This document shows, piece by piece, positions 1-64,000 of a stretch of DNA of 64,000 nucleotides. The translations under genes and the position numbers were made by a program. Source of the DNA: Shigella phage vB_SboS_Gloob; the sequence record OL615011; one strand, written 5' to 3'. The notes under the pieces were generated by a model. That model was given only the letters and a program-made list of their open reading frames with translations, had not been told where the DNA came from and did not search any database. How positions within the stretch are numbered: the stretch's first letter is position 1; each line of letters begins with the position of its first letter.

Positions 1-443
1 GGTCAGGTCCATGACGTTGAGTTTCTGCTTCAGACCGGACTGGCGGATGATCTTAGGAATCAGGGTCATCCCGCGTTCCAGCGCTTTCTTAGAGAAGTTG
101 ACAGCATAGCCATCGATAGTCTTGCCAAGAGGGGTCGCCAGGAACTGCTTGGTAGCTTCGATCATGGAAGCAATAACGCGCATTGGGTTCTTGAAGCGAG
201 CGATGGCATCAGGATAGACAGAGCCGCGCTTCTGGCCGATGAAGACCTGACGAACGTTCTTGCCCAGCCCCTGAGGGGTATAGAACTGAATGCGGTATTC
301 CTTTTCATCTTCGTCGATGAAGGTGAAGAACACATCGCCTGCGTTCTTCTTGCCCATGGTCAGCTCATACGGAGCAGAGTTGAACGCTTCGTCCAACTGA
401 TCCTTTTCCTGCATGAACTGAAGGAAATTTGGCTTTGACATTT
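1..443 (-). CDS. hypothetical protein, N-terminal part (gene runs off the left window edge)
   Basis: Manual reverse translation from ATG at about 441-443 gives MSKPNFLQFMQEKDQLDEAF..., open through position 1; absent from ORF track because truncated. Confidence 0.5.
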
Positions 444-518
444 TGTATCTCCTGATGGAATTATGGCGGTTTCTTCTAATTAGCGAAACCAAAAGAGAGC
501 CGAAGCTCTCTTGTCAGA

Positions 519-890
519 TCATGCCCAGGTGGATTTACTTACGGAAAGGTAGTGATCTTTAGACTCGATCAGTTCTTTACCGGATTTGACGATGGCGTCC
601 ATGGAGTAGAATCCAATCTGGAACCCATCTTTCAGGAAGATCGTGTGGTGCATGTGGTCAACTGGCAAACCATTCACTGGGGAATTTTTGAAATTCCAAC
701 CTTCAGCCAGGAATTTTGCGTGGACCGCTTTCATCGTAGCGTCGCGATCACCGTTTGTCATGATACCCATTTCAACGTTGTCTACCAAACCACGGTCAAC
801 AATCTGACCTTCGAGGGTTACAACGCCGAAGCCAAGGGATTCAAGGATAGACATTTCTGGTTTGGTGAAATCTGTTTTGATCGCGTTCAT
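519..890 (-). CDS. hypothetical protein (start moved to the ATG preceded by AAGGA and CTATATC)
   Basis: ORF track 519..911; the track start is the TTG of the upstream TTGAAA element; sigma70-like promoter just upstream. Confidence 0.5.
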   Translation of the reverse strand: MNAIKTDFTKPEMSILESLGFGVVTLEGQIVDRGLVDNVEMGIMTNGDRDATMKAVHAKFLAEGWNFKNSPVNGLPVDHMHHTIFLKDGFQIGFYSMDAIVKSGKELIESKDHYLSVSKSTWA

Positions 891-938
891 GATATAGTTC
901 CTTCGTTTCAAGTTGGTGTCGTACTGCTTATGGAATGA

Positions 939-967
939 AGTATAGGGAAGGATATTGAAGAAGTAAA
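939..967 (-). promoter_or_regulatory. sigma70-like promoter (TTTACT, 17 nt spacer, TATACT), copy 1 of a duplicated cassette
   Basis: Hexamers read on the minus strand upstream of the gene at 519..890; overlaps an upstream hairpin at about 967..982. Confidence 0.45.
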
Positions 968-997
968 GGGGCGAAAGCCCCTTTTATTGAATTATTT

Positions 998-1636
998 TTA
1001 CGGCGTTGGGTTCACCACAGGAATATGGAATCTGATCCCGGCGATGATATCCTTCAGCTGAGGCTTCCATCCATCCACCAAACGGGGGAGAGCGATAGCA
1101 CCAGGCTGAACTAAAATGATGTCGCTGCCTGTGATATTGTGCTGAGGGAACTGGGCAAGGTACTGCTCCATGGTGACACCCTCATCAATCAGAACCGCAC
1201 CGACGTCAGACGATGCGTAGGTTGCACCCAGACCGTCAACGCCCCACGCCAAGATGCCCCAGTCAGGGATGTTGGCTTCAGATGTGATGGTGAATCCAAA
1301 CACGGTGTTCAGCGAGGTGAAGGAATAGACATCGTGAGTTATGTCATACACCAGATACCCCTTGGCCAGCATATCGGCAAAGATCGCGTCCGTATCTCCC
1401 GCCGCCAGAGTCGGTACAGTAAACAACAGCTCGCCCTCAGGAGGGGCAGGATACGTGCCGAGGGCATAGAGGCACCATGCATCAATGCACTTCTTAATGA
1501 ACGCCTCGGGTGCGACGTAATCGGCAAGGCGCACAGTCCCCGAGTACTCGGATACGATGATTCCTTCCTTCGCGCCCTGTAGAGCGATGAAGACCAAGAT
1601 ATGTTCATATCCGGTCTGAGATGGAGTGATGTTCAT
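998..1636 (-). CDS. hypothetical protein
   Basis: ORF track 998..1732; start moved to internal Met (MNITPSQ), which overlaps the stop of the upstream gene (ATGA coupling). Confidence 0.5.
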   Translation of the reverse strand: MNITPSQTGYEHILVFIALQGAKEGIIVSEYSGTVRLADYVAPEAFIKKCIDAWCLYALGTYPAPPEGELLFTVPTLAAGDTDAIFADMLAKGYLVYDITHDVYSFTSLNTVFGFTITSEANIPDWGILAWGVDGLGATYASSDVGAVLIDEGVTMEQYLAQFPQHNITGSDIILVQPGAIALPRLVDGWKPQLKDIIAGIRFHIPVVNPTP

Positions 1637-2250
1637 TATCTTGTCCTCTTCAGTTTCTCTATCGTGCGCTTGTTCATGGCGATCACCCGAGGATCTACCT
1701 CGGAGATGGTCCGGCCTTTGAAGGACACACATTTCTGAAGATATTTAGCTTTCTTCACGACGTCAGCGGCATAAGCGTTCGATGCGGGATTACGGGCGAA
1801 GCCAGCATTGTAAGAGGAGAGGGATTTGCGTACATTCTGCTTGTGATAGGTCAGCCAGAACTGCATCTCATCGAGGGCGGCTTGCGCGGCATATTCTTGG
1901 TCGGTCAGCAACTTTATGGCGACATTGGCATAGCACTTGCGATTCTTACAACCTTCGCGATCACCAACTGTCTTCACCTTGTTCTGAAAGGCTCCCATGT
2001 TGGCCGCCTTGAGACCGTAGCGCATTGACACTACATCTTCACCAGCACGGCTCTCTCGCCAAGATATGGCAGCCAGGGTGTAACCAAGATCTTGTGTCTT
2101 GCCTATGTGATAGGCAGTTGCCAGCGTATTAAGTTGTTGCTCAGAGAAATCATAAACACATTGACTTGTATTTTGGGAAGCGTGCACATTCCCGCTGGCA
2201 ATGGTAAAGGTCACGGACAAGGCCATGGCCTTCAACGTTGTCATCGTCAT
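1636..2250 (-). CDS. secreted protein with lytic-transglycosylase-like (SLT-like) ES...GL motif
   Basis: N-terminal signal-peptide-like segment (MALSVTFTIASGNVHA); ISWRESR...YGL motif; late-promoter-like motif upstream. Confidence 0.35.
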   Translation of the reverse strand: MTMTTLKAMALSVTFTIASGNVHASQNTSQCVYDFSEQQLNTLATAYHIGKTQDLGYTLAAISWRESRAGEDVVSMRYGLKAANMGAFQNKVKTVGDREGCKNRKCYANVAIKLLTDQEYAAQAALDEMQFWLTYHKQNVRKSLSSYNAGFARNPASNAYAADVVKKAKYLQKCVSFKGRTISEVDPRVIAMNKRTIEKLKRTR

Positions 2251-2328
2251 GATGGCGTTCCTTATGTGGATTGTCGACTTGCAGCTCGCTTGAGCCTCCT
2301 GACAGGGGTTAAAAGATAAAGGGCACGT

Positions 2329-2339
2329 GGTATTTAGTG
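2329..2339 (-). promoter_or_regulatory. late-promoter-like motif CACTAAATACC upstream of the SLT-like gene
   Basis: Lies within a short palindrome in the 2251..2349 intergenic region. Confidence 0.4.
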
Positions 2340-2349
2340 CCCTTTGGCC

Positions 2350-2628
2350 TCATTCATAGATGAGGTGGTAGGATTCTTCGATGCACTCCAGCCAGCCGTA
2401 GACGAACTGTAGAGGGTCATCCCAGTCACACGCCTTGCCGATCGTGAACTGACCGTCTAGACAATCCCCGCGCTCGTAGAAGTTCACGGTGCCATCAATC
2501 GTGATAACGTTTCCAGTCTGCATCACTGCTTTGACACCAACCGCAACCTTGTGGTGTTTATGTTTCGCATTCCAGGTATCAGCAGCAATCTGGCCTGCCG
2601 AAAACAGTTCAACGTTGTCTTCTTTCAT
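2350..2628 (-). CDS. hypothetical protein
   Basis: 92-aa ORF in the same-strand gene train. Confidence 0.4.
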   Translation of the reverse strand: MKEDNVELFSAGQIAADTWNAKHKHHKVAVGVKAVMQTGNVITIDGTVNFYERGDCLDGQFTIGKACDWDDPLQFVYGWLECIEESYHLIYE

Positions 2629-2938
2629 ACGTTTGTCTCAGGTGTTCAGTAAAGGATTTACCCAGCTTGCGGAATAGTTTAATACGACCAATGACTTTGA
2701 CGTAAACATCTCCGTGGCAGGGGCGTGGCTTACACCAGCACCCCAAGATCTTCCCGTCAAGCTCAAGGAGTTCATCCTCGGTGATATCCCCTTCAATCAG
2801 GCGCACATACAGGTCTTCTTCAAACAGTTCGATGCAGACGCCTCGTCCATGGTCTTTGACCTCGAACGGGTTCCCCCATTTACCAGGCCGACCAATGTAG
2901 ACATCGTATGGATCCTTCTTGAAGTGTACGACTTTCAC
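2609..2938 (-). CDS. small protein with RPGKWGNPF motif (DUF4326-like)
   Basis: VYIGRPGKWGNPF motif; proposed GTG start overlapping the upstream stop (GTGA). Confidence 0.35.
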   Translation of the reverse strand: MKVVHFKKDPYDVYIGRPGKWGNPFEVKDHGRGVCIELFEEDLYVRLIEGDITEDELLELDGKILGCWCKPRPCHGDVYVKVIGRIKLFRKLGKSFTEHLRQTYERRQR

Positions 2939-3249
2939 ATATCCTCCAGGTCGTCCCCTACCACAACCATGAATTCTAAGCCCCTGTCCATGATCAAGTC
3001 TATCGCTCTGGTGCTGCCGCTCCCCTGAACACACCAGTATTTGAATGGTCCAAAACGGTGTAGAATCTTGATGATCATCAACTGCATGCTTTTGTGGGCG
3101 TCATTGTAGCGCGACTTGTACTTCTTGGAGAACCATCCGTGGTTCAGGCTTTTGTAACGGTAAAGGAACCACAGGCGAACAGCCTTGTACAAACGCTTTT
3201 TCGCGCCTGTGGAATCCTTTGAAACCCTGATTACTTTGTTCATGATCAA
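2935..3249 (-). CDS. hypothetical basic protein
   Basis: 104-aa ORF; ATGA overlap with the gp46-like gene. Confidence 0.4.
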   Translation of the reverse strand: MIMNKVIRVSKDSTGAKKRLYKAVRLWFLYRYKSLNHGWFSKKYKSRYNDAHKSMQLMIIKILHRFGPFKYWCVQGSGSTRAIDLIMDRGLEFMVVVGDDLEDM

Positions 3250-5582
3250 TCCTTCTTGATAACTTCGGTCAGGCCGTTGCGCAGGCCATAGCGGATGTTG
3301 TGAGGGAAGTACTCTTGGAACTCCTGCTCACGCTGACTGATGACAAACAGGTTGTTCCCGCCGAACTTATGCTTCAGCATCTCAACCGATTCCTGCACCC
3401 CGCGCTCGCTCATGTTCTCAAGGATTTCGTCCAGGACAAACAGGTTACATTGCACCGATGCCTTGAGGTTAGCCACGTCGCGCAGAGCCAGTGTCACAGC
3501 CAGGTTCAGGCGGCTCCGCTGGCCAGTAGACAGGGAGAAGATGCTCTGCCCCTTGCGACCTGCTGCACTCATGGTGATCTCAAAGGTATCGTCAACAACG
3601 ATGTCCAGGAACATGTTGAGGGCTTCAAGATACTCGTTGATCTTGCTATTGAGGAATGGCAAGTACAGGGCGATGATGCGCGCCTTGGTCTGGTCATCCT
3701 TCAAGAAGAACAGCAGGTGCTGTAAGTCCTGGAGTTCCTCATCTGCATCTTCACGGAGTTCATACAGAGCCTCCAGTTCACCTTCCAATGCAGCGATAGA
3801 GTTCTCCAGGTCGGCGGTAGGCGTCGGCTGTACAGCCAGTTTACGCTCCAGATCGGCAATGGACGCCACGAGAGGAGCACGACGGGCTTTCAGCTCGGCG
3901 ATCTTATCATCGACGGCTTTAATCCCGCTGACGGCATTCTCTCGCGTCTGTTGCAGCGACGCAGTGATGTCTTCAAAACGAACGTTCAGCGCCTTGCGGA
4001 TGTCAAGGATCTTCTGTTGGCATTCACGGTTCAGCGAATTACACTCAATCGTGGCCGCTTCATGGAACCCCTGAATGTCACGGTGCAGCTGCTTGATGTT
4101 GTCAACGATTTCGTCGGCCTGCTTGCGCATTGCATCCAGTTCGGCATCTAACACAGCAATGTCAGCAACCAGCTTGTCGTCCTGAGCCTTGTGACCATCA
4201 ATCAGGGCGGTGACATCGGCAGTGACCTTATCCAGCTGATCCAACTTCGCCTGCAGTTCCTGTATCTGAGGGTTGTACTTGCTCTCAATGCGCGCCTTGG
4301 TATCATCAGACACCAGCTGGGTGCATGTTGGGCAAGTCCCCATATCGTGGAAGCGCTTGATGGCCGCTTGATGACCATCCATTTCTGTTTGGAAACGGAT
4401 ACGGAAGTTCTCACCCTGTTGGCGGCGCTGGATAGCAGCGTTCAGAGTGTCCAGGTTGGCGTTGCGTTCGGTGAGCAGGGTGTTCTTGCTCTCGGCTACT
4501 GTAAAGGCGCGGTCGCGCAATACCTGGAGATCATGCTCCGCAGTAGACACTTCGATGCGCTCATAATCGTCAGCCTTGTCCTGAGCGGCATCCTTCACCG
4601 CCTGGATCTTGGTATCAAAGTCTTTCTTGACAGCCTCGATCTCCACCATGGATTCGTCATGAAGGCGGCTTTCCACCGTCTTCATTTCCTGAGTGGCTTC
4701 GAATTCCACGGCAGTGAGACGGGTGCGCTCCTCATTCTGCGCGGCAATGTCAGCGTCCAGCGATACCAGGGCTTCCTGTTGCTGTACAAGGATATCGGCC
4801 GACTGCTGTTGGATAAGGGCATTGGATTGCTCTATCTGCTGCAGCTGCGTCTTCTTGTTGGTGTGGTCAACAACCTTCAACGCACATTCATTCGCGATCG
4901 TGTCCAGCTTTTCGTTCGCTTTCTTGATGGATGCCTTGACATCTTCGTTCATCAGGCTGAAGAAGCCCAAGTCCCAGATAGTCTCCACCATCGCGCGACG
5001 GTCGGCGGTGTACATCTCCGTGAACGGAATGAACTTCTCTTTGCCCAGCACCAGAGAGTTCTCAAACATCTTCTGGTCCACGCCGATGAGGTTCACGATG
5101 TACTTGTTCATGTCGGCTTTGGCTGCTTCATTATCGATCTGCAACCACTTGCCGTCCACCATCTGGTAGACTTCAACAAAGTCAGGTTTAATGCCACGGC
5201 GAACCTTCCATTCGCTACCACGGCAGGCAAACTCCACCTCACCCACACATTCCTTGCGGCTCTGTGAGTTTACCAGGCCTGCCTTCTTCTCCTTCTTACT
5301 GTACGTGTCGTTGTACAGTACGAAGAACAGCAGCCACACCAGCATCGTGGATTTACCCGCGCCGTTATCGTCAGACGTGACGAGGGTAGCCGGGTTGCGC
5401 TGGTAATCAATCTCCATGAACTGATTACCGATGGAGCGGAAGTTCTTGGCGCGGCCTTTGCGGAAGGTCAGTTTGTGCGTAATGTTGTCACGCACTTCAA
5501 ATGGGACTTCGACCTCAACCGGAGTGTCGGCTTCCTTCAAAAGATTGCCAAATTTGGCCAGGATATCTGTGCTCTGAGTCAT
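3246..5582 (-). CDS. 46: recombination endonuclease subunit, Rad50/SbcC-like ATPase (T4 gp46-like)
   Basis: N-terminal Walker A (NGAGKST), long coiled coil with CPTC zinc hook, C-terminal signature LSTGQRSR and Walker B (FVLDE). Confidence 0.85.
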   Translation of the reverse strand: MTQSTDILAKFGNLLKEADTPVEVEVPFEVRDNITHKLTFRKGRAKNFRSIGNQFMEIDYQRNPATLVTSDDNGAGKSTMLVWLLFFVLYNDTYSKKEKKAGLVNSQSRKECVGEVEFACRGSEWKVRRGIKPDFVEVYQMVDGKWLQIDNEAAKADMNKYIVNLIGVDQKMFENSLVLGKEKFIPFTEMYTADRRAMVETIWDLGFFSLMNEDVKASIKKANEKLDTIANECALKVVDHTNKKTQLQQIEQSNALIQQQSADILVQQQEALVSLDADIAAQNEERTRLTAVEFEATQEMKTVESRLHDESMVEIEAVKKDFDTKIQAVKDAAQDKADDYERIEVSTAEHDLQVLRDRAFTVAESKNTLLTERNANLDTLNAAIQRRQQGENFRIRFQTEMDGHQAAIKRFHDMGTCPTCTQLVSDDTKARIESKYNPQIQELQAKLDQLDKVTADVTALIDGHKAQDDKLVADIAVLDAELDAMRKQADEIVDNIKQLHRDIQGFHEAATIECNSLNRECQQKILDIRKALNVRFEDITASLQQTRENAVSGIKAVDDKIAELKARRAPLVASIADLERKLAVQPTPTADLENSIAALEGELEALYELREDADEELQDLQHLLFFLKDDQTKARIIALYLPFLNSKINEYLEALNMFLDIVVDDTFEITMSAAGRKGQSIFSLSTGQRSRLNLAVTLALRDVANLKASVQCNLFVLDEILENMSERGVQESVEMLKHKFGGNNLFVISQREQEFQEYFPHNIRYGLRNGLTEVIKKD

Positions 5583-5583
5583 G

Positions 5584-6699
5584 TTATGCGTCCAGTTTGT
5601 TCAGGCGTTGTTGGGCAGCATTGTAGAAGTGCTCTGCAAGTTTACAGACGTTTTCAGGGCGCTGGATGTTGTTCCCGGCGCGGATATCCTTCTTCAGGAC
5701 TTCCACTGCATCGGTTGCCACCATCTCTTCGGTGACCTCAACCTTCTCAGCCGCCACGGTGATAGTCCGGTCGATGAAGTTGTAGTCAATGCACTTGCAG
5801 CGCTTCATGGCATCACAGAACTTTTCATAATGCTTAGCATTGTCGCGGTTCTGTACGATAACCTTAACGATTTGCCCTTCAATACCCAAGCCTGTGTTCA
5901 GCCATTCTGGGTCGATCCAGTTACCCTCATCGTCTGAGGACAACTTGGTGTAGTCATACTCCACATAGCGGAACAACGTCTGGTGCTCGCTGTTGGGGAT
6001 GAATACCTCTCCGCCGCGCATGTCGTCCACATAGAAGCCACGGTTGGTGCCGTCTTTGTAGTCTTCCCAATTCAGGTGATACGGAGTCCCAAGATACTGA
6101 ATGTTACCTTCCATCGAACGGGTATGGAAATGCCCCGTGTCGACCCTGTCAAACTTGGAAAGGAGCGCAACGTCGATCTGACCGTGATCACAAGTAGAGG
6201 ACTGGTACATTTTGAACCCCGCCAACTCCAGATGCGCAAAACAGTACTTGGCGTCCGTAGCGTGTATCGCCGCAATAGATGCATCGTAGTTTTCCTTATT
6301 GATCCACGGTAGGAGCAGAGTCTTGACACCCTCGATCATCACTTCGGTCGGTTCGCTGTAGTAGCAGTACACATCTGGGTCGAGTTCGTTCAGGTAGGAT
6401 GGCCAGTTGATGCGGTTGGACTCTTCCAGGGTGATGTCGTGGTTGCCAACAATGCCATTCCACTTGATACCAGCCTCTTTCAGCGCCGGAGTCAGCTCAT
6501 CTTTCAACCAGTCCTTGTCACGACCGTACATGAATTTGCGGACATCAAATGTGTCACCAAACTGCCACACCTCATGGATGTCGGAGGCGACAAGTTCAGG
6601 GATGAAATAATTGATGAGGTAGTTCTTGATGAAGTCGCGAACGTAACGGGAACCATTACGGCTCCCGATATGCAGATCGCCGATTTTAGCAATCGCCAT
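5584..6699 (-). CDS. 47: recombination nuclease subunit, Mre11/SbcD-like (T4 gp47-like)
   Basis: GDLHIG, GDTFD and GNHD phosphoesterase motifs, collinear with T4 gp47. Confidence 0.85.
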   Translation of the reverse strand: MAIAKIGDLHIGSRNGSRYVRDFIKNYLINYFIPELVASDIHEVWQFGDTFDVRKFMYGRDKDWLKDELTPALKEAGIKWNGIVGNHDITLEESNRINWPSYLNELDPDVYCYYSEPTEVMIEGVKTLLLPWINKENYDASIAAIHATDAKYCFAHLELAGFKMYQSSTCDHGQIDVALLSKFDRVDTGHFHTRSMEGNIQYLGTPYHLNWEDYKDGTNRGFYVDDMRGGEVFIPNSEHQTLFRYVEYDYTKLSSDDEGNWIDPEWLNTGLGIEGQIVKVIVQNRDNAKHYEKFCDAMKRCKCIDYNFIDRTITVAAEKVEVTEEMVATDAVEVLKKDIRAGNNIQRPENVCKLAEHFYNAAQQRLNKLDA

Positions 6700-7427
6700 T
6701 ATTCTGTTTCTCCTTCGGTTTCGTCCAAATCGAATTGGGTTTTGCCGAAGTCCTGATCTGAATTGTCTTCGGCCTGCGCTGTTACCGTATTCTTAGCCTG
6801 CGCCATGTATTGAAGTATGCCTTTCGCAATCTTTTTATTCGATTCTGCGAGACGAGCTGCCTCCACCTTCTCTCGCTCCTTCTGCCTTTGAGCGTCCTTT
6901 TTGTTCTCAAAGTTGCCGATACGTTCACGGAAGTCCATGCCAATCCCTGTCGCATCAACAAAGATCTCTTGTTGGAAATCGGGATCGTCTGCCAGCCCTG
7001 CGAACCCACCCGCCTCTTCAAATGAGCGCAATTTGATGTACGTATGTTCTTCTTCGATATTCAGTTTACGAGCAAATGAGCGATCCGCACACATGGTCAC
7101 CCAAGAGAAGAAGTTGATCTTCCCTTTCTTTCCAATGTGGTCGACGTCAAAGGTGTGGAGGTAACGCAGGATGTTGACGATTGCTTCAGAGACCATGTCT
7201 TCACGGAAGGGATAGTCGCGATAGTTGTAGCGGGTGCTCATCTTGGTGATGATGCGCTGGACCTGTAGAGCAACATAGTTGGGGATCTTTGGAAGCCTGG
7301 TGCCTTCAGCCAGAGCCTTCTTACGAGCAGGGATCCAATCACGAAGGATACTGATGACACGCTCGTTATCTTCGTCCGTGAAATATTTGACGACATTCTC
7401 GCCACGATCAACATAATTCATACCCAT
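6699..7427 (-). CDS. 55: late-transcription sigma factor (T4 gp55-like)
   Basis: Segment-by-segment resemblance to T4 gp55 (ILRDW, RYNYRDY, HTFD, NFFSWVTMCADRSFARK) with an acidic C-terminal extension. Confidence 0.6.
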   Translation of the reverse strand: MGMNYVDRGENVVKYFTDEDNERVISILRDWIPARKKALAEGTRLPKIPNYVALQVQRIITKMSTRYNYRDYPFREDMVSEAIVNILRYLHTFDVDHIGKKGKINFFSWVTMCADRSFARKLNIEEEHTYIKLRSFEEAGGFAGLADDPDFQQEIFVDATGIGMDFRERIGNFENKKDAQRQKEREKVEAARLAESNKKIAKGILQYMAQAKNTVTAQAEDNSDQDFGKTQFDLDETEGETE

Positions 7428-7438
7428 TGTGGGAACCC

Positions 7439-7966
7439 TCAGATACCGATAAATTCATCAAAAGATCCAACAACCTTCTTCACTGAGATCTTGTCATTCT
7501 CAATCAGGAAGTTGCTGTCGTTTTTGGCTGCTGTGGCCCAGTCATCGGCAAGTTCGTTACCTTCGTGCCCCGCATGACCCTTAACCCATTTTAGTTCAAC
7601 TTCACAAATTGAACAAACGAGATCATAGATTCTGAACAGATCTTTGATGAGTTCAACGTTCTTGTCTGGGAAGCCCTGATACTCCCACTTCGCTCGCCAT
7701 TCGGTGACGCTCTTGATGGTGTATTGGCTGTCAGACCAAATTGTTGCCTTTGGTATTCTGCGCTCACCCTTTCCTGAGAATGCCCACAGCAGCTTCAATG
7801 CGTTGGTCACACCCAACAACTCGGCGATGTTGTTGGTGGACGGGGGAGGCAGGTGACCGAAGAACACCTTCCATTGCATACCCGATATTGGCCTGATGAC
7901 AAATGCCCATCCTGCGGCCTGGTTGGTCTTCGGGTTAGAACCCCCGTCAGAATAAATTTCTATCAT
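7439..7966 (-). CDS. rnhA: ribonuclease HI
   Basis: Strong match to the RNase HI fold: IYSDGG, TNNIAEL, WSDSQY, KWVKGHAGHEGNELADDWA; ORF track 7439..8062, start moved to MIEIY. Confidence 0.85.
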   Translation of the reverse strand: MIEIYSDGGSNPKTNQAAGWAFVIRPISGMQWKVFFGHLPPPSTNNIAELLGVTNALKLLWAFSGKGERRIPKATIWSDSQYTIKSVTEWRAKWEYQGFPDKNVELIKDLFRIYDLVCSICEVELKWVKGHAGHEGNELADDWATAAKNDSNFLIENDKISVKKVVGSFDEFIGI

Positions 7967-7968
7967 GA

Positions 7969-7976
7969 TATAAATA
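7969..7976 (+). promoter_or_regulatory. T4-type late promoter core TATAAATA
   Basis: TATAAATA about 36 nt upstream of the plus-strand ATG at 8012, in a divergent intergenic region. Confidence 0.45.
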
Positions 7977-8011
7977 TCCCAAACTGGTTTTATAGAAAGA
8001 GGAATGAAACT

Positions 8012-8779
8012 ATGGCACCCCGCGCATATCGTTTCAGTCTCACCGCCCCGCAGATTGAGCAATTGCTCCTTTCTATCAATGATGCTATCAAGTCAGAAGA
8101 TATCATCTATGATTATGCTGCAGGTGGGACTGTTGGGCAAGTCGCAGCAGCGTCTGCCGTCAAGAACATGTGGTTGAAGCTCAACGAGATGGTAACAGGC
8201 CAAGGCCTCAAAGATGCCATCAACGCTGCAGAAGACAGCAACGTGTTCACCGACTATTATAAGTCTTTACTGGATCGCGAAGGCTGGAAATTTATTGGGT
8301 CTCCGGCAGATGAACTTGAGCGAGGCGACATCGACACCGCGAACTTCACGGGTGGTGAGGTCATTCTACTTCAGAAGAACGCTTCAGGCAACCCCGAATT
8401 CCAATACTGGAAGCGTACCCCGGTTGCTGGGGGTGATCCTACCTTTGCATGGGCTTCGGTCTATGAAGGGAACTCCAATGACTCTTCCATTGAGATCCCT
8501 GTGGTTGGCACCAGCGTACTCAAGGACATCCCCAAGGCGCTCTTCCATATGATCGAGTTCAGAGTGCATGTCTACGATGAGACACTGGGTCATTGGCAGG
8601 ACACCGACGGAAAAGTAGGGTATCGTGGCGAGGATCTGTTCTACAGCGTCTACAACCATGTTCAGACCAAACCTCTCGCCACCATTGACTTCAGTCAAGA
8701 CACAGATAGCATGACAGTCTCTGTTACTTCCCTGGAGCCGAATGTCAAATGCCATCTGTCGTTTATCGCTGGTTACTAA
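8012..8779 (+). CDS. hypothetical protein, probable late gene (one of few plus-strand genes)
   Basis: ORF track 7853..8779; start moved to MAPRAY preceded by AGAGGA. Confidence 0.5.
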   Translation: MAPRAYRFSLTAPQIEQLLLSINDAIKSEDIIYDYAAGGTVGQVAAASAVKNMWLKLNEMVTGQGLKDAINAAEDSNVFTDYYKSLLDREGWKFIGSPADELERGDIDTANFTGGEVILLQKNASGNPEFQYWKRTPVAGGDPTFAWASVYEGNSNDSSIEIPVVGTSVLKDIPKALFHMIEFRVHVYDETLGHWQDTDGKVGYRGEDLFYSVYNHVQTKPLATIDFSQDTDSMTVSVTSLEPNVKCHLSFIAGY

Positions 8780-10494
8780 ACCTCGAACACGGCATCAGTA
8801 AACCAAGCGGGGAAGAACTCTGGGTTGCGCATCATCAGTGATTCAAAAGAAGAATCAAGGATGTATGTCGCAGCCCAGTCATTCACGCCCCTGACCGAAC
8901 GCCCGCACATCTGAACGATACGCAGTACCGCCATCCTGAAGTACGCCGATGGGTCTACACTGTTGACGTGAGCCACCAGAGGATCACCAAGGTAATCGTA
9001 TGGAACCTTGATCAAGATCTGAAATCGGCTGTAATCGCCTTTGAAGTCATACCCCTCTTCCATAGCCGGACTGGCGATGACACAAGGCGTCTTGGTCCGG
9101 AACGCGTGTTCCATGATGTCCATCAGAGCCTTACGAGTACGAGGAACGTGAATCATATTCCGGTACTTACTGAACTTCTGTAGAGCCAGGGCGCGGTCAT
9201 AACTTACTGTGTGAATGATGCCAGACTGCCCAGGGTGGAATGCGATGATTTCATCCACGTATTCGGCCAGCTTCTTCATCTCATAGTCACCCATGTTCGC
9301 CGTCATCTTCATGATGGGCATGTAGTTGACTTTCCGGTTCTCAATCGGGATAGGGTTTCCGATCTGAATCTTGTGGTACTCGCCCTCACGGATACCCAGT
9401 GACCGAGCGTACGAGTCAATCCCACAAATGGTCGCCGACATGTGAACGTGGTAGTCACCCTTGCGGAACAGGCCGAACTGGGATACATCAGATGCGATGA
9501 CAGGCTTGAACTGAATCATGCCCTTGTCCTTCTCCTGTACGATGAAGGTGCTGGCGTTGGTCTGCCCCATGATCCCACAGTAGTCGCTGAGGTTGTGAAG
9601 GGTGTCAATGATGTCCGACAACTTCATCACCTGGGCTTCAGTCAGGCGCTCGTCCTCTACCAGTTCCTCAAGGGTTTCCAGCAGGGCTTCAACCTTGTCA
9701 TGCAGGTCGTCAAATATCGAATGCATCTCACCAGACAGGGAATACAGCTTGCCCAATTCATAGTTCTCTGTGCGGATGATGATATCCTTGATGAGTTCCA
9801 CGATAGGCACTCCCTCGGGGATCGTAAGCAACCCTTCCACAGCCTTTATGCTGTATTCCATGATCGTGTGCTCTAGGAGCGTAGAGGGCATTTTATGGCA
9901 CTCGTCAAGGATCAGCATATCGGCGCGGTTTTCGGGCTTCATGCAGATCGTCGTGCACATCTCCACCATCATGGCGGCGTTGGTGCAGCGCAGGGAGGAG
10001 ACGTCTGTCCACTGACGACGCGCCTGAACATATGGACAACGATTCTTGTTACAGTGGCCATCTCGGCATGCCATACGGCACTGGATAGCGTTGTAATACA
10101 GGTCAGGGCTGATATGACAACGATAGTTCTTCTTGCCCTTCAGGATGTCTATCGCCACTGCCCTTTCAGCCGCATACTGATCTTGTAACCCTTTGGTCGG
10201 TGTTGTGATAGACGTGCGGAACTGACCATATGGGTTGCGCTCAAGAACCAGATGGCGAAGCACGTTATGGATGGTAGTGCCGATGAGGGATTTACCCACG
10301 CCCGTCGGCGCCTCGATGATCACGTGTTTGAATTTCTTATTCACAAGGGCATCAACGGCTTCAACGATGCACTCCATCTGGCCGGGGTTGGCGGTGTCGT
10401 ATGGGAAGGACTCAGTGGCAAGAGACTTGATGCGGTCTATGCTAACTGGTCCGACGCCATCAAGCGCCTTGGTATATTGGTTGAATGCTGTCAC
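8776..10494 (-). CDS. DinG/XPD-like Fe-S superfamily-2 DNA helicase
   Basis: Walker A (APTGVGKS), DECH box, cysteine cluster CHISPD...CRMACRDGHCNKNRC; GTG start preceded by AGGAGG. Confidence 0.75.
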   Translation of the reverse strand: MTAFNQYTKALDGVGPVSIDRIKSLATESFPYDTANPGQMECIVEAVDALVNKKFKHVIIEAPTGVGKSLIGTTIHNVLRHLVLERNPYGQFRTSITTPTKGLQDQYAAERAVAIDILKGKKNYRCHISPDLYYNAIQCRMACRDGHCNKNRCPYVQARRQWTDVSSLRCTNAAMMVEMCTTICMKPENRADMLILDECHKMPSTLLEHTIMEYSIKAVEGLLTIPEGVPIVELIKDIIIRTENYELGKLYSLSGEMHSIFDDLHDKVEALLETLEELVEDERLTEAQVMKLSDIIDTLHNLSDYCGIMGQTNASTFIVQEKDKGMIQFKPVIASDVSQFGLFRKGDYHVHMSATICGIDSYARSLGIREGEYHKIQIGNPIPIENRKVNYMPIMKMTANMGDYEMKKLAEYVDEIIAFHPGQSGIIHTVSYDRALALQKFSKYRNMIHVPRTRKALMDIMEHAFRTKTPCVIASPAMEEGYDFKGDYSRFQILIKVPYDYLGDPLVAHVNSVDPSAYFRMAVLRIVQMCGRSVRGVNDWAATYILDSSFESLMMRNPEFFPAWFTDAVFEV

Positions 10495-10549
10495 TTTCTT
10501 CCTCCTATGGGATTCACCTTTAGTTTAACCGATTCCCAGGAACGAAAAA

Positions 10550-10570
10550 GCCGGAGTACAATGCTCCGGC
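10550..10570 (-). terminator. rho-independent terminator hairpin downstream of the HU gene
   Basis: gccggagtacaatgctccggc stem-loop followed by a T-run on the minus strand. Confidence 0.55.
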
Positions 10571-10623
10571 TTTCTCTTTTGTCACGCCCCCGAGTTGCAG
10601 AGGCCGGACCGAACCAGGTTGAA

Positions 10624-10902
10624 TTACTTGCCGTTGGCAGCGTTCTTCAGACCTTCGCCCACTTTAAATTTCACAACGTTTTTCGCTTCGATCTGAATGG
10701 TCTGGCCGTTCAGAGGGTTACGACCTTCACGAGCTTCCTGGTGCTTCACTTCGAACGCGCCGAAGCCGACCAGCTGTACAGATGCGCCTGCAGCAACTGC
10801 AGTTTTAACGCCGTCGATAAAGGATGCCACTACTTTCTCCGCTTCGCCTTTGGTGATGTTCTGGGTCGAAGCAATGTGGGCAACAAATTCAGTACGATTC
10901 AT
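10624..10902 (-). CDS. HU-like histone-like DNA-binding protein
   Basis: Near-collinear with E. coli HU (VQLVGFGAFEV...REGRNPLNGQ). Confidence 0.85.
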   Translation of the reverse strand: MNRTEFVAHIASTQNITKGEAEKVVASFIDGVKTAVAAGASVQLVGFGAFEVKHQEAREGRNPLNGQTIQIEAKNVVKFKVGEGLKNAANGK

Positions 10903-10992
10903 CTGGATTTCTCCGTTGGGTTAATGTTTACTTTCATGTTCACTACAAGAGGACTACAGTTTAACTAACAAATTTTATTGAATAAAGCGGAA

Positions 10993-11277
10993 TTATTGGG
11001 TGTTTCCTTTGGAGATGAATGATTCCATGTCTTCCCGAGAAATAATCGTTTCTACACGATCTTCATCGATCAACATTTCGTTCAGAAGGTCATAGCCCAG
11101 GACTTTCACACCACGCACACCCCAAGACTTTTCCCTCAGCTCTGACTCAATACTGAGAACTCTCTGAACCGTCAGGCCACCAGAAGAGAATGGGACCGGA
11201 AAGAAAGCAGAACACACTTGGGCACACCCATTCACGCTGTATCGAACCAGCAGGACATCACACCATACGCCAGCCAT
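10993..11277 (-). CDS. hypothetical protein
   Basis: 94-aa ORF, same strand. Confidence 0.35.
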   Translation of the reverse strand: MAGVWCDVLLVRYSVNGCAQVCSAFFPVPFSSGGLTVQRVLSIESELREKSWGVRGVKVLGYDLLNEMLIDEDRVETIISREDMESFISKGNTQ

Positions 11278-11278
11278 G

Positions 11279-11962
11279 TTACACCTCCACCGCGTGAGAC
11301 TTCAGGAGTTCATCAATCGCTTTCTGTCCCATATAAGAGAATGGGGTGCGCTGGTAGAACGCCCACAGAACCAACTGAACGACAGCGCGGGAACGGGTTT
11401 CGGCCGTCATCACCAGGTCGCTGAAATGAGGAGACTGTGCCGTCCACTGAATCACTTCGCCCAGGTCTTGATTACAGGTCACGGAGATGCGGAACTTGTT
11501 GCACAGATTGTCGACTTCTTTGTACGCATCGGTAGACACCCGAAGTTGGTCTGCATGCGCCCATGGTGTCGTGACGATTCTTTCACCCATCACTTTATCA
11601 GAGATAAACCAATCAATGGATTCAACAAACTTGCCGAAATGGTCGATGCGATAAATGCAGTCTCCCCCTTCCATAGAACGCATGGCATGATAGCGAGCGT
11701 CGATTTCGTTGTTGTGCATCGCGTTGAAGTCGATGAACACGCGACGCGCCAACACAACATCTTCCGGCTCCAGAGGGATGTATTCCCCTTCGTTGCTAGA
11801 CCTCCGGATGTTCGGATAATGTAGAATGCCGCTTAAATGCCCAGTGCAATATACATAACGAGGTCCAACACCCCCGACACGAGCATGAGCGACATAGGAT
11901 GGTTCTGTGAATCGCAAGTGGCCTTGATCGGCACCGACGATAATAGAATAAAGTTTTTCCAT
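11279..11962 (-). CDS. hypothetical protein
   Basis: ORF track 11279..11977; start moved to the ATG preceded by GAGA CTATATC. Confidence 0.5.
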   Translation of the reverse strand: MEKLYSIIVGADQGHLRFTEPSYVAHARVGGVGPRYVYCTGHLSGILHYPNIRRSSNEGEYIPLEPEDVVLARRVFIDFNAMHNNEIDARYHAMRSMEGGDCIYRIDHFGKFVESIDWFISDKVMGERIVTTPWAHADQLRVSTDAYKEVDNLCNKFRISVTCNQDLGEVIQWTAQSPHFSDLVMTAETRSRAVVQLVLWAFYQRTPFSYMGQKAIDELLKSHAVEV

Positions 11963-12019
11963 GATATAGTCTCTCAAATGAAAAGGGCGACCTTATGATA
12001 AGTCGCCCGAGGTTATTGA

Positions 12020-12928
12020 TTATTGGAAATCACCAACATACATGTTCAGCTTGTCGTCCCAGTTCAGAACAACACGGATCGTTGCGGTATCTTCTGGGAA
12101 GGTCAGTTTGTCACACATGGCGCGATTAACATAAGTCCCACTCTGGTTCACGTTGTAGTCCTTGCCTTGCATGATACCAAAACGCTTGAAGTCGCGTGTC
12201 ACCATCATGTTCAGGGTCGCCCATGGGAGTGATTCACGCAATGCTTTACACAGGATAATCTTTCCATTCGGCCTGAATGATACAAACAACTCATTAGCAA
12301 CCCGGCGGCGGGTGGGTGCCTCGAGTTCACGCAGGGAGATAAATTCAGAGGGATCGTCCAATGCACCCAGGGTGATCATGTCTTCGCGAACTTTATTGAC
12401 AATTTCAGTTACTGCTGACACGACTTCAACTGCCGGATTCGTCTTAAATGGCTCAACAGTCGTGGACATCTTGGATACAGACATCCCGCTGCCGTTGCGC
12501 TTCTCCGCATATTGCTCGACGGACTTGTCACTCACTGGAGGCAGTTTGGTGGCAGGAGTTATGACCGGGCTTGCATCTGGTTTCGCCTTTGGGGTACTCC
12601 GAGCCGCACGCAGCTTTTCCTGGGCTTCCAGAATGCGCTCTTGACGAGAAAGTGGAGCCTTTGGGGTGATCTTCGTACTGAAGTCAGAAACGCCGACCCA
12701 GTCACCCTGGTCATTACGCTTGGCGACCAGAGTCAGTTTGTGGATGATGCCCTGAAGTTTGCTCTCACGCAAGTTGTCGGCATACCAGAACTTCGCACCC
12801 ATCTCGAACTTCTCGGCGAAGATCACGCGAGCGTCTTCGTGTACCAACATAACTTTGGCTGTGTTGGGGGCAAAAGCCTTATTCTTTTCGATAATCGCCG
12901 CAGCGATTGATTTGGTCAGGAGCATCAC
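12020..12928 (-). CDS. hypothetical protein
   Basis: 302-aa ORF. Confidence 0.5.
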   Translation of the reverse strand: MMLLTKSIAAAIIEKNKAFAPNTAKVMLVHEDARVIFAEKFEMGAKFWYADNLRESKLQGIIHKLTLVAKRNDQGDWVGVSDFSTKITPKAPLSRQERILEAQEKLRAARSTPKAKPDASPVITPATKLPPVSDKSVEQYAEKRNGSGMSVSKMSTTVEPFKTNPAVEVVSAVTEIVNKVREDMITLGALDDPSEFISLRELEAPTRRRVANELFVSFRPNGKIILCKALRESLPWATLNMMVTRDFKRFGIMQGKDYNVNQSGTYVNRAMCDKLTFPEDTATIRVVLNWDDKLNMYVGDFQ

Positions 12929-12976
12929 AGTGTATTCCTTCAGTTCACAATGTAGGGCTAAATTTTAACCCGAAAC

Positions 12977-13294
12977 TTATTTTTGAAATCCGACAAAGTC
13001 CTGGGCAATCCCCCGACAATACATCAGGTCTTTCTTCGTTTGTGGGCTGTTTTCGGCCGCAGACATCATCATTGGTAGGTCCAGCGCATTCTCTATCTGA
13101 TCAACACTGAACAGATCAAGGCGCTTCAGCTCTCCCTCGAAGTCAGACAGGAGGATAGATGTATCTTTGTCGTCCGGATGGAATTGCTGATACGTCTCCA
13201 TCCAGGCGGCGCAGGTATTCAGTTTAGACGGTGGTGTGGCGTTTACACACCCGGCCATCAGTAACAGCAGGAGTAGGATTTTACCTTTCATCAC
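12977..13294 (-). CDS. putative lipoprotein
   Basis: Signal peptide with lipobox (LLLLLLMAGC); ATGA overlap with the upstream gene. Confidence 0.5.
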   Translation of the reverse strand: MMKGKILLLLLLMAGCVNATPPSKLNTCAAWMETYQQFHPDDKDTSILLSDFEGELKRLDLFSVDQIENALDLPMMMSAAENSPQTKKDLMYCRGIAQDFVGFQK

Positions 13295-13977
13295 TCGTTC
13301 TCCTTCATCATATTGTCGCAGTCAACACGAGTCTGCTGGAGTTCGCGCGACATGCGAGGATCATCAAGGTTCACGCTCAGATTCGTGGCCAGGTCTTTCA
13401 GGCCGTTCTGAACCCTGTCTTCAAAGTAATAATCGTTCTCCACCAACCATGCCCTGAGGCCAAGAGCGCGAGTGCGCCATTCCTTCTTCAGGGCGCGATC
13501 AGAGGTCTGCGTAGCGCTGTATTCGAATACTTTGATGCACTGATTGCCATCGTTGATGAGGTTCAGGTGACGGCGGCCTATCTGCACACCCTTCTGTAAT
13601 GCCGGAGAAGGGAGAGAACGGCACTGTCTGACTGTCATTCGGCCTTGGGTGCCCATACGCCCAGTCATGATAAGATCGCCAGCCTCCATGCCGCCTCGAT
13701 TAAATTCGTCGTCATTGAGGTAGCCCTTGAGGTTATAGGCTCCCTGTTTGTATCGGTTGAACTCAATCCCAGCATTGACCACAGCAGTGGAGACGTTGCC
13801 CGTGTTCCAGAGTTCAGCAAAGTTCTCTATGGAACCAGACTTGTCGATGGCGACTGCCTGGGAGAACCCAGCACAGTAGGAAAGATCAGACCACAGTTTG
13901 TCACCTGTGGAGTTCAGCTTGGCGGCGGCGGGTAATGCCAGACCAGCCAGCACAACCCCGAGGATTAAACGTTTCAT
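13291..13977 (-). CDS. putative secreted (periplasmic) protein
   Basis: ORF track 13291..14043; start moved to MKRLILGVVLAGLALPAAA (cleavable signal peptide) preceded by AAGGAGA. Confidence 0.5.
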   Translation of the reverse strand: MKRLILGVVLAGLALPAAAKLNSTGDKLWSDLSYCAGFSQAVAIDKSGSIENFAELWNTGNVSTAVVNAGIEFNRYKQGAYNLKGYLNDDEFNRGGMEAGDLIMTGRMGTQGRMTVRQCRSLPSPALQKGVQIGRRHLNLINDGNQCIKVFEYSATQTSDRALKKEWRTRALGLRAWLVENDYYFEDRVQNGLKDLATNLSVNLDDPRMSRELQQTRVDCDNMMKENE

Positions 13978-14056
13978 GGTGATTCTCCTTATTTCATTGG
14001 ATGAAATGATAGGCGGCTCACCATGTTGAGTAAAGGGTTTCAATAAACTATCGTAT

Positions 14057-14515
14057 TCAGAAGCGAGCGTCAGACACGGTTCTGAACTTCACACCCTTGA
14101 ACTGCTTGGCGACCTTGACGAACTCCATCGCTGGCATGTCCACTTTGTAGACCTTGATGCGCTGTCGGTCATCCATGTTCAGGGCGGCGACATAGCGGTG
14201 TGAGCCGTCGACCACGTAGTTATCAGAAGACACCCAAACCCGACCCATGGGCTTCTTGTTTCTGATGTTCTTCATGATCTTCCAGACCTTCATCTTGTTG
14301 ATTTCGTTCTGGGTGAGACGGAGCGATTTGATAGGAACCTGGCCAGCGTCGATGGTGATGCCGAGTTCCTCCAGGTAGTCATGGAACGCCTGCTGCTTGT
14401 CATCGTCGATCTGTGGCATAGAAGAACGAGAAAGCCCGAGGTTTCCAACAGGAATCCTCAGGCCGTTGATAATGTTCAACCAGTCTATGAAGGAAGACAT
14501 GAACATGAGATTCAC
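14057..14515 (-). CDS. ParB-like nuclease domain protein
   Basis: VPIKSLRLTQNEIN ... VVDGSHRYVAA resembles the ParB/sulfiredoxin fold. Confidence 0.4.
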   Translation of the reverse strand: MNLMFMSSFIDWLNIINGLRIPVGNLGLSRSSMPQIDDDKQQAFHDYLEELGITIDAGQVPIKSLRLTQNEINKMKVWKIMKNIRNKKPMGRVWVSSDNYVVDGSHRYVAALNMDDRQRIKVYKVDMPAMEFVKVAKQFKGVKFRTVSDARF

Positions 14516-14539
14516 CTCGGGATATGGATTATCCCTTAG

Positions 14540-14650
14540 TTAGGCGTGAAATGTCTTACACAGTACGGCTCCGAGATATTCACACAACAAAACGAGCAAG
14601 ACACCCAATGAACATCCAATAAGCCAACCCCAAAATTCAATGTCCACCAT
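14540..14650 (-). CDS. small hydrophobic membrane peptide (36 aa), not in ORF track
   Basis: Manual translation MVDIEFWGWLIGCSLGVLLVLLCEYLGAVLCKTFHA; ATG overlaps the stop of the upstream gene (TGATG). Confidence 0.4.
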   Translation of the reverse strand: MVDIEFWGWLIGCSLGVLLVLLCEYLGAVLCKTFHA

Positions 14651-14937
14651 CACACCTCGTCTTCTTCAGGTCCACCGTCAATCAGGATGCGAGCGGTGTC
14701 GAAAGTTTCCCCGCCCGTGTTCAGCAGCTTGGTTAGATCGTCAAGATATCGGACCGTGCCAAGATCAGATGACCGCGATATAAACTCCAGCATACCATAC
14801 AACGCTGATTGGAATCGGCCATTGTCGATATGATTCTTGACCTCCATCAGGCGCAAGATGTTCTCTGACTGAGTATGGCCAACACACGCCTTGTCTCTGA
14901 TCATCTCCTTGATAGAACTTCTCTCTGATGGTGTCAT
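14650..14937 (-). CDS. hypothetical protein
   Basis: 95-aa ORF; ATGA-type overlap with neighbours. Confidence 0.4.
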   Translation of the reverse strand: MTPSERSSIKEMIRDKACVGHTQSENILRLMEVKNHIDNGRFQSALYGMLEFISRSSDLGTVRYLDDLTKLLNTGGETFDTARILIDGGPEEDEV

Positions 14938-15308
14938 AACGTACCCCCGACAGAGATCAAGAACTCTTCTTCAATGGTCGTGACCGGGCGGCGGTTGCGG
15001 GTTTCGATCATGAAGCCCCAGCCGCCGTCGGCGACGTTGCCAAAGGTCTTGACGCCAAAGGTCTTCTTCCCGTTGGAGCAGGCATAGAAGTCCAGGATGA
15101 ACGGGCTACCCTGATTGTCGATCCCACGGTTTACGCCGTCCGCTACACAGCGCTCAATCATCTTCCCGTTCTTATACAGAACGAGGTCTTGGCCATACGC
15201 CTTGAAAGCATAAACGCCGCTGGTAGACACTCCGGTGATGACAGGAGGAGCGGAAACAGCAGAGAAGGAAGCGCCCAGCAGGGCAACAGCGAGGATTAAC
15301 TTTTTCAT
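14934..15308 (-). CDS. putative secreted protein
   Basis: ORF track 14934..15329; start moved to MKKLILAVALLGASFSAVSA (signal peptide) preceded by AGAG CTATATC. Confidence 0.5.
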   Translation of the reverse strand: MKKLILAVALLGASFSAVSAPPVITGVSTSGVYAFKAYGQDLVLYKNGKMIERCVADGVNRGIDNQGSPFILDFYACSNGKKTFGVKTFGNVADGGWGFMIETRNRRPVTTIEEEFLISVGGTL

Positions 15309-15332
15309 GATATAGTCTCTTGGTTTCAAATG

Positions 15333-15354
15333 GGCGGGGTAATCATACCCCGCC
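15333..15354 (-). terminator. intercistronic hairpin followed by ATTTGAAA and CTATATCATG
   Basis: ggcggggtaatcataccccgcc stem-loop between two same-strand genes. Confidence 0.4.
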
Positions 15355-15367
15355 GGAGTTTATAGAA

Positions 15368-15613
15368 TTAGCTGATGTGCTTCAGAAGAGCGAAGAGGAT
15401 CGCGGCCTTGGCTTTCACCTTGCCGACGACGCCTGTCTCAACATCGACTTCTTCAGCAACCCACTCTTTGCCCTTCTTGCTGATGATAACGTCACGGCGC
15501 TGGGCATATACCTCTTTGGTCGCGTACACGCGGCGGAACCCTTTGGCGCGGAGTAGTCCCCAATTGCGGTCAATTTCTACGGAGGTTTCGACCATTTTGT
15601 TCTTATTTGACAT
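15368..15613 (-). CDS. hypothetical protein
   Basis: 81-aa ORF. Confidence 0.4.
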   Translation of the reverse strand: MSNKNKMVETSVEIDRNWGLLRAKGFRRVYATKEVYAQRRDVIISKKGKEWVAEEVDVETGVVGKVKAKAAILFALLKHIS

Positions 15614-15776
15614 CTGTGACCTCGATCACGTTAGCAACGTTGCGCCAGAATTCACGTCCTTCGGAATCAACGACCAAAATTTGTTTGTTGCTGCGAGCCT
15701 TAACTGTCAGGACAGGAGCAGTTCCGAACTCACCTACCCATTTGGTTTCTTTTACTTTCGATCCAGACATGATCAT
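15603..15776 (-). CDS. hypothetical small protein
   Basis: ORF track 15603..15791; start moved to the ATG with AAGGA spacing. Confidence 0.35.
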   Translation of the reverse strand: MIMSGSKVKETKWVGEFGTAPVLTVKARSNKQILVVDSEGREFWRNVANVIEVTDVK

Positions 15777-15899
15777 AATGTAATCCTTCATCTCAATCTG
15801 GTGAACCCCATCGTTCGCCAGTTATTGAATAATAGGATATTCCTTAGAGGAAGTAAACCCCTAAAAGTAAAAATCCCCAACAAACGTTGGGGACTTCTG

Positions 15900-16226
15900 T
15901 TATTTGCGCAGGGCAACCACGAGTTCAGCGAGTTCACCCATGGTCGGGTCATCGCCTTTACTACCCAGCCAACCGTCGTCGATTTCGACCTGAAACTCTT
16001 CTTCGAGGTCCATTACAATTTCGATAGCGTCCAGTTCATCACCGCCGAGATCCTTCTTGGCGCGGAGGCCTGCAAACTTGTCCAACGCATCGTCTGTGGC
16101 AACTTCACCGTCAATCATTTTCTTGACGTTTGGGTATTTCACCTCGTCTGCATCTAAGTTCAGATTGTCAGTGGCGTACTGAGCCAGATGACGCATGACT
16201 TCAACATATGTTGGTTTACTGCTCAT
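15900..16226 (-). CDS. acyl-carrier-protein-like protein lacking the phosphopantetheine-attachment serine (DSL replaced by DEL)
   Basis: DLGGDELDAIEIVMDLEEEFQVEIDD aligns with E. coli AcpP [26 protein letters not shown]; Glu codon GAA at the serine position. Confidence 0.6.
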   Translation of the reverse strand: MSSKPTYVEVMRHLAQYATDNLNLDADEVKYPNVKKMIDGEVATDDALDKFAGLRAKKDLGGDELDAIEIVMDLEEEFQVEIDDGWLGSKGDDPTMGELAELVVALRK

Positions 16227-16268
16227 GCTACTTCTCCCAAAGAAAGGCGGGTTGCCCCGCCCGTTGGA

Positions 16269-18512
16269 TTAGATTTTGATCTCTTTCTCTGCCAGTTCGG
16301 CAGTGACCTTGTACTTCACACCATCCACTTCAACTTCCATGGTGGACTCTTCCAGGTCGAGGTCGGTGAACCAGCCGTGGCCAGCAACGATACCATAAAC
16401 CACTTTAGACAGCGTCTTGTTCAGGGCGCGGACTTCGGTGATGGCCGCCTTGGCAGCAGCGTCGATCCAGTTTTCGATCAGCTGTTTCTGTACGGCTTCA
16501 GGCACGGCAGTGATCGCAGGAGACTTCACGAATGCTTCGTATTCCTTCAGAGCATTGGCGATGAACAAGTCACCCGCATTGAGTTTCTTGTTCTCGGCAA
16601 TCTTCTTCTGTACTGCCGCGATGCTCGGCAGAGAAGACGCTCCAGCGATCTTAACGTTCAGCTCACGGCTCATGTAGACATCCGTGGAGTCCTTCAGTTC
16701 GGTCTTCGGTGAGAAGCCGTAATCACGGATGCCGTAGGAGGACAGGAACTCAGCCGCCTCAGCGCCGTACTGTACTGCCAGGCCTTTGGCGTTGCCTTTG
16801 CCAACCAGTTCATCACGGAAGAACTTCAGCACCTTCTGCTTGCCTTTCAGGGCTTCCAGACGGACATTATCCGCAAAGAACTGAGCAGCACTGATGTTCT
16901 TGACCATGGCGCGGTTGACCAGCGGTACGCTTTCCAGGTTCAGGACAAACACTTCCGGACCACCGAACACATGGACGCCCATCTGGCACAGATTGGTTAC
17001 AACTTCAACATCAGCCCTGAACGGCAGAGTCTTCACGTTGATGATGCCGTCTTTGACGATGGTGTAGTTGCGCCATTGGAAAGTATCCAGTTCTTCAGGC
17101 AGACCGAACTTCTTCTGCACGAACTCCGGAATCGCCACAGTGCCGTGCTGGACAGTGCGTACACTGATATTAGGGCGTTCGGAGTTATAGACCAAATCGC
17201 TGATTGGCACAACACCCAGATCGTTGGTAGGTTCGAACGTCGGGTTCCACTCTTCGTGCTCGGCCAGCTTGAGAGCCAGGGCTTTGCGCTCTTCTTTGGA
17301 CTCGGCGTTCGCGATCTGTTCTGCCAGCTTGTCTTCGGTATCGTCCAGTTTCTGAGCCGTACCGCGACCGATGCTCTTGTAGGAGAACATAGGATGTTTG
17401 GTGGCAACACACACGCCAGCTTCAGCCAGATACGTCAGCACGTCAACGACGGTCGTCGCATCTTCAGCCGGGACCAGGTCATAGTCAATACCGTCAACGC
17501 CGCGCAGCTGGTCATCAACGATGGCCTGGGTCAGATCAACTTTGATGTTGGAGTAGTCCTGCTTGGTGAAGCAGTTGCTGTACTGTTTGATGAAGCGGAC
17601 GTCGCCCGTTTTCTTCAGTGCAGCCCACACCAGGTCTGCGTCCATGATGTGTACGCCGTAGAACGCCAGCACGTATGCCGCCTGGATGTCCGCCAGCGCA
17701 TCAAGTTGGTCGATCATGTTAGGATTGACGACCCACAGCTTCGTGACGCTCTCAGGGATGCTCACGTGGCCAACGGGATGCTCTGCGTCTGCCTGTACCG
17801 CCAGAACAGTTGCTACGCCGTTTTCAACGTAGATGGCATGATCATACAGCAACGGAACATCAACAACCACCTTCGGAACTGAGGACTTCAGCACGGTTTC
17901 CAGCTCGGCCTGATACTCAACCTGACCTTCGGCAAACACGTGAGTCGCACCGGAGCGCTCAGACATCAGAGCCAGCAGTTCGCGGTTACAGTACCAGCCG
18001 TATTCGATGAAAGTGACGTTGTCGAACGCGGAAGGAAGTTTTTCGGCGGTGTCCAGGATCTCATTGGAGCGCCAGCAGTTGTCATAACCATCGGTCATGA
18101 ACGCCAGGTTGTTGACGTAGCCGGGTTTCTTCAGGTCACGCGCAGTATCCATCGCCAGTTTCAATGGCTCAACAAAACCAGTACAGCCGGACGGTTGTAG
18201 GAAGCGGTCGATCAGTTTGTTCAGCTCGCTCAGGTCAGATGCTGCACTAACCTGACGGCCAGCGAACACAGTACCAAAGTCGCCACGGGATGAGAAATAC
18301 AGAACACTCACAGTGTCTTCCGGTTTCACCAGAGAAGGCAGGTTCTCCTTCAGATGCTTACGGACTTCAGGGAGCGCCCGGTACATTGAACCGGAAATGT
18401 CTACAACGATTACATGGTTGGACGGAGCAGCAGTCGCAACCACATTCTTAAATTCTAATGATTCAATCATTGTTCTCTTCGCCTTTTGCGTAAGGGTTAA
18501 GTTCAGACTCAT
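16269..18512 (-). CDS. large protein with N-terminal von Willebrand factor A (vWA) domain
   Basis: MIDAS motif VVVDISGSM near the N-terminus; 747 aa. Confidence 0.5.
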   Translation of the reverse strand: MSLNLTLTQKAKRTMIESLEFKNVVATAAPSNHVIVVDISGSMYRALPEVRKHLKENLPSLVKPEDTVSVLYFSSRGDFGTVFAGRQVSAASDLSELNKLIDRFLQPSGCTGFVEPLKLAMDTARDLKKPGYVNNLAFMTDGYDNCWRSNEILDTAEKLPSAFDNVTFIEYGWYCNRELLALMSERSGATHVFAEGQVEYQAELETVLKSSVPKVVVDVPLLYDHAIYVENGVATVLAVQADAEHPVGHVSIPESVTKLWVVNPNMIDQLDALADIQAAYVLAFYGVHIMDADLVWAALKKTGDVRFIKQYSNCFTKQDYSNIKVDLTQAIVDDQLRGVDGIDYDLVPAEDATTVVDVLTYLAEAGVCVATKHPMFSYKSIGRGTAQKLDDTEDKLAEQIANAESKEERKALALKLAEHEEWNPTFEPTNDLGVVPISDLVYNSERPNISVRTVQHGTVAIPEFVQKKFGLPEELDTFQWRNYTIVKDGIINVKTLPFRADVEVVTNLCQMGVHVFGGPEVFVLNLESVPLVNRAMVKNISAAQFFADNVRLEALKGKQKVLKFFRDELVGKGNAKGLAVQYGAEAAEFLSSYGIRDYGFSPKTELKDSTDVYMSRELNVKIAGASSLPSIAAVQKKIAENKKLNAGDLFIANALKEYEAFVKSPAITAVPEAVQKQLIENWIDAAAKAAITEVRALNKTLSKVVYGIVAGHGWFTDLDLEESTMEVEVDGVKYKVTAELAEKEIKI

Positions 18513-18678
18513 CAGCGGCTTCGATGCGCGCCTTTACAGAGTCCAGCATATTGTTGATAAACTCACGAGACTGCTCCAGCTGAGCCAAGAGCACATCCTT
18601 TGGAGCATAGTTCTGAATGCAAGCCGGAATACTTTCAGACGTCGCCTTCAGGTCGGTAAAACATTCTTTCAGTACCAT
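18463..18678 (-). CDS. hypothetical small acidic protein
   Basis: 71-aa ORF between the vWA gene and the NAMPT-like gene. Confidence 0.3.
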   Translation of the reverse strand: MVLKECFTDLKATSESIPACIQNYAPKDVLLAQLEQSREFINNMLDSVKARIEAADESELNPYAKGEENND

Positions 18679-18755
18679 TTGATCTCACTTAACAGAGACG
18701 ACGCCCTGTTGGATTTAATAGCGGTCTTCACAGACATCAGGTTTACCTCAAAACA

Positions 18756-18771
18756 GGGGAGTCTCCTCCCC
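18756..18771 (-). terminator. hairpin terminator downstream of the NAMPT-like gene
   Basis: ggggagtctcctcccc stem-loop followed by a T-run on the minus strand. Confidence 0.45.
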
Positions 18772-18779
18772 TTCGGTTA

Positions 18780-20444
18780 TCAGATTTGTGATGCCAATTC
18801 TGCCACCAGAGGAGCAGCACGAACACGCGCATCTTCCAGAGTCTGGGTGTTGAAGAACTTGCCGTCACGATACACCAGCTGGTGCTGGTTGTCGGCGTCT
18901 TGCACCTGATCAAAGGTGATACCGTCAACCAACACTAGTTTACCCTGAGAGTCTTTAATGACTTTAAGGAAACCACGCGCAGACTTTTTAGTCCCGCCTT
19001 TGTCGGTCTTCGGCTCTTTGAAGATCTCACGGAATTCGCCGTTCACTTTACCAGCCGTTGCTTTCACTGCCGTGCCAGTACTGTCACGGGTGTTCATCTG
19101 GTAGGTGTAGGAACCGATACCGAACACCACGTTGATGGAAGCAAAGTTCCGGCCAGCCAGACGACCAAAGATCTGGTCTTCACGTGCCAGGGTGATGGAG
19201 TCGCCGTAAATCAGACCGATGTGTTCGTCCAACAGGAAGTGACCAGTTTCGGTCTGGGTCCCGCCAAAGATCTCCCACAGGCGCTGGATAGAGCCGACCG
19301 CTTCTGAACGACTGATGATATTGCGGTCATCTGCCATCAGAGAGTTGATCGTGCCTTCGCCTGTAATCAGGTGATAGGTGTTCGTCTCTTCGATGTGAAT
19401 GACTTCGGTGCTGCTAGACACGCCGCTGATGTTCAGCATAGCGCGGTCTTTGAACCCCTCAATGCGGTAGCCGCCGACGATATGAACTGGGTCGCCCGAG
19501 TCAGGGCGGATCACGACTTTGCCGTTGCGTGCCATGATAATATCTTTCAGGCGCGGCAGATAGTCGTCGATGACCTGCCAGTAATCCCACGCATCAGACA
19601 CGATGCTGACGATGCCATCAGGATACACGTCCTGCACCAGGCGGCGGAAGGTTTCGAATTCACCATCCTTCGTACCCATACACATCACGGCGTGTTCGGT
19701 AGCCGCAACAGAACCAGCAACGACATAGTCTTCGTCGATGTCTGCGCCATAATACTCTTCTACGAAGTCCAGGGCAGGGTTGGTATCGGTGCCTTTGAAG
19801 AACACCAGATGACCGGAACCGGAAGACGCCGCGTCATGCCACCCACTCATACCACGGAAGGAGAAGTCGTGGCCTTGGTAGTCGATGAACCAATGGTCCG
19901 GCGACACGCCTGTAGCGAGGGCAGCTTTCACCATCAGTGCCTTGTAATGCAGAGCGATGGTGGCGTTCGTCATCGGCTTCCAGATCTCAGAGCTGAACAC
20001 AGTCTCCAGATAGTTGGTCAGCCAGTAGAACTCCGGCAGGGTGTTGAACATCACATACACCGGAACGCCATATGGGCACATGGTGCCTTCAGGCAGAGCA
20101 CGGACTTCGATAGGCAGGTAGCCGAGGTCATGCAGGGCTTCAATATGCTCTGTGCCGACGCGGCCTGGACCCAGGACTTTGTTCATGCGACGGGCATACT
20201 TCTTCAACACCTTGGCCTTTGGGCGCTGGAAGAATGCTTCGTCAAACAGTTCGTGGAACCAGGTCATGAAGCCCTGGATGCCCCAGACCACCACGCCGTT
20301 CTTCGGCAGGTGAGAGTTGAACAGTTTGTTGGAGCGCGGAGTTCCGTTGGAGAACACCAGCTCGCTGCCTTCAGGGAACTGATAGATGTGCCCTGATTTG
20401 TAGAAGTCGATTGCATGGATTGGATCTAAGTGGCGCATGCTCAT
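18780..20444 (-). CDS. nicotinamide phosphoribosyltransferase (NAMPT/NadV) family enzyme; candidate nicotinamide ADP-ribose transferase
   Basis: Collinear with human NAMPT: LPIEVRALPEG...EFYWLTNYLETV, HDFSFRG, GHLVFFKGTDT, VIRPDSGDP. Confidence 0.85.
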   Translation of the reverse strand: MSMRHLDPIHAIDFYKSGHIYQFPEGSELVFSNGTPRSNKLFNSHLPKNGVVVWGIQGFMTWFHELFDEAFFQRPKAKVLKKYARRMNKVLGPGRVGTEHIEALHDLGYLPIEVRALPEGTMCPYGVPVYVMFNTLPEFYWLTNYLETVFSSEIWKPMTNATIALHYKALMVKAALATGVSPDHWFIDYQGHDFSFRGMSGWHDAASSGSGHLVFFKGTDTNPALDFVEEYYGADIDEDYVVAGSVAATEHAVMCMGTKDGEFETFRRLVQDVYPDGIVSIVSDAWDYWQVIDDYLPRLKDIIMARNGKVVIRPDSGDPVHIVGGYRIEGFKDRAMLNISGVSSSTEVIHIEETNTYHLITGEGTINSLMADDRNIISRSEAVGSIQRLWEIFGGTQTETGHFLLDEHIGLIYGDSITLAREDQIFGRLAGRNFASINVVFGIGSYTYQMNTRDSTGTAVKATAGKVNGEFREIFKEPKTDKGGTKKSARGFLKVIKDSQGKLVLVDGITFDQVQDADNQHQLVYRDGKFFNTQTLEDARVRAAPLVAELASQI

Positions 20445-21295
20445 TTTACACGTCCTGTATTTTCAGTTTTGAAAGGAAGGCCGTCGGTGGTGATATTCTC
20501 CCACCAGACAGTGTCGGCATACACAGCATCATAGATCCCGTCGAAAACAGAGAGACCTTTGCTGAAGATGCCATGGGTGACGAAGAGCGTCATGTGCTTA
20601 GGCTCGTGCTTCTGAAGCTCTTTACCCAGCTCAACAAACGTGCGCCCGCCATCGCAGATATCATCAACCACCACCAGATAGCGGTCTTTGATCAGTTCAG
20701 GGTTTGTAATGCTCACCCCAATGATCTCACCAGTCTTGGTGTCACGGTTCTTGTGGCCGTAGACAACAGGAACACCATCCAACGACAGGCTGAGGGCTTC
20801 GGTCTTCTTCGCCGCGCCGCCGTCAGGGGCTACTAGCACAGCGTTGTTCCCACGGATGAACCAGCCCAGATACTGCCGCACGATGTAATCTTGCGGGACA
20901 ACATGGACGTTGTTGATCAGAGAAGACACGACATGGCTGTGAGGGTCTTTGATCGCCACGCGGTCAAAGTTCATGCTATTGATGAACTCAGCCGCCCACT
21001 TCACGGACAGAGGCTCGCCGAAGTCGCAATGGCGGTCCTGGCGAGCATACGGGAAGTAAGGGATATACGCATGGAAGGTCGTCAGACGGTCCACGTTACC
21101 CAGGCCGCGCACGGCGTTTACCAGAAGCGCCAGCTCAATGAAGTCGGCTGATGATTTGATGTGGGCATCAATCACAACCGTCTGAATCTTACCGACAGGA
21201 ATACCAGCCTTTTGGATCTTGATATGTTCCTCACCACCTGGGAAGGTGAAGTGTTTGTAGAACACATCTTGGTCGTTCAATTTCAAACGAAACAT
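20441..21295 (-). CDS. ribose-phosphate pyrophosphokinase (PRPP synthetase) family enzyme; candidate ADP-ribose pyrophosphate synthetase
   Basis: IPYFPYARQDRH and VVVDDICDGGRT match Prs motifs; ATGA overlap with the NAMPT-like gene. Confidence 0.8.
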   Translation of the reverse strand: MFRLKLNDQDVFYKHFTFPGGEEHIKIQKAGIPVGKIQTVVIDAHIKSSADFIELALLVNAVRGLGNVDRLTTFHAYIPYFPYARQDRHCDFGEPLSVKWAAEFINSMNFDRVAIKDPHSHVVSSLINNVHVVPQDYIVRQYLGWFIRGNNAVLVAPDGGAAKKTEALSLSLDGVPVVYGHKNRDTKTGEIIGVSITNPELIKDRYLVVVDDICDGGRTFVELGKELQKHEPKHMTLFVTHGIFSKGLSVFDGIYDAVYADTVWWENITTDGLPFKTENTGRVK

Positions 21296-21326
21296 AATGT
21301 AGCCTCATGGTGTATTGTACAGCCGT

Positions 21327-21332
21327 ATTATA
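21327..21332 (-). promoter_or_regulatory. sigma70-type -10 hexamer (TATAAT) upstream of the NAMPT/PRPS operon
   Basis: Perfect TATAAT about 30 nt upstream of the PRPS-like start; -35 is weak. Confidence 0.35.
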
Positions 21333-21401
21333 CTGTGATGCACAAATTGAAACACCCAGCAAATATACTGGGCGTCATTGATATTGAAGGAGTTTACTGA
21401 T

Positions 21402-21768
21402 TCAGGTTTTGGATTGTTCACATACCTCGGCCACCTTGCGACACATGTCGATATCGAACAAGCCAATATGACACTCACGCTTCTTTATCCCCAGCTTATG
21501 CGCCAGCCAACTGTAAGCGTCGCTCCTGCTCCTCTCTCCGCTTTTCCACAATGGGTCAAACGATCTGCTTCTCGGCACGGAGAGCGGCATTCGCCATCCT
21601 TCCCAGAGGTTGTCTGCCGTCGCCATGGGCATGGCAACCGACACGAGCGTCACATGGAGTGCATACCCAGAACTTCAGATTGCGGAGGTCAGGGCGATGA
21701 GGGTGGAGGACGTCACCACCGATGAATTCGGCTGGGAGGCCGCAGTAATCACAGATGACAGGTTTCAT
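21402..21768 (-). pseudogene. zinc-ribbon (CxxC...CxxC) phage protein interrupted by a frameshift
   Basis: N-terminal half (MKPVICDYCG...CTPCDARVG...GRMANAALRAEKQ) and C-terminal half (SFDPLWKSGERSRSDAYSWL...CHIGLFDIDMC) lie in two overlapping frames, one-nucleotide shift near 21560. Confidence 0.45.
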
Positions 21769-21787
21769 ATTCTTTGTCCAAAAGAAA

Positions 21788-21804
21788 CCCCGCACATGGC
21801 GGGG
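21788..21804 (-). terminator. hairpin terminator upstream of the zinc-ribbon gene
   Basis: ccccgcacatggcgggg stem-loop followed by a T-run on the minus strand. Confidence 0.4.
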
Positions 21805-21828
21805 TTGCTCAGGCCGAGGCCAACAGGG

Positions 21829-22200
21829 TTATTTCAGCAGCGCTTCCAGTTCTTCAACAGATTTGCCTTCCAGCTCCTGCTGTTTCTTACGCTGGATCAG
21901 CTCCAGGATAACCTGGTTGTTCGCCTTACGCTCTGCCGCGTCTTTGCTGTCGTCACGCTCTTTCAGCTTAACGCCGATGATGTGCTTGACAACGTCGAAG
22001 CGCAGCTGCAGTTCGGAGTCAACGTTGCTTTTGGTGCCGATGAAATCTTCTTCATCGGTTTCCGCTGCCTTCACCTGACGGCTCAGACCTTTCGCCATTT
22101 CGTTCAGGGCAGTCAGGCTCAGGTCCCAGACCTGCTCAACAGACAGCAGACCTTTGTTAGACTCGAAGCGCAGTTTCAGACGGGTTGCTTTATCAAACAT
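21829..22200 (-). CDS. hypothetical protein
   Basis: 123-aa ORF. Confidence 0.45.
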   Translation of the reverse strand: MFDKATRLKLRFESNKGLLSVEQVWDLSLTALNEMAKGLSRQVKAAETDEEDFIGTKSNVDSELQLRFDVVKHIIGVKLKERDDSKDAAERKANNQVILELIQRKKQQELEGKSVEELEALLK

Positions 22201-22244
22201 TTTACTATCCTCAATGATGAATGGGTTACAGTTTCAAATCAGGT

Positions 22245-24263
22245 TTAGAAAACAACTTTCACAGTGCGGTTGAAAGAGCCGCTCACCTTCACGAACACGT
22301 GGTTGCGTTGGGTGGTAGAGAAGCCCAGACCGGACAGCTGCTCAGTGCTTGGCTGTACTTTAATCTTACCGCCCAACATTTCAAAAACCTTGCGGTGTTT
22401 ATCAAGTTCCGGCTTCAGATACTCGTTATAGAAGCCACGAGTGCCGACAGGGTTAGCACAACCTTCCAGAATGAAGAACACGTGCTTGTTGCCTGTCTGT
22501 TCGCCATCCCAATGGTTTGGTGAGTTCAGAACCAGCTGTACCTTCTGGAAGACAGCGGTCTTGATACCCCAGATTTCCTGGGAGCGAGCATCGTCCTTCA
22601 GGGTAGAACGGATGTCTACCACTTGTCCAGCGCGGACATCAATCACAACAGCCAGAGTGCGATCTTTGTGCTTCAGGCCAGGATGCGAAAAACGCTTGGT
22701 CTGGCCTTTGTATTCAACTTCGATTTCGAAGCCCATATCACAGGTTTCACGCTGGCTGAAGTTAGTGACATAGAACTCGTACAGACCATCACGCAGCTTG
22801 CGTTCATCGCTGAAGAAGATGTTCTCCACCGGGCGGCGGTTGGGGTCAATACCGTCCATACCGTTCATGTCGATATCCAGGGTTGCGCCAGTTGCCGAAC
22901 GACGGTTGTGATAATACACGTGGTTGTGAAGAGGATCGTTCAGGCTCAGATCCAGGTCATCGTTGTTATGCCACGCCAGGGACACACGGAGGAAACCGTC
23001 AACGTTGCCGCCTGCCGTCTTCACGCGCTCTTTGATGGAGTCGGCCACTTCACCGTTGTATGACCAGCTGAAGCCGTTGTTCCACTTGAACAGGTTAGGA
23101 GCACCTGCCGTAGCCGGAGCGATCAGGGACATCAGGTTGCCAGTGTGAGAGTTTTCAACCAGCACTTCCAGGGAATGCGCCTTTGGCAACACGTTGGTCA
23201 GGAAGTCGTCGATGGTGATCTCTTCAACCTTGTCCAGGGACTTGGTCGGAGTCTTCACTTCAGACGCCAGCTGAGCAAACGGGTCCATCTTCTTCTGTGC
23301 TGCCAGGTCGGCAAACAGAACGTTGTTGATGGTCAGATCGTCATACACGGCATAACGGCGACCCAGTGAATCAGTCAGACCCAGCGCTTCGACTTCTTTC
23401 TGCGCGTTTTCAATCATGGACTTCGTGACCAGCGCGGTTGGGCGCTTGTAGTTCGTCGGAGCGACTTTGGCTTCAAAGGACTTCACGGCGGTTTCCAGAT
23501 CCCGACCTTCATTGAGGTCTACCAACAGAGAGCCAATCACGGTATTGCGGATGCCGTGAGGGGTGTGTCCGTTTGCACGGTAGCCAGTACGCCAAGCCCA
23601 CAGAGCGCGTTTCTCTTCTGCAGTTTGTTCGTACAGGGTCTTGCTCGTCACGAACGCCTGCACAGCAGCTTTGTGCTCTTCACCACGATACAGAGAATTC
23701 TGATCAATCAGTTCCAGAACGATTTCGGCCGATTCCAGAGACAGTTCACGCAGGCCGCGCTCAAACACTTCAATCGCCTGGCGGATTTCACCCTTCTTAG
23801 AAGCGATGGCATCAGCCCGCAGAACATAGCTGGGCAGCAGGTCGGTGTGGAAGTGGTTGTAGGTGCGGACATTACCGTCTTTCATTTCGTGATTCGACTC
23901 AACGCCGACTTTCTTGGTATCGTTGAAGTACACGTCGACGATTGCGTGTTGCTTGACATACGCAGACAGCGCCGCAGCGACAACGTCGTATTCGTTACCC
24001 AGCTGAATGTTATCCCAGATAGAGATCACGTTCAGGTCGGCGTCGATGGTCACCACACCGCCGATGTTACGGATGAATTGTTTACAGCAGGTGCAGTCGT
24101 GCTCGGTGCGCTCACGGTAGAGCGGGTTGGTGCCAGCAGGGAAAGAGTTCAGATACAGATCCCACAGAGCATCTTTATCGATGTTGGTCATGAACAGACC
24201 AGTTGCTGACATGGCCAGCACATTATTGTTTACGGCTACTGCGAAGGGCTTAAATTCTGACAT
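22245..24263 (-). CDS. large hypothetical protein (672 aa)
   Basis: No polymerase, ligase or P-loop motif recognised by eye; contains a CTCC cysteine cluster. Confidence 0.5.
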   Translation of the reverse strand: MSEFKPFAVAVNNNVLAMSATGLFMTNIDKDALWDLYLNSFPAGTNPLYRERTEHDCTCCKQFIRNIGGVVTIDADLNVISIWDNIQLGNEYDVVAAALSAYVKQHAIVDVYFNDTKKVGVESNHEMKDGNVRTYNHFHTDLLPSYVLRADAIASKKGEIRQAIEVFERGLRELSLESAEIVLELIDQNSLYRGEEHKAAVQAFVTSKTLYEQTAEEKRALWAWRTGYRANGHTPHGIRNTVIGSLLVDLNEGRDLETAVKSFEAKVAPTNYKRPTALVTKSMIENAQKEVEALGLTDSLGRRYAVYDDLTINNVLFADLAAQKKMDPFAQLASEVKTPTKSLDKVEEITIDDFLTNVLPKAHSLEVLVENSHTGNLMSLIAPATAGAPNLFKWNNGFSWSYNGEVADSIKERVKTAGGNVDGFLRVSLAWHNNDDLDLSLNDPLHNHVYYHNRRSATGATLDIDMNGMDGIDPNRRPVENIFFSDERKLRDGLYEFYVTNFSQRETCDMGFEIEVEYKGQTKRFSHPGLKHKDRTLAVVIDVRAGQVVDIRSTLKDDARSQEIWGIKTAVFQKVQLVLNSPNHWDGEQTGNKHVFFILEGCANPVGTRGFYNEYLKPELDKHRKVFEMLGGKIKVQPSTEQLSGLGFSTTQRNHVFVKVSGSFNRTVKVVF

Positions 24264-24378
24264 GATGTAGTCTTCCTGTTTCAGTTCAAATGTGCGCCCC
24301 GTTTGCCAGAGCGCTTCGTTTAAGTGAGGTCAATAATACGTTGAAAAAGGTTATTGAAGAATGAAGTAAAGGGAATCT

Positions 24379-25599
24379 TTATTCAGGTTTCTTCAAACGG
24401 TCCAGCAAATTGACGGAACCACGTTTGAGCACGACTTCATCACAGCGCTTTTTGTATTCCCCGCCGCCGTCATAGCTGACCTTGCCCCGAGGTTTTTCAC
24501 CGCGCCCAACCGCCTCAACACAGCGAGTGTACTTGCTCAGTTCACAGAACATGTTCTCCAGCTGCATGACGTTCATGCACTGATCTACAGGCTCTTCGGC
24601 TGACCAGAATTGCTCGCGAACATACCCATATTGGGAGTATACTGCGTCCTGATTATCCCGTAGCCAGAATATGCATTCTTCGTGAGTCATGCCGTCTTTG
24701 TTCAGGAACAGCAGATCAATACCTGCGCGACAGCCCGGTCCGGCTATCGTGAAGTGGTTCTCACTGAACGGATAACCAGGCATGTACGTGAAGTCAACCC
24801 AGATCTGGTATGCCAGGAATGGACCAAGACCTTCGATGTCGTCGTACATGCGCTGGTATACTTCCAGAGGAGTACCAAGGCGCAGCAGGTCATGGAAGTA
24901 ATTTGGATACTTGTTGACGAATGCCTTCAGGGAACGGATGACACGCATTGGCATGTACGGCTCCCAGCCTTCGATGGTGTAGAAGTCCGGCTCCGCTTCA
25001 GCGATGGCCTTGGCTTCCTTATAATCCATGTTCTGGGTCGAACCATCTTTGCAGATCAGGTTCACCATCATCCCACCGAAGCGCTGCTCTTTGTGGTTGA
25101 CAACCAGCTCAGGGAAAGCCAGGCATTGCTTCAGACCGCCCGTGTTGAAGGCATTGGTGAATACTTTACCGCCGTCGGCCTCGAACTTCTGAAGTCGTTC
25201 GCGGGTTGCGTCAAGGTTGATCTTGGCGAATTCTTTGATCGTCATCGCGCCGCCGATAGCCTGGATCGGATCCCAGAGGTTGAACATGCGGAACAGCACG
25301 CAGTTAAACATCTTGTCTGCCATACCCAGAGCATCGTTGTTGACGATGTTGTTGATCAGGTTAAGAGACTGCCTGTCGTGCTCTCTCCGGACGTTACAGA
25401 ACTTGACCTGCCGTAGTATAGGATTATTCGTCCAAGGGGCAGGAAGACGCTGGACGTCCTTCTTGACGTGGATCTTATAGCGCTCGCTCATCCATTCGTA
25501 AGACAGGCGGGTATGGGTCGGACTGAGAACCGGTTTGGCCGACTTTATCTTTTCTTCACGGACACCGCAGTACGGGACGTCCAGGGCTTTATCTTTCAT
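24379..25599 (-). CDS. hypothetical protein (406 aa)
   Basis: Long ORF, function not recognised. Confidence 0.5.
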   Translation of the reverse strand: MKDKALDVPYCGVREEKIKSAKPVLSPTHTRLSYEWMSERYKIHVKKDVQRLPAPWTNNPILRQVKFCNVRREHDRQSLNLINNIVNNDALGMADKMFNCVLFRMFNLWDPIQAIGGAMTIKEFAKINLDATRERLQKFEADGGKVFTNAFNTGGLKQCLAFPELVVNHKEQRFGGMMVNLICKDGSTQNMDYKEAKAIAEAEPDFYTIEGWEPYMPMRVIRSLKAFVNKYPNYFHDLLRLGTPLEVYQRMYDDIEGLGPFLAYQIWVDFTYMPGYPFSENHFTIAGPGCRAGIDLLFLNKDGMTHEECIFWLRDNQDAVYSQYGYVREQFWSAEEPVDQCMNVMQLENMFCELSKYTRCVEAVGRGEKPRGKVSYDGGGEYKKRCDEVVLKRGSVNLLDRLKKPE

Positions 25600-25668
25600 G
25601 GTATCCTCTTAGAATACGAAAAACAGAGGCCATTATAGCCTCTGTTGTTTAGTGAATAACTGTATATC

Positions 25669-26538
25669 TTAATCGATACGGGACAGCTGAGTGATAGATG
25701 ATTGCACTGGGCTGGCCACATAGATACGGACGTTGGCTTTCCACGTACCCCACAGGAGAGGCAGAGTCGGGAAGTTTACTTCGTTCAGCTCAAATACAGG
25801 GATGTAACTCTCCAGCGCTTCCCCAGAATACGCCTGGAAGCCCATCTCGGCGTACTGAAGGATCTCTTCTGGGAAATCGAAAGGTGCGTATGCAACGCCC
25901 ATGGATTCGTTCATGCCCATTCGACCCGCAGTGGCAGTGCCCGTCAGAATGATTTCGGTGATCTGGCGCTTAGGCTCGGTGGTCAACATATCAGAGAAGT
26001 CCGGCTCTTTGAATGCTGCCATGTTCTTCAGGAACTTGCCAGCCGGGTACTCTTTGCCGTCGACGGTGATGGTGTCTACCACTTTGATGCACGCCTGAGG
26101 GAATTCCCCTTCGATGCGTAGACTTTCGCGTGGGAAGCCTTTGTTGTAGTAGTAATCCAGTGCAGGCACAACTTCACCTTCATTACGGATGAACTTGCTC
26201 ATGTTGGAAGCATAAACGCGCTGTAGGCACTCATCGCCGTCGAAACCAGCAATGTGAGCCACGCCGTCATTGACGGTGGTGATATCACCCTGAGCGTCCA
26301 TGATGTCCTTCAGGATTTCCTGAATGGTTCTGGTCTGGTAAGGTTCTTGTTTAGGTGTGAGCACCAGATCCAGTTTCACATCGCAATCGTAGTACGCCGC
26401 CTCCAACAGTTCGCGGGTCTCTTCCAGCACCAGTTTCGCCTGATTGCGAATCTTACCAAAGTCGGGCGATGTGACATCGCCCTTTGCATTACCGAAAGCC
26501 AGATTCAGATTCACGTTCTTAGAAAATGTAGTTGTCAT
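25669..26538 (-). CDS. hypothetical protein (289 aa), possible MazG-like N-terminal helix
   Basis: LVLEETRELLEAA acidic helix; weak. Confidence 0.4.
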   Translation of the reverse strand: MTTTFSKNVNLNLAFGNAKGDVTSPDFGKIRNQAKLVLEETRELLEAAYYDCDVKLDLVLTPKQEPYQTRTIQEILKDIMDAQGDITTVNDGVAHIAGFDGDECLQRVYASNMSKFIRNEGEVVPALDYYYNKGFPRESLRIEGEFPQACIKVVDTITVDGKEYPAGKFLKNMAAFKEPDFSDMLTTEPKRQITEIILTGTATAGRMGMNESMGVAYAPFDFPEEILQYAEMGFQAYSGEALESYIPVFELNEVNFPTLPLLWGTWKANVRIYVASPVQSSITQLSRID

Positions 26539-26554
26539 GATTTAGCGACTCCAG

Positions 26555-27019
26555 TTATTCGCTTTTGGCCTTTGTAGGCCGGATAATGTATTTTGGGACC
26601 AGCTTCCATTCAGGAACCTGATCGTGTTTAACCACTTTAATGCGTGACATATCGGCGGCTTCGGTGACCTGCTCGGGGTGAATGACCTTCACCATGTTCC
26701 ACTGCTCAAGCAGCTTGATGATGCGGTTCATCCTCAGGACATCTTCGCGGTTAAACCCGTTGTAATGCCCGTCCAGCATAAACAGATGCTTGAAGTGGAC
26801 GATATAATACTTGCCATACTTATGAAGAATATGACAAGTCTGATACAGAGTATTCGGCTCTTGGCGCGTGTTTACCCCAATTCGGCTCAGTGTTTCCTTG
26901 ATCCCCAGGAATATTCCTGGCCGATCTTGGTTCAATTGAACTTCAACCATACAATCAACGATGCTGGCCTCATCGTTGACGGCTGAAATGTTCAATATGT
27001 CTAGCGTATTGCGCGCCAT
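26555..27019 (-). CDS. regA: translational repressor RegA
   Basis: Collinear with T4 RegA (LYQTCHILHKYGKYYIVHFKHLFMLDG ... EWKLVPKYIIRP); the true start may be the internal Met at 26950. Confidence 0.85.
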   Translation of the reverse strand: MARNTLDILNISAVNDEASIVDCMVEVQLNQDRPGIFLGIKETLSRIGVNTRQEPNTLYQTCHILHKYGKYYIVHFKHLFMLDGHYNGFNREDVLRMNRIIKLLEQWNMVKVIHPEQVTEAADMSRIKVVKHDQVPEWKLVPKYIIRPTKAKSE

Positions 27020-27048
27020 GACTCATTCCCCTTTTACAATAGTTTGAA

Positions 27049-27471
27049 CTACTTAGCCTTGCGCGGTTTCGCTTTGGCGTTCAGCTCAGTACGTCCCATC
27101 TTCTCGCGTATCTCGGCCAGGACTTCCTTCGGCAAGAAACGGACGTACTCGGATGCCTTCTCCATGCTGATGTAGAAGTACTCGGAGAGTAACTTCACGT
27201 CAGGATCAATCGGACCTTTCTTAGACCATTTGTCGTAGCGTTTCCGCGCCGGAATGGTGTGAAAGGCATATGACCATTGCATCCATGGAGTGACAGCATG
27301 CAGCTTGTTCATCTGCTGTGCAGTCACCAGAGTGTCTTTGCTCTGAGCTAAACCACGCCGCGTCATAAACGGGTCGAATCCTTTCAACACTTCTGGGTCA
27401 TCAGACTGCAGAAGGTTTTCTTTGCTGCTGTTCAGAGCAGCCAGGTAATCGAACAATCCAGGGGCGGCCAT
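27049..27471 (-). CDS. 62: clamp loader small subunit (T4 gp62-like)
   Basis: TIPARKRYDKWSK matches T4 gp62 AVPRGKRYGKWAK; positioned between gp44 and regA as in T4. Confidence 0.7.
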   Translation of the reverse strand: MAAPGLFDYLAALNSSKENLLQSDDPEVLKGFDPFMTRRGLAQSKDTLVTAQQMNKLHAVTPWMQWSYAFHTIPARKRYDKWSKKGPIDPDVKLLSEYFYISMEKASEYVRFLPKEVLAEIREKMGRTELNAKAKPRKAK

Positions 27472-27475
27472 AGTA

Positions 27476-28465
27476 TCACTTCCACTTGATGTTGAGCATG
27501 ACGTTTGTCAGGAAAAACACAGCATGCAGCCAGACATCGCCGACCTGACGGTGTTCAATCTGAGACTGACCACATACGCATACCAGATCAGGGATAGACT
27601 CATTCTGAACCAGCATCGGCTTCTCTTTATCCTGTGGTACACAGAACTGGAAGAAGCGGGAATAGAAGTCTTCGGTGATGTAGTTCTGGTTGTCAGTCAC
27701 CCACTGCTTCATGCCAGCCCAGTCATTGCCTTTCAGCATATCAACCAACACACCCATGTCGGCAGATTTCAATACGGCGAGGGCGCGTTCATCGATCTTG
27801 CCGTAGGTGGTGACGTTATCCTGTAGGGCACCCATGATGCGGCGGTTATCGGGGAAATGACGTTTGACAATAGCAGCCAACACAGGAGGGTCATACTCAA
27901 CACCTTCGCTGCGAAGGATTTCAGCACAGCGGCGCATGAACTGAAGTTTTACCTCATCAGCCTCGGTCTCATTCCAGATAAAGTCGATTTCACGACAACG
28001 AGAACGCAAAGGTTCGTTCACGCGCTGCTTGGCGTTGGTGGTCAGGATGAACGAGCAGTTCTTGGAGACCTTCTCCACAATACCCTTCAGCGACTCCTGT
28101 GCCGCCATAGACAGACGCTCTACTTCGTCGAGGATAACGACTTTGCGACCACCGAATACACTCACACCAGTAGAGTACTGAATCACGCGGTCACGGATAA
28201 CGTCGATGCTGTTGTCCAGGGATGCGTTGATCATCAGTGGTTGCTTACAGCCGATTTCATTACACACGGCCAGGGCAGAGGTAGTCTTGCCAGTACCAGG
28301 CTGAGGGGAGTAGAACAGCATAGACGGGATGTTGCCGTTGCCGCTGGTAATGTAGCCATGGATTTTAGCGCGGACGTCTTGAGGGATGATGATCTCGTCC
28401 AGGTTGTCAGGGCGGTACTTGTTTTCCCATGCGTACTGGTCGGAAACGATAGTGATATTAGACAT
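27476..28465 (-). CDS. 44: clamp loader AAA+ ATPase subunit (T4 gp44-like)
   Basis: ENKYRP, SPQPGTGKTT Walker A, SRC motif; ORF track 27476..28519, start moved to MSNITIV. Confidence 0.85.
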   Translation of the reverse strand: MSNITIVSDQYAWENKYRPDNLDEIIIPQDVRAKIHGYITSGNGNIPSMLFYSPQPGTGKTTSALAVCNEIGCKQPLMINASLDNSIDVIRDRVIQYSTGVSVFGGRKVVILDEVERLSMAAQESLKGIVEKVSKNCSFILTTNAKQRVNEPLRSRCREIDFIWNETEADEVKLQFMRRCAEILRSEGVEYDPPVLAAIVKRHFPDNRRIMGALQDNVTTYGKIDERALAVLKSADMGVLVDMLKGNDWAGMKQWVTDNQNYITEDFYSRFFQFCVPQDKEKPMLVQNESIPDLVCVCGQSQIEHRQVGDVWLHAVFFLTNVMLNIKWK

Positions 28466-28496
28466 TTCAGCCTCGTGTAGAAGAATCATTTCAAAT

Positions 28497-28515
28497 GGGC
28501 GGGAAACCCCCGCCC
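28497..28515 (-). terminator. intercistronic hairpin between the gp45 and gp44 genes
   Basis: gggcgggaaacccccgccc stem-loop followed by ATTTGAAATG. Confidence 0.4.
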
Positions 28516-28544
28516 ACACATTATAACATCAGGCTGGAGATTGA

Positions 28545-29213
28545 TTACTCAATCTGTGCGCCGACGAAGTAATTGATCGTCGCGTCGGATGATTGGAAGT
28601 TCACCATCTGCAGCTCAGCGCAGGCACGCAGAGTGTAGTTGCCTTCGATCATCTTCAGGTTAGCAACGTCCAGTGGCATGACGAAGTCCGGCAGCGCGGT
28701 TTCACCCAGCTCAACGGTGTAGTTGTTGGAGTTGTCCAGGGTAGTGGTGGTTGCAACCAGGCGAGTTTTGCCACCCTGAGCAACCAGGCGCACAGTCTTG
28801 TGACCGAGGGTAGAACAGGCGCGGGTCAGTTCTTTCATCTTCTCTGGAGTGATGATCGCTTCAAAGTCGACAGACGGCAGTTCAATGGTGTCAGCCGGAA
28901 CAACAGTGAGTTCTTTAGCAGAACGCCAGAATTGCAGCTGAGAGCTTTCGCCTTTCAACAGGATGTAGTCCTGATGGAATTCGGCTTTACCGCCTTTGAA
29001 GGAAGGCAGGCGCTGGATGGCCAGAAGTTTGGTCAGGTCCAGGATAGGGAACTCAAACGGGAAGTCTTCTTCGATCTGAGCCACGGCGATAACAGTAGAC
29101 GAATCGTTAATGCTGCGCAGCATCTTACCCGGTGTCAGAACGATAGATGGGTTGATGGTCTCAAAGTTGGCCAGCAACTGGAGTGTACGTTCGGAGAGAG
29201 TGATCTCTTGCAT
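28545..29213 (-). CDS. 45: sliding clamp (T4 gp45-like)
   Basis: Size (222 aa) and position immediately upstream of gp44/gp62/regA as in T4; N-terminus resembles T4 gp45. Confidence 0.7.
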   Translation of the reverse strand: MQEITLSERTLQLLANFETINPSIVLTPGKMLRSINDSSTVIAVAQIEEDFPFEFPILDLTKLLAIQRLPSFKGGKAEFHQDYILLKGESSQLQFWRSAKELTVVPADTIELPSVDFEAIITPEKMKELTRACSTLGHKTVRLVAQGGKTRLVATTTTLDNSNNYTVELGETALPDFVMPLDVANLKMIEGNYTLRACAELQMVNFQSSDATINYFVGAQIE

Positions 29214-29403
29214 TTATGTATCCTCAAAATATAGTGGGGTTCAAGTCATGTTTGACGCAATCTAGTATCGCTGTGTTGTGCTTATAGAACAAGTGGCAAA
29301 TTGCGCTACGCGTTATTAATAAATGCCTTCGGCATTTATGGACTTTATTAAAGATAATAACCTTTATTAATCCTATTCGCTTCGCTCATAAAACAAATAC
29401 TCG

Positions 29404-29433
29404 TTGTTCGTTAACACTCACAACTCGTATAAT
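29404..29433 (+). promoter_or_regulatory. sigma70-like promoter (TTGTTC, 18 nt spacer, TATAAT) for the plus-strand gene at 29554
   Basis: Hexamers read directly in the 340-bp AT-rich divergent intergenic region. Confidence 0.4.
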
Positions 29434-29553
29434 ACCACGCCATTTGTTCAACAGGAAAGCAATTTTTATTCAACAGCAAAATTAATTTATTTGGTCTAAA
29501 CATGCACGCGAAATAATATGTATGTCATGTTAACCAACACACGAGAGTAATAT

Positions 29554-29931
29554 ATGAAACAGTTCGTAGGATTATATGCGGTCGGATGCAGTAAGCCAGA
29601 CGCCATCCTCACCGCAGGGCAATTTGTCACAGGCACCCCAGTTTATCTGGCGCAGCTGGCGTCAGACAAGAACTTACCATCGGAGCCGCGATTTGTCCCT
29701 CTGGGTTTGATGGCAGGCCTGAAAGTTGGTCTGTATGTCGGTGTGGTGACGTTTGAAAACGGCGTCGAAGCGAAGGTTCTGCCATTTAAATTGGGCAGCG
29801 AACAAATGCTGAAGGACACTATCAGTGAACACCTGAACGCACAATGTCTGGTTTCTCTGGACAAATTGTTCGGCACAGTATCTGATGAAGGCGAGGCCAC
29901 CCCCGCCTATGTGAATCAAGATCAGTCGTGA
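29554..29931 (+). CDS. hypothetical protein
   Basis: 125-aa plus-strand ORF starting MKQFVGLYAV. Confidence 0.5.
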   Translation: MKQFVGLYAVGCSKPDAILTAGQFVTGTPVYLAQLASDKNLPSEPRFVPLGLMAGLKVGLYVGVVTFENGVEAKVLPFKLGSEQMLKDTISEHLNAQCLVSLDKLFGTVSDEGEATPAYVNQDQS

Positions 29932-31430
29932 TTACCCAGCGCCACCTTCATGAACTCCACAGGGTGGCGCTCTGTCAGGTAGAACTTGTAACGCTCATGA
30001 GAGTGCCTGATAGCGTGGTTCGTGCTGGCGTTGTACGACACATCATCCACTAAGTCCCATATCCACGCGACGTCCTTGGAGGAGTGCTGACGCATCAGAC
30101 GACCCAATGTCTGTATGACGCGGATATATGACTTGCTCGGGTGCGCCAGTACAAGGTGGTGTAGCTTCTTGATTGACACACCCTGTTGCATTGTCCCGTA
30201 TGAAGCCAACAACGTGATATCCTCTCCATCCTCCATCGCTTTCTGTATGCGGCGGCGGTCTTCGATCTTCACTTCCCCGTTGATGACAAACACGTTGGGC
30301 TTGACTGCGCTCAGCATATCGTACACAACCATCATGTGGGCGTCAATACGCTCGAACATGATGGCCACGTTCCCTTTCAGATTCAGTGCCATCTTGGCGA
30401 TCAGTTCGTTGCGGGACTGGTGTGTAATAAGGTATTCTATTTCCTTGGCATAATCCCCGTCCAGACCAACAGCATCCGCCGGAGTGTGCTTCAGCTGAAT
30501 CATCTTCACTTTGATGTCAGTGGCGTACCCGAGATTGATAAGGTCGCGAGCTGTGATGATCTTATGGTACGCCCCGAAGTGAGCCACCACCTGAAGCCCG
30601 GCAACTTTGGTGTTCGACAGCGTACCTGTAACCCCCAGGCGCTGGTCGGCGTAGATGCAGTTGTTGAGGATGTAGGACAGTTTCTCAGACTTGGAGGTAT
30701 GCACTTCATCCACCACGATGTCACCGAACTGGTGGAACCATTCTTTCGGCTGGTCTTGAATGCCCTGCCATGTACTGATGACGATTGGTTTGCTGATTTC
30801 CTTTGTCGCGCCCTCAAAGATCAACTGAGTGTTGACAACGGGCTTCCAATCACTGCCGTGTGCGTACTCTTCAAAGTTGTCGTACAGCTGAGTGACCAGG
30901 TGAATCGACGGCACCACGATAAGCGTCTTCAGAGGACTTTCGAGAGCTTCTCTGCGCTGCCTGTAGTACCGCGCCATGACATACAGAATAAAGGACTTAC
31001 CAGCACTTGTAGCCAGTTCACAGACGCATCTGGTTTGACGCATAGCCTTGGCGATGGTGTCGTACTGATAGTCACGGGTCTCAGCATCGATGTATTCGTG
31101 ATTTTCGGTGCGGATCTTTGGATGGAGACTGTCGATGAAGTCATGGATTTCTTGATCTGGGATGTCCTGAATGTACTTCAGAGCCGGATCCAGTTCAATG
31201 GTGTATTTGTTGTTCTTGCAGAACTTGAACACCTCAAACAGTAGGCCGATATCAATCAGGCCGGATGACTTGGTGAATAAGCGAACAACCCCGTCCCATT
31301 TAGAGAAGGGGTTGGGAACGAAGTTCGGGTCTTCGAATTTGAAGTAGTCATTCAGCTCTTCCCTGATAGAAAGATCTGCGATGCAACGCATGCGGACTTC
31401 GTTAACCTTAACAATCTGAATGTCTGCCAT
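29922..31430 (-). CDS. uvsW: UvsW-like SF2 DNA helicase
   Basis: Collinear with T4 UvsW (ATSAGKS, DEVH, WQGIQDQPKEWFHQFG, KKLHHLVLAHPSKSYIRVIQTLGRLMR); ORF track 29922..31523, start moved to MADIQIV. Confidence 0.9.
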   Translation of the reverse strand: MADIQIVKVNEVRMRCIADLSIREELNDYFKFEDPNFVPNPFSKWDGVVRLFTKSSGLIDIGLLFEVFKFCKNNKYTIELDPALKYIQDIPDQEIHDFIDSLHPKIRTENHEYIDAETRDYQYDTIAKAMRQTRCVCELATSAGKSFILYVMARYYRQRREALESPLKTLIVVPSIHLVTQLYDNFEEYAHGSDWKPVVNTQLIFEGATKEISKPIVISTWQGIQDQPKEWFHQFGDIVVDEVHTSKSEKLSYILNNCIYADQRLGVTGTLSNTKVAGLQVVAHFGAYHKIITARDLINLGYATDIKVKMIQLKHTPADAVGLDGDYAKEIEYLITHQSRNELIAKMALNLKGNVAIMFERIDAHMMVVYDMLSAVKPNVFVINGEVKIEDRRRIQKAMEDGEDITLLASYGTMQQGVSIKKLHHLVLAHPSKSYIRVIQTLGRLMRQHSSKDVAWIWDLVDDVSYNASTNHAIRHSHERYKFYLTERHPVEFMKVALGNHD

Positions 31431-31451
31431 ACAAAATCTCCCAAGATATAT

Positions 31452-31462
31452 GGGGTATTTAG
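31452..31462 (-). promoter_or_regulatory. late-promoter-like motif CTAAATACCCC upstream of uvsW
   Basis: Minus-strand CTAAATACCCC about 22 nt upstream of the uvsW ATG, followed by GGGAGA. Confidence 0.5.
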
Positions 31463-32232
31463 CGATCCGGCCAGACTCCGTTCTGTTCTTTATCCATGCG
31501 ATGGTACAGACGAACACGCTCAAACATCTTTGTCAGGATGTCATCGCGGTTGAACTCTATGATGGTTGGCGTCAACGATGACTCGTTGGCAATCACATTG
31601 ATGAGGCGGGTGATCTTGACACCGAACATCTGCTGGAACATAACAGAGTACAAGCACAGCTGGATACTGTAGTCCTCGATCATTCCCCGCGTCTTCATGG
31701 TGTTCGATGTCTTGAAGTCGATGATAGCAGGCTTACCCTCATAAACCCCGATAAGGTCCACTCGACCTGCGAGACCAAGCACCTCGCTATATAACGGGAT
31801 CTCCTGAGCATAGATCTTTGTCATCTTGTTCAGATAGGGGAACAGCTGCTTGAACATGAACATGTATTCGCCAGCCGCTTCCAACACTTCTTTCATTGGG
31901 CGGTTCTTCAAATACAGTTCACATGCAAGGTGCAGCTTCTCCCCTCGGTCAGCGCAACGCATGGTCTCAAGGTCGGCGGCCTCTGCACCCAGCTTCTCCC
32001 TCCAAGCCTCAAGCCATTCATGATCACCAGTACGCCCCAGCATCGTCGTTACAGACGTCAGCTTGACACCAGTTGGTGACACATAATGACGACCGTTCTC
32101 CGTCGTCACACACTCCAGTTCCTTATGAGGAAGTTCGTACTGCTGGAATGTGTAATGACGATTTTCGAAGTCGTTCAGCTTGCGCAGGGCTTGGAGAGAT
32201 GCCATCAGGAACCATCCATATATTTTCGCCAA
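31459..32232 (-). CDS. putative PD-(D/E)xK-type nuclease
   Basis: GRVDLIG ... EGKPAIIDFKTS resembles the D...E-x-K nuclease core. Confidence 0.4.
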   Translation of the reverse strand: MAKIYGWFLMASLQALRKLNDFENRHYTFQQYELPHKELECVTTENGRHYVSPTGVKLTSVTTMLGRTGDHEWLEAWREKLGAEAADLETMRCADRGEKLHLACELYLKNRPMKEVLEAAGEYMFMFKQLFPYLNKMTKIYAQEIPLYSEVLGLAGRVDLIGVYEGKPAIIDFKTSNTMKTRGMIEDYSIQLCLYSVMFQQMFGVKITRLINVIANESSLTPTIIEFNRDDILTKMFERVRLYHRMDKEQNGVWPDR

Positions 32233-32657
32233 TCAATGGCATTCTTCACTTCGTATCCCAGCTTGTTCAGGCGATCCAAACAAGTCTCGATGAACTTGAC
32301 TTTTGCTTTCTGCTCTTGCAACAGAACAGACAGCTCTACATAGTCATCGTCGGCTTTGACCCATGTATCCAGGTCAGACTTCAGGGGGCGAACCTTCAGG
32401 GGGCGCTCTGCGTAGATGTTCGGGGGTAACTCCCCTGCATAGTAGCGGCGCAGATAGAGATCGATCTGGCGGAAGCGCCCGTTGAGGAATTCAAGATAAC
32501 GCCCCTCACGCAGATAATGTCGTTGTACGGCCATCCAAGAGCGCCCGATTTTCAGTGAGATCTGGTCAAGGTTCATGTCTTCTGGGTCCACTGTAATCAG
32601 CGGCTCCAGTTCGTTCATGATGTCCTCGGTTGCCATTGTCTGTAGTTGTTCTTTCAT
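32205..32657 (-). CDS. uvsY: UvsY-like recombination mediator
   Basis: Similar size and motif pattern to T4 UvsY (RRYYAGE ... KNAIDWRKYMDG). Confidence 0.5.
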   Translation of the reverse strand: MKEQLQTMATEDIMNELEPLITVDPEDMNLDQISLKIGRSWMAVQRHYLREGRYLEFLNGRFRQIDLYLRRYYAGELPPNIYAERPLKVRPLKSDLDTWVKADDDYVELSVLLQEQKAKVKFIETCLDRLNKLGYEVKNAIDWRKYMDGS

Positions 32658-32699
32658 AAAATATCCCAGCTTGTCAATGTCATAGAATTATACCGTATT

Positions 32700-33200
32700 T
32701 CATGGATTAGAATCAATCACCTTCCCACCAGATAGTGGGACCAGCTGCTGGAACTTGAACGTCACTGTCGTCACCAGCTGAGGTACAGCCGCATCCACAT
32801 CCACCAGTACGTTGTCCAGAGCAGTCGGACGGGCTTCCTCCAGCACGAGAGTGAGGCCAATCGGTCGGTTGAGGTTATCCAGTAATTCAATGGTAATGTC
32901 CTTGGAGACAGCCAAATCCTTGCCGACGTTGCTGGTGATCCATTGGTGGATCTGTAACCACGATTTCCAGTCCTCGTCTATAACGAAAGTAAATACGACG
33001 GGATCATAGGTTAAACGTTCTGAAGGGATAGAAACCAGTACGTCGCCAGGAGACGGACCATCGATGCCTTCGGAGTACACTCCTGGTATACTGAAGTCGT
33101 GGATGTTACGGGTTAGGAGTACAAGGTCTCCGATAGTCAGACGCCACTTATCGGACGCCGCGAAATTAGGGTTTTCGTTCTTGAATTGTACGTCGGACAT
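32700..33200 (-). CDS. hypothetical protein
   Basis: 166-aa ORF. Confidence 0.45.
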   Translation of the reverse strand: MSDVQFKNENPNFAASDKWRLTIGDLVLLTRNIHDFSIPGVYSEGIDGPSPGDVLVSIPSERLTYDPVVFTFVIDEDWKSWLQIHQWITSNVGKDLAVSKDITIELLDNLNRPIGLTLVLEEARPTALDNVLVDVDAAVPQLVTTVTFKFQQLVPLSGGKVIDSNP

Positions 33201-33238
33201 AATAGCACCTTTTGCTGTGGAGATATTTTGTGACCCTG

Positions 33239-33883
33239 ATGCGCGGGATCAGTAGATTGTTGTTGTTGGCATGCGCGATGCTCTTGCTTACGAGCTGTCG
33301 CATCTTTGTCACGCCAATAATTTCTGTTTCCGAACTCTGGAACCCAGAAGTACGCACCGTACCTGTGACGTTGTCGGCCAGTGTTCCTACTTGTAACAAG
33401 GGTATGCTGGACATCATCGTGCAAGAGTTCCAGACCTTCCAGAAGCTCGTGCCTTTGGGTTGCTTCGAGGAGAACACGAGCACCCTCAAGCCATACTGGA
33501 AGACCACGATTCCCCTCCTGCGTCGTGGCGATGAAGGGAAGATTCCATACCTATCAGCAAGTATTTATTACTCTCAGAACAACAGCATCATCATCACTTT
33601 TAATCCATCATTCTACGCCAAGCTGAAGCAACACATGGTTGGGCGACTGAGTGAAACGTCGGATATAATCGTGACGTTCAAAATCATGAATGACTCAGAC
33701 AAGCCAGTACGAATCGCAACTCAGGGTGTGTTCGTCAACAACGACGCAGTTGGGAATGAGATGAATATCTTTGAAGTTAACCCAGGGGGAACCATCTGGA
33801 TTAGACTGAGTAATGTGGGTGTGAACTCCCTACTGTTGGATGGCATCGAACCAGTGGGAGTTCTTCCGGCGCGGGAGCGCTGA
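33239..33883 (+). CDS. putative outer-membrane lipoprotein (plus-strand)
   Basis: MRGISRLLLLACAMLLLTSC signal peptide with lipobox; ORF track 33212..33883 begins at an upstream TTG. Confidence 0.5.
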   Translation: MRGISRLLLLACAMLLLTSCRIFVTPIISVSELWNPEVRTVPVTLSASVPTCNKGMLDIIVQEFQTFQKLVPLGCFEENTSTLKPYWKTTIPLLRRGDEGKIPYLSASIYYSQNNSIIITFNPSFYAKLKQHMVGRLSETSDIIVTFKIMNDSDKPVRIATQGVFVNNDAVGNEMNIFEVNPGGTIWIRLSNVGVNSLLLDGIEPVGVLPARER

Positions 33884-33885
33884 GA

Positions 33886-34614
33886 TTACTTCAGGGCGCT
33901 CTTCAGATTATCAGAACCTATGTTGTTGATAACGCCACCAGCGCACAGGTCTTTAGCCCACTCAGACAGTACATTGGCGAACGAGAAGTTCAGACACTTG
34001 CTGACCATGTCTTGGATGTGGGCTAACTCTGAGGCAATACCATTGGCGATATCCTGACCGATTTGCGCCACCTGAGCAATAGCATCGTTGATATATCCGG
34101 TAACTTCGGCGGCCAGCGCCTGGATCTTTGCTAGGCCAGCGCTTACGCCCTGCGCAACTAACTCAGCCAGTTCGGCCATCTTGGCAGTAACAGTGCTGAG
34201 AGCACCCTCCATAGCCCCGATCCACTGGCGCCCAAGAGTCTGTATGACGCCGAAGGCATTGTTGATCAGATCACAGTTGGTCGGCTCGCGCTCGATTGAC
34301 TTCAGGCCAGATTTGTACGACACGGAAGTCCCGATGCGGGAATACGCTTCGTTCACAGTCTGATCACCATAGTTGTTCAGCGTGGTGAGGCTGGTGTCGG
34401 CAGAGGTGAACATCGTGTTCGTTTCATTGAGTTTGGCTGTGGTTAGACCGCCTGCCGTCAGAGCGCCCTGGATTTGCGTATTTCCGGTGTTTGCCAGTGC
34501 AGCTGTAGTCGCCTTGCCGCTGGTGATTAAACCCTGAGACGTGCTGCTGAGGGACGGGAGAGGATTGTTAAATGCGTTACCCTGCTCAAGGGCGTCATAG
34601 ATCTGTGCGTTCAT
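33886..34614 (-). CDS. hypothetical protein, probable late gene
   Basis: Late-promoter-like motif upstream; alternative ATG at 34629. Confidence 0.5.
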   Translation of the reverse strand: MNAQIYDALEQGNAFNNPLPSLSSTSQGLITSGKATTAALANTGNTQIQGALTAGGLTTAKLNETNTMFTSADTSLTTLNNYGDQTVNEAYSRIGTSVSYKSGLKSIEREPTNCDLINNAFGVIQTLGRQWIGAMEGALSTVTAKMAELAELVAQGVSAGLAKIQALAAEVTGYINDAIAQVAQIGQDIANGIASELAHIQDMVSKCLNFSFANVLSEWAKDLCAGGVINNIGSDNLKSALK

Positions 34615-34636
34615 AGAAAATACCCCCATGGATGAT

Positions 34637-34648
34637 GGGGGTATTTAG
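34637..34648 (-). promoter_or_regulatory. late-promoter-like motif CCTAAATACCCCC within a 12-bp inverted repeat
   Basis: Promoter motif is one arm of the palindrome AAATACCCCCAT / ATGGGGGTATTT that also contains the first ATG. Confidence 0.45.
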
Positions 34649-34861
34649 GGGATCATGGCAGTTTGTAAACGAAGTTGGACCAGAACTTGCGAGCGAACTT
34701 CTTGGCATAGACCTTCCAGTCGGCGTATTCGCCCTCCTTCAGGTCATTGTAGGTCTCGAACCCTACTGCTCCCAAGAAGTACGCCGTGAAGATATAGCAG
34801 AACAGATTGACGACAAACATGATGTATCTCCGCTGTGTGAACTCAAATTATTTATGGTATG

Positions 34862-35284
34862 TTATAAAAGGCGCTTGGTCTTCGGCTTGCCCATTAGAGT
34901 GATGTCCACAGGGAGGCCAGTTTTCTTGCAACGGTTGATCATATCCAGAGTGCCAGTAGACGAGCCGTCCCACATCGCAATCGGATACACTTCCAGCCTG
35001 GTCTGCCTGACGAGTTCCAATGCCTTGTCTAACATGTCCTGATTGCGTTTGTTACCCATCCCTTTCCCATACCTTTCATAATAGCTCGGAGGGATTGGCA
35101 TAGGAGTGATATGAACATAATTGATTTCAGCCCAATCACGGCAAATCGTGTCGACACCCGTGGCCTCACCCTCGATCAACGTATAGACTTCATGAGGATC
35201 GAGAAGTTCGTCCAGCTTGGCGAATACCTTATCCCGCTCGGTGATTGAGCGGGAACCTGTAACGAGTACGATATACTTCTTCAT
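34862..35284 (-). CDS. SLOG-type Rossmann-like protein (YpsA/DprA-like, DUF2493-like)
   Basis: VLVTGSRS ... GEATGVDTICRDWA motif pattern; ORF track 34862..35329, start moved to MKKYIV. Confidence 0.4.
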   Translation of the reverse strand: MKKYIVLVTGSRSITERDKVFAKLDELLDPHEVYTLIEGEATGVDTICRDWAEINYVHITPMPIPPSYYERYGKGMGNKRNQDMLDKALELVRQTRLEVYPIAMWDGSSTGTLDMINRCKKTGLPVDITLMGKPKTKRLL

Positions 35285-35289
35285 AGAAC

Positions 35290-35634
35290 TCACAGCGCCC
35301 CAAGATTGCCGATGACATACAGGGAGCACAGAGGAGTGCCTGACGAACGGGGTTCGATTGTCATCCCGCTCAGGCGGATCAGTTCCAGTAAGCCGTCAGT
35401 GGTTTGATACGCGCGTGTCGAACCGTTCGGACGGTATAGCTCCAGCTCGGTTCGCCCTTCCTTTAATGCGTTACGAATGCGAGTGAACACACTGTGGCCG
35501 CCGAACTTCTGCTTCAGAAGGTCCAGCTTGGTGACCAGACGGCGCGATTTGCGCGGCTTACGCTTGTTTGGCTTTTCTAATTTGACGATGTGGGGGATCT
35601 CCACACGGTTGGTCATTTTGGTATCGCATGCCAT
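35290..35634 (-). CDS. hypothetical basic protein
   Basis: 114-aa ORF. Confidence 0.4.
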   Translation of the reverse strand: MACDTKMTNRVEIPHIVKLEKPNKRKPRKSRRLVTKLDLLKQKFGGHSVFTRIRNALKEGRTELELYRPNGSTRAYQTTDGLLELIRLSGMTIEPRSSGTPLCSLYVIGNLGAL

Positions 35635-35703
35635 GGTAAAGTCCTCTATTTGTAGGGGATAGGGTATGCGCTTAACATACCCCGTTCAAAGGTTTAGAAC
35701 AAA

Positions 35704-36012
35704 TCAAGAAAAATTGAACTTGTTGTCAACGAAGGTCAGGCGGGAGCATACTTCTTCAACTGCATCAACCATCATAAAATCTTTGAATGCTTCATGCAAG
35801 GCATTCAGGAAGGAAGCTGGGACTAAACCACAAGCCGGGTTGTCAAACAGAGCTGAAGCAACTACTGCGTTGTAAGTTGAATCAGGAGTAGCAGACTGGC
35901 ACAACATCATGGCTTCAGCGTTCTTTACCGCATGGTATTTAAAGGTGTTAACCACAGTGGTTTTGTTGGATTTTGCCAGTTGAGCTTCGAATTGTTCTTT
36001 GGTGATTGTCAT
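35704..36012 (-). CDS. hypothetical protein
   Basis: ORF track 35704..36033; same upstream cassette as the gene at 519..890. Confidence 0.5.
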   Translation of the reverse strand: MTITKEQFEAQLAKSNKTTVVNTFKYHAVKNAEAMMLCQSATPDSTYNAVVASALFDNPACGLVPASFLNALHEAFKDFMMVDAVEEVCSRLTFVDNKFNFS

Positions 36013-36059
36013 GATATAGTTCCTTCGCTTCAAGTTGGTATTGTGTTGCTTGTCCTTGA

Positions 36060-36087
36060 AGTATACGGGGTTTATTGAAGAAGTAAA
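36060..36087 (-). promoter_or_regulatory. sigma70-like promoter (TTTACT, 16 nt spacer, TATACT), copy 2 of a duplicated cassette
   Basis: Hexamers read on the minus strand; about 70 bp of similarity with the cassette at 893..982. Confidence 0.45.
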
Positions 36088-36112
36088 CCCCGTTTATTGA
36101 ATAAATTTAAAA

Positions 36113-36349
36113 TTATTTGAAGCGATCCGGAAGGGTGTCGTGAACCTCGGCGCTCAGCACCAGGTACTTGCCGTCTTTAGTGGGGAAGCAATAGTCTTTC
36201 TTGATGTGTCGCATGTGTTCAGCCGTGGCCGCCACGCAGTCTTCGGTCACATCAGTCTTCTCACCGACCCACATGCTGGTCTTGGTGTTCAGGGTGCCCT
36301 GGAAGATTGTCCCAGTGAGTGGGCTTGCGCCGATCTTTTTAATTCTCAT
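36113..36349 (-). CDS. hypothetical protein
   Basis: Start at the ATG preceded by GGGAGA; ATGA overlap with the upstream gene. Confidence 0.4.
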   Translation of the reverse strand: MRIKKIGASPLTGTIFQGTLNTKTSMWVGEKTDVTEDCVAATAEHMRHIKKDYCFPTKDGKYLVLSAEVHDTLPDRFK

Positions 36350-36723
36350 AATTTCTCCCAAGTCCAGGTTTGAGCTTTAGCCTTTCCGATGACAGGAATA
36401 TCCCGGTGCATATTCCGGAATGACCCAGTCTGATAGAAACTGATCTTCACCCGTTCATGGTTGACGCTCTGAGCCCACACATGATGGCCGTCTGGGTAAA
36501 ATTCACGTTCGTTACCGCCGTCTTTGGCCACCCGAGTTACGACATAAGTGTCGATCAGATAATCGAATACCGTGTTAGAATCCGGGGTGGCTTCGCCCTG
36601 GCTTGTGGTCCAATCACCAACGCAATTTGAGTAAAGAAGATGATTCGGAACCTCAGTCAGGACAGTCATTCCTTCTTTGATTTCGAACACATCACCAACT
36701 TGAAGCAGGGGTAAATTGCTCAT
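36346..36723 (-). CDS. hypothetical protein
   Basis: 125-aa ORF. Confidence 0.45.
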   Translation of the reverse strand: MSNLPLLQVGDVFEIKEGMTVLTEVPNHLLYSNCVGDWTTSQGEATPDSNTVFDYLIDTYVVTRVAKDGGNEREFYPDGHHVWAQSVNHERVKISFYQTGSFRNMHRDIPVIGKAKAQTWTWEKL

Positions 36724-36731
36724 AACAGACC

Positions 36732-37172
36732 TCAGCTAATGCGGAACAGATGTGGATAACCACCAGGATGGCCCTGACCCGTAACGAACACATCGAACTT
36801 AGATCCTTTGATCAGGCCGGGGAGATTACCAGAGTCCAGCAGTTCGCGGATCTGATCCATCGCCAGCATCCAGTTCTTAGCAGGTTCAGCTTCAGCCTCT
36901 CCACGATTGAGGACGAGTTCACCTTCAGAATAATACTTCCCGCTGTCTTTCATATAGTACAGCTTGATATGGATGTACTGAGGGGACGGGACCAAACGCC
37001 AGCCATCGTCAATCAGATCCTGGCGATCATTATCCAGGGACTGGTAATCGATCTCACCAGACGCCAGACCATAGCTGCGCATGTAGCGGAACTTCTCAAC
37101 ACGGTCTTTTACGTCAGAGATGAAGAACTCCTTCGTGGCAGGACTGATGAAAATGTATTTCTCTTTTGACAT
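36732..37172 (-). CDS. hypothetical protein
   Basis: ORF track 36732..37193; start moved to the ATG preceded by AGGAAGG and CTATATC. Confidence 0.5.
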   Translation of the reverse strand: MSKEKYIFISPATKEFFISDVKDRVEKFRYMRSYGLASGEIDYQSLDNDRQDLIDDGWRLVPSPQYIHIKLYYMKDSGKYYSEGELVLNRGEAEAEPAKNWMLAMDQIRELLDSGNLPGLIKGSKFDVFVTGQGHPGGYPHLFRIS

Positions 37173-37189
37173 GATATAGATCCTTCCTT

Positions 37190-37414
37190 TCAAAGAATGA
37201 TGTGTTCGTCGATATCGGACTGCGTTGCAATCTCCCAGCGGACGACATTTTCGGTTGTGATGAAATCACGGTTCAGGTGAGAGGCTGGCACATACACCAT
37301 CGTGTCGACCATGAAGTAACGCTGCTCGTTGTTCCAGGAGTCAACATAAGCCTCAATAAGGCATACTTCGATCACTTCGCCTTTCGGCTTCTTCACAGTC
37401 TTTTTCAGGTACAT
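37190..37414 (-). CDS. hypothetical small protein
   Basis: Start at the ATG preceded by GAGGG. Confidence 0.4.
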   Translation of the reverse strand: MYLKKTVKKPKGEVIEVCLIEAYVDSWNNEQRYFMVDTMVYVPASHLNRDFITTENVVRWEIATQSDIDEHIIL

Positions 37415-37474
37415 GGCACAGCCCTCGGATAGTAGACGGGGCAATAATACCTCTCGCCCCGTTATTGAAAACTG

Positions 37475-37675
37475 TTATCCTTCTTGTTCTTCCCAACCCC
37501 ATTCATCTTCCCAAGACTGGCGAGGGGTCTTGCCCGCTTCGTAATCATCACGCCAGGCGTCGGCGTCGGCGGCCGAACCACCCTGACTTTTCGCGACTTT
37601 GCACAATACGTCGTGCCACTCACGGAAAGTGGAGTTGGCGACTGTGGTGTTTACAGAATCTTCTTTCAGGCTCAT
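37475..37675 (-). CDS. hypothetical small acidic protein
   Basis: Start at the ATG preceded by GAGGAA. Confidence 0.4.
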   Translation of the reverse strand: MSLKEDSVNTTVANSTFREWHDVLCKVAKSQGGSAADADAWRDDYEAGKTPRQSWEDEWGWEEQEG

Positions 37676-37734
37676 TGTGATTTCCTCGATTAATAGAGAG
37701 GGTATTATTACCCTCATGCAATCTTTGAAACTCT

Positions 37735-38067
37735 TTATCCAGCCAAAGTCATATTCTGGGAACCAACCCCATCTTCACATTCTGGATGACATGAAGTGCC
37801 CAGTTTTTCATGGATTACATCCAGATGGGTAAAGATAGCGTCGATGATATCGTCTTGGTCAGACTGGACGTCAATCACCAAGCCGACCAGACCAGGCGCG
37901 GCCATTTCTTTATCTTCACCTTTCTGAGCGGTTGGGTAATCACCGTCGAGTTGGATACGGATGTTTCTGATATTGGTGAGGAGGTTGCACAAACGCTCTT
38001 TATGAGAACGAGCATTGACCAAGATTTGGGACACGGATTGTGTTGGTGATACGAGGTTACTTGACAT
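37735..38067 (-). CDS. hypothetical protein
   Basis: Start at the ATG preceded by AGGAG. Confidence 0.4.
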   Translation of the reverse strand: MSSNLVSPTQSVSQILVNARSHKERLCNLLTNIRNIRIQLDGDYPTAQKGEDKEMAAPGLVGLVIDVQSDQDDIIDAIFTHLDVIHEKLGTSCHPECEDGVGSQNMTLAG

Positions 38068-38159
38068 GATTTGTACTCCTGTTGTATGGTTGACTGTACA
38101 AGCATACAACAGGCAGGTGTATTGAACAACGCGGGTATTAAATCGACACGATAAAGGAA

Positions 38160-38387
38160 TTAACTCGGAATGTGCCTAGCGATCTTCTTGTTGATGTCGT
38201 CTAGCAGAATATTCATCGTATCTTTGTAGACCTCTACAGCCAATATCGATTTGGAATTCATGAATGAGCTGAAGATACCAGATTTCAAACGCCTCAACTC
38301 CTTTTCCGCTTCTTCAATCTGTCTCATGATGTATTTCTTCGCGCCCTGTAGCTCTATAGCACGGATGTCTATTTCTTTATCGTTCAT
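38160..38387 (-). CDS. hypothetical small coiled-coil protein
   Basis: Start at the ATG preceded by GGAGG. Confidence 0.4.
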   Translation of the reverse strand: MNDKEIDIRAIELQGAKKYIMRQIEEAEKELRRLKSGIFSSFMNSKSILAVEVYKDTMNILLDDINKKIARHIPS

Positions 38388-38440
38388 GATGGCCTCCAAT
38401 TAGTTTGGCACATCATATAGCGAATCCCCATAATGAAAAA

Positions 38441-38456
38441 CCCCGCCGAAGCGGGG
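38441..38456 (-). terminator. rho-independent terminator downstream of the major capsid gene
   Basis: ccccgccgaagcgggg stem flanked by an A-run and a T-run. Confidence 0.6.
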
Positions 38457-38479
38457 TTTTGTAGGACCAGCCTGTTAGA

Positions 38480-39811
38480 TTAGAACAGACCTTTGATCAG
38501 ACCTTTACGGAAGTAAGGGTTGCTGTCCTGAGCGATACCATCGGCAGTCACGTAAACCTGTGGGTCCTGGTTCGCTGGGATCTGTACGAATGGGTTCGCG
38601 CAGATGCCGTAACGAGTTTTGAACGCCATACGTGGGCTGAAGGTGGTTTCACCCTGGGTGCGGTACATTTCCAGCGGCACATACGGCGCGAAGAAGATAC
38701 CAGCATCCAGCGCGGTTGCGCCTTTGTACGCCAGGGTGATGTATTCAGCAACCGCATACGGGTCGATGTATACACGCATACCGTTGGACAGTACACCAGC
38801 GAAGGTCTGGCCAGTTGGGTCGATCGCCAGCTTGGTGTTTTCCTGCAGCGCCGGAGCGTAATCCAGCATGCCGGACATTGCCAGAGCGGATGCTACGTTC
38901 GGAGAACACAGAACACGGTTGCCTTTACCACGACGGGTGTCAACACCGATGCCGTTCGCTTCAACTTCCAGCATGAAAGTCATGTACTTCCATTTTTCCA
39001 GCGCCCAACGACCGGAGATGTCGGTGGAGATGTCTACAACGCCGTTTGCGCCGAATTTTTTGAAGCGTACTGCACTGAAGTTCATGGTACGGATGAACTC
39101 ACGGTTCATTTCCGCCTGAATTTCAGTTACCATCACGTCGGACAGGATGCTGTCAACGTCTTCGCCGTGGATCGCCATCATGTCCTGGCGCAGTTCATGG
39201 CTGTAGTCAGCGTACAGGCCACGAGACTTCGCAGTCACGGTTGCTTTCTGAACGGTGATACCAACACGCGCCCATGGGTTGGTGGTGGTGCCCAGCAGTT
39301 CAGCGTCGGTGGTTGGCATGCCTTTACCGATGGTGGTCACGCCAGCGCCGGAACCTTCGATCTCGGCCTGAGTAAAGCCAGATGGATCGCCAGCCTGTAC
39401 AGTACCGTCACCAGAGTAGCCGGAATCAGCTTCCTGCATGAACAGTTCTTTACGGGACTGTTGGGTGTTGGATGAGTCGCCGACGCCCTGGCGAGCACGC
39501 AGAGCAAAGATCTGACCGTCAGGACCAGACAGCGGCTGTACGCCGAAGAAGTCCATCGCGATGTTGATCGGAGCCAGACGTTTTGCCATGTCGATCAGGA
39601 CTGGCTGCCATTTGCCCACAGAGTTGTTCACAGAACCAGGAGCGTCAGATTCGCCCAGGTTTTTGGCGTTCCACTCAGCCTGGTTTTGCAGCAGGCGGAC
39701 AGCAACGTTTTCGGCAGAAAGCGGCTGGATACTTTCAGATTCTTTCTGAAGAACTGGCAGCCACTGCTCGCGCATTTGTTCGGTAACAAGTTTCTTAGCC
39801 ATGATGGTCAT
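38480..39811 (-). CDS. 23: major capsid protein (T4 gp23-like)
   Basis: Strong C-terminal collinearity with T4 gp23 (FAGVL...RVYIDPYA, YKG...DAGIFFAPYV, KTRYGI.ANPF). Confidence 0.92.
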   Translation of the reverse strand: MTIMAKKLVTEQMREQWLPVLQKESESIQPLSAENVAVRLLQNQAEWNAKNLGESDAPGSVNNSVGKWQPVLIDMAKRLAPINIAMDFFGVQPLSGPDGQIFALRARQGVGDSSNTQQSRKELFMQEADSGYSGDGTVQAGDPSGFTQAEIEGSGAGVTTIGKGMPTTDAELLGTTTNPWARVGITVQKATVTAKSRGLYADYSHELRQDMMAIHGEDVDSILSDVMVTEIQAEMNREFIRTMNFSAVRFKKFGANGVVDISTDISGRWALEKWKYMTFMLEVEANGIGVDTRRGKGNRVLCSPNVASALAMSGMLDYAPALQENTKLAIDPTGQTFAGVLSNGMRVYIDPYAVAEYITLAYKGATALDAGIFFAPYVPLEMYRTQGETTFSPRMAFKTRYGICANPFVQIPANQDPQVYVTADGIAQDSNPYFRKGLIKGLF

Positions 39812-39893
39812 TCCTTACATTGATATTCAGTTAAGTTGAAATTACTTAGTAGTTCAAAATCAAGCCCCCTTTCGAGGGCTGTGGCTGCTAAAA

Positions 39894-40766
39894 TTAGCCG
39901 TTGATGCCGAAGCGACGATTATAGTCGGCCAACTGACGCTTGATAGATTCTTTCAGCTCTTTGTCTGTTTCATCTTCATCGTCTTTGCCATCATCGTCGC
40001 CATCATCGCCTTCTTTCTTAGACTTTTTGCCTTCGTCGACTTTGTCTTTGTCGCCTTTGTTGTCGTCGTCACCGTCTTTGCCGCCGACTTTGTCCTGGAA
40101 GTCGTCATCGTCATCGCCTTCTTTCTTAGCAGACTTACCTTCTACCAGGTTGCGGAAGGTGTGTACGCGGGAAGCGAATTCGCTTTCGGTGGTGAACTGC
40201 ACCGCTTCCAGCAGATTGACAACCGTTGCTTTCTTGGTGTCGACCATGCCTTCACAGATACGGGCGATCACAGAGTCGCGCAGAGTCGCATTCGCGGCTT
40301 CTTTGATTTGACGGTTTTCGCTTTCAGCAGCCGCAGCGCGTTGTTCTGCTTCGGTCAGGCGGGCAGTCAGCGCAGCGATCTGGCCGTTTTCGTCAGTCGC
40401 AAAGTTGATACCAGCTTCTTTCAGAACGCCAGTCAGGCCAGTCAGCAGGTTTTCAGCTGCTTCACGCTTGATCTGAGCATCGATTGCAGGAGCGTTGGTG
40501 TTAGCCCACTCTTCTACAACAGCGTTCAGGAAGCTGTCAACTTTGGTTGCGATCTCCATCAAGTGAGACTCTTTCAGCTGAGCAATCTCAGACTGATGAG
40601 CTTCAACCAGACGCAGGCGCTCGACGTTGGCAGCGTTTTCGGTTTCTTGAATAGCGGTCAGGCGAGCGGCTTCTACTTTAGATTCCAGCAGGCCAGACAC
40701 TTTATCCAGGAAGTCGGGGCTGAGGCCGTTAACGCCCTCAAACAGTTTTTGCAATTCAGGTTTCAT
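39894..40766 (-). CDS. 22: prohead scaffold protein (T4 gp22-like)
   Basis: Coiled-coil protein with acidic C-terminal tail, located between the protease and major capsid genes. Confidence 0.7.
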   Translation of the reverse strand: MKPELQKLFEGVNGLSPDFLDKVSGLLESKVEAARLTAIQETENAANVERLRLVEAHQSEIAQLKESHLMEIATKVDSFLNAVVEEWANTNAPAIDAQIKREAAENLLTGLTGVLKEAGINFATDENGQIAALTARLTEAEQRAAAAESENRQIKEAANATLRDSVIARICEGMVDTKKATVVNLLEAVQFTTESEFASRVHTFRNLVEGKSAKKEGDDDDDFQDKVGGKDGDDDNKGDKDKVDEGKKSKKEGDDGDDDGKDDEDETDKELKESIKRQLADYNRRFGING

Positions 40767-40790
40767 GATTGTTTCCTTCTGAACGATTTT

Positions 40791-40802
40791 CAGTATTTAG
40801 TG
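40791..40802 (-). promoter_or_regulatory. late-promoter-like motif CACTAAATACTG upstream of the scaffold gene
   Basis: Read on the minus strand in the protease-scaffold intergenic region. Confidence 0.45.
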
Positions 40803-40811
40803 AGGCTGAAT

Positions 40812-41480
40812 TCAGCCCAGATGTCTCAATGCGATATCGAGGCGGCGCAGGAAGTCGTCTTCGAACTGAATATTGGTTTTCACCAATGAATCGACCACTT
40901 GCCCTTTGATGTCTTTAGGAACCCAAATCCCCGAAGATTCATCAAGCTGCCATTCAACAGATTCGCTCACAGCCTTTACATAACAAACTTGTCCAGAAGG
41001 ACGGTCGACTGCATCAACAGCAGTGAGCATAAAGCCAGGTTGAACGTCGTCATAACCGTTCACCGACTTGGTCTCACCAAGGCCACGTGTAGACACGGCC
41101 AAGTTGAAGTCTGCTTCAGCCAGAGCACGAATGATCTGGCCTTTTGGTGTATTTAGCACACGCGCTCGACCGATTGCGTTTGTACCCTCCCAACGGAGGC
41201 TCTCGGTCTTCAGCGCAGCTTCAGCAATATCTGGGAAAGGGTAGTCGGGATGTTTGAGTTCACCGATTGCGCGACGATCCTGAACATACTCTTTGTCATA
41301 TGCTTCGACAGCTGGTATGCCCACTTTCTGGAGATCGTAGTTGCGTCCATTACGGTTCACCTGATTACACATCACGAATGGACCTTCGATGAACATAGCC
41401 TTACCCCCGGTGGAGGTCGTGCTTTCACCAATTTGGAGGTCTTTCCCTATCGCCGTGATCTCACGCAACAGTTTCATCAT
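40812..41480 (-). CDS. 21: prohead protease (T4 gp21-like)
   Basis: Collinear with T4 gp21 (NRNGRNY, GELKHPDY, AVSTRGLGE, AVDRPSG). Confidence 0.9.
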   Translation of the reverse strand: MMKLLREITAIGKDLQIGESTTSTGGKAMFIEGPFVMCNQVNRNGRNYDLQKVGIPAVEAYDKEYVQDRRAIGELKHPDYPFPDIAEAALKTESLRWEGTNAIGRARVLNTPKGQIIRALAEADFNLAVSTRGLGETKSVNGYDDVQPGFMLTAVDAVDRPSGQVCYVKAVSESVEWQLDESSGIWVPKDIKGQVVDSLVKTNIQFEDDFLRRLDIALRHLG

Positions 41481-41487
41481 TCGCTCC

Positions 41488-41793
41488 TTAACTCAGTCCC
41501 ATCATTTTGCGGAACTTCATCGCTTTCTTCTTACGACGCTCAATCTTGCGACTGTAGCCCATACCCATGCGTTTCTTGGCTCGGATTGCCTTGCGGTTGC
41601 CCAGCTTGCGGGTACGGCGCTCACTGGCGACCATAACCTCACAACGAGAACCATCCGCAGACAGTTTGAAACCAGGAGCGCACTGCAGGCGACGGCGGCG
41701 TTTACCTTTTGCATTCACCTTGTCAATGACTTTCTGCTCGTCCATGCGGGAAGCCAGGAAATCAGCGAATGTTGCAACTTCTTCGATTTCCAT
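41488..41793 (-). CDS. small highly basic protein, possible prohead core/internal protein
   Basis: Arg/Lys-rich 101 aa; sits between the portal and protease genes where T4 has gp67/gp68. Confidence 0.3.
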   Translation of the reverse strand: MEIEEVATFADFLASRMDEQKVIDKVNAKGKRRRRLQCAPGFKLSADGSRCEVMVASERRTRKLGNRKAIRAKKRMGMGYSRKIERRKKKAMKFRKMMGLS

Positions 41794-41803
41794 GATGCTC
41801 TCC

Positions 41804-41974
41804 TTATTCGTCTTGCGCAGGAGACATGTCTTGACTCAGAGAGTTCATGACATATGCGGTGCCCTGTTGAACGAGTTCCTGGGCGCGAGCGGACAGTTCA
41901 GTTTGACATTCAGCAACAGCAGCATCGGTGTCACCAGCGATGATTGCTTTTACCAGATCGATAGCGGCCATGTT
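41804..41974 (-). CDS. small acidic protein, possible prohead core component
   Basis: Short ORF; start moved to an internal ATG preceded by GAGGA; coordinates approximate. Confidence 0.3.
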   Translation of the reverse strand, partial: NMAAIDLVKAIIAGDTDAAVAECQTELSARAQELVQQGTAYVMNSLSQDMSPAQDE

Positions 41975-42008
41975 CATATCCTCTAAATGTTTTCTATACT
42001 TAGTCGAA

Positions 42009-43700
42009 TTATTCTTCACCACCAGGAGGGTTAGTCGCTGGGATGACGTTAGGTCTGAATTTCAGTGGGCTGACTTCACCGCCGCCGAAGCCGCCTGATT
42101 CATCTGCCTGCACTTCAGGATATTTGCCTTCTTTCTTCTCTTGCGCGATCTTCTCTTGCTGATCTTTGATGTCTTCGTCAGACATACGCAGCAGATTGCG
42201 CTGAGCAAAATCGATAGAGAACAGGGTGCCAATGTACGGTTCGATCTGACCAAGAGCAGACATGCGTTGTGCCAGGATTTCGTTTTCCTGCTGCTCACGA
42301 ATGAAGCTGTCAGATGTAAATTCGAACTTGACAAACGGCTTGATCTTTTCGTTCCAATCAGTCTGGTCAGTGATGTTCTTCAGGATCAGCTGGCGACGAA
42401 GAAGTTCAAGGAAGAATCCTGAATAACGACGGCGCAGGCCTGCGCAGAATTTGTTGAAGCGCAGTTCTTCCTGGGTGATTTCGGCAAGATTGGAACCACC
42501 GATGTTGATGGAACCTTCCTCTTGGAGGCGGCTCTTAGGGATCATCAGAGCCTCGTAGAGCTTCTCGCGGAAGTATACCACATGATCCATTTGACCCAGT
42601 TGATCGCCGCCACCTACGTTGGATATCTCCGTTGCGTTCTGCCCTTCGCGGCGCGGCAACCAGTAGTCTTCAGCGATACCCATCAGATGGGTGTTGCCTG
42701 CTACTTTACCAGTGGTGCGATCATACGCCAGACGGTTCTTGAATTTACCCATCATCGCCTGCATATACTCTTCCGCAGACTTCTTACCCAGAGTACCCAC
42801 GTCGAGATAGAACGCTCGCTTCTCTGGGGCACGCGTGATGGCGTAGATGACCGTCGCATCCTCAGTTGTAACGAGGTTGTTCAGGGGACGGATAGCAGGG
42901 TTCAACAAGCCTGGGATAACCCCATTGGCCAACGGATCTTCACCACTGTCGATGTAGACAACGCTTTCTTCATCAAACACCAGTTCCTGCTGTGACGGCT
43001 GGAAGTTCTGAGACGTGCCCGATTGCCCAGTAAACTGATTGCGGTTGTAGTTCGGGTTGTAGTAGTATTGAAGTTTGACTTCTCCAATTACCTCGATACC
43101 GTCGCGAACTTCTTTCTTCACGATGTATACAGGGCGGATGCAGCGCGAATCCAGCATCACCAGTTTGGCAATACCACCTTTCTTGTTCTTTGGATCTACG
43201 ACAACATGGTATGCTTGACGACCTTCTACATACCAACGACGGATCTTTTGATATGCGGTGTTATTGAAGTCCATGAGTTCAAGAACTTCCTTGAAGGCAT
43301 CATTGATCTTTTCTTTGATGGAGTCGTCGATGCCTTCAACCTTTTCCAGATTGATTGTGACAGGAGTCTCATCCTCTTCACAGGTGACGACGTCGTTCAC
43401 GATAATATCGACAGCCTTACGGATCTCAGGTTGCTGAGCCATAGACTGATATTCTTCGACGACTTGTTTGACGCTGAGTAGTTCACTCTCAACGCCTACG
43501 AAATTGAATGTGTTGGCACCGCCCTGCAAGATGATAGAACCATCCTGAGCATCGTCCAGCGCAACAACAGCCGCTTTTGAAAGCAACTTCTCTTCTTGGT
43601 TCGTTACCAGTTTGTCGGTGTCTACCGGGGCTTCAATCTTCCCGCCAGTACCGAACAGACCGAAGAACCCGTTACCGAATGCACCATTACCGAATGCCAT
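42009..43700 (-). CDS. 20: portal protein (T4 gp20-like)
   Basis: Size and position between the tail tube and prohead genes as in T4. Confidence 0.8.
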   Translation of the reverse strand: MAFGNGAFGNGFFGLFGTGGKIEAPVDTDKLVTNQEEKLLSKAAVVALDDAQDGSIILQGGANTFNFVGVESELLSVKQVVEEYQSMAQQPEIRKAVDIIVNDVVTCEEDETPVTINLEKVEGIDDSIKEKINDAFKEVLELMDFNNTAYQKIRRWYVEGRQAYHVVVDPKNKKGGIAKLVMLDSRCIRPVYIVKKEVRDGIEVIGEVKLQYYYNPNYNRNQFTGQSGTSQNFQPSQQELVFDEESVVYIDSGEDPLANGVIPGLLNPAIRPLNNLVTTEDATVIYAITRAPEKRAFYLDVGTLGKKSAEEYMQAMMGKFKNRLAYDRTTGKVAGNTHLMGIAEDYWLPRREGQNATEISNVGGGDQLGQMDHVVYFREKLYEALMIPKSRLQEEGSINIGGSNLAEITQEELRFNKFCAGLRRRYSGFFLELLRRQLILKNITDQTDWNEKIKPFVKFEFTSDSFIREQQENEILAQRMSALGQIEPYIGTLFSIDFAQRNLLRMSDEDIKDQQEKIAQEKKEGKYPEVQADESGGFGGGEVSPLKFRPNVIPATNPPGGEE

Positions 43701-43730
43701 GATTAAGTCCTCAACATTTTCTTGTAATTA

Positions 43731-43759
43731 GTGCTGGGGGAATAAGATTCCCCCAGCAC
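43731..43759 (-). terminator. hairpin between the tail tube and portal genes
   Basis: gtgctgggggaataagattcccccagcac stem-loop; no clear T-run. Confidence 0.35.
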
Positions 43760-43767
43760 TGAGGACA

Positions 43768-44301
43768 TTACAGAGACTTATCAGAAATGGCCTGGAAGTA
43801 ACGCAGATCGACAGTGAACTGAGTATATGAGTCCATTGCAGACATATCCAGTTCCAGCTGGCCGAGGTTCTGAGGCCAACCCCCCTGCAGAGTCCAGGTC
43901 TTAGTGACGTTGTCGTTCGCATCCAGTAACTCCATGATCACGTCACGGAAATAATCATCTGGATTCGCCGCCGCACGGTTGCTGTTGCTTCCGTTAATGT
44001 ACTGCTGCCAAACTTCAAAGGCGTTGTAAGCAGAGTTGTTCACGACGTTGATGAACGTAATAGGAAGCGCTTCGAAGCGACGATCACCAGGGAATGGAAG
44101 TTCACGACCACCCCAAGGCACAAGGATCTCACCCAGCTGGCCAGTAGGAGTGTTGGTTGTTACTGCCAACAGAGACACGTCGCGAATGGTATCCGCGCCA
44201 GCTACGAATGCTGGGAAGTTGACGGTCACACGCCAGCGGTGCTGACGTTGTACGCCGCCCCCACGTGACATGGCCGCGCGAAATTCATTAACTGTAGCCA
44301 T
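43768..44301 (-). CDS. 19: tail tube protein (T4 gp19-like)
   Basis: C-terminal GGWPQNLGQLELD ... FTVDLRY matches T4 gp19 GLWPTNVGELQLD ... FEVTLALDY. Confidence 0.85.
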   Translation of the reverse strand: MATVNEFRAAMSRGGGVQRQHRWRVTVNFPAFVAGADTIRDVSLLAVTTNTPTGQLGEILVPWGGRELPFPGDRRFEALPITFINVVNNSAYNAFEVWQQYINGSNSNRAAANPDDYFRDVIMELLDANDNVTKTWTLQGGWPQNLGQLELDMSAMDSYTQFTVDLRYFQAISDKSL

Positions 44302-44355
44302 TATAGATTCTCCAAAAAGAGTTACACAATTCTAATTAGTGCCTTCAATGAAATT

Positions 44356-44371
44356 GCCCTCCGAAGAGGGC
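44356..44371 (-). terminator. hairpin terminator downstream of the sheath gene
   Basis: gccctccgaagagggc stem-loop; the same sequence recurs at 57146..57163. Confidence 0.5.
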
Positions 44372-44379
44372 ATGTTCCA

Positions 44380-46275
44380 TCAGGAAGCGGCTACGATGCC
44401 ACCGCCAGTTTCGATCTCGCTGAACTCCATGTCCGGACGTACTGCAGCAAAGTCCAGATACACCCAGTTGATGGAGTATTCTGGTTTCAGCCAGATACCC
44501 GCAACCATCTGGTTCGCAGCGATGATGTCGGCGGTGTTGTTGTCGGCGTCGCACTTCACCTGACCATCGTAGATCGCACCCATGTTGGCCAGCTGGCGGA
44601 TATACGGGCGTACAGCGTTGCTGAACAGGCTACGAGTGAATTCATCGTTGTTCTCACCAAGGTAGTATTTGGCGATTGCAGCGATGTTCTGCTCGGCCAT
44701 GATGAACAGGCCGCGAACGTTGATGCGGTCAAACGCAGACGGGCGAGTCAGACCAGTCTTGTCGCCGTACAACACGATGCCTTCGTTGGAGAAGGTGACG
44801 ATGCTGTTGATCTGGTTGCGATACAGCACAGCACGCTCATCAGAAGACGCAGACCACGCCATGCGGTTATAGTTGTTGTATTTGCCACGGTTGTGGAACG
44901 CAGGGGATTTGTAGATGCCCGCGATCTCAATGCTGCGTGCCCAAACACCCGCCGTACCACCACAAGCAGGGATCCAGCGCATCTTGTCGTTGTACTTGTC
45001 GTACACATACGCCCAGTTGTCGTCCATGAAGAAGTAGGAAGAGTCACGTACCAGGCTTTCACGCCAGGCCACAACATCTTCCATCTCACGACCACGGTTG
45101 CCGACCACAACGTCACGCAGAGGAGACACGAAGGACACAGTGTCTTTGCGCTCGGTGGAGAGATCAATCAGCGTCTGTTGCTCAATGAGTTCTTCGCAGA
45201 ATGCAAACACAGGCTTGGCGTCATACGCTTCGGCATTGTTCAGGGCTTCAATGGCCGCCACACGGTTGCCAGTGTAATCGTCTACACCACCTTCGAGTTC
45301 AGTGACGCCAGCAGCCAGGGTAGTGGCGAAGGTGTACACCCAATTTGAGGTGTCGTTGATCACGTCTTTGAAGTACGCATTGGAGCCATCGGATTTCTTA
45401 GAACCCTGAGTGGCCTGCATCAGTTCATATTTTTCGATAATAGAACCGGAAGCACCAACAGTGGTGGTCACTGCAGTCGCAGTCAGACCGTTCGCATCAG
45501 GAACGATAGCAGTCACAGCCTGAGGACCGATTGCTTTGTGAGTGACGGTGACGGTGTTGGACTTCACGACAACAGAAGAATACACGTCAGTCAGAGCCGT
45601 CAACGCAGTGCCGATTTTGGTCGCCAGGGTGGCCGGGGTGTCAGTATCAGTGTACGCCACGTCTTCGCCAGCAACAGAGATTGAGCCTGCACCAGTAGCC
45701 GTACCGGATACAGAGATACGATCAACCTGACCAACAGCGCCAGAAGAATCTGTGATGCGACCGACTTTGTCAACGATGACGATGTGGTATTCGCCAGCCT
45801 GTGGAGCATAGGCGAAGTTGTTACGGAATTCCCAAGTCGGGAATCCAGCAGCATCACACACGTTGATCGCAACGTCGTTACCCAGGGAGCCAGCATAGCG
45901 GCCTGTCCAGGTAATAGACGCAGATGGGGACGCGGTTTCGAAGTCCAGTTTGTTACGGATAAGGATTGCAGTCTGACCTTTGGTTACAGCGTTACGTGCC
46001 GCCGGACCGACCACACGGGTCACCCATGCAACAGAGCTGTAAGACAGGAAGTCAGCAATCACCAGGAAGTCGGTGGCAGTTGCATCGTTTGGCTTGAAGA
46101 ATTTCTTCACCAGACCAGTTTCACCACCAGTGACCAACACAGGGAGTTCTGCTTCACCCCATTGGAATTTACCGACGGTCGCACCCTGAACAACAACGGA
46201 TGGAGACGTCTGAAGCGTGGCATCACGCTCAGTCCACTGTACGGACGGCGCAACGCTGAAGCTTTGAGTTGCCAT
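44380..46275 (-). CDS. 18: tail sheath protein (T4 gp18-like)
   Basis: GKFQWGEA near the N-terminus and LYGDKTGLTRPSAFDRINVRGLF near the C-terminus match T4 gp18; ORF track 44380..46308, start moved to MATQSF. Confidence 0.92.
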   Translation of the reverse strand: MATQSFSVAPSVQWTERDATLQTSPSVVVQGATVGKFQWGEAELPVLVTGGETGLVKKFFKPNDATATDFLVIADFLSYSSVAWVTRVVGPAARNAVTKGQTAILIRNKLDFETASPSASITWTGRYAGSLGNDVAINVCDAAGFPTWEFRNNFAYAPQAGEYHIVIVDKVGRITDSSGAVGQVDRISVSGTATGAGSISVAGEDVAYTDTDTPATLATKIGTALTALTDVYSSVVVKSNTVTVTHKAIGPQAVTAIVPDANGLTATAVTTTVGASGSIIEKYELMQATQGSKKSDGSNAYFKDVINDTSNWVYTFATTLAAGVTELEGGVDDYTGNRVAAIEALNNAEAYDAKPVFAFCEELIEQQTLIDLSTERKDTVSFVSPLRDVVVGNRGREMEDVVAWRESLVRDSSYFFMDDNWAYVYDKYNDKMRWIPACGGTAGVWARSIEIAGIYKSPAFHNRGKYNNYNRMAWSASSDERAVLYRNQINSIVTFSNEGIVLYGDKTGLTRPSAFDRINVRGLFIMAEQNIAAIAKYYLGENNDEFTRSLFSNAVRPYIRQLANMGAIYDGQVKCDADNNTADIIAANQMVAGIWLKPEYSINWVYLDFAAVRPDMEFSEIETGGGIVAAS

Positions 46276-46315
46276 AATCTTATTCCTTCTCGGTAGAGTT
46301 TCGCTCAATTTGAAA

Positions 46316-46326
46316 GTTATTTAGTG
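46316..46326 (-). promoter_or_regulatory. late-promoter-like motif CACTAAATAAC upstream of the sheath gene
   Basis: Read on the minus strand between the terminase stop and the sheath start. Confidence 0.45.
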
Positions 46327-46327
46327 A

Positions 46328-48547
46328 TCACCGTCTCAGCCATTCTTCCATGGACATGCCAGAGCGTTCGTCATACACCTGAACTCCACCAAACCCTGGG
46401 ATACTCTCTATAGAGTGAGGATCTGGTGTTGAAAGCACACCCCCGAAAGGTAACATCTGAGATTCTTCCATCGCAGATAATCTTCCTCTCATGTCCACAG
46501 AGATACTTGAGTTTGTGAGATCACTAAACCATTCTTGTTTCACCGCCCATGCATAGAGCACGAGAGGCATCACACAGTCATCATGACAACCATCATCGGC
46601 TTCATACCTTGTCCCAGTCCATACGAATGTACTGAGTTCATCTATCGTGTCCTGGTCATCAACCACCAGCATCTCACGTTCGATAAGCGCCTTGAGGTTA
46701 GCACAACCATTCGAACGCACTTTCTTGTTCGTGTTGATGCCAGGCTCAGGGCGGCGACCACCAATTCGTTTGCCAGTACCCTTCGCATCTGTGGTAGTGA
46801 AGATGATCTCTGGGTATTCAATTTCCTGGTATAGAATTGTGATTACCTGGCCGCCCACGTCGTTGTTGGTTTCAACCAGCATCGGACACGTGCCATATTT
46901 CTCGCCCATGTCGGCGATAGTGTATGCATACATCATTGGAGGTATCGTGTTGTTCCGATACTTGGCCGCAATCTTGTGAGGATAGTCTGTGATGTCCAAG
47001 ATGGTAAGGACAGAGTAATCCCCCTCCACGCCTTTGCCTGTATCGGCGATACCCATGTAGATGCGCTTCGGATCGTAATCGTGATAGATCTTGGTGAACT
47101 CGTTCGGCTCCTGATAGAGTTTCGAGGTCATCTTGTCTAAGCACTTGGCCGGAATCAATGAACCGACGGAACCACGGAACTTGATACCGAATTCCTGATC
47201 GAAACGTGCATCGCCCAGCTTCGCCCTCTGTTTGGATTCCCAGTTCGGATCCTTGGTGTATGTTGGAACACGATACCAAGGCACCTCTGTGAGTTTGAAG
47301 TCGTTGTACTGAGGGTGTTCTGGGTTCGCCTTGGTGACGATGTCGTAGAACAACCCGCGCTGGCCTTTCGGCGTACTGGTCAAGATACAACGTGAAGTCT
47401 CTGCAGATGCAATCGCAGGGAATGTTGACTCCCAGAATTCAAAGTCATTTTCGATGAACGCCACTTCGTCCACATACAGGAGCGATACAGATCGACCACG
47501 GATAGAGTCAGAAGATGTCGCATAAGCATAGATCTTCGATCCGTTTTCGAACTCGATGAGCGTGGAGCCGAACTTCTCACAACCCTGCTGGAGGAAGAAT
47601 GGCAAATCCTGGTATGCCTTGCGGATACGGTCTAGGATTTCAATCGCCTGCTTCTCTTTGTTCGCCAGTACCGCGATCTCTTTGTCAGAGTGGAACATCG
47701 CATACCAGAGCAGGAACGCTGCTACGACTGTCGTGTTGTGGCTGAGGAAGCCGTTGGTGTAGTAGCGCTGATCACTAGATTTCACCTGTAGGTCATACAT
47801 GTGATGCATCTCACCAGTCTGCCATACCTCAACGACTTCTTCTAGACCTTCTTCGGTCATCAGCCGTGAACCAGCAACCAGATCTTTAGCAAACACTTCC
47901 TTCATGTTCTGATTGAAGAACATGTGATCATCGGCCACGTTGATACGACGACCACTGGAAGTGATGACAACGTACTCTTGGTACAGCTTGGTCTTGTGCG
48001 CGGCGATGACAGGCACCCAGCCTTTGTCACAGCGAACAAAATAACGCTTGCCGAAGCGGCTGTCTACGAACTTATCGTGTTTGCCAAAGGCATTCAGTGG
48101 CTCGGCGTGATTTGGTCCCTCGAAGCGGCTGTGAAGCTCCTCGATGGTGACTTTAAACTCTTCTTGGCTGAACGTATCGTAAACCTCGACGATGCTGTCA
48201 CCCTTCACACACTTGCCAGACTGACGCGCCTGGACTACGGCGTTGAAGCGGTGATCCTGGAAGTCATGGAACAGCTGCTTCTGATAATCATGCATATCGA
48301 AGAGGATGAAGCCCTTATCGATGGTCGTGATCTTGTAGTAGTTGGCGGCGAAGTAATGAGCGTCCATCGCGCACTCAACGAACTCCGATTCTTGATCGTC
48401 GGTCAACATCAACTCTACACGAGGAGCACGCACAGACGGCTTGCGCATGAACGTCTGGTCCATACGCAATCTGACATCATCAATCTTGAATCCCGTCTTT
48501 ATCGGGGCATATTCAATATCACGCTTCTGATACGCCATCGTCTTCAC
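46328..48547 (-). CDS. 17: terminase large subunit (T4 gp17-like), interrupted by a mini-intein in the Walker A P-loop
   Basis: Extein reads ARQSGK | TTVVAAF, matching T4 gp17 SRQLGKTTVVA; 739 aa including a 159-aa insert. Confidence 0.9.
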   Translation of the reverse strand: MKTMAYQKRDIEYAPIKTGFKIDDVRLRMDQTFMRKPSVRAPRVELMLTDDQESEFVECAMDAHYFAANYYKITTIDKGFILFDMHDYQKQLFHDFQDHRFNAVVQARQSGKCVKGDSIVEVYDTFSQEEFKVTIEELHSRFEGPNHAEPLNAFGKHDKFVDSRFGKRYFVRCDKGWVPVIAAHKTKLYQEYVVITSSGRRINVADDHMFFNQNMKEVFAKDLVAGSRLMTEEGLEEVVEVWQTGEMHHMYDLQVKSSDQRYYTNGFLSHNTTVVAAFLLWYAMFHSDKEIAVLANKEKQAIEILDRIRKAYQDLPFFLQQGCEKFGSTLIEFENGSKIYAYATSSDSIRGRSVSLLYVDEVAFIENDFEFWESTFPAIASAETSRCILTSTPKGQRGLFYDIVTKANPEHPQYNDFKLTEVPWYRVPTYTKDPNWESKQRAKLGDARFDQEFGIKFRGSVGSLIPAKCLDKMTSKLYQEPNEFTKIYHDYDPKRIYMGIADTGKGVEGDYSVLTILDITDYPHKIAAKYRNNTIPPMMYAYTIADMGEKYGTCPMLVETNNDVGGQVITILYQEIEYPEIIFTTTDAKGTGKRIGGRRPEPGINTNKKVRSNGCANLKALIEREMLVVDDQDTIDELSTFVWTGTRYEADDGCHDDCVMPLVLYAWAVKQEWFSDLTNSSISVDMRGRLSAMEESQMLPFGGVLSTPDPHSIESIPGFGGVQVYDERSGMSMEEWLRR
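47735..48211 (-). mobile_element. mini-intein (Hint domain, no homing-endonuclease domain) inside the terminase large subunit gene
   Basis: Begins with Cys (CVKGDSIVEV), ends ...MYDLQV...NGFLSHN, followed by Thr +1; 159 aa placed by codon arithmetic from the ORF start. Confidence 0.8.
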
Positions 48548-49226
48548 CTTCTTCCTTCGGCTCTGCCTGAACTTCGATTACATCTTCTTCGGGATCAGGT
48601 CCTTTGGACGCAGCTTTCGCTGCAGTACGTTCTTCAGCACGTTTACGGGCGTCTTCGATGGTCTTCAGTAGATCACGGGAAGACCTGGCCTGTTTGCCGA
48701 CGTTGACCGTGGTTGTACCATCAGGGGACGTGGTGACCTCGACAGTTGTTTCGTCCCCAGGAGGTGGCTCTTTGTCGCCTGTAACGGCCTTGATGGTCTT
48801 CTGGTTCTCCATCAGGTCTTTGTTCAGACCGCGCATGAGTTCGCCCAACTCTTTGAAGACTGTGAACGCGCGGGGTGCTTCAGTCGTCGTCGCGAGTTTG
48901 GCCGCCTGTCCCATCATGAACATCGTGGCTTCCTGCATGGCATAAGTCGTGTCACGGATGCGTTTGTAGTCGGTGGTGGCGTCCGTGTCTTCGAAGTCTG
49001 GAACCTTAGACTCCTTGGACTTCAGCTCTTCTGGGTCCAGAGAAGGAGGGAACACCACAGGCTCATACCCTGCAGGCTTTTCACCCAACCATTCGCCTGT
49101 ATCCGGATCATAATCTTTTCCAGCCACAGGCGAGGTCTTCTCCATGACTTCTTGAGCGACCTCATCCCGCGCTTGGATAGCACCGAGGGTGGACAATAGG
49201 CGTTCTGACATAGCACTCATAATCAA
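48519..49226 (-). CDS. 16: terminase small subunit (T4 gp16-like)
   Basis: DYKRIRDTTYAMQEATMFMMGQAAKL resembles T4 gp16 [22 protein letters not shown]; immediately upstream of the terminase large subunit. Confidence 0.7.
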   Translation of the reverse strand: MIMSAMSERLLSTLGAIQARDEVAQEVMEKTSPVAGKDYDPDTGEWLGEKPAGYEPVVFPPSLDPEELKSKESKVPDFEDTDATTDYKRIRDTTYAMQEATMFMMGQAAKLATTTEAPRAFTVFKELGELMRGLNKDLMENQKTIKAVTGDKEPPPGDETTVEVTTSPDGTTTVNVGKQARSSRDLLKTIEDARKRAEERTAAKAASKGPDPEEDVIEVQAEPKEEGEDDGVSEA

Positions 49227-49918
49227 TCTCCAGGATGATGTACACCGTCTTTGTCAACACGGAACCATTCTGGTAGTTCCGTCCACGGCGTTTTCAAATC
49301 ATTAGACATTTCGATAATTATCTCTTTGATCCCGTTAGGATCCCCGCCACCACCATTGTCCACCCAATAGTCGTACCCATAGATGAAGCCGCTCAGCTGG
49401 AACATGAAGGAGCAGTCGACGTGTGGTGAATCAGAAGCATCCCCTTCCCAGTTATCGGACATCTGGTGGTTAATCAGTTGGATCTTGATCTTCTGGTCTT
49501 GCTGTAGTGTATCGTTGTCCTTGATGCCACAGTCTAGAGAGGGGGTGAATACCGAATAAACCTGCTCTAGCACCTGTAACATCTCAACCAATTTCTTGGT
49601 TCGGATATTGTACTCAAAATCGATAATCAGGGGAATTCGCTGCTTCGCCCCGGCTGTTGGCGTCGATTGTCGATTGTGGTACGTCTTCGTCACCTGTTTG
49701 TTGATCTCAAACTGACCAAAAGAGAAGGTCGCAAATGGGAGCATGTTGGATGGCACGTTCCTGTTGAGGTCATTGCGTCTCCCGATGGCCATGTGTAATG
49801 GGACTTCCATAAGGCCACGCTCTGTGTTCACCTTCAGATCAGACATAATGGTGGCAAACAGATTGATGTATTTCATCAATGAATCATGGTAGAAGTAATT
49901 TTCAAATGGTCTGGCCAT
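49223..49918 (-). CDS. 15: tail sheath stabiliser / tail completion protein (T4 gp15-like)
   Basis: N-terminal YFYHDSLMKYINLFATIMSDL resembles T4 gp15; synteny. Confidence 0.75.
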   Translation of the reverse strand: MARPFENYFYHDSLMKYINLFATIMSDLKVNTERGLMEVPLHMAIGRRNDLNRNVPSNMLPFATFSFGQFEINKQVTKTYHNRQSTPTAGAKQRIPLIIDFEYNIRTKKLVEMLQVLEQVYSVFTPSLDCGIKDNDTLQQDQKIKIQLINHQMSDNWEGDASDSPHVDCSFMFQLSGFIYGYDYWVDNGGGGDPNGIKEIIIEMSNDLKTPWTELPEWFRVDKDGVHHPGD

Positions 49919-49920
49919 GA

Positions 49921-50571
49921 TTATTCTCCAAAGTCGATCTTCATCTTGTCTACTGCAAGCCCCTTCTCAAGCACATCCGCCAAAGCATTGTCGGTCTGCA
50001 GAGAAGAATCCTTGTACACGTCCGGTTCGTTCTCTTCGTCCAAGATGGACAGACGTTTGTCGATATCGTCGATCTCCGGAACGCCTGTATCGAAGTTTTC
50101 GTTGCCGTACTGGAACAACGTGCACGGCAGAGAGAACGTATACCATTTGCCAAATTGCATGAAGTCTTCATCGTTGTTTGGGTTGTTGACCTTGAAGATC
50201 TTGTTCGCCAGGGGCAGGTAGATCAGGTCACCTTCCTGAGGTTGTTGTTCAATCCCAACACCGTTGCCTATCACCTCAGCAAAGCGACGGCGCGAGATAG
50301 AGAACGTCACCTCATCCTGTAGATTAATACCCCCGAACTTCTCCCACATCTGGGTGTTGAAGCCCTGGTAATCCTGCATGTAAACTTCGATGTCGAACGC
50401 TTGGTCGAATCGATGGTTTGCATCGTTGGTAACTGGGAATTTTTCAACGATGGAACGTGGTATATACTTGACGTCTATCCCACGCAACTGAATCATTTCT
50501 TGCACCAAATCTTCAATCAGCTTCTGTGTGCCTTGGTGATTGGTGGCGTTGAAATATTTTGAAGTGGCCAT
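49921..50571 (-). CDS. 14: neck protein (T4 gp14-like)
   Basis: EMIQLRGIDVKYIPRS and EGDLIYLPLANKIFKVN match T4 gp14. Confidence 0.85.
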   Translation of the reverse strand: MATSKYFNATNHQGTQKLIEDLVQEMIQLRGIDVKYIPRSIVEKFPVTNDANHRFDQAFDIEVYMQDYQGFNTQMWEKFGGINLQDEVTFSISRRRFAEVIGNGVGIEQQPQEGDLIYLPLANKIFKVNNPNNDEDFMQFGKWYTFSLPCTLFQYGNENFDTGVPEIDDIDKRLSILDEENEPDVYKDSSLQTDNALADVLEKGLAVDKMKIDFGE

Positions 50572-50591
50572 ATCGATACCCTCAATTTTGA

Positions 50592-50603
50592 AGGTATTTA
50601 GTC
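50592..50603 (-). promoter_or_regulatory. late-promoter-like motif GACTAAATACCTT upstream of the gp14-like gene
   Basis: Read on the minus strand about 20 nt upstream of the ATG, followed by GAGGG. Confidence 0.45.
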
Positions 50604-50630
50604 GAAGTTTATTCTTTTGAGGAATAACTC

Positions 50631-50843
50631 ATGCAAGTGGAAGACATCAAAGAAGTTCGCAGCGGTCGTCGCGTCCGAATCATCTGTGTGGACGCCAAGA
50701 TTGGAGGCGGTGATTACGACATCGTCGGTCTGGTGAAGGAAGTGGATGGCACAGACTTCATTGAGTGGTGGAACTCCAACGACAAGACCGAAGACGGCCT
50801 GCTGCGTGGTAGTGGTAACGGAAACCTGGATTTGAAAATCTAA
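50631..50843 (+). CDS. hypothetical small protein (plus-strand)
   Basis: 70-aa ORF preceded by GAGGAA, in the gap between the gp13-like and gp14-like genes. Confidence 0.4.
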   Translation: MQVEDIKEVRSGRRVRIICVDAKIGGGDYDIVGLVKEVDGTDFIEWWNSNDKTEDGLLRGSGNGNLDLKI

Positions 50844-50870
50844 AAGAAGGGCGGGGGAACCCGCCTTTCC

Positions 50871-51623
50871 TTATCCCATAAAGAAGTCAATCGGGTACTG
50901 CTGACCAGTACGCAGTTCTTCCTCTAAACGCTCGATCTCGCTTTCGGCTTCACTGAACATAGTATCGCCATCCAGCTCGATACCACCTGGGAGACGGATG
51001 CCTCTTGCCTTCTTGAGTACTTCAGCCCAGCGGCGCTTGACCAACGCAGTTGCATACGCCTTCAGCCACATGTCATTCCATGCTTCTTCATTACCCTCTA
51101 CCTCTGGGTCGATGTTCTGGAAACATTTGAACGCCAAAGCCTCGTCCTTTGTCAGGGCGAATTGTGGGTAGAGTTTACGCTGGAATTTCTTGTACACGAA
51201 GGTGCGCTTCACGTTCAACACACTGGTGATGTCGGATAAACGCTGTTGCATTGAAACATAGTCGATCAAGCGGATGGAAACGAGGGCGGCCTTTGGCACC
51301 AACATGGCTTGGGCCATCTGCCATTGAGGAGTTGCCCAGTTACCGATCGATTCAATCGGAGGACCGACGATGACTTCAACCACGTCGTCGATGTCTTTGG
51401 GGAATTCGATGTAACCGTTGGCGATAGTTTCTTCAGTCACCTGGTGAACAAAGAATGCGTCCTGACTGCCATCACGATGATACTCCCAAAACTTCTGTAG
51501 AGCGTCATCGACAGCGTCGGATACCTGTGATGGGTCGAGGTTGATCTGAATTACGGGTGCCCCCAATTTCTTGAGGATGTAATTCATAAACCCCTTGCGG
51601 TCTCTGATAGAATTAACGGCCAT
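50871..51623 (-). CDS. 13: neck protein (T4 gp13-like, assigned mainly by synteny)
   Basis: Position upstream of gp14; ORF track 50871..51641, start moved to the ATG preceded by AAGGGGA. Confidence 0.5.
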   Translation of the reverse strand: MAVNSIRDRKGFMNYILKKLGAPVIQINLDPSQVSDAVDDALQKFWEYHRDGSQDAFFVHQVTEETIANGYIEFPKDIDDVVEVIVGPPIESIGNWATPQWQMAQAMLVPKAALVSIRLIDYVSMQQRLSDITSVLNVKRTFVYKKFQRKLYPQFALTKDEALAFKCFQNIDPEVEGNEEAWNDMWLKAYATALVKRRWAEVLKKARGIRLPGGIELDGDTMFSEAESEIERLEEELRTGQQYPIDFFMG

Positions 51624-51951
51624 TGACGTTCCCCTTACCACTCTGGAGGTCAGATACCGTAATCCGCAGAGTTCGCACGTCGTCGGACAGACTGCTGCTA
51701 TTGAGTTTTAATTCAGCAACGTTCTGCTTGACGTAGTTGACGTCTGTGTTTAATACAGCGATCTTCTCACTCATATCGTTGACTTTGACAAGGATCTGGT
51801 CAACCTTGTTGGAATCCCGCTCAACCACATCAAGACGGTTTTCGAACTTACCCATCATCCAAACAACCGAGCCAACAGAGACTATCGCCGCCGTCAGCAC
51901 CCCGGTGAGGATCGCTTTCACATCGATCACAGTGTTAGTTTGAGTTGTCAT
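51613..51951 (-). CDS. membrane-anchored coiled-coil protein
   Basis: N-terminal hydrophobic helix (ILTGVLTAAIVSVGSVVWMMG) then coiled coil; start at the ATG preceded by AGGAGG. Confidence 0.45.
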   Translation of the reverse strand: MTTQTNTVIDVKAILTGVLTAAIVSVGSVVWMMGKFENRLDVVERDSNKVDQILVKVNDMSEKIAVLNTDVNYVKQNVAELKLNSSSLSDDVRTLRITVSDLQSGKGNVNGR

Positions 51952-52183
51952 CTTGGCCTCCTGACGGGAGTTCAATCCCGAGGTGTTCCGCCATGAGTTG
52001 TACCGTCGCTGTCAGTTGATCGATTTGCGCTGCCTGCGCTGCAATAGTTCTGTCCTTTTCTTCCTGATTTCGACGGGCGTTCAGAGCCGCTAAACCAGCA
52101 GCACTGTCTGTGCAGATGATAGCCCCAGGGCAAGAGCTACTTCTCATCATCGATGCATGCCCCTGTACTTTTACACCACGCAT
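51935..52183 (-). CDS. hypothetical small protein
   Basis: 82-aa ORF. Confidence 0.35.
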   Translation of the reverse strand: MRGVKVQGHASMMRSSSCPGAIICTDSAAGLAALNARRNQEEKDRTIAAQAAQIDQLTATVQLMAEHLGIELPSGGQDDNSN

Positions 52184-52234
52184 GATAATATCCTCTGTTG
52201 ATGGGCGGGGTTTCCCCCGCCTTGGTATTACTAC

Positions 52235-55200
52235 TTATGCCAGAGCAATCAAACGGAAATCTTTGAATGATGGCGGCGCTGTACGGTTGCCTCTCACCAG
52301 CAGGCGGATCTTCAGGCCAACAAACGGATTGGTGCTGTCCACAGTCTTGTCATATTCGTATTCAAAGAATGTGGAACCATCGTTGACCAGAGGGGATGTT
52401 GGAGTCACGGTTTCCCATGCCACGTCATCCATCTCCTGACCAGCGCGGAGCAGTTTCACCTGTACAGTCATTGAAGACTGAGAAGGCAGCATCGCACCGA
52501 AGTATTGCTTCAGGGTGGTGCAAGGGTTATCGAAGCCGATATCCTTGGTCACATAACTGAACACGTCTTCAAACGGATCCACCCCGTAGGTGTTGAAGAT
52601 GATAGTGAAATCATCTCCATCGATCATCGGAGCCGTGTACACGTTGCTTTCGTTACGCGTCATTGTCGCCCGCACCTGGAAGTCACCCACTTGACGATAG
52701 ATCCCTTCCGTCGGCAGCGGTACGTCCGTATCGGATTCGAACTCAGCCCAATCAGAGAATGAGTTGGAGGTCGCATCGCGGTAACGGTATTCCAGTTTCA
52801 ACACAGATCCTTCCAGCGCAGAGTTGGTGACACTTGCATAGAACATGTCCACCAAGTAGTTACCCAGGAACGACGCCTCTTCCCCGCCGATCTGGCCGTC
52901 AGAGTCCGCGTTGGAACTCAGCACGACTTTGAAGCTGGTGAATGAAGCATCAGTTACAGTGTGCTGGGTGTTCAGCTGCTCCGGTGTGAATCCACAGCCG
53001 CCAGTCAGACCAGACAGCGTCACACTCTCACCAGCAGTCAGGCCATGGCCTGGTGCGTACACGGTAACAGTGGAAGAACCGCTCACGCAGTTGACCATGT
53101 TCAAGCCCAGCGGACGGATCTTCGGACCGACCTTGGCATCGAAGGTCACGATGTTATCACCAGCACTGAAGTTGCAGCGATATACACGGAACTTCATATC
53201 GGCAGTCTGGTTTGGAGTCCAGGTCGTACCGTTTGAAGATGTGAAGAACACGCCAGTGTACGGCTGTTTGGCAATGAACTCGTTGGTCAGCAGGTTTTTC
53301 TTGCCCATCTCGGCGATGTACGCGTTGTAATCCTGGGTGTTGGCCAGTAGTACAATCGCGAATTCAGTCTGAGCCTGCAGATACACAGGGTAATCGAACT
53401 TGAACATCGTCGGCACAGAAGAGTCCGTGGAGATGGAGACTTCTGATGGGTTCAACGTCTTACGAGTGACCACAGTTGTCGCTGGAAGCCCGTTGCTCAT
53501 TTCACGTATTTCCAGAGTGATCGGGATATCTCGTGACTTGGTGGAGAAGAACACTTCGATCCCTTCGATGTACTCACCACCAATATTGGTAGCAACCATG
53601 AAGGATTGAGCAATCGGGTCTTTCCACTTCGCAACTTCAACCGTCTCCGTCTTGTTCTCTGTGGACTTGGTCGCAGTGTAACCCAGGACGCGAGTGTTGA
53701 CATAGGTCTTTTGAATGCCCTGTTTCTTACCGAAGGATTTGTGAACCGCTTCAGCATTGGTCAGGGTATCATCAGCAGACTTGCTGTCAACAGGGCTGTC
53801 GGTCAGACGGAAGACGTTGTCGCCCGTGTTGAACTTAACAGTCTCGTTCTGAGGAACTGCGAACACGCCTTTGATGTTGCCGTTGGCGTCAGTATTCAAC
53901 GCACCACCCAGGGAGCCGCCGTTGGGTGTACAGTACGCGCTAACATCACGTCCAGAGAAGAACGGATACACGCGAGTAAACGGACGCAGACCTGTGGCTT
54001 CGAAGTTGATGTTCGTTTTGCGCATGTATGGGATTACCTGCGTTTCAACGATCTGCTCGCCAGTCAGGGTAGTGGTCGTCTTGTCGGTGTACGTGTACGT
54101 GGTGACGTCACGGGTAGACACAGTCGTGCGGTAGCGGTAGCCCCACCATACGCCGCCTGCGCCATGCGGTTCCCACACACGCTCAGACACAGACACAGTA
54201 CGCCATGTGCCATACACGGAACCTTCTTTGATCGCGCCGCGTGTGTTGATCGTTTCGTTGATTACACGTGGAGCAACATAGTAGTTCTCGAACCAGTAGT
54301 CGGTGGTTGGGTTCAGTTTCAGGAAACCTTCCCAGTTGAACACCGCATATGGGTTCACGTTGATGGTCGTGGTCGCATAATCCTGGCGCACAGAGATCTC
54401 ACGGGTGTAGTTGCATACAACCATGCCATCCTGAACGTTGTTCCAGCCCACTGGCGTCAGGTCAACCGCATTCTGCTGAACGAACGGGCGTAGGCGACCA
54501 TTGTCAGTGTCGATTGAACCTACCCAGTCAGCGGACAAATCGTCGATCAGACGGAAGTCTTTGAACGGGTCGGCAGCGATACCGTTTTTGAAGCGCGGGT
54601 TGCCAGTGATCGGGTCGAACACCTGCTGAGTCATAGCTGAAGATTCCAGCTGTGACAGTGAGGTGTAGTATTCAACATTGGAGATACGGGTCTCCAGTTT
54701 ACCGATATCACGCATCGTGTAACGACGGTTGTCGATGGTACGAATCTGAATATCGTCGATGTTGGCCGTGTAAGGCGGGATCATCAATTCGTACAGACGC
54801 ATGCCGTTGTCTGGGATCGCAGGCGAAGCCAGGTTGTTGGAACTCACACCACGCGCAACGTTAAACACGCCGTTGTCGGCCAGATACACGGCATCAATAC
54901 GAGGCAGATAGTACTCCGCATCGAGGACGATGGCAGTGTTCGGGCGAACCATGTCCGTGTCGGACGCTCCGCTGGTGATCTTAGGACGGAAGTCCAGGCT
55001 GTCTGCCAGACCATACACAGTACCAGAACTGGATGAAACATAGTTCGGGATGTCTTGGTAGTCGATAGACGAATAGGAGTCCGCCGTAAAGAAGTCACCG
55101 GAGCTGTGGGCGAAATACTGATACACCACCGTGAACACGCCTGAGATGGCTCCAGTAGACGATACGAGGTTAGAACGGTAGTACGCCGCATCGCGCTGGC

Positions 55201-57073
55201 CGCCGTCCAGAGTGAAGTTCGAGGTGACGTCAGCGCCATTTGCGTTCTTCACGCTGACCAGTTTGTAGCCGTCGTGATTGTTCAGCTGTACGCTGGCCGC
55301 CGAAGTGAACGTTGCGGTCTCGGTGACTTCGGTCACAGTCTTTGTCTTGATCGTTGCTGTGGTACGCACCATCAGAGCCAACAGGTTGATGGATTGGTTG
55401 GCATAGCCAGCACCCAAAGAGATCTGGAGAGCAGAACCCACTGGTGTACCTGTCAGAGACAGTCCTGAAGAAATATCGAACTGAGCTGCAGTGCCATCTG
55501 CCTTCGCCGCCGAATACAAAGAGAATTCAGGACTGAAGCTGTAGCCCAGAGGAGCAGAGATAGAGCCTGTGCCTGCCGCACTCAACGTGATCTTGTTTGA
55601 CCGCAGGACGGTGTAGTTGATATCAATGGTTCCAGTAGGAGCCAAGGTCTTCACGCCGAATACAGGCAGAGGGAAGATCAGGTCAATCGCCGAACTCTGG
55701 CTGAACTGATTAGACTCCAGTTCGCAAGAGAACATTGTTGTACCGCTTTCTTCATAAGCGACTTTGGTCACCGTGCCCATGTCCCCAGTCACGACCAGAT
55801 CACGCATGTACAGACGGAATTCAGTACCGGAGCGCTCTGCTGAAATCAGCAGCGCCGTTGCCTGGGTCACGCTCGAAGCGTTCAGGAACTTGTAACGGAT
55901 TGTGCGAGAGACAACCGGAACCCCTTTGGAGTTCTTGGACACCAGATAGTTGCCAGTCGCAACAGCCACAGGGTTGTTGTTCAGGGTATCAGTGTCACGG
56001 GCTTTATCAATGGTGACCAGCTCTTCGCCGAGGTTTTCGATACGACGGCCACGAACGTAGGAGATCCCTGGCTTCATGACCGCCACGAATTTGCTTGCGT
56101 CACCACCTTCAGCCGGAGTGTACACGCCGCCGTTGTTGTTCTCTTTCAGATGTTCACGCAGGTCGATCTGATGCGTAGACACGTTGTAGTCACCATTGGT
56201 CTCATAGGTACGCTGAGCCATGGTGTCTTCGAGGATGTTGTACGTTGACTGGGTGACCATGGACTGAATGCGACCGTCTTTCACCTTCGCCAGTTCAACG
56301 AAGTCGGCCACTTCTTCATCATAACCGTAGCGAGACAACACGAGGTCGACGCGCAGGCGATGCGCGCCAGGCGCTTTAGAGTTCGGAGTACCCTGCGCAT
56401 TGGAATACAGGCTTTCGTCTTCTGCTTCTGTAACAATGGTTTCTGTTACTTTGAATCCAACGCGGTGTGAAGTAGAGTTGGACGCGTTATCTACGATCAG
56501 AGTAGCTGGTTCAACATCTAGGAACATACCACGAACAAAATAAACACCCTTTGTCATGCGAGCAACAATCGAACCGCCAACAGTAGCAGCCACACCATAG
56601 CCGACGCGGATGAAGTTATCGTTCACGTCGTAGGTGTTGAAGTACAGGTTATCCCCAGCTTCGAAACCGTCTGAACTACCACTCTCAGTCATCTCTAAGA
56701 TGGCATACATTGTATCCGGCTCAGCCAGGTAACGTTCCAGAGACAGGACGCGTGCTTTCGCATTGTTGTCCTTGCCCAGAACATAGAGTTCGGAGATACC
56801 TTCCAGATCAGTGAACTCGCTACCACCAGCCAGAGTGAACTTCATGGACACTGCGGTGTTGGTGATTGTCAGACCGCCGGGAATAACCATAGATCCTTCT
56901 TTGAAAAGATGGTTGCCGATCTTTTCAAGCTGGTCTTGGAAGATAGTCTGAAGCTGGTTCAGTTCACGCGTCTGTACTTTGATAGGAGCCGGACGGAACA
57001 GGATGCGTGAAAAACGCTTCTCTGGATTCCAGTCATCCCAGTACGGGCGGCGGTTGAGGTTCATTTCTTGCAT
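52235..57073 (-). CDS. giant virion structural protein (1613 aa), probable tail or baseplate-associated fibre component
   Basis: ORF track 52235..57337 runs upstream into the neighbouring gene; start moved to MQEMNLN preceded by GGAG; Thr/Ser/Gly-rich low-complexity stretches. Confidence 0.6.
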   Translation of the reverse strand: MQEMNLNRRPYWDDWNPEKRFSRILFRPAPIKVQTRELNQLQTIFQDQLEKIGNHLFKEGSMVIPGGLTITNTAVSMKFTLAGGSEFTDLEGISELYVLGKDNNAKARVLSLERYLAEPDTMYAILEMTESGSSDGFEAGDNLYFNTYDVNDNFIRVGYGVAATVGGSIVARMTKGVYFVRGMFLDVEPATLIVDNASNSTSHRVGFKVTETIVTEAEDESLYSNAQGTPNSKAPGAHRLRVDLVLSRYGYDEEVADFVELAKVKDGRIQSMVTQSTYNILEDTMAQRTYETNGDYNVSTHQIDLREHLKENNNGGVYTPAEGGDASKFVAVMKPGISYVRGRRIENLGEELVTIDKARDTDTLNNNPVAVATGNYLVSKNSKGVPVVSRTIRYKFLNASSVTQATALLISAERSGTEFRLYMRDLVVTGDMGTVTKVAYEESGTTMFSCELESNQFSQSSAIDLIFPLPVFGVKTLAPTGTIDINYTVLRSNKITLSAAGTGSISAPLGYSFSPEFSLYSAAKADGTAAQFDISSGLSLTGTPVGSALQISLGAGYANQSINLLALMVRTTATIKTKTVTEVTETATFTSAASVQLNNHDGYKLVSVKNANGADVTSNFTLDGGQRDAAYYRSNLVSSTGAISGVFTVVYQYFAHSSGDFFTADSYSSIDYQDIPNYVSSSSGTVYGLADSLDFRPKITSGASDTDMVRPNTAIVLDAEYYLPRIDAVYLADNGVFNVARGVSSNNLASPAIPDNGMRLYELMIPPYTANIDDIQIRTIDNRRYTMRDIGKLETRISNVEYYTSLSQLESSAMTQQVFDPITGNPRFKNGIAADPFKDFRLIDDLSADWVGSIDTDNGRLRPFVQQNAVDLTPVGWNNVQDGMVVCNYTREISVRQDYATTTINVNPYAVFNWEGFLKLNPTTDYWFENYYVAPRVINETINTRGAIKEGSVYGTWRTVSVSERVWEPHGAGGVWWGYRYRTTVSTRDVTTYTYTDKTTTTLTGEQIVETQVIPYMRKTNINFEATGLRPFTRVYPFFSGRDVSAYCTPNGGSLGGALNTDANGNIKGVFAVPQNETVKFNTGDNVFRLTDSPVDSKSADDTLTNAEAVHKSFGKKQGIQKTYVNTRVLGYTATKSTENKTETVEVAKWKDPIAQSFMVATNIGGEYIEGIEVFFSTKSRDIPITLEIREMSNGLPATTVVTRKTLNPSEVSISTDSSVPTMFKFDYPVYLQAQTEFAIVLLANTQDYNAYIAEMGKKNLLTNEFIAKQPYTGVFFTSSNGTTWTPNQTADMKFRVYRCNFSAGDNIVTFDAKVGPKIRPLGLNMVNCVSGSSTVTVYAPGHGLTAGESVTLSGLTGGCGFTPEQLNTQHTVTDASFTSFKVVLSSNADSDGQIGGEEASFLGNYLVDMFYASVTNSALEGSVLKLEYRYRDATSNSFSDWAEFESDTDVPLPTEGIYRQVGDFQVRATMTRNESNVYTAPMIDGDDFTIIFNTYGVDPFEDVFSYVTKDIGFDNPCTTLKQYFGAMLPSQSSMTVQVKLLRAGQEMDDVAWETVTPTSPLVNDGSTFFEYEYDKTVDSTNPFVGLKIRLLVRGNRTAPPSFKDFRLIALA

Positions 57074-57106
57074 TTTGATGCTCCATCGATAGGTGCCATT
57101 ATAGAC

Positions 57107-57116
57107 ATATTTAGTA
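57107..57116 (-). promoter_or_regulatory. late-promoter-like motif (weaker variant TACTAAATAT) upstream of the giant structural gene
   Basis: Lies between a terminator hairpin and the GGAG-ATG start. Confidence 0.35.
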
Positions 57117-57145
57117 TACAGCCAACCGAGGAATAGAAAGAAATA

Positions 57146-57163
57146 AGCCCTCCGAAGAGGGCT
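57146..57163 (-). terminator. rho-independent terminator downstream of tailspike gene A
   Basis: agccctccgaagagggct stem-loop followed by TATTTCTTTC on the minus strand. Confidence 0.55.
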
Positions 57164-57168
57164 CTGAT

Positions 57169-59631
57169 TTAGTTGACAGAATCCAGCATCGACAAACATT
57201 TCAGCTGAACTTGCACAACACTTTCGTTGGTCACGGCTGGAACAGTCAACCCAGATGCAGATATGCCGAAATTCGCTATGAAGCCTGTGGTCTGACTCCG
57301 CACGACATCTGTACCCGTGCCGCTCCCACCGTTGCAAGCAAACTGGGTCTGTTTCGAACCGAAAGCATCACCATTACCACTTACACATAACTGCCAAACT
57401 CCGCGAGGAAGAGTTCCCGGTATTGTTATGGAAGCCGCCCCCGCAGGCCTGGTGAATTTAATATTTTCAAAGAAAATAGTATCTTCAATTGTAGCCGTGT
57501 TTCGTGTTCCGAAACTCAGTGCCTGGTTTCCAACAAAACTGATGGATGTGCGACTGTCAAGAACAAAGCTAGACAAAAGCCCAGTCTGTGCTGTGACGTT
57601 ACAGTCGACGATGTTGCCGTGTGCAGTGACCGCTTTCGGAATACCCTGAATTTTGTAACCAACAGTCCGGTAATTCAGAGAAAGGTTATTCAATTGTTTA
57701 ACAGTATTCCCGATCATCTTGACTTTCTGGCCGCGATAAACCTGACCAGAAGTTGCCCCCGCATTAACGCAAATCCCCTCCGTTTTGTTATTAGAGGTAT
57801 TGCATTTCATGACCACGGTATTATGGCTGATGTCTATATCGTTGTAAACAAAGTACGAGCTGTCCCCCGCACCAGTTGCTATGGAAACACCGTCGACAGA
57901 ACGGAGTTCGCAATAGTTGTTTAGCACTTTCACGAAAGGTTCAGGATAAGTTGTGCTCGTGGGTTCACCCCCGCCCCCGACGTCGATAGACCTGGTATAC
58001 TTCGCCCCAATCAATGGACCCGTGGTCTCACTGTCTGGAATGTCGCGAGAACGGACGTAGTTGTTTGCAATTATCAGGTTATACGGCTCATAATTTGGAC
58101 TCCAGCCGACGCCACATTTGGCATAAATACCCACAACGCCGTGTTCTAAACATTGGTTTCCCGTGATGATCGCTTGTCCACCACCATGGAAATCAATACA
58201 TTTTCTACGACAATTTTGGATCTGATTGTTGGTGACTGTAACGTTTCTGACTCGGCGGTTTCGGCCGTGTGTAATGCCATACCCAGGGTCATAACTGGCG
58301 TTGACCAAGTCATCACCGGATGGATGCCCGATATCATTAATGACGTTGGCGTCGTAGTTCAGGCGATAACCAGATAGCACATAAATGCCGCCACTGTAGC
58401 ATTTACTGATAGTAGAATTGACCACCAAAATACCGTTCGGTACGTCTGAATCCACGGTGTAGTCGGCTGTCCCATAAGCAACAGCGGCGTTCCTGATACC
58501 GATACCAACCCCAGCAAAGTTGAATCCGGTTATATGACAGTTATTAATCAAAATGCCACGACATGCTCTCTGCACTTTAATCCCACACGCCCAGCTTCCG
58601 ATGTAACCACCAAGGAAAGTGCCCCAAGTGCTCCTCCAACCCGCAATTTGGGTGCCTGCGGAGTCGTAGGAAGGGAACTGCCCAGATACACCAGAATAAG
58701 CACCACTAGTGTAAGCAGAACTGTCAACTGAATTGTTGGGTCCTGTGATTTGAGCTGAATCATACCCAAAGCCAGTTTCACCTTTCTCTGCATACCCGGT
58801 GGTTGGGTCTATCGCTGGGAAAATGCTGGGTCCGGTTATCGTCAGTTGCACAGTAACGTTTTCACAATTAACTAATGATAAAGCGTCAAGTCCGTGTGTA
58901 TTGACTTTAATCGAACCATTGAATACCTTTATCCCTTTCTTGTTCACGAGCGCTAAACAAGGGCTGAAGTTTCTTGTTCCATCAGAAAAGTCAGATTCAC
59001 CGGGATATTTGTTAGCCAACGCAGGATTTTTGGACACGAGGTAATTTCCTCCACCCAAATTCAAATCCCCAGAAACTGATTCAAAGAAAGCTTGGAGGGC
59101 TAACGTGTCGTCCGTGCTACCATCACCGATAGCACCGAAGTCTTTTGGAGTCAAAATTCTTTTGGCTGGGTTAGATTGTAAAACCCAGGTAGAAGAAGAA
59201 ATGCCTCCTGTGTTAGAGACTGTGTCGTTCGCCGATACCGTCTTCGGCAGAGAACCCGCCCAACGATACAATTCCTTCCCGTCACTCACCAATTCGTTCT
59301 TGACGCGGATAGTGAATCCAGACGTAAAGTTTTCGACCAGAGTAACGAACTCCCCACGTATTACAGCCAAAGCACCCAGGTCGACAGTGCCCGTATTGTG
59401 TACAAGAATGCCGTCTGTCAGGCTGGTGATGGTAGCGCCAGCAGGCAGGTTAGAAGGTAGTGCATAGGAGCGCTGAGTGACCTTATCGTAGATTACCTTG
59501 TAACCAGTCAGGGTGGAACCTGGTTTAGCATACAGAACTTCGGACTTCTTGCATCCAAACTTGCGAGCAATGGAGTCCTTGTTTGTCTCTTTGGAGACAG
59601 AGCCTTTCGGCTGTGAAAATTGCGGATTCAT
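57169..59631 (-). CDS. tailspike protein A with pectate-lyase-like right-handed beta-helix
   Basis: DFGAIGDGSTDDTLALQ motif after the shared YRWAGSLPKTV...TGGI...W segment; ORF track 57169..59670, start moved to the ATG preceded by AGGAGA. Confidence 0.7.
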   Translation of the reverse strand: MNPQFSQPKGSVSKETNKDSIARKFGCKKSEVLYAKPGSTLTGYKVIYDKVTQRSYALPSNLPAGATITSLTDGILVHNTGTVDLGALAVIRGEFVTLVENFTSGFTIRVKNELVSDGKELYRWAGSLPKTVSANDTVSNTGGISSSTWVLQSNPAKRILTPKDFGAIGDGSTDDTLALQAFFESVSGDLNLGGGNYLVSKNPALANKYPGESDFSDGTRNFSPCLALVNKKGIKVFNGSIKVNTHGLDALSLVNCENVTVQLTITGPSIFPAIDPTTGYAEKGETGFGYDSAQITGPNNSVDSSAYTSGAYSGVSGQFPSYDSAGTQIAGWRSTWGTFLGGYIGSWACGIKVQRACRGILINNCHITGFNFAGVGIGIRNAAVAYGTADYTVDSDVPNGILVVNSTISKCYSGGIYVLSGYRLNYDANVINDIGHPSGDDLVNASYDPGYGITHGRNRRVRNVTVTNNQIQNCRRKCIDFHGGGQAIITGNQCLEHGVVGIYAKCGVGWSPNYEPYNLIIANNYVRSRDIPDSETTGPLIGAKYTRSIDVGGGGEPTSTTYPEPFVKVLNNYCELRSVDGVSIATGAGDSSYFVYNDIDISHNTVVMKCNTSNNKTEGICVNAGATSGQVYRGQKVKMIGNTVKQLNNLSLNYRTVGYKIQGIPKAVTAHGNIVDCNVTAQTGLLSSFVLDSRTSISFVGNQALSFGTRNTATIEDTIFFENIKFTRPAGAASITIPGTLPRGVWQLCVSGNGDAFGSKQTQFACNGGSGTGTDVVRSQTTGFIANFGISASGLTVPAVTNESVVQVQLKCLSMLDSVN

Positions 59632-59664
59632 AACGAATCTCCTGTTGTTATTCTCAATGGAAAG

Positions 59665-59687
59665 CCCCACTTAGTTAATAAGTGGGG
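59665..59687 (-). terminator. hairpin between tailspike genes B and A
   Basis: ccccacttagttaataagtgggg stem-loop in the intergenic region. Confidence 0.4.
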
Positions 59688-59709
59688 AAAGGAAAGGTGT
59701 AAAATTAAT

Positions 59710-61932
59710 TTAAGAAGATGCAGACCATTGTGGCATGCTGAGTGTCCACTTACCAATTGACGTCCAATAAGTAGCAGTAAATGTAGCAGTCTTAGTTGTG
59801 GCAGTATTCGCACCCGTAACATCAACAGGAACACCTGCAAAACTCAAAGATGCAATGTTACTACCACGAACCAACATATTAATTTTTTGCCCGTTATACG
59901 GTGTTCCAGACACTGTGATATTCAAACCGGAAGTCACATTTAGATAATATAATGCGTATCCCTGTCGGACATCTATAGGAAGTGTTCCAGCTGTATATTG
60001 TGCAAAGGATTGTGTACCACGGTCTACAGCCAAGCCGTCTGTGTTACCTATTGGGATAACGGTTCCGCCAGGGAATGCCCTAGCCCTTGGAATATAGGCG
60101 TAACATTGGCTTGCCCCAGAGAAATCAAACCAACGGGTTCTCAGTCCATTATTAGGAGCATGGATCACAGCCCCAACACAACCACGACCTCGATACATAC
60201 AGTCACCGATGGAATGACTATGATTTATACCGGCACAATAAAAGTCCCGGCTTCCTCCGCTTAGGTTGATATCAGCAATATCATTACGCTCAAAGTACAT
60301 TCCGTAGACGTTTGTTCCGTCTGCGCTGTCGTAAAGTCCAAACTGACTGGTGTTCTGGCTAAATCCACCTGTAATGCACACGGCAGATGTGGAAAAGGTA
60401 TTCACGTAATCGACATCAGTGCTTCCGTCAGTGCTGTTAAAAACTACGATGCCATAATCGCACTTGTTAGCAGGGTCGCCAGAGTATCCTCGATGGTCTT
60501 TAATCGTAATAGCATTCGGGCCATTAAGGACAAACAGACGTTTACCACCTATTCCACCGTTCAAAACCTCAGAGTTAGATATAATAACCCCATAACTCAT
60601 AAACTCGATTCTAATTCCGGTGTTTCCTGTTCCTAGCCCCATATCAATCCAAGGGTCGAAAACACCAGTGTTGTTTCTGGCGCTGTATAAATGCAAGCCG
60701 ATACAGTTGTTAAACCCAGAAAGGTCAATACGTATATCGTGAGTCTTACAGTTTCGAATAAAGGCGCTATTAACGTCTAATGAAGAAGCTCGTGCTACAG
60801 TGACTCCATCCGCCCCAGCTTTAATTTTTGCATTGGGATGGAAAAATACTTGGGTGTTCTGACCGAATTTAATGGTTTCTGCTGCCGTTGATACGGTGTA
60901 GTCTCCTGCATTGAAATAAATCCCACCACCAGCGGCCAAAATTGTGTTGATTTCCGCGTTGGTCATCGTCGGATAGATGTTTTTCAACGGGAAAACGCCG
61001 GTTTTAACGGCATAATCATCGAAAATAGTACCACCATACCCGCTGCCAATTAATTTAGTTCCTATATCAGAAGCCAATTGGTCACGTAAAGAATTTTGGT
61101 CTACTCGTACCCAAGCATCAACATCAATACCACCAGTGGTAACTGGAGTAGATCCGGCTACCACAGTTTTAGGCAGCGTGCCTGCCCAACGATACAATTT
61201 ACCTTCTGCCTTATATCCGACAGACTGAGAAGCCGTAATAACAGTAGCACCAGCTTCAAACGTGCCTACCATAGGCAAACCAGATTCGGCAGCTAATCGA
61301 CTCAGGATAGGATCGAGAGCACCACTGAAATTACCAGAGGCTTGTTTAAGTGTATTAATCTCCTCTTGCACCGTCTGCCCAGAAGACGTACCAATCAGAC
61401 TTGCTCCTCCATCGGAAGAGAGCGCCAGGTAATTTTGTTTGATGGACATCTCGGCCACGACCCAAACCCCAGCCGCTGGTGAACCTGTAAGGAAACTCAC
61501 AACTCCTGTTGTGCTATTGTAGGTGTAGTCAACCCCAGGAACCTGGAACTTACCATCGATATACAGGGTCTGCACACCATATGTGGTGAAGTCGGGTGTG
61601 AACGTTGTTTCGTTGCCAACGGCCTGGAACTTGTAGATTCGGATCCCGTTTTCATAATCTTCTGGGGACAGGATCTTGTCAAACAGACAGTACACAACGT
61701 CTTCTGGTTCAAGAGATCGACCGAGGTTGACAGTGTTACCATCGATTTCATAATTGTCGACAGGAACCTGGACGCCGCCGTTGATGGTGATGAAGCCCGT
61801 AACAGGATAGAACGGGAGGGAGATAAACGTCTCTCCGCCCGTTGCGGTATAAGTGTATGGAATCTGGTGCGGGGCTGTTACAACCGCTCCAAAGATACTC
61901 TCGACGTTTCTGGTCATTTGAAGATACCCCAT
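59710..61932 (-). CDS. tailspike protein B
   Basis: Contains the shared KLYRWAGTLPKTV...TTGGIDVDAW segment; alternative ATG 15 nt downstream. Confidence 0.65.
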   Translation of the reverse strand: MGYLQMTRNVESIFGAVVTAPHQIPYTYTATGGETFISLPFYPVTGFITINGGVQVPVDNYEIDGNTVNLGRSLEPEDVVYCLFDKILSPEDYENGIRIYKFQAVGNETTFTPDFTTYGVQTLYIDGKFQVPGVDYTYNSTTGVVSFLTGSPAAGVWVVAEMSIKQNYLALSSDGGASLIGTSSGQTVQEEINTLKQASGNFSGALDPILSRLAAESGLPMVGTFEAGATVITASQSVGYKAEGKLYRWAGTLPKTVVAGSTPVTTGGIDVDAWVRVDQNSLRDQLASDIGTKLIGSGYGGTIFDDYAVKTGVFPLKNIYPTMTNAEINTILAAGGGIYFNAGDYTVSTAAETIKFGQNTQVFFHPNAKIKAGADGVTVARASSLDVNSAFIRNCKTHDIRIDLSGFNNCIGLHLYSARNNTGVFDPWIDMGLGTGNTGIRIEFMSYGVIISNSEVLNGGIGGKRLFVLNGPNAITIKDHRGYSGDPANKCDYGIVVFNSTDGSTDVDYVNTFSTSAVCITGGFSQNTSQFGLYDSADGTNVYGMYFERNDIADINLSGGSRDFYCAGINHSHSIGDCMYRGRGCVGAVIHAPNNGLRTRWFDFSGASQCYAYIPRARAFPGGTVIPIGNTDGLAVDRGTQSFAQYTAGTLPIDVRQGYALYYLNVTSGLNITVSGTPYNGQKINMLVRGSNIASLSFAGVPVDVTGANTATTKTATFTATYWTSIGKWTLSMPQWSASS

Positions 61933-61949
61933 AGAGGATTTGCCAATAT

Positions 61950-61962
61950 GGGGTATTTAGTG
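61950..61962 (-). promoter_or_regulatory. late-promoter-like motif CACTAAATACCCC upstream of tailspike B
   Basis: Motif forms one arm of an inverted repeat (ATACCCCAT / ATGGGGTAT) that includes the first ATG. Confidence 0.5.
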
Positions 61963-61971
61963 AATGGATAA

Positions 61972-61987
61972 GGAGTCGCAGGACTCC
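61972..61987 (-). terminator. hairpin downstream of tailspike gene C
   Basis: ggagtcgcaggactcc stem-loop just upstream of the late-promoter motif. Confidence 0.4.
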
Positions 61988-62116
61988 CACTTGTTTTATA
62001 TGATTACGAATTTACCCAGGCTGATATCGTTAATCAGCGTAGCCACTATGTTTGCCAGTTGGGTGGTTGTTAACGTGTTCACATGACCACGCAATTGCTG
62101 GCTACAACAATGATTG

Positions 62117-64000
62117 TTAGCTTAGATTTAGACTAAACCCACCATTTGACTTGCTTATCATACCACGAACAGTTTTGTTGCCTCCACCGCTGTATTCGTC
62201 ATATTGCATTTTGACATTTACAGCGATGTTGGCGTCAATTGAATCCCATCCAGCAAAGTTCAGGAACACATTTCCGCTAGTGTCTACTGATATTGTTGGC
62301 GTGGCGGCTGTTCCTTTTGTGAACGTACTTTGCACTGAACCTTCCATTGTGCTTGCTGCTGGAGTTGTGCCCATCACCAATGTTCCCTGCAATCGCCCAT
62401 GCCATGCGCTAGAAACACCTGAAACCGGGGAGTTGGCTACAACATCAACCGTCCACAAACTTACGTTTCGGTACGTACTCACAGTGCCAATTTTAAAATT
62501 CCTGGAATCTCCAGCGGCTTTAATGAACAGCATTGAACCCGTAGCGCATTTACTTGAATCAGGCGCTGCACCTACAGATGCAAAATCAGAGAATGTGCAA
62601 TTATCAAATTTTACTTTGCTATAATCGGTAGCTGTTAACTTAGCTTCTGGCGCATTAACATTTTCGAATTTAACTCCGCCATAGTTCGCCACTGCGCCTG
62701 TAAGCTGATTGGTATTGACATATACATCACCACCATTCAGCTTTCGGACCACCAGGTCACGACAGATAAATCCGTTAATAGAATCTCCCGACGTCCAGTT
62801 GTCGTTGGTGTTGAAGTTAAAGAACCATGCATGGTTACCAGAGTCTCCGCCGCCAAGTTCTATGCGTCCGGTGATCACAATATTTGAATAACCATATCCA
62901 CGCGGGTTATTATCTGCTACAGACTCGTCAATCAGCTTTGTTGCGCCAATAACACTTCCCCAATTCCCCCCGACGACATCATAATTGATGGTTATGTTAC
63001 GCATCAGTCCGGCAATCATCGTCTCTGTTATGGTGCTGTCCCAACCCCAATCCAGCCATATTGGTGCTACGCGGTACGGAAGCGTGTAACGCCCTGTGCT
63101 ACGATATTTGTAATTGACTGTAAGATTAGATATTTGATTATCCATGTTACCGTTATAGAAATACATTTTGATTGGCGTACCCTGTTGAGTATCAATGGCA
63201 TCAACAGTTATCTGGCCACCACCACAATTGTTCGTCAGAAAGAAATCACGACGGCAACCATTATTAACTGTATGGATGTCAACTACACCAACATTACCAA
63301 GGAGATGTGGATAGCGAGTGTCATTGTTCACACTGCGAGCAAAAAGATTTTTTACATTAGTACATTCGTAGCCCTGATAGCACTTGTTAGTCTTGCCAAT
63401 AAATGTGAAATTATTGCATCCATTCAGGCGCAGCGGGGTTAGTCCGCGTTTGTCATCACCGACATACTCAAGGGTGGAAGAAGCATCCACTTCAAACACC
63501 AGATTGGTGATATTCGTCAGGTCGAACACGCGCGTCAGGTCAAATGCACCGGAGTAAAGCAGGGTGTCCCTGATAACCAGTCCGCGAATTTCAAGGCAGT
63601 CCATATTACTTAAAGTAAAGATGGTACTAAGACCGCCACTACCAGGACCAAAGTTCACAACCTGGTCAAAAATAATTTCAACACTTTTTAGGTTGTTAGA
63701 CGTGATGTAAGACTGTAAAGATTGCAGTGTACCGAATCGGGAGAAGTAAAGGACACGTTTGTTTACAACCGAATCAAGAGCATCTTTTACTGTAGATGAT
63801 TCGTATCCGACAAGACTTGCCTTTTCACCCGTCAGCAGTTCAGAACCCAGCGTTTTGCTTTCAACGCTAACCCATGCTGAAGATGATACACCACCAGTTG
63901 ATTGTGGTGTTGAGTTTTTGTCTACAGTCTTGGGCAAAGACCCACCCCAGGTATAACACTGGGCACCATTGATGTGCCACACGGCGTCGGTTGCGGTCGT
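62117..64000 (-). CDS. tailspike protein C, 5' end beyond the right window edge
   Basis: ORF track 62117..63982 begins at a GTG inside the shared motif (VWHINGAQCYTWGGSLPKTV); the frame stays open to position 64000. Confidence 0.6.
   Translation of the reverse strand, partial: TTATDAVWHINGAQCYTWGGSLPKTVDKNSTPQSTGGVSSSAWVSVESKTLGSELLTGEKASLVGYESSTVKDALDSVVNKRVLYFSRFGTLQSLQSYITSNNLKSVEIIFDQVVNFGPGSGGLSTIFTLSNMDCLEIRGLVIRDTLLYSGAFDLTRVFDLTNITNLVFEVDASSTLEYVGDDKRGLTPLRLNGCNNFTFIGKTNKCYQGYECTNVKNLFARSVNNDTRYPHLLGNVGVVDIHTVNNGCRRDFFLTNNCGGGQITVDAIDTQQGTPIKMYFYNGNMDNQISNLTVNYKYRSTGRYTLPYRVAPIWLDWGWDSTITETMIAGLMRNITINYDVVGGNWGSVIGATKLIDESVADNNPRGYGYSNIVITGRIELGGGDSGNHAWFFNFNTNDNWTSGDSINGFICRDLVVRKLNGGDVYVNTNQLTGAVANYGGVKFENVNAPEAKLTATDYSKVKFDNCTFSDFASVGAAPDSSKCATGSMLFIKAAGDSRNFKIGTVSTYRNVSLWTVDVVANSPVSGVSSAWHGRLQGTLVMGTTPAASTMEGSVQSTFTKGTAATPTISVDTSGNVFLNFAGWDSIDANIAVNVKMQYDEYSGGGNKTVRGMISKSNGGFSLNLS

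What the first reader, a model, noticed from the sequence alone, without database searches (positions are those of the whole stretch)
33239..33883. Plus-strand lipoprotein gene embedded in a minus-strand gene train
One of only four plus-strand genes encodes a 215-aa protein with a typical lipoprotein signal peptide and lipobox (LLTSC). Opposite-strand lipoproteins in lytic phages are often receptor-masking or superinfection-exclusion factors, or other host-envelope modifiers.
Basis: partly seen in the sequence, partly recalled or inferred. Interest (0 to 1): 0.45.

Follow-up and report, generated by a model that had tools for sequence, protein, structure and literature searches.

The report
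Conserved Ackermannviridae outer-membrane lipoprotein gene
The plus-strand gene is real and encodes an exported, lipid-anchored protein that is not part of the virion; every phage of this family carries it, it is already catalogued as domain of unknown function DUF7424, and what it does in the infected cell's envelope is still unknown.

Summary
The window is an Agtrevirus genome, about 98.6% identical to Shigella phage Ag3. The ORF ending at 33883 is a genuine gene under purifying selection (dN/dS about 0.08-0.09). It has a classic lipoprotein signal peptide and lipobox (LLTS-C).

One correction: the conserved start is GTG 33230, not ATG 33239. It sits behind an invariant GGAGA and gives 217 aa with the lipid-anchor Cys at position 23.

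The gene is a core gene of Ackermannviridae (293 phage records). It always lies divergent from the gp3 tail-completion gene. Several GenBank records already call it "putative conserved lipoprotein", and Pfam files it as DUF7424.

New here:
- The lipobox Cys and two further cysteines are kept across the whole family, which suggests a periplasmic disulfide.
- Residue +2 is R or K, which predicts outer-membrane sorting.
- The confident AlphaFold model has no known structural relative.
- Distant homologues are stand-alone lipoproteins in bacteria, including one in a Haemophilus prophage tail module and one on the Morganella chromosome.
- The phage's real o-spanin lies elsewhere in the window.
- The LIMEstone1 homologue was not detected in virions, although both flanking gene products were.

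Function is unproven. An envelope-level exclusion or ejection-blocking role is the best guess (about 0.35). Masking of a specific receptor is disfavoured. Interest is modest.

The parts
33230..33883 (+). Coding sequence of the DUF7424 lipoprotein, 217 aa from the conserved GTG start.
   Evidence: ORF list and sequence. GTG and GGAGA invariant in six genera. Pfam DUF7424 7e-60 and phrog_3832 3e-101. dN/dS 0.08-0.09.
33219..33223 (+). Ribosome-binding site GGAGA, 6 nt upstream of the GTG start.
   Evidence: Invariant TGGAGA block in the six-genus alignment of the 29-nt divergent spacer.
33230..33298 (+). Lipoprotein signal peptide MTLMRGISRLLLLACAMLLLTS plus the lipid-anchor Cys23 (codon 33296-33298). 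The lipobox is L-T-S-C and residue +2 is Arg, so there is no Asp inner-membrane retention signal.
   Evidence: PS51257-type rule satisfied in six divergent members, with +2 = R or K in all six. The Cys is invariant in 25 close and 28 distant family members.
33392..33394 (+). Codon of Cys55, the first of a conserved Cys pair in the mature domain.
   Evidence: Invariant in alignment A1 and at least 90% conserved across the superfamily alignment A2.
33461..33463 (+). Codon of Cys78, the second of the conserved Cys pair. A Cys55-Cys78 disulfide is inferred, which would be consistent with a periplasmic location.
   Evidence: Invariant in A1 and at least 90% conserved in A2. The disulfide is inference and was not measured in the model.
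33299..33880 (+). Mature domain of about 194 aa, mainly beta strands with four short helices. It carries the family motifs N-D-(S/T) (N154-D155, 33689-33694) and L-S-(N/D)-V near the C terminus.
   Evidence: AlphaFold2 model with mean pLDDT 83.1 and pTM 0.80. Motif conservation. No solved or non-family viral structure resembles it.
33873..33903 (.). GC-rich hairpin spanning the two convergent stop codons: the lipoprotein TGA at 33881-33883 and the DUF7217 TAA at 33886-33888. Ag3 annotates it as a stem-loop and Klebsiella phage Magnus as a terminator. It has no U-tract and is not unusually stable.
   Evidence: Fold gives -20.7 kcal/mol with z = -0.51 against shuffles. The terminator scan does not call it. 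Annotations.
32989..32996 (+). Candidate late-type promoter motif GTAAATAC, inside the gp3 coding region and 234 nt upstream of the GTG start. This is speculative.
   Evidence: The motif is invariant in six genera, including wobble positions. The window's late-gene motif is (c/a)CTAAATACC. The Vibrio phage K476 orthologue has an exact CTAAATACC 38 nt upstream of its ATG.
32700..33200 (-). Context: the gp3-like tail completion / tube terminator gene. It is transcribed divergently from the lipoprotein gene across a 29-nt spacer, and this pairing is conserved in every relative examined.
   Evidence: phrog_45 tail tube family. Annotations in Ag3, Yersinia, Serratia, Vibrio, Aeromonas, Dickeya, Salmonella and Klebsiella phages.
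33886..34629 (-). Context: convergent neighbour DUF7217, a virion protein in Limestonevirus. It has a late-type CTAAATACC motif 12 nt upstream of its start, at 34641-34648.
   Evidence: Pfam DUF7217 1.7e-98. Annotated 'unknown structural protein' in JA15. LIMEstone1 ORF129 found by mass spectrometry. Motif.

Best explanation
Shown or strongly supported (about 0.9). The gene 33230-33883 (+) encodes a Sec/Lgt/LspA-type lipoprotein of Pfam family DUF7424. After signal-peptide cleavage, Cys23 would be lipid-modified. Because residue +2 is Arg and not Asp, the Lol pathway should carry the protein to the inner leaflet of the outer membrane. The beta-rich globular domain of about 194 aa, probably stabilised by a Cys55-Cys78 disulfide, would then sit in the periplasm. 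It is a non-virion core protein of Ackermannviridae, made in the infected cell.

Inferred (about 0.35). From that position it changes the infected cell's envelope to the phage's benefit. The most likely way is envelope-level exclusion: blocking a conserved periplasmic step of tail penetration or DNA ejection by a second phage, or keeping released progeny from ejecting into envelope debris. It would do this by binding a conserved partner, either a conserved envelope component or the family's own conserved tail-tip or tape-measure apparatus. It would not do it by masking a host-specific surface receptor.
For: Lipoprotein features:
- Conserved GTG start and Shine-Dalgarno sequence.
- PS51257-type signal in six members sharing as little as 23-29% identity, with +2 = R or K.
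- Lipobox Cys invariant, and two further Cys at least 90% conserved, across 28 superfamily members.

Real, selected gene:
- DUF7424 at 202.6 bits.
- dN/dS of 0.08-0.09.
- 293 phage records, including essentially all of the roughly 281 enterobacterial Ackermannviridae that carry the neighbouring gp3.

Not a virion protein:
- LIMEstone1 mass spectrometry found ORF127 (gp3) and ORF129 (the 25-kDa DUF7217 protein) but not ORF128, which lies between them.
- JA15 annotates only the neighbour as structural.
- An exported lipoprotein cannot join cytoplasmic virion assembly (established knowledge).

Not the spanin:
- The Rz-like o-spanin is at 12977-13291 (-).

Behaves like a self-contained accessory envelope gene:
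- It has its own orientation and ribosome-binding site.
- Distant homologues are single, unlinked lipoprotein genes. One lies between the tape-measure and Dit-like baseplate genes of a Haemophilus haemolyticus prophage. One is next to a resolvase. One is in an umuDC plus restriction-modification island.
- Known phage lipoproteins other than spanins (T5 Llp, Cor, Streptococcus TP-J34 Ltp) are exclusion factors (background knowledge, plus PMC9409062 as read).
Against: - No experiment or annotation links any DUF7424 member to exclusion. There are no PADLOC matches.
- Exclusion genes are usually patchy and fast-evolving. This one is a strictly syntenic core gene evolving only slightly faster than its neighbours: 61% identity to Kuttervirus, against 64-88% for the neighbours.
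- Other homologues sit in ordinary chromosomal contexts (Morganella next to fliE, one next to a TonB-dependent receptor gene, one next to gshA). This hints at a general envelope function rather than a phage-specific one.
- Expression may be late. A canonical late motif lies upstream of the Vibrio phage orthologue, and a conserved nTAAATAC lies upstream here. T5 Llp and T4 Imm/Sp are early (background knowledge).
Confidence: 0.35

Rival explanations
1. Lysis accessory or lysis-timing factor. A late-made periplasmic lipoprotein restrains or positions a lysis component until the holin fires. The component could be the phage's Sec-exported SLT-like muralytic enzyme (window 1636-2250, -) or the spanin complex.
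For: - The phage encodes an SLT-like protein with a cleavable signal peptide behind a late-type motif. An exported muralytic enzyme would need to be held in check.
- There are hints of late transcription of the lipoprotein gene.
- The gene is universally conserved, like the lysis genes.
- The Morganella homologue lies two genes from an MliC lysozyme-inhibitor gene.
Against: - The gene is not linked to any lysis gene. The spanins are 20 kb away and the SLT gene 31 kb away.
- The profile comparison with MliC is null, at 0.3% probability.
- Bacterial homologues lie outside any lysis context.
Confidence: 0.2
2. General envelope-maintenance or host-physiology lipoprotein. The phage copy would be a bacterial-type outer-membrane lipoprotein captured long ago, used to keep the envelope intact or productive during the latent period. 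Examples would be stabilising the outer membrane, damping an envelope stress response, or limiting vesiculation. It would have no direct effect on other phages.
For: - DUF7424 occurs as a chromosomal gene in Morganella morganii (a cluster of 204 sequences, with loci in two genomes of the genome collection) and in other bacteria, in non-mobile contexts.
- The family-wide motifs (three Cys, NDT, LSDV) are shared by phage and bacterial members, which implies the same biochemical activity.
- Strong purifying selection and core-gene status.
Against: - No conserved operon partner points to a pathway.
- There is no NCBIfam or characterised-family match.
- Several bacterial copies are in mobile or accessory DNA, which fits accessory genes better than housekeeping genes.
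Confidence: 0.2
3. Specific receptor masking from the periplasmic face, as T5 Llp and Cor do with FhuA. This is the narrow reading of the first reader's idea.
For: Same cellular address as Llp, an outer-membrane lipoprotein facing the periplasm. It is made by a virulent phage.
Against: - At 217 aa it is much larger than the roughly 60-80 aa of Llp and Cor.
- It has no Pfam or fold similarity to them.
- It is not adjacent to the receptor-binding genes, which lie more than 20 kb away.
- It is conserved across phages whose tailspikes target different O-antigens and capsules in different host genera. A single protein receptor would have to be shared from Salmonella to Aeromonas.
Confidence: 0.1
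4. A virion or assembly protein, suggested by its position between two structural genes. Alternatively, a non-functional ORF.
For: It is flanked by gp3 and the DUF7217 structural protein.
Against: - The export signal is conserved across the whole family.
- The protein is absent from the LIMEstone1 virion proteome, while both neighbours are present.
- Purifying selection rules out a spurious ORF.
Confidence: 0.03

Closest known systems
Pfam DUF7424 (PF24199) / PHROG 3832, for example Shigella phage Ag3 gp146, Salmonella phage Marshall gp69 'putative conserved lipoprotein', and Yersinia phage CAU_YEP3 'lipoprotein'
   Same: It is a direct member: 97% aa identity to Ag3 gp146, 202.6 bits to the Pfam model, the same length, the same lipobox and the same genomic position.
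   Different: Nothing of substance. The family has no known function, so membership explains nothing about mechanism.
T5 Llp and the Cor proteins of T1, phi80 and N15 (receptor-blocking lipoproteins)
   Same: Both are phage-encoded outer-membrane lipoproteins acting, or presumed to act, from the periplasmic side, and neither is part of the virion.
   Different: - About three times larger, with a globular beta-rich two-Cys domain.
- No sequence or fold similarity.
- Not next to the receptor-binding genes.
- A core gene across many host genera rather than tied to one receptor.
- Possibly late rather than early.
Streptococcus phage TP-J34 Ltp, and T4 Sp/Imm (DNA-ejection-blocking superinfection exclusion proteins)
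   Same: This is the proposed mode of action: an envelope-located protein that stops the incoming phage after adsorption. Ltp is also a lipoprotein. A DUF7424 gene lies immediately downstream of the tape-measure gene in a Haemophilus prophage.
   Different: There is no detectable homology or shared fold. The host envelope is Gram-negative. No experimental link exists.
o-spanins (Rz1 family) and unimolecular spanins (T1 gp11)
   Same: All have an N-terminal lipoprotein signal, are phage-encoded and are outer-membrane anchored.
   Different: - Not small or proline-rich.
- No partner i-spanin gene overlapping or adjacent.
- No C-terminal transmembrane helix.
- The phage's own Rz-like o-spanin is at 12977-13291.

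Membership tests
Bacterial lipoprotein (signal peptidase II substrate, PROSITE PS51257 type) | Positively charged n-region, an uncharged hydrophobic h-region, and a lipobox [LVI][ASTVI][GAS]-C with the Cys at residues 15-35 | tested here: met
   MTLMRGISRLLLLACAMLLLTS-C23. A rule-based test written from memory of the PROSITE pattern passed for the window protein and five divergent relatives. The Cys is invariant in 53 aligned sequences. SignalP and LipoP were not available.
Bacterial lipoprotein (signal peptidase II substrate, PROSITE PS51257 type) | Actual diacylglyceryl modification and globomycin-sensitive cleavage; Lol-dependent outer-membrane sorting | not testable with these tools
   The only sequence-level predictor available is residue +2. 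It is R or K, not D, in all phage members examined.
Pfam DUF7424 (PF24199) | Score above the curated gathering threshold over the full-length domain | tested here: met
   202.6 bits against a cut-off of 27, covering residues 23-213 of 214 and profile positions 2-196 of 196. Ten distant bacterial relatives also pass.
o-spanin (Rz1-like) | A small lipoprotein (about 40-130 aa), usually proline-rich, with its gene embedded in, overlapping or adjacent to an i-spanin gene | tested here: not met
   The protein is a 217-aa globular beta-rich domain. Its neighbours are gp3 and DUF7217, not an i-spanin. A separate Rz-like spanin (phrog_3843, 2e-54) lies at 12977-13291.
Unimolecular spanin (T1 gp11 type) | An N-terminal lipobox plus a C-terminal transmembrane helix | tested here: not met
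   The C terminus reads ...SNVGVNSLLLDGIEPVGVLPARER and has no hydrophobic stretch of TM length.
T5 Llp / Cor receptor-blocking lipoproteins | Small mature protein (about 60-80 aa), sequence family membership, and a gene adjacent to the receptor-binding protein gene | tested here: not met
   The only Pfam match at E up to 1 is DUF7424. Neither fold search lists these proteins. The tailspike genes lie at the far end of the window, more than 20 kb away.
T5 Llp / Cor receptor-blocking lipoproteins | Inactivation of the phage's own outer-membrane receptor when expressed | not testable with these tools
   This needs expression and adsorption assays.
Periplasmic or membrane-bound lysozyme inhibitors (MliC/PliC, PliG) | Sequence or fold membership | tested here: not met
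Known anti-phage defence proteins (PADLOC-DB) | A match to any defence-system HMM | tested here: not met
   No hit at E up to 0.1 for the window protein or four bacterial homologues.

The most novel reading that the evidence does not exclude
DUF7424 could be a previously unrecognised class of outer-membrane lipoprotein with a new fold. It is shared by a whole family of virulent phages, by prophages and by bacterial accessory DNA. On this reading it acts in the periplasm on a conserved step of phage-envelope traffic. It would either block tail-tip or tape-measure passage of incoming phages (a new superinfection-exclusion family), or hold the phage's own Sec-exported SLT-like lysin inactive until lysis.

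A side possibility is that the lipoprotein gene and gp3 are driven by late promoters embedded in each other's coding sequence, which would give overlapping antisense leaders.
Probability: 0.3. Interest if true: 0.6.

Novelty: already known. Interest (0 to 1): 0.3.

Why it matters
Ackermannviridae (ViI, CBA120, LIMEstone, Ag3 and relatives) are widely used in phage therapy and biocontrol cocktails. More than half of their genes have no assigned function.

This gene is a universally conserved exported lipoprotein of this family, distinct from the o-spanin, and it has no structural relative. If it excludes other phages or inactivates adsorption sites, it would affect how cocktail members interfere with each other. 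It would also add a new exclusion family that prophages and bacteria carry too. If it controls lysis, it would help explain how these phages, whose lysis system was long unclear, time the action of an exported muralytic enzyme.

As it stands, the finding is a correct re-identification of an already catalogued protein of unknown function.

Tried and rejected
- **Virion mass spectrometry in Sajous1.** I checked whether the hits gp214-217 (PMC10892097) were this locus. They are a different locus.
- **Promoter and terminator search.** The sigma-70 promoter and intrinsic-terminator scan around the gene found no promoter for the plus strand and did not call the 3' hairpin. The hairpin is not unusually stable, z = -0.51. 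The T4 late promoter TATAAATA occurs once in the window and is not relevant here. CATAAT at 33198 overlaps the gp3 start codon and is not conserved outside the Aglimvirinae, so I rejected it as the promoter.
- **Sequence searches.** A profile search of PDB sequences gave nothing significant. NCBIfam and PADLOC gave nothing. hhalign against MliC was null.
- **The search for related loci.** Single bacterial members found nothing in the viral contigs. A bacterial member found nothing in plasmids.
- **Literature.** Searches for DUF7424, for Ackermannviridae with lipoprotein, for superinfection exclusion with Kuttervirus, and for transcriptomes found no functional or expression data.
- **Artefact hits.** Two long hits in the exhaustive search (P0075, P0133) are repeat or low-complexity artefacts.
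- **Other plus-strand genes.** The Ag3 gp111 and gp141 homologues show no export signal. The 'lipobox' my scan flagged in the gp141 homologue has its Cys at residue 12, which is too short for a signal peptide.

Full report
**Identity of the window and the gene**

A 2.1-kb stretch around the finding is 98.6-98.7% identical to Salmonella phage SKML-39 and Shigella phage Ag3 (Ackermannviridae, Agtrevirus). It is 81-89% identical to other Aglimvirinae. In Ag3 the gene is gp146, annotated 'hypothetical protein', and lies between gp145 (gp3 tail completion protein, minus strand) and gp147 (minus strand).

It matches Pfam DUF7424 over its full length (7e-60, 202.6 bits against a cut-off of 27) and PHROG 3832, both of unknown function.

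**Start codon**

I aligned the divergent spacer and gene start from six genera: Agtrevirus, the Yersinia phage CAU_YEP3, Limestonevirus, Kuttervirus, Taipeivirus and Miltonvirus. The alignment shows an invariant TGGAGA followed 6-8 nt later by an invariant GTG, which in the window is at 33230. The ATG at 33239 is missing in Kuttervirus and Miltonvirus. The conserved product is therefore 217 aa with the lipobox Cys at position 23. The spacer to the gp3 start codon is only 29 nt and is filled by the two ribosome-binding sites.

**Is it a lipoprotein?**

SignalP and LipoP were not available, so I used a rule-based test written from memory of PROSITE PS51257. The window protein passed, as did the Kuttervirus, Taipeivirus, Miltonvirus, Vibrio K476 and Aeromonas TSW001 orthologues, which share as little as 23-29% identity with it. 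Residue +2 is R or K in every case. By the enterobacterial Asp+2 retention rule (established knowledge), this predicts Lol-dependent sorting to the outer membrane.

In an alignment of 25 close relatives, Cys23, Cys55 and Cys78 are invariant. In an alignment with 27 distant relatives, the lipobox Cys is the only invariant column, and the other two Cys are at least 90% conserved. A conserved Cys pair in an exported domain suggests a periplasmic disulfide. This is inference; I could not measure it in the model.

**Is it a real, selected gene?**

- dN/dS against the Yersinia phage and Limestonevirus orthologues is 0.078 and 0.093. Its neighbours range from 0.02 to 0.13.
- tblastn finds the gene in 293 phage records, all Ackermannviridae or Ackermannviridae-like Vibrio and Aeromonas phages.
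- The neighbouring gp3 is found at 60% identity or more in about 281 records. Essentially every enterobacterial member therefore has both genes.
- Identity to Kuttervirus is 61%. That is lower than exonuclease (88%), UvsY (83%) and gp3 (79%), and similar to the structural DUF7217 protein (64%).
- In all nine annotated loci the gene is transcribed divergently from the gp3-like gene, even where the other neighbour differs. In a tenth relative, Erwinia phage phiEa2809, tblastn places the unannotated homologue in the same gap.
- The Ag3 annotation has exactly four plus-strand CDS in the 64 kb that match the window.

**What it is not**

- It is not the o-spanin. A second lipobox ORF at 12977-13291 (-) is the Rz-like spanin (phrog_3843, 2e-54), next to a candidate i-spanin.
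- It has no C-terminal transmembrane helix, so it is not a unimolecular spanin.
- It is not a virion component. In the LIMEstone1 virion proteome, ORF127 (gp3) and ORF129 (a 25-kDa unknown structural protein, the DUF7217 homologue) were detected. ORF128 between them was not (PMC3296691). The assignment of ORF128 rests on the identical gene order in Limestonevirus JA15, where only the neighbour is annotated as structural.
- It is not the Sajous1 gp214-217 'ferrojan horse' operon, which is a different locus.

**Structure**

AlphaFold2 with a 25-sequence alignment gave a confident model, with mean pLDDT 83.1 and pTM 0.80. After the signal helix the mature domain is mainly beta strands with four short helices.

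- Foldseek against the PDB gives nothing at E up to 1e-3.
- BFVD returns only DUF7424 members.
- A profile search of PDB sequences, NCBIfam and PADLOC all give nothing.

The protein is therefore not structurally related to any solved protein. I did not check which exclusion proteins are in these libraries. If T5 Llp, Ltp or Spackle are there, none of them appeared among the matches.

**Wider family**

An exhaustive profile search of 1.84 billion representatives found 87 proteins at E up to 1e-3. Most are 190-240 aa and match over their full length. All 30 sequences I retrieved begin with a lipoprotein signal, for example LLAGCK, LTGCD and LSACD, and almost all keep the Cys pair. The 27 of them placed in alignment A2 also carry an N-D-T motif and an L-S-D/N-V motif. 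Ten of the retrieved sequences pass the DUF7424 threshold.

Their genomic contexts are as follows:

| Source | Context |
|---|---|
| Haemophilus haemolyticus | Inside a myovirus-type prophage, on the same strand, between the tape-measure gene and a Dit-like baseplate gene |
| Morganella morganii | Chromosomal, next to fliE |
| Metagenomic contig | Next to a resolvase |
| Bacterial genome | Beside umuDC and a restriction-modification pair |
| Metagenomic contig | Next to gshA |
| Bacterial genome | Next to a TonB-dependent receptor gene |
| Aeromonas Ackermannviridae-like phage | The usual position, divergent from the gp3-like gene |

The Haemophilus protein hits the Ackermannviridae proteins directly, at about 24% identity and E of 1e-9 to 1e-10. 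The family thus consists of stand-alone lipoproteins with no conserved operon partner, often carried in mobile or accessory DNA.

**Expression**

No sigma-70-like promoter is found upstream. The window's late genes carry a motif (c/a)CTAAATACC. There are seven exact CTAAATAC copies, all on the minus strand, and six of them lie 9-80 nt upstream of gene starts. One of these is 12 nt upstream of the DUF7217 start.

The Vibrio K476 orthologue has an exact CTAAATACC 38 nt upstream of its ATG. In the enterobacterial phages the only related plus-strand element is GTAAATAC at 32989-32996. It lies inside gp3, 234 nt upstream of the start, and is invariant in six genera including wobble positions.

A mirror-image ATAAATAC on the minus strand lies inside the lipoprotein gene, at 33561-33568. 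Its TAAATAC core is kept in five of six genera, although only 9% of third codon positions are invariant overall.

I read this as a hint, not proof, of late expression. It may also point to promoters embedded in each other's coding region. I found no transcriptome data for any family member.

**Mechanism**

What is shown is an exported, lipid-anchored, probably outer-membrane, disulfide-containing, non-virion protein that all family members make. What it does is inference.

I rank an envelope-level exclusion or ejection-blocking role first, at about 0.35. This includes protecting progeny from ejecting into envelope debris. My reasons:
- Outside the spanins, characterised phage lipoproteins are exclusion factors.
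- The gene behaves as a self-contained unit.
- A homologue sits as an inserted gene right after a prophage tape-measure gene.

The conservation pattern argues that the target is itself conserved, either a common envelope component or the family's own tail tip. It argues against the variable polysaccharide receptors and against a host-specific porin. For that reason I give classic receptor masking only about 0.1.

The other rivals are:
- A lysis accessory, about 0.2. It is prompted by possible late expression and by a Sec-exported SLT-like enzyme at 1636-2250. It is not supported by linkage or by comparison with MliC.
- A general envelope-physiology function shared with the bacterial homologues, about 0.2.

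**Novelty and verdict**

The gene, its family and its lipoprotein nature are already in public databases. Annotations include 'putative conserved lipoprotein' in Marshall, 'conserved hypothetical lipoprotein' in Maynard, 'putative lipoprotein' in moki, maane and others, and 'lipoprotein' in CAU_YEP3.

What this analysis adds:
- the conserved GTG start;
- the family-wide Cys triad and the +2 rule;
- the absence of any structural relative;
- the bacterial and prophage homologues;
- separation from the true spanin;
- the negative virion evidence.

Its functional suggestion remains a reasonable but untested hypothesis, and its narrow form (receptor masking) is disfavoured. Interest is modest, at 0.3.

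Noticed in passing
window 1636-2250 (-), with motif at 2330-2337: A 204-aa protein with a cleavable Sec-type signal peptide (...GNVHA|SQ) and an SLT-like lytic transglycosylase domain. Pfam SLT scores 20.5 bits, just under its cut-off of 21.3, and phrog_600 scores 9e-59. A late-type CACTAAATACC motif lies 80 nt upstream. This is probably an exported endolysin, which is relevant to how these phages time lysis.
   Followed up: partly
window, minus strand: 2330, 31455, 34641, 40793, 41149, 50594, 61953: A late-promoter-like consensus (c/a)CTAAATACC(cc). All seven exact CTAAATAC copies are on the coding (minus) strand, and six lie 9-80 nt upstream of gene starts, including the UvsW helicase, DUF7217, the prohead core protein and a tailspike gene. 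The T4 motif TATAAATA is essentially absent, with one copy in the window.
   Followed up: partly
window 32989-32996 (+) and 33561-33568 (-): Two nTAAATAC motifs are embedded in the coding regions of the divergent gene pair. One is in gp3, pointing toward the lipoprotein gene. The other is in the lipoprotein gene, pointing toward gp3. Both are conserved at wobble positions across genera, although only 9% of third codon positions are invariant. They may be face-to-face late promoters that would give overlapping antisense 5' leaders of about 580 nt. This is untested.
   Followed up: partly
window 12977-13291 (-) and 13291-13977 (-): The phage's actual o-spanin is a 104-aa lipoprotein, MKGKILLLLLLMAGC..., matching phrog_3843 'Rz-like spanin'. 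It abuts a 228-aa protein of unknown function (phrog_4260), which is the candidate i-spanin.
   Followed up: partly
window 8012-8779 (+), 29554-29931 (+), about 50631-50843 (+): These are the other three plus-strand genes, homologues of Ag3 gp111, gp141 and gp170. All are hypothetical. The first two show no export signal. Like the lipoprotein gene, they are single opposite-strand genes inside the minus-strand train.
   Followed up: partly
L011 8001-8651 (Haemophilus haemolyticus JACBKA010000023.1): A DUF7424 lipoprotein gene is inserted on the same strand between the tape-measure gene and a Dit-like baseplate gene of an E217/Pam3-type myovirus prophage. This placement looks like a moron, that is, an extra gene inserted into a phage operon.
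   Followed up: partly
L012-L014, L023-L024 (Morganella morganii): A chromosomal DUF7424 lipoprotein gene lies directly downstream of fliE in the flagellar region and two genes from an MliC lysozyme-inhibitor gene. Its 90%-identity cluster holds 204 sequences, and loci from two M. morganii genomes were retrieved.
   Followed up: partly
P0136, P0096, P0132: Some bacterial DUF7424 lipoproteins carry C-terminal extensions. One has ankyrin repeats. This suggests that the DUF7424 domain can serve as a membrane-anchored module fused to protein-binding domains.
   Followed up: no

Follow-up and report, generated by a model that had tools for sequence, protein, structure and literature searches.

Candidate late promoters lie within hairpins that may mask ribosome-binding sites in an Agtrevirus and other Ackermannviridae phages

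Two late genes of Shigella phage vB_SboS_Gloob raise the question of why a promoter motif should form half of an inverted repeat whose other half holds an ATG. In the window that we analysed (64,000 nucleotides, record OL615011), a first-pass annotation had noted that at each gene a late-promoter motif on the minus strand pairs with an inverted copy carrying an ATG, that a second in-frame ATG follows 15 nt later, and that this might be a means of choosing between two start codons, a DNA cruciform or a protein-binding site. We consider it probable that these hairpins are instead RNA switches of the kind found at phage T4 gene e, in which RNA reading through from upstream masks the ribosome-binding site and RNA started at the late promoter is translated.

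The window belongs to an Agtrevirus, a ViI-like member of the Ackermannviridae, with ∼98% identity to Salmonella phage SKML-39. The sequence CTAAATAcCcc is listed as a T4-like regulatory motif of ViI-like phages (PMC7283392). We found 10 CTAAATA sites in the window, all on the minus strand, which is the coding strand; seven are 25–50 nt 5' of the start codons of late-type genes, and structural genes have the motif in front. SKML-39 encodes a gp55-like late sigma factor, a gp33-like protein and a sliding clamp (the gp45 homologue), and homologues of all three are also encoded in CBA120, ViI and Ag3. The naming of a late-promoter motif was thus apt: it is the family's T4-like regulatory motif, placed directly 5' of genes in phages that have the matching transcription genes, and we infer that TAAATA is a T4-like (gp55-type) −10 box of a candidate late promoter. 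Applying the spacing known from T4, roughly one helical turn, puts the predicted +1 ∼5–7 nt past TAAATA, on the A that follows the C-run. Our literature search on the motif returned only the motif listing and genome papers without hairpin analysis, and for no Ackermannviridae phage did it yield data on transcription starts, RNA-seq or translation.

Site 1 precedes a 242-aa late gene (33886–34614, minus strand; real start ATG 34614–34612), the orthologue of SKML-39 gp031 (phrog_2114), whose N-terminus MNAQIYDA is kept in relatives. The minus strand here reads CTAAATACCCCCAT-catcc-ATGGGGGTATTT-tct-ATG. An exact match to the motif, CTAAATACCCC, occupies 34638–34648, with a predicted +1 near A34636. 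Exhaustive scanning gave a perfect inverted repeat at 34618–34646, with a 12-bp stem made of the 5' arm AAATACCCCCAT (34635–34646) and the 3' arm ATGGGGGTATTT (34618–34629) around a 5-nt loop (34630–34634). The 3' arm contains the Shine-Dalgarno GGGGG (34623–34627), 8 nt 5' of the real start. The predicted fold (−17.2 kcal/mol, z −3.48) was matched by 0 of 200 shuffles. Among 18 relatives TAAATACCCCCA was invariant, as were the arms, and the loop differed in length and sequence across genera. Upstream, a co-oriented 55-aa ORF (34653–34820, minus strand) stops 4 nt short of the motif. This ORF closes a small-gene cluster with sigma70-like TTCAAT-N14-TATAAT matches in its intergenic gaps, and such promoters could be the source of transcripts that read through site 1.

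Site 2 precedes the tailspike gene (735 aa; 59710–61917, minus strand; real start ATG 61917–61915), where the minus strand reads CTAAATACCCCATA-ttggcaaatcctc-TATGGGGTAT-cttcaa-ATG. The same motif CTAAATACCCC lies at 61950–61960, with a predicted +1 near 61948–61949, and is kept in five relatives with mutually unrelated upstream flanks. Its inverted repeat (61924–61956) pairs the 5' arm ATACCCCATA (61947–61956) with the 3' arm TATGGGGTAT (61924–61933), which includes the Shine-Dalgarno GGGG (61927–61930). The repeat as first described stood, with its dimensions slightly revised, from 9 bp and a 15-nt loop to a perfect 10-bp stem and a 13-nt loop (61934–61946). Its predicted fold (−16.3 kcal/mol, z −4.23) was again unequalled in 200 shuffles, so both inverted repeats are real by scan and by folding. 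The arms of site 2 are invariant or nearly so among relatives and, as at site 1, there is no covariation. A terminator-like hairpin is found just 5' of site 2, given which read-through there may be low.

The two ATGs are also as first described. At each locus one lies inside the 3' arm (34629–34627 and 61932–61930, minus strand) and the second, in frame, exactly 15 nt on (34614 and 61917), so that the ORFs measure 247 or 242 aa at site 1 and 740 or 735 aa at site 2 according to the start. A hairpin that selects between long and short isoforms would suit this spacing, and the upstream ATG of the tailspike gene is in frame in all five relatives sampled; yet no Shine-Dalgarno precedes the upstream ATG at either site, and the annotated and deposited proteins begin at the second ATG, both in the SKML-39 annotation and in PDB 6w4q, which begins MTRNVE (aligned to query residue 6). 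Of 18 relatives, 14 lack the upstream ATG of site 1, three have it out of frame (16-nt spacing) and one has it in frame. At the resolvase gene, which has a hairpin of the same kind (see below), ATG and start lie 13 nt apart in Agtrevirus, which puts them out of frame; other genera have 12 nt and keep the frame. The ATG is in the 3' arm because it is the complement of the CAT after the promoter C-run; pairing forces it there. Two-start isoforms were therefore rejected, on the lack of conservation at site 1 and the genus-dependent spacing at the resolvase gene, and we give start-codon choice hardly any credence.

What the two sites share is a layout that ties a promoter to a ribosome-binding site. 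The 5' arm is promoter plus C-rich tail, cCcc(AT), and the 3' arm is a G-rich Shine-Dalgarno plus TAT(TT), ending 1–6 nt 5' of the real start codon. In predicted read-through RNA the Shine-Dalgarno is wholly paired at sites 1 and 2 and at a further site with its motif at 50601. The predicted +1 leaves at most 2–3 nt of the 5' arm in the late leaders of sites 1 and 2, and leaders cut at that point folded at −4.6 and −3.7 kcal/mol, no better than shuffles. In SKML-39, with nine hairpin sites, we scored accessibility on the Shine-Dalgarno core; the mean over −18 to +3 proved uninformative. Read-through RNA had a predicted probability of an unpaired Shine-Dalgarno of 0.00–0.03 at eight of nine sites, as against 0.25–0.50 in RNA beginning 6 nt past TAAATA (0.08 for the resolvase); values for the site 1 orthologue were 0.00 and 0.25. 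Late-length leaders are thus predicted to have the Shine-Dalgarno just 25–50% open. A search of the whole window against Rfam gave no family above the gathering threshold.

Beyond the two loci of the first-pass annotation, further late genes have the arrangement, contrary to the absence elsewhere that the annotation had named as grounds for refutation. We scanned the window for perfect inverted repeats (stem at least 9, loop 3–20) and found 16, compared to 3.35 ± 1.5 in shuffles; three of these include a CTAAATA site. A hairpin at 50576–50601 (minus strand) precedes the head-closure (Hc2) gene, with motif CTAAATACCTT at 50591–50601, arms ATACCTTCA (50589–50597) and TGAGGGTAT (50576–50584) that are kept in most relatives, and the start codon at 50571; its fold was −11.2 kcal/mol (z −3.56). 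A weak example at 31434–31462 (minus strand) precedes a UvsW-like helicase gene (start codon 31430). Its motif is again CTAAATACCCC, the TAA of which ends the reading frame of the exonuclease gene upstream, and its hairpin is interrupted, AAAT..CCCA pairing with TGGG..ATTT; at −7.5 kcal/mol (z −0.97) it is not significant alone against shuffles. A terminator-like hairpin at 2318–2345 (minus strand), AAAGGGCAC / GTGCCCTTT followed by atctttt, has a one-mismatch motif, CTAAATACCAC, in its loop and may be a variant in which a terminator encloses the promoter. That layout is also seen at SKML-39 gp074 and gp080. The window's tail sheath, scaffold and 1612-aa protein genes had no hairpin. The device is gene-specific.

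In SKML-39 the arrangement was found at ∼8–9 of 26 genes preceded by TAAATA, namely gp001, gp008, gp031, gp036 (weak), gp088 (endolysin), gp103 (resolvase), gp181, gp204 and gp207. Over all the hairpins, stems are 9–15 bp and loops range from 4 to ∼21 nt. Base pairs between promoter zone and initiation zone summed to 181, compared to 109 ± 16 in shuffles, none of 300 reaching the observed value. According to the SKML-39 gene tables, the upstream neighbour is co-oriented at seven of nine hairpin sites; for gp008 and gp204 the nearest gene upstream is on the opposite strand.

Some complementarity between arms comes free, given that the promoter tail is rich in C and the Shine-Dalgarno rich in G. 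It could be argued that nothing more is involved, the two elements and their AT-rich spacer being complementary by coincidence and the hairpin having no selected function. The two consensus sequences by themselves do predict the CCCC/GGGG core, and the invariant arms of sites 1 and 2 give no covariation to set against this. Moreover, 15 genes that lack the motif have a Shine-Dalgarno followed by TAT; the association of this sequence with the motif is modest (odds ratio 4.9, p = 0.003), the pentamer not being rare. We judged a duplex-energy swap test in SKML-39 to be the better statistic. Arms vary by gene (ACCCCCAT, ACCTTCGCA, AGCCCATA, ATCCTC, ACCCCTA), each fitting its own leader, and the mean energy was −7.5 kcal/mol for cognate pairs vs −4.4 for non-cognate (permutation p < 5e-5). 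At six of 26 sites no leader of the row surpassed the cognate one, and for six sites it ranked first or second among all 208 leaders. Coincidence would also not account for stems of 10–15 bp, far past CCCC/GGGG, that surpass shuffles in which the promoter stays fixed, nor for the fixed arms around a drifting loop at site 1.

Two further genes show how pairing is conserved. The resolvase hairpin has one additional G:C pair in Agtrevirus, with both arms altered, and in L100 ATAAC/GTTAT has become ATATC/GATAT, an A-U to U-A swap that keeps pairing. We judged resolvase pairing by per-sequence folds; the MAFFT alignment misplaced a gap in the left arm, preventing formal pair counts. In the endolysin hairpin 98.7% of cells were paired, and the three positions that vary do so solely via G-U. 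At these genes it is pairing rather than sequence that is conserved among relatives, sites 1 and 2 being invariant and hence uninformative. With double-sided changes that preserve pairing and stems that match only their own partner, we regard the absence of a selected function as quite improbable.

The same G-U pairs bear on whether the element acts as DNA, either as a cruciform or as a palindrome bound by a phage protein that regulates late promoters. In favour of a DNA element, the palindromes at sites 1 and 2 and at the resolvase gene are perfect and fold with the same stability on either strand, and TAAATA/TATTTA repeats arise elsewhere in SKML-39 where late promoters diverge, at gp109/gp110 and gp141/gp142. 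The endolysin, head-closure and helicase stems, however, contain G-U pairs, whose counterparts on the opposite strand would be A-C mismatches; of the two strands the sense one is the stabler, for the endolysin in six of six sequences. G-U pairs function in sense-strand RNA only, which argues for control at the RNA level. Beyond TAAATA, moreover, the arms are not common to the sites, the spacing between them runs from 4 to ∼21 nt, and the 3' arm tracks the Shine-Dalgarno and start codon rather than the promoter. A cruciform or protein-binding site, as first suggested, is thus highly improbable. Promoters of the N4 virion RNA polymerase are short DNA hairpins, with a 5–7-bp stem and a loop of 3 nt, that the phage's own RNA polymerase reads. 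The likeness to them is that a promoter is tied to an inverted repeat; the varied loops, the gene-specific arms and the T4-like late machinery (gp55, gp33 and gp45 homologues) are unlike N4. Together these features point to RNA-level control of translation initiation. Such control is akin to the start-codon idea of the first-pass annotation, but would be on or off by transcript origin and not a choice of ATG.

The hairpins could instead serve mainly to end the upstream transcription unit, as intrinsic terminators, or to stabilise its 3' end, with the overlapping late promoter restarting transcription and masking being incidental. Site 1 has the typical order of A-tract, GC stem and U-tract, its GC core being flanked by A-rich sequence on the 5' side and U-rich sequence on the 3' side (AUGGGGGU then AUUUUCUA; five of eight nucleotides after the core are U), and U-rich sequence also follows the GC core at the endolysin site (AUUUUCUU) and at the resolvase site of Kuttervirus (AUUUUUAU). 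Clear examples with TAAATA in the loop are those at 2318–2345 and at SKML-39 gp080. When we scanned IMG/VR with the pattern AAATACCCC-N(4-30)-GGGGTAT, the pattern proved frequent in unrelated viral contigs, often on both strands, and the matches listed were generic terminator-like palindromes and nothing specific. Against this reading, a terminator scan of the window did not call site 1, and six of nine sites have poor U-tracts, among them site 2 (AUCUUCAA), gp008 (AUCGAUAU), gp181 and gp204. Site 2, with three U in eight nucleotides and its 13-nt loop, lacks both the U-tract of a terminator, at least five U among the eight nucleotides next to the stem, and its 3–8-nt loop. Unlike Rho-independent (bidirectional) terminators, most of the promoter hairpins have no U-tract, have long loops and include the Shine-Dalgarno of the next gene. 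This last feature is constant, 1–6 nt before the start at any loop length, and needless for a terminator; and T4 e, with the same arms, is documented as a translational device (PMC3014915). Termination as the only explanation was rejected, since most sites are without U-tracts, and as the main one it is rather unlikely. At site 1 termination and masking can coexist, with termination a possible second role.

Masking by a hairpin that contains a late promoter has been described for T4 genes e, soc, 49 and I-TevI (PMC3014915, PMC2988022), and the class also includes I-TevII, I-TevIII, segB and Aeh1 mobE. The mechanism itself is already known from the T4 lysozyme gene, and the Ackermannviridae case would be a new example of it. 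The arms of T4 e, AATACCTTC / GGAGGTATT, are nearly those of the Ackermannviridae hairpins, and almost identical to those of the endolysin leader, AAATACCTTCGCA/TGCGGAGGTATTT; the T4 e leader TATAAATACCTTC...GGAGGTATTATG folded at −14.9 kcal/mol. In common are a TAAATA-type promoter with a pyrimidine run immediately 3' of it, complementary to the Shine-Dalgarno, a TAT(T) past the Shine-Dalgarno that pairs with the promoter ATA, a start codon a few nt 3' of the stem, and, at most sites, a co-oriented gene upstream. Our predicted hairpins, with the putative promoter in the 5' arm and the Shine-Dalgarno in the 3' arm, thus have the defining layout of the T4 e type. Gene functions match as well, endolysin with T4 e and Holliday-junction resolvase with T4 gene 49. 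The differences lie in the family (Ackermannviridae here, Straboviridae for T4), in the promoter consensus (CTAAATAcCcc here, TATAAATA then an AT-rich stretch in T4), in loops that reach ∼21 nt, unlike T4, and in a predicted usage that is wider here, at ∼8–9 of 26 candidate sites and including tailspike, head-closure and virion genes, vs the handful of T4 genes in reviews.

If the likeness to T4 e holds, transcripts entering from upstream, whether from early, middle or other late operons, would contain both arms and fold into the 9–15-bp hairpin, burying the Shine-Dalgarno and leaving the gene untranslated; at U-rich sites such as site 1, part of this RNA may also terminate. Late RNA polymerase would initiate at the embedded promoter, ∼5–7 nt past TAAATA on the A next to the C-run, giving RNA without the 5' arm, whose ribosome-binding site would be open for translation. 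The ATG of the 3' arm would be a passive result of pairing with CAT. We infer from layout, folding and precedent that the late promoter is functional with the predicted +1, that read-through occurs and that it leads to translational repression.

A broader reading, which we hold only tentatively and think somewhat less than evenly probable, is that late promoters of Ackermannviridae are self-insulating cassettes genome-wide. The cCcc of CTAAATAcCcc would then be largely an anti-Shine-Dalgarno, instead of or besides a promoter element, and at about one third of late units the promoter would sit in the 5' arm of a masking hairpin or in the loop of a terminator, such that solely transcripts born at the embedded promoter would escape silencing or termination. 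Promoter, hairpin, leader and N-terminal anchor domain may move together with tailspike modules between phages, and this co-transfer would ensure the right late expression in any genomic context.

If this is true, classic T4 post-transcriptional control, so far documented for a handful of T4 genes, would reach a second family of large phages, one that includes the biocontrol and therapy phages ViI, CBA120, LIMEstone and relatives. The timing of lysis (through the endolysin), of DNA resolution (through the resolvase) and of the provision of tailspikes would then seem to depend on translation as well as transcription, and the C-rich half of the late-promoter consensus would gain a functional reading. 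For annotation it would be a warning that an upstream ATG in such a hairpin is not a start codon. For engineering, tailspike swaps or payloads placed beside such promoters should keep both arms or drop both.

The promoter–hairpin feature is real, recurrent and conserved. A first-pass annotation had described perfect inverted repeats around a promoter motif at two minus-strand loci, and our perfect-repeat scan found both. Site 1, at 34618–34646 before the gene for a 242-aa protein, has 12 bp in its stem and 5 nt in its loop; for site 2, at 61924–61956 before the tailspike gene, the figures are 10 bp and 13 nt. The minus strand reads CTAAATACCCCCAT-catcc-ATGGGGGTATTT-tct-ATG at site 1 and CTAAATACCCCATA-ttggcaaatcctc-TATGGGGTAT-cttcaa-ATG at site 2, where a terminator-like hairpin lies directly upstream. 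The 5' arm consists of the promoter starting at AAATA, its C-rich tail and the subsequent CAT; the 3' arm has the form ATG-GGGG(G)-TAT(TT), whose G-run, 8–9 nt 5' of the second ATG, is the sole Shine-Dalgarno-like element. The two in-frame ATGs claimed per locus are also present, one within each 3' arm and the second 15 nt downstream. The window has 16 perfect inverted repeats (stem ≥9, loop 3–20) against 3.35 ± 1.5 in shuffles, and three of the 16 contain one of its ten CTAAATA sites. RNA folding energies were –17.2 kcal/mol (z –3.48) at site 1 and –16.3 kcal/mol (z –4.23) at site 2, with 0/200 shuffles as good.

The literature lists CTAAATAcCcc among the regulatory motifs of ViI-like phages, as one of two that are typical of them (PMC7283392). 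The 2-kb stretch around site 1, where genes run on the minus strand, matches 211 phage records, the majority Kuttervirus, Limestonevirus and Agtrevirus. Its identity to Agtrevirus phages (Ackermannviridae), namely Salmonella phage SKML-39, Shigella phage Ag3 and their relatives, is 96–98%. The coding strand carries all ten CTAAATA sites of the window; seven are 25–50 nt 5' of start codons, those of tailspike, a 1612-aa protein of no assigned function (PHROGs), head closure, tail sheath, scaffold, the 242-aa protein (also of no assigned function) and a UvsW-like helicase. SKML-39 genes include a gp55-like late sigma factor, a gp33-like late-promoter regulator and a sliding clamp; CBA120, ViI and Ag3 encode them too, according to the CBA120 paper, which describes the late promoter as still unidentified in 2011. 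Taking TAAATA as a putative T4-like late –10 box is well founded, because of its position before late-type genes and the presence of the gp55, gp33 and clamp genes.

The arrangement recurs at other late genes, with two further examples in the window and more in SKML-39. The head-closure gene of the window has CTAAATACCTTCA-aaat-TGAGGGTAT-cgat-ATG (–11.2 kcal/mol, z –3.56), and the helicase gene a weaker, interrupted hairpin (–7.5 kcal/mol, z –0.97). We surveyed the whole SKML-39 genome for genes with TAAATA 25–75 nt upstream (n = 26), scoring pairing between promoter zone and initiation region. Paired were tailspike gp001 (10 bp, ATACCCCATA / TATGGGGTAT), head closure gp008 (9 bp, ATACCTTCA / TGAGGGTAT), the site 1 orthologue gp031 (12 bp, AAATACCCCCAT / ATGGGGGTATTT), helicase gp036 (8 bp, interrupted, AAAT..CCCA / TGGG..ATTT), endolysin gp088 (13 bp, AAATACCTTCGCA / TGCGGAGGTATTT), RuvC-like resolvase gp103 (13 bp, TAAATAGCCCATA / TATGGGCTATTTA), and the hypothetical genes gp181 (11 bp, perfect core AATATCCTC / GAGGATATT), gp204 (10 bp, core with one G-U, TATCTTCA / TGGAGATA) and gp207 (15 bp, perfect core AAATACCCCTA / TAGGGGTATTT). 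Several late genes are without the device. Summed over the 26 sites there were 181 pairs, compared with 109 ± 16 when leaders were shuffled and promoters fixed (0/300 shuffles reached 181). Mean duplex energy was –7.5 kcal/mol for cognate and –4.4 kcal/mol for swapped partners (permutation p < 5e-5). Arms are gene-specific, each matching its own partner; the best partner was the cognate one at 6/26 sites, and at six sites the cognate leader ranked first or second among all 208 leaders. Such stems, which are 10–15 bp long and gene-specific, with double-sided changes, cannot be the product of chance complementarity between a promoter tail rich in C and a Shine-Dalgarno sequence rich in G.

Those changes come from comparison of relatives. 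The arms of sites 1 and 2 are invariant, and support for selection on pairing therefore comes from other sites. The endolysin hairpin is preserved across genera (98.7% of cells paired), with three positions varying between G-C and G-U only; because of the G-U variants, the sense-strand RNA is stabler than the antisense in 6/6 distinct sequences. The Agtrevirus version of the resolvase hairpin contains one more G in its 5' arm and, matching it, one more C in its 3' arm, and one lineage has ATATC/GATAT for ATAAC/GTTAT; every version folds at –17 to –23 kcal/mol. At the helicase gene of two relatives (L041 and L054), a C-to-T change in the motif pairs better with the 3' arm. Gene-specific arms, G-U pairs and loop lengths from 4 to ~21 nt are a poor match for the DNA cruciform or protein-binding site proposed in the first-pass annotation.

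Its other proposal, a choice between two start codons, did not survive the alignment of site 1 in 18 IMG/VR relatives (protein identity 63–99%). Arms TAAATACCCCCA and TGGGGGTATTT are invariant and the loop varies in sequence and length (CATCATCCA, TCAAT, AAAT), while the upstream ATG is missing in 14/18 (AATTGGGGG), out of frame in 3/18 (16 nt from the start) and in frame in just one, the closest relative. For the equivalent ATG of the resolvase gene, the distance to the start is 13 nt in Agtrevirus, compared with 12 nt in other genera. The tailspike upstream ATG is retained in all five sampled relatives, which are few and close, and has no Shine-Dalgarno sequence. The second ATG is the annotated start in SKML-39, and the solved CBA120 tail-fiber protein (6w4q) starts there, with MTRNVE. 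The upstream ATG is a by-product, the complement of the CAT in the 5' arm. The 3' arm, read directly from the sequences, ends 1–6 nt before the start codon irrespective of loop length.

The tailspike loci of relatives (L060–L064) share with window 61915–62080 a conserved block of promoter, hairpin, leader and first ~190 codons. The DNA directly upstream is unrelated in each phage, which suggests that the block may move as a unit in tailspike exchange. The second SKML-39 tailspike gene, gp002, has a leader (L065 ~2670–2727) with TAAATACCA, then a CCCCCTC-ttcg-GAGGGG hairpin excluding the Shine-Dalgarno sequence; the equivalent window leader (59630–59710) lacks a late motif at that position and has another hairpin, CCCCACTTA-ttaac-TAAGTGGGG. 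Divergent SKML-39 late genes gp109/gp110 (L066 ~36936–36990), gp141/gp142 (L067 ~8480–8530) and gp066/gp067 each share one short spacer, where opposed TAAATA boxes make an inverted repeat; at gp066/gp067 the promoter of one gene (TAAATATCCC), complemented, is the Shine-Dalgarno region of the other (GGGATATTTA).

Termination is a possible role at site 1 and the endolysin gene, where the GC core runs into a U-rich tail, and AAATACCCC...GGGGTAT hairpins are common in unrelated viral contigs among the matches listed. However, site 1 was not called by a terminator scan, U-tracts are missing at most sites, and termination gives no account of the link to the Shine-Dalgarno sequence. Terminator-like hairpins with the late motif in the loop occur at window 2318–2345 (minus strand; AAAGGGCAC-CTAAATACCAC-GTGCCCTTT then atctttt) and in the SKML-39 gp080 leader (L066 ~17310–17355; CCCCC-TAAATACA-GGGGG then atttcttttct). 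These look like a related variant, a terminator with a promoter in its loop; RNA begun there would be without the 5' arm and would not be terminated. The longest perfect inverted repeat of the window (43730–43760, minus strand; 14-bp stem, 3-nt loop, AGTGCTGGGGGAAT-ctt-ATTCCCCCAGCACT) has neither U-tract nor late motif and lies between a 177-aa ORF and a downstream 563-aa ORF (portal protein in SKML-39).

The distance from a T4 late promoter to the start downstream of it is about one helical turn. This spacing would place the first nucleotide of late RNA at the A that follows the C-run, near 34636 (site 1) and 61948–61949 (site 2), and the RNA would lack nearly all of the 5' arm. Leaders cut at these predicted starts fold at –4.6 and –3.7 kcal/mol, no better than shuffles. 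In SKML-39, the predicted probability that the Shine-Dalgarno core is unpaired is 0.00–0.03 at 8/9 sites in read-through RNA, started upstream and holding both arms, and 0.25–0.50 in late-length RNA, the resolvase gene being the exception (0.08). Read-through into site 1 is plausible. The stop of an upstream 55-aa ORF is 4 nt before the motif, and the genes upstream of the helicase gene and of gp181 have the motif's TAA as their stop codon. The 55-aa ORF is the last in a small-gene cluster, located between site 1 and the major capsid gene, that looks like an early unit within late genes. The ViI-family sigma70-like motif TTCAAT-N14-TATAAT (≤2 mismatches) has 20 matches in the window against 3.8 expected, several in intergenic gaps of this cluster; minus-strand matches include 38412–38437, 38101–38126, 37704–37729, 37444–37469 and 35693–35718. 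A hairpin with a UUCG loop and symmetric A- and U-tracts (38437–38460, minus strand; AAAACCCCGC-ttcg-GCGGGGTTTT) lies directly 3' of a 443-aa ORF that probably encodes the major capsid protein; the hairpin is probably a bidirectional terminator ending the head-gene operon.

We found no description of these hairpins in ViI-like phages in the searchable literature. In T4 genes e, soc, 49 and I-TevI, a helix formed in early and middle transcripts hides the ribosome-binding site, and late promoters just 5' yield transcripts without the 5' strand, which are translated well (PMC3014915; PMC2988022). The Ackermannviridae hairpins, known here from sequence and predicted folds, have the same design. 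For the leader of T4 gene e, TATAAATACCTTCTATAAATACTTAGGAGGTATTATG, the predicted fold has –14.9 kcal/mol and pairs AATACCTTC with GGAGGTATT; these arms are almost like those of the SKML-39 endolysin leader (L066 ~21125–21170). The endolysins have 164 aa in T4 and 264 aa in SKML-39. Functions match as well, endolysin with T4 e and Holliday-junction resolvase with T4 49. From sequence and folding, the Ackermannviridae hairpins are best read as a switch of the T4 gene e type, in which a late promoter is embedded in the hairpin that would mask the ribosome-binding site.

Follow-up and report, generated by a model that had tools for sequence, protein, structure and literature searches.

A YspA/DUF2493-family SLOG protein of Shigella phage vB_SboS_Gloob and its possible role as a DprA-like nucleotide-binding module

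A small-gene cassette within the morphogenesis region

The window analysed here is a stretch of 64,000 nucleotides from Shigella phage vB_SboS_Gloob (sequence record OL615011), an Agtrevirus of the family Ackermannviridae. Its minus strand carries, at 34862..35284, an ORF which starts at ATG 35284 and comprises 140 codons followed by a stop codon, the latter being included in this interval. The product reads MKKYIVLVTGSRSITERDK...LIEGEATGVDTICRDWAEIN...WDGSSTGTLDMI...LMGKPKTKRLL, and it contains both strings (VLVTGSRS and GEATGVDTICRDW) that a preliminary description of this DNA had singled out as typical of SLOG proteins. An alternative start at GTG 35329 (155 aa) was rejected, as it runs into the upstream gene; in an alignment of 26 homologues, all full-length ones start at the ATG position, and so does the annotated gene of Salmonella phage SKML-39. 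The ORF is a real gene, far above chance, and purifying selection on it is strong: it differs from its SKML-39 counterpart at two synonymous sites and at no non-synonymous one, and comparison with the orthologue of Kuttervirus PhiSH19 yields a pN of 0.165 for a pS of 0.75 (saturated). Together with the ORF and this selection pattern, matches to PF10686 and PHROG 289, an AlphaFold2 model and fold matches point to a 140-aa SLOG protein of the YspA/DUF2493 family.

The gene had been described as part of a block of small genes, and small minus-strand ORFs do indeed occupy the stretch between the major capsid gene (38480..39811) and a virion protein gene (33886..34629). Immediately upstream of the SLOG gene lies a minus-strand gene for a 114-aa protein (35290..35634; phrog_4663, function unknown), the stop codon of which is located 5 nt before the SLOG ATG. 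Judging from this 5-nt gap, the SLOG gene appears to be translationally coupled to the 114-aa gene, and the two genes also directly abut each other in Kuttervirus, Taipeivirus, and Limestonevirus. According to an alignment and an AlphaFold2 model (pLDDT 74.9), the 114-aa protein consists of a disordered Arg/Lys-rich N-terminus and a conserved alpha/beta domain of about 75 residues. It belongs to no Pfam family, and a fold search gave nothing significant (best E=0.056). Its model shows weak, non-significant resemblances to small alpha/beta folds of the IF3-C, KH, R3H, and Alba types. The first gene of this three-gene cassette (35704..36012, minus strand; phrog_24635) is variable, being swapped for other small genes in SKML-39, PhiSH19, and LIMEstone1. 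For this gene, ATG 36012 (with the ribosome-binding site GAAGGAAC) was preferred over TTG 36033.

At the head of the cassette, a conserved 42-nt element (36057..36098, minus strand) consists of a hairpin overlapping a promoter-like site, TTTACT-N16-TATACT (promoter scan match 36087..36060). The core of this element, which begins with the hairpin and ends with the TATACT hexamer, does not vary between the sequences compared from four genera (Limestonevirus, Kuttervirus, Taipeivirus, and the Agtrevirus of the window), and the authors of the LIMEstone1 genome annotate it as a “putative early promoter”. The pattern TTTACT-N16-18-TATACT is found twice in the window, against 0 occurrences expected, the other one being located at 939..967; similarly, the box TTTACTTCTTCAATA occurs twice, against 0.08 expected, with its second copy at 939..967. 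A generic promoter and terminator scan of the window gave nothing above background, and the T4-type late promoter TATAAATA has a single, unrelated match in the window.

A second box, the late-promoter-like CATAAATA (34849..34856, minus strand), begins 6 nt after the SLOG stop codon. The same box occupies the same place in LIMEstone1, where it is annotated as a “putative late promoter”. It precedes a 55-aa ORF with a hydrophobic N-terminus (34653..34820, minus strand; phrog_4845) and the virion protein gene, which encodes a 247-aa DUF7217 protein (33886..34629, minus strand; Pfam PF23854, E=1.7e-98), and so divides the cassette from the downstream virion-protein genes. The LIMEstone1 orthologue of the DUF7217 protein is annotated as a “confirmed structural protein” of the virion; the DUF7217 protein has no part in the SLOG function, and the 55-aa ORF probably forms part of a separate late unit. 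Given the early-promoter-like head and the late-promoter-like box after its stop codon, the SLOG gene seems to close a small non-structural cassette inserted in the morphogenesis region. The timing of cassette expression is read from predicted promoters only.

This arrangement is widely conserved. The 2.6-kb region around the SLOG gene is 94.9% identical to that of SKML-39, and the SLOG protein is 100% identical to SKML-39 gp029 (YP_007236124.1). The SLOG protein is found at 60% identity or more in 262 phage records, the neighbouring DUF7217 virion protein at the same level in 270, and DNA matching the SLOG region in 271. These are three separately made counts, compared as totals only; being comparable, they suggest that the SLOG gene is close to universal in Ackermannviridae. 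Gene order is identical in four genera (Agtrevirus, Limestonevirus, Kuttervirus, and Taipeivirus): the major capsid gene is followed by small genes, the 114-aa gene, the SLOG gene, the 55-aa ORF, the DUF7217 gene, and then an opposite-strand gene, beyond which lie the tail completion, uvsY, exonuclease, and uvsW genes. In Ackermannviridae the SLOG gene is thus located among small genes within the morphogenesis region and adjoins no replication gene; uvsY, the exonuclease gene, and uvsW are 2-4 kb away. The nearest helicase gene in the window is the uvsW-like one (29922..31430), 3.4 kb from the SLOG gene.

Family, fold and conserved residues

The SLOG protein almost certainly belongs to the YspA/DUF2493 (PF10686) family of SLOG proteins. 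This family, termed YAcAr (“YspA, cpYpsA-related SLOG family”) and formerly DUF2493, goes back to the classification of Burroughs et al. 2015. Profile searches for DUF2493 and LOG had been proposed as checks: the former succeeds, as residues 5-58 match PF10686 with 43.1 bits against a cut-off of 28.2 bits (E=3.8e-11, Pfam), and the latter fails, as the protein has no Pfam LOG match. A search of NCBIfam with the protein gave no match either, and in the PDB neither the protein alone nor a profile of its 27-sequence clade retrieved anything beyond noise by sequence. Among close homologues, 30 of 34 carry a precomputed PF10686 label, and all 108 sampled relatives score above the curated PF10686 threshold. 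The identical sequence in UniRef is named “YspA cpYpsA-related SLOG domain-containing protein”. The family assignment is correct, but it adds nothing new: public databases already contain the protein with its domain label, and the anti-defence hypothesis has been published.

The predicted structure agrees with this assignment. An AlphaFold2 model built with 27 homologues (mean pLDDT 92.9, pTM 0.86) is a Rossmann three-layer alpha/beta sandwich, in which the strands of a five-stranded parallel sheet alternate with helices. Foldseek matches it with probabilities of 0.96-1.00 to DprA, a Moco carrier protein (2iz7, from Chlamydomonas), ShosA, LOG-II, and the N-terminal domain of TRPM2. The best fold matches in the PDB are DprA structures (3uqz, 4ljk, 5mll; the DprA matches come from S. 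pneumoniae and H. pylori) and ShosA (8zva), with LOG (5wq3) at rank 31; among predicted viral structures, numerous phages and giant viruses contribute DUF2493/YspA matches. Profile searches, fold prediction and fold search thus concur on the SLOG-type, YpsA/DprA-like Rossmann fold that the preliminary description had proposed. Its authors had named placement in an unrelated fold by profile searches as the finding that would count against them; since all matches to solved structures fall instead within the SLOG superfamily, the structural part of their interpretation is correct.

Two existing annotations do not fit this picture. PHROG 289 matches the SLOG protein with E=6.4e-39, but its label, “GTP-binding domain”, is unsupported, as there is no P-loop. 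The PHROG 289 profile is in fact a chimera of a SLOG domain (positions 20-146) and a DUF7217 virion protein (positions 258-500); a gene model joining the two, of the kind seen in the 475-aa protein of Salmonella phage 38, is the likely origin. A genuine fusion between the SLOG protein and the virion protein was rejected for the window, where the three ORFs are in three different frames. Similarly, the note “putative transmembrane domain” on the LIMEstone1 orthologue conflicts with the confident model of a soluble Rossmann protein.

The YspA family is very large. A profile search of 1.84 billion cluster representatives (50% identity) retrieved 24,167 relatives at E<=0.001, a number that falls to 5,806 at E<=1e-10; the majority of the relatives are stand-alone proteins of 115-140 residues, and a relative is detectable by tblastn in 555 of 50,697 phage records. 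Across 140 distant relatives, the invariant or nearly invariant positions are G10, R12, G39, A41, G43, D45, W51, A52, W69, G73, A76, G77, R80, N81, M84, A103, G111, and T112. The SLOG protein departs from the family at two of them, both conservatively (Y69 for W and M76 for A). The family motifs (G-x-R, GxAxGxD, W..YG.xAG.xRN..M, and G-T) are thus present over the whole SLOG domain. Among polar residues, invariance or near-invariance across the family is limited to R12, D45, R80, N81, and T112, whereas position 114, within the segment G-T-L-D-M of the SLOG protein, varies between D, H, and N. In its size (about 120-140 aa), its stand-alone organisation and its invariant G..R, GxAxGxD, RN, and GT motifs, the SLOG protein is a typical YspA/DUF2493 protein. 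The Ackermannviridae clade differs from the wider family by the substitutions at positions 69 (W to Y) and 76 (A to M), a longer central helix, and an additional basic C-terminal tail.

This tail (GKPKTKRLL, residues 132-140) follows a Rossmann core formed by residues 1-130. The last eleven residues, LMGKPKTKRLL, are almost invariant in Ackermannviridae proteins that are otherwise down to 44% identical, and the tail is missing from more than 90% of the wider family. It is modelled with low confidence by AlphaFold2 and predicted to be disordered. The pI of the SLOG protein is 5.7 without the tail (the core being acidic) and 8.5 with it, the median pI of the YspA family domain being about 9. Sequence and model together give the tail the signature of a putative short linear motif or nucleic-acid-binding tail. 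When K-T-K-R-L-L was searched for on other proteins in the window and in the SKML-39 stretches (record 15107..159624), the sole resemblance found was in the gp33-like late co-activator (…KSKKLV). As neither the polymerase nor the gp55-like sigma factor encoded in these same sequences shares the tail, a common hub-binding motif is unsupported.

Relationship to DprA and genomic contexts of relatives

DprA is the nearest characterised relative of the YspA family. When a profile of 108 family sequences was compared with the PDB, H. pylori DprA came first, with a marginal E=0.016; in this alignment, G-S-R falls on G50-T51-R52 of DprA and GxAxGxD on its GGALGVD segment. The SLOG protein itself has no match to PF02481 (DprA) at E<=1, while 41 of its 108 relatives cross-match Pfam DprA below threshold (best 5.3e-07), compared with one for LOG, two for YpsA, and five for cpYpsA. 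In PADLOC, relatives weakly match ShosA and PsyrA, but never ThsA. In H. pylori DprA, the motifs “G-S/T/A-R” and “F/L/Y-x-x-R-N/D” form the pocket that accommodates a single base of ssDNA, and the R52E and R143E substitutions lower the affinity for ssDNA 315-fold and 173-fold, respectively (PMC3950713). Of these motifs, the arginine of G-x-R and the R-N pair are invariant in the YspA family, but the aromatic residue is not kept. For example, in the SLOG protein, G10-S11-R12 aligns with G50-T51-R52 and R80-N81 is present, but the position three residues before is G77 instead of an aromatic. DprA/Smf is also a larger protein, with a Rossmann domain of about 205 aa and an extended sheet, as opposed to about 140 aa here, and TM-scores normalised on DprA amount to 0.33-0.41. 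The SAM and C-terminal domains of DprA, its extended sheet, and its dimerisation and RecA-binding surfaces are all missing from the SLOG protein.

Other SLOG proteins of established function are more remote. LOG phosphoribohydrolases (PF03641) share the fold with the SLOG protein but show essentially no sequence cross-match, and the position of the catalytic Glu in their PGGxGTxxE motif is not conserved in the YspA family. The SLOG domain of ThsA, the cADPR sensor of Thoeris, belongs to the same superfamily and provides a precedent for a non-catalytic SLOG domain binding an NAD-derived signal. ThsA carries a fused effector domain which the SLOG protein lacks, and it is absent from the top 50 PDB fold matches as well as from the PADLOC matches of relatives. 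The SLOG protein shows no homology to the characterised anti-defence inhibitor families Tad1, Tad2, Tad3, Acb2, and Acb3, PF10686 being its only above-threshold Pfam match; models for Tad3 and Acb3 are present in the same Pfam library, in which they were matched only by neighbours of relatives in other loci.

Genomic locations of relatives provide further resemblance to DprA, as these are found beside, or fused to, helicase and recombination genes. In unrelated phages, relatives lie within replication or recombination modules: a KVP40-like phage carries one immediately upstream of dda, a D3-like Pseudomonas phage has one just behind ninB, a Queuovirinae phage has one between its clamp gene and its DNA polymerase gene, and a Jedunavirus has one after a gene annotated “DNA polymerase”. 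In a Rhizobium phage, the relative overlaps an SF2 helicase gene and lies beside genes for a beta clamp and a RecB-type nuclease. In cluster A mycobacteriophages, it adjoins a PRTase-CE gene near a DnaB-like helicase gene, a pairing that seems reminiscent of ShosT/ShosA, the DprA-like ShosA of which binds ssDNA and RecA. As for fusions, HelB of phage ICP1 is an SF1B helicase with a C-terminal DUF2493 domain, DciA-YspA fusions have been reported, and SLOG fusions to HNH, 3'-5' exonuclease, SF1 helicase, and guanylate kinase domains are also on record (PMC9503650). In ICP1 HelB, in SF1 helicase-DUF2493 fusions and in the KVP40-type YspA-dda pair, the domain is coupled to a Dda-type helicase, whereas it stands alone in the window.

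Searching IMG/VR for related loci with a 5-sequence sub-alignment of the family gave a set of 115 nearest large neighbours. No single dominant partner was found in this set, in which DNA polymerase A, DNA methylases, 5'-3' exonuclease, RNR, UDG, and SF1 helicase recur. It also includes one Tad3 (Thoeris inhibitor) and one Acb3 (CBASS inhibitor). Finally, the 150 best relatives include three giant proteins, in which two or three YspA domains are joined with DUF4326 and a DarT1-type NADAR domain. Taken together, sequence, predicted structure and gene context all lie nearer to DprA and to DNA metabolism than to LOG hydrolases or the SLOG domain by which ThsA binds cADPR.

Possible functions and significance

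The reading we favour, to which we assign a probability of roughly 40% by analogy with DprA, is that the SLOG protein is a non-catalytic, DprA-type module which binds one base or one nucleotide, acts on DNA, and serves as a replication or recombination accessory. The stand-alone SLOG domain would be a minimal five-stranded Rossmann module, with a pocket for a single nucleobase or nucleotide lined by G10-S11-R12 (after strand 1), G39-x-A41-x-G43-x-D45 (after strand 2), R80-N81 (on the long helix), and G111-T112 (after strand 4). Like the Rossmann domain of DprA, it would act as a binding module rather than as an enzyme: D114, the only candidate acid, is variable and the invariant polar residues R12, D45, R80, and N81 have counterparts in DprA, which argues for binding and against a LOG-like hydrolase. 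It might grip ssDNA, or a DNA-attached nucleotide, by inserting one base into the pocket, assisted by the disordered basic GKPKTKRLL tail specific to Ackermannviridae, and its own small cassette would also express the translationally coupled partner with a basic N-terminus. The ORF, its family and fold, the conserved residues, its conservation and synteny, and the contexts and fusions of the gene in other phages are observed; we infer the DprA-like use of the pocket, DNA as the ligand, the non-catalytic mode of action, the contribution of the tail, and the timing of expression from these comparisons. Some features count against a DNA-binding module, namely the acidic core, the missing aromatic residue in the second motif, the marginal E-value (0.016) of the DprA profile match, the small size of the protein and the DprA parts it lacks, the giant relatives with NADAR and DUF4326, the distance from replication genes in Ackermannviridae, and the IMG/VR neighbours, among which no partner dominates. 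Moreover, those who defined the family read its fusions to nucleic-acid enzymes as “sensor” fusions and predict ligands derived from ADP-ribose (PMC9503650). In the literature consulted, we found no experiment on any viral YspA protein, nor any tested member of the YspA family.

That prediction leads to a counter-defence role, which we regard as a somewhat unlikely but serious competitor. The SLOG pocket would sequester an ADP-ribose-derived immune signal or toxin, or cleave a ribosyl-adenine bond, and would thereby blunt Thoeris-like or other NAD+-based defences. Iyer, Burroughs, and Aravind predicted that viral YpsA-like SLOG proteins sense or degrade such signals (PMC9503650), and they report that these proteins occur fused to or beside Macro and NADAR domains and that DNA viruses carry them along with Macro, NADAR, and Nudix (PMC9503650; PMC7824862). 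Speaking in the same direction are the giant NADAR-DUF4326-YspA proteins, the Tad3 and Acb3 neighbours in IMG/VR, and the cassette head annotated as early in LIMEstone1, early timing being well suited to counter-defence. The preliminary description, which had itself suggested anti-defence or signal-sequestering activity, had further invoked a possible NAD+ reconstitution module in the phage. Genes for a Nampt-like phosphoribosyltransferase (18780..20444) and a PRPP synthetase (20441..21295) are indeed present, a point in favour, but they belong to another block of genes some 14 kb distant. No product named Macro, NADAR, Nudix, or NMN adenylyltransferase occurs in the stretches read of the near-identical SKML-39 genome (record 15107..159624), which is weak evidence, as only product names were compared. 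Counter-defence is also at odds with the fold and PADLOC matches, in which DprA-type proteins are present and ThsA is absent, and, for its hydrolytic version, with the distance in sequence from LOG-type enzymes (one of 108 relatives, the most remote group) and with the variability of the would-be catalytic acid position. Finally, a gene count resembling that of a core virion gene, conserved synteny and purifying selection would be unexpected under the patchy distribution of anti-defence genes.

Less probable by a wide margin is a reader of modified bases on ssDNA, recognising an abnormal nucleotide, for example a base ADP-ribosylated by DarT-type toxins or the hypermodified thymidine of the phage itself, and then recruiting or protecting, a model that would link the DNA reading with the ADP-ribose one. 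YspA is found fused to NADAR domains of the DarT1-associated type, and these strip ADP-ribose from guanine in ssDNA. As it encodes a 5-hmdU DNA kinase, the phage hypermodifies thymidine, and the pocket of DprA is known to accept a single flipped base (PMC3950713). Yet this proposal is conjectural throughout: the family is found in many phages that have no known DNA modification, and the SKML-39 stretches (record 15107..159624) name no NADAR or macro partner. Still more improbable is a LOG-like nucleotide N-glycosidase acting on free nucleoside monophosphates and reshaping the pool for a phage with modified DNA. The extensive nucleotide-metabolism genes of the phage, the fold match to 5wq3 and the likeness of the G-T-x-D segment to GGxGTxxE of LOG are in its favour, but the acidic residue of this segment is out of register and variable (D/H/N), one of 108 relatives cross-matches the LOG Pfam family, and the SLOG protein matches neither Pfam LOG nor any NCBIfam model.

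The boldest reading is speculative and improbable as it stands. The stand-alone viral YspA domain might be a minimal DprA-like “one-base gripper” for damaged or ADP-ribosylated bases in phage ssDNA, produced for example by DarT-type toxins, which it would shield or hand over to repair or hydrolase partners, the KTKRLL tail docking it to a replication or transcription hub in Ackermannviridae. If this were true, it would be a counter-defence factor acting at the DNA level, unlike the known small-molecule sponges.

YspA/DUF2493 is among the larger phage-associated domain families without a tested function. The Gloob copy brings no novelty in identification, but it is a convenient and tractable representative of this very large uncharacterised family: the gene is conserved, it lies in a small and defined cassette, and it belongs to a well-studied group of Salmonella, E. 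coli, and Shigella phages. Establishing whether such proteins grip DNA or bind immune signals would annotate thousands of phage and giant-virus genes, and would also settle a published prediction on NAD+-centred conflict between viruses and their hosts.

The fused profile and the label 'GTP-binding domain'

The 140-aa SLOG protein (YspA/DUF2493 family, PF10686; 34862..35284, minus strand) matches positions 20-146 of the 500-position PHROG 289 profile, which is named 'GTP-binding domain', and the neighbouring DUF7217 virion protein (33886..34629, minus strand) matches positions 258-500. This profile is a chimera of the two proteins. Both parts are also covered by a single 475-aa 'protein' of Salmonella phage 38 (BFVD A0A0N7CDB8). 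As the corresponding stretch of the window (33886..35284, minus strand) contains three ORFs, each in a different frame, the SLOG-DUF7217 fusion probably reflects an error in gene modelling. Through this fusion, the misleading name 'GTP-binding domain' has been carried over into RefSeq annotations.

Putative transcription signals and partner gene of the SLOG cassette

The cassette of three small minus-strand genes that ends with the SLOG gene is headed by a hairpin combined with a promoter-like element, AATAAACGGGGTTTACTTCTTCAATAAACCCCGTATACTTCA (36057..36098, minus strand). The hairpin overlaps -35/-10-like hexamers (TTTACT/TATACT), and the core of the element, read from the sequence of each genus, is identical across Agtrevirus, Limestonevirus, Kuttervirus, and Taipeivirus. 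Synonymous sites are saturated in the adjoining genes, yet this core is unchanged. The annotation of the Limestonevirus phage LIMEstone1 lists the element as a putative early promoter. One further occurrence of the box TTTACTTCTTCAATA...TATACT lies in the window (939..967, minus strand), upstream of the minus-strand ORF 519..911; the box may represent a phage-specific promoter class, or a terminator and a promoter combined.

Within the cassette, the gene translationally coupled to the SLOG gene (35290..35634, minus strand) encodes a 114-aa partner, for which neither a Pfam family nor a significant fold match was found. Its N-terminus is Arg/Lys-rich, disordered, and variable, and is accompanied by a strongly conserved 75-aa alpha/beta domain, in which the RPNGS motif and one Cys are invariant.

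On the other side, a CATAAATA box (34849..34856, minus strand), annotated in LIMEstone1 as a putative late promoter, begins 6 nt past the SLOG stop codon. It is followed by a GC-rich hairpin, AATACCCCCATCATCCATGGGGGTATT (about 34612..34645, minus strand), which the annotations of LIMEstone1 and Ag3 label a terminator or stem-loop. The placement of this terminator-like hairpin is odd, as it lies on the start codon of the DUF7217 virion protein gene.

The conserved SLOG tail (...KTKRLL, 34862..34888) resembles the C-terminus (...LKSKKLV) of gp106 from the near-identical Salmonella phage SKML-39, a gp33-like 'late promoter transcriptional regulator' (18129..18374 in the SKML-39 locus L091). No similar tail was found on the DNA polymerase or the gp55-like sigma factor. 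The likeness may be due to chance; it could also hint at a docking motif common to both proteins.

Nucleotide metabolism genes and YspA relatives

A 554-aa Nampt-like phosphoribosyltransferase of the NAPRTase family adjoins a PRPP synthetase (284 aa), and the two constitute a partial NAD+ salvage module (18780..21295, minus strand); no NMN adenylyltransferase was seen among its scanned neighbours or the SKML-39 product names read. The window also encodes a 5-hmdU DNA kinase (24379..25599, minus strand; PF18723, E=8e-82), a marker of the pathway by which ViI-like phages hypermodify thymidine. The gene next to it is annotated in SKML-39 as a MazG-like pyrophosphatase, and its counterpart in the window (25669..26538) has no Pfam match.

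Three SLOG relatives found by searching cluster representatives (P0086, P0134, and P0156) are giant proteins of 1082-1411 aa, with two or three YspA domains and one or two DUF4326 domains; a DarT1-associated NADAR domain is present in P0086 and P0156, and absent from P0134. In cluster A mycobacteriophages, a gene for a PRTase-CE-like phosphoribosyltransferase is paired with a YspA gene (3248..4363 in Smeadley). This arrangement is similar to that of the ShosT/ShosA defence pair, in which ShosT is a PRTase toxin and ShosA a DprA-like antitoxin, although the mycobacteriophage pair differs in being phage-encoded and in carrying a minimal YspA domain.
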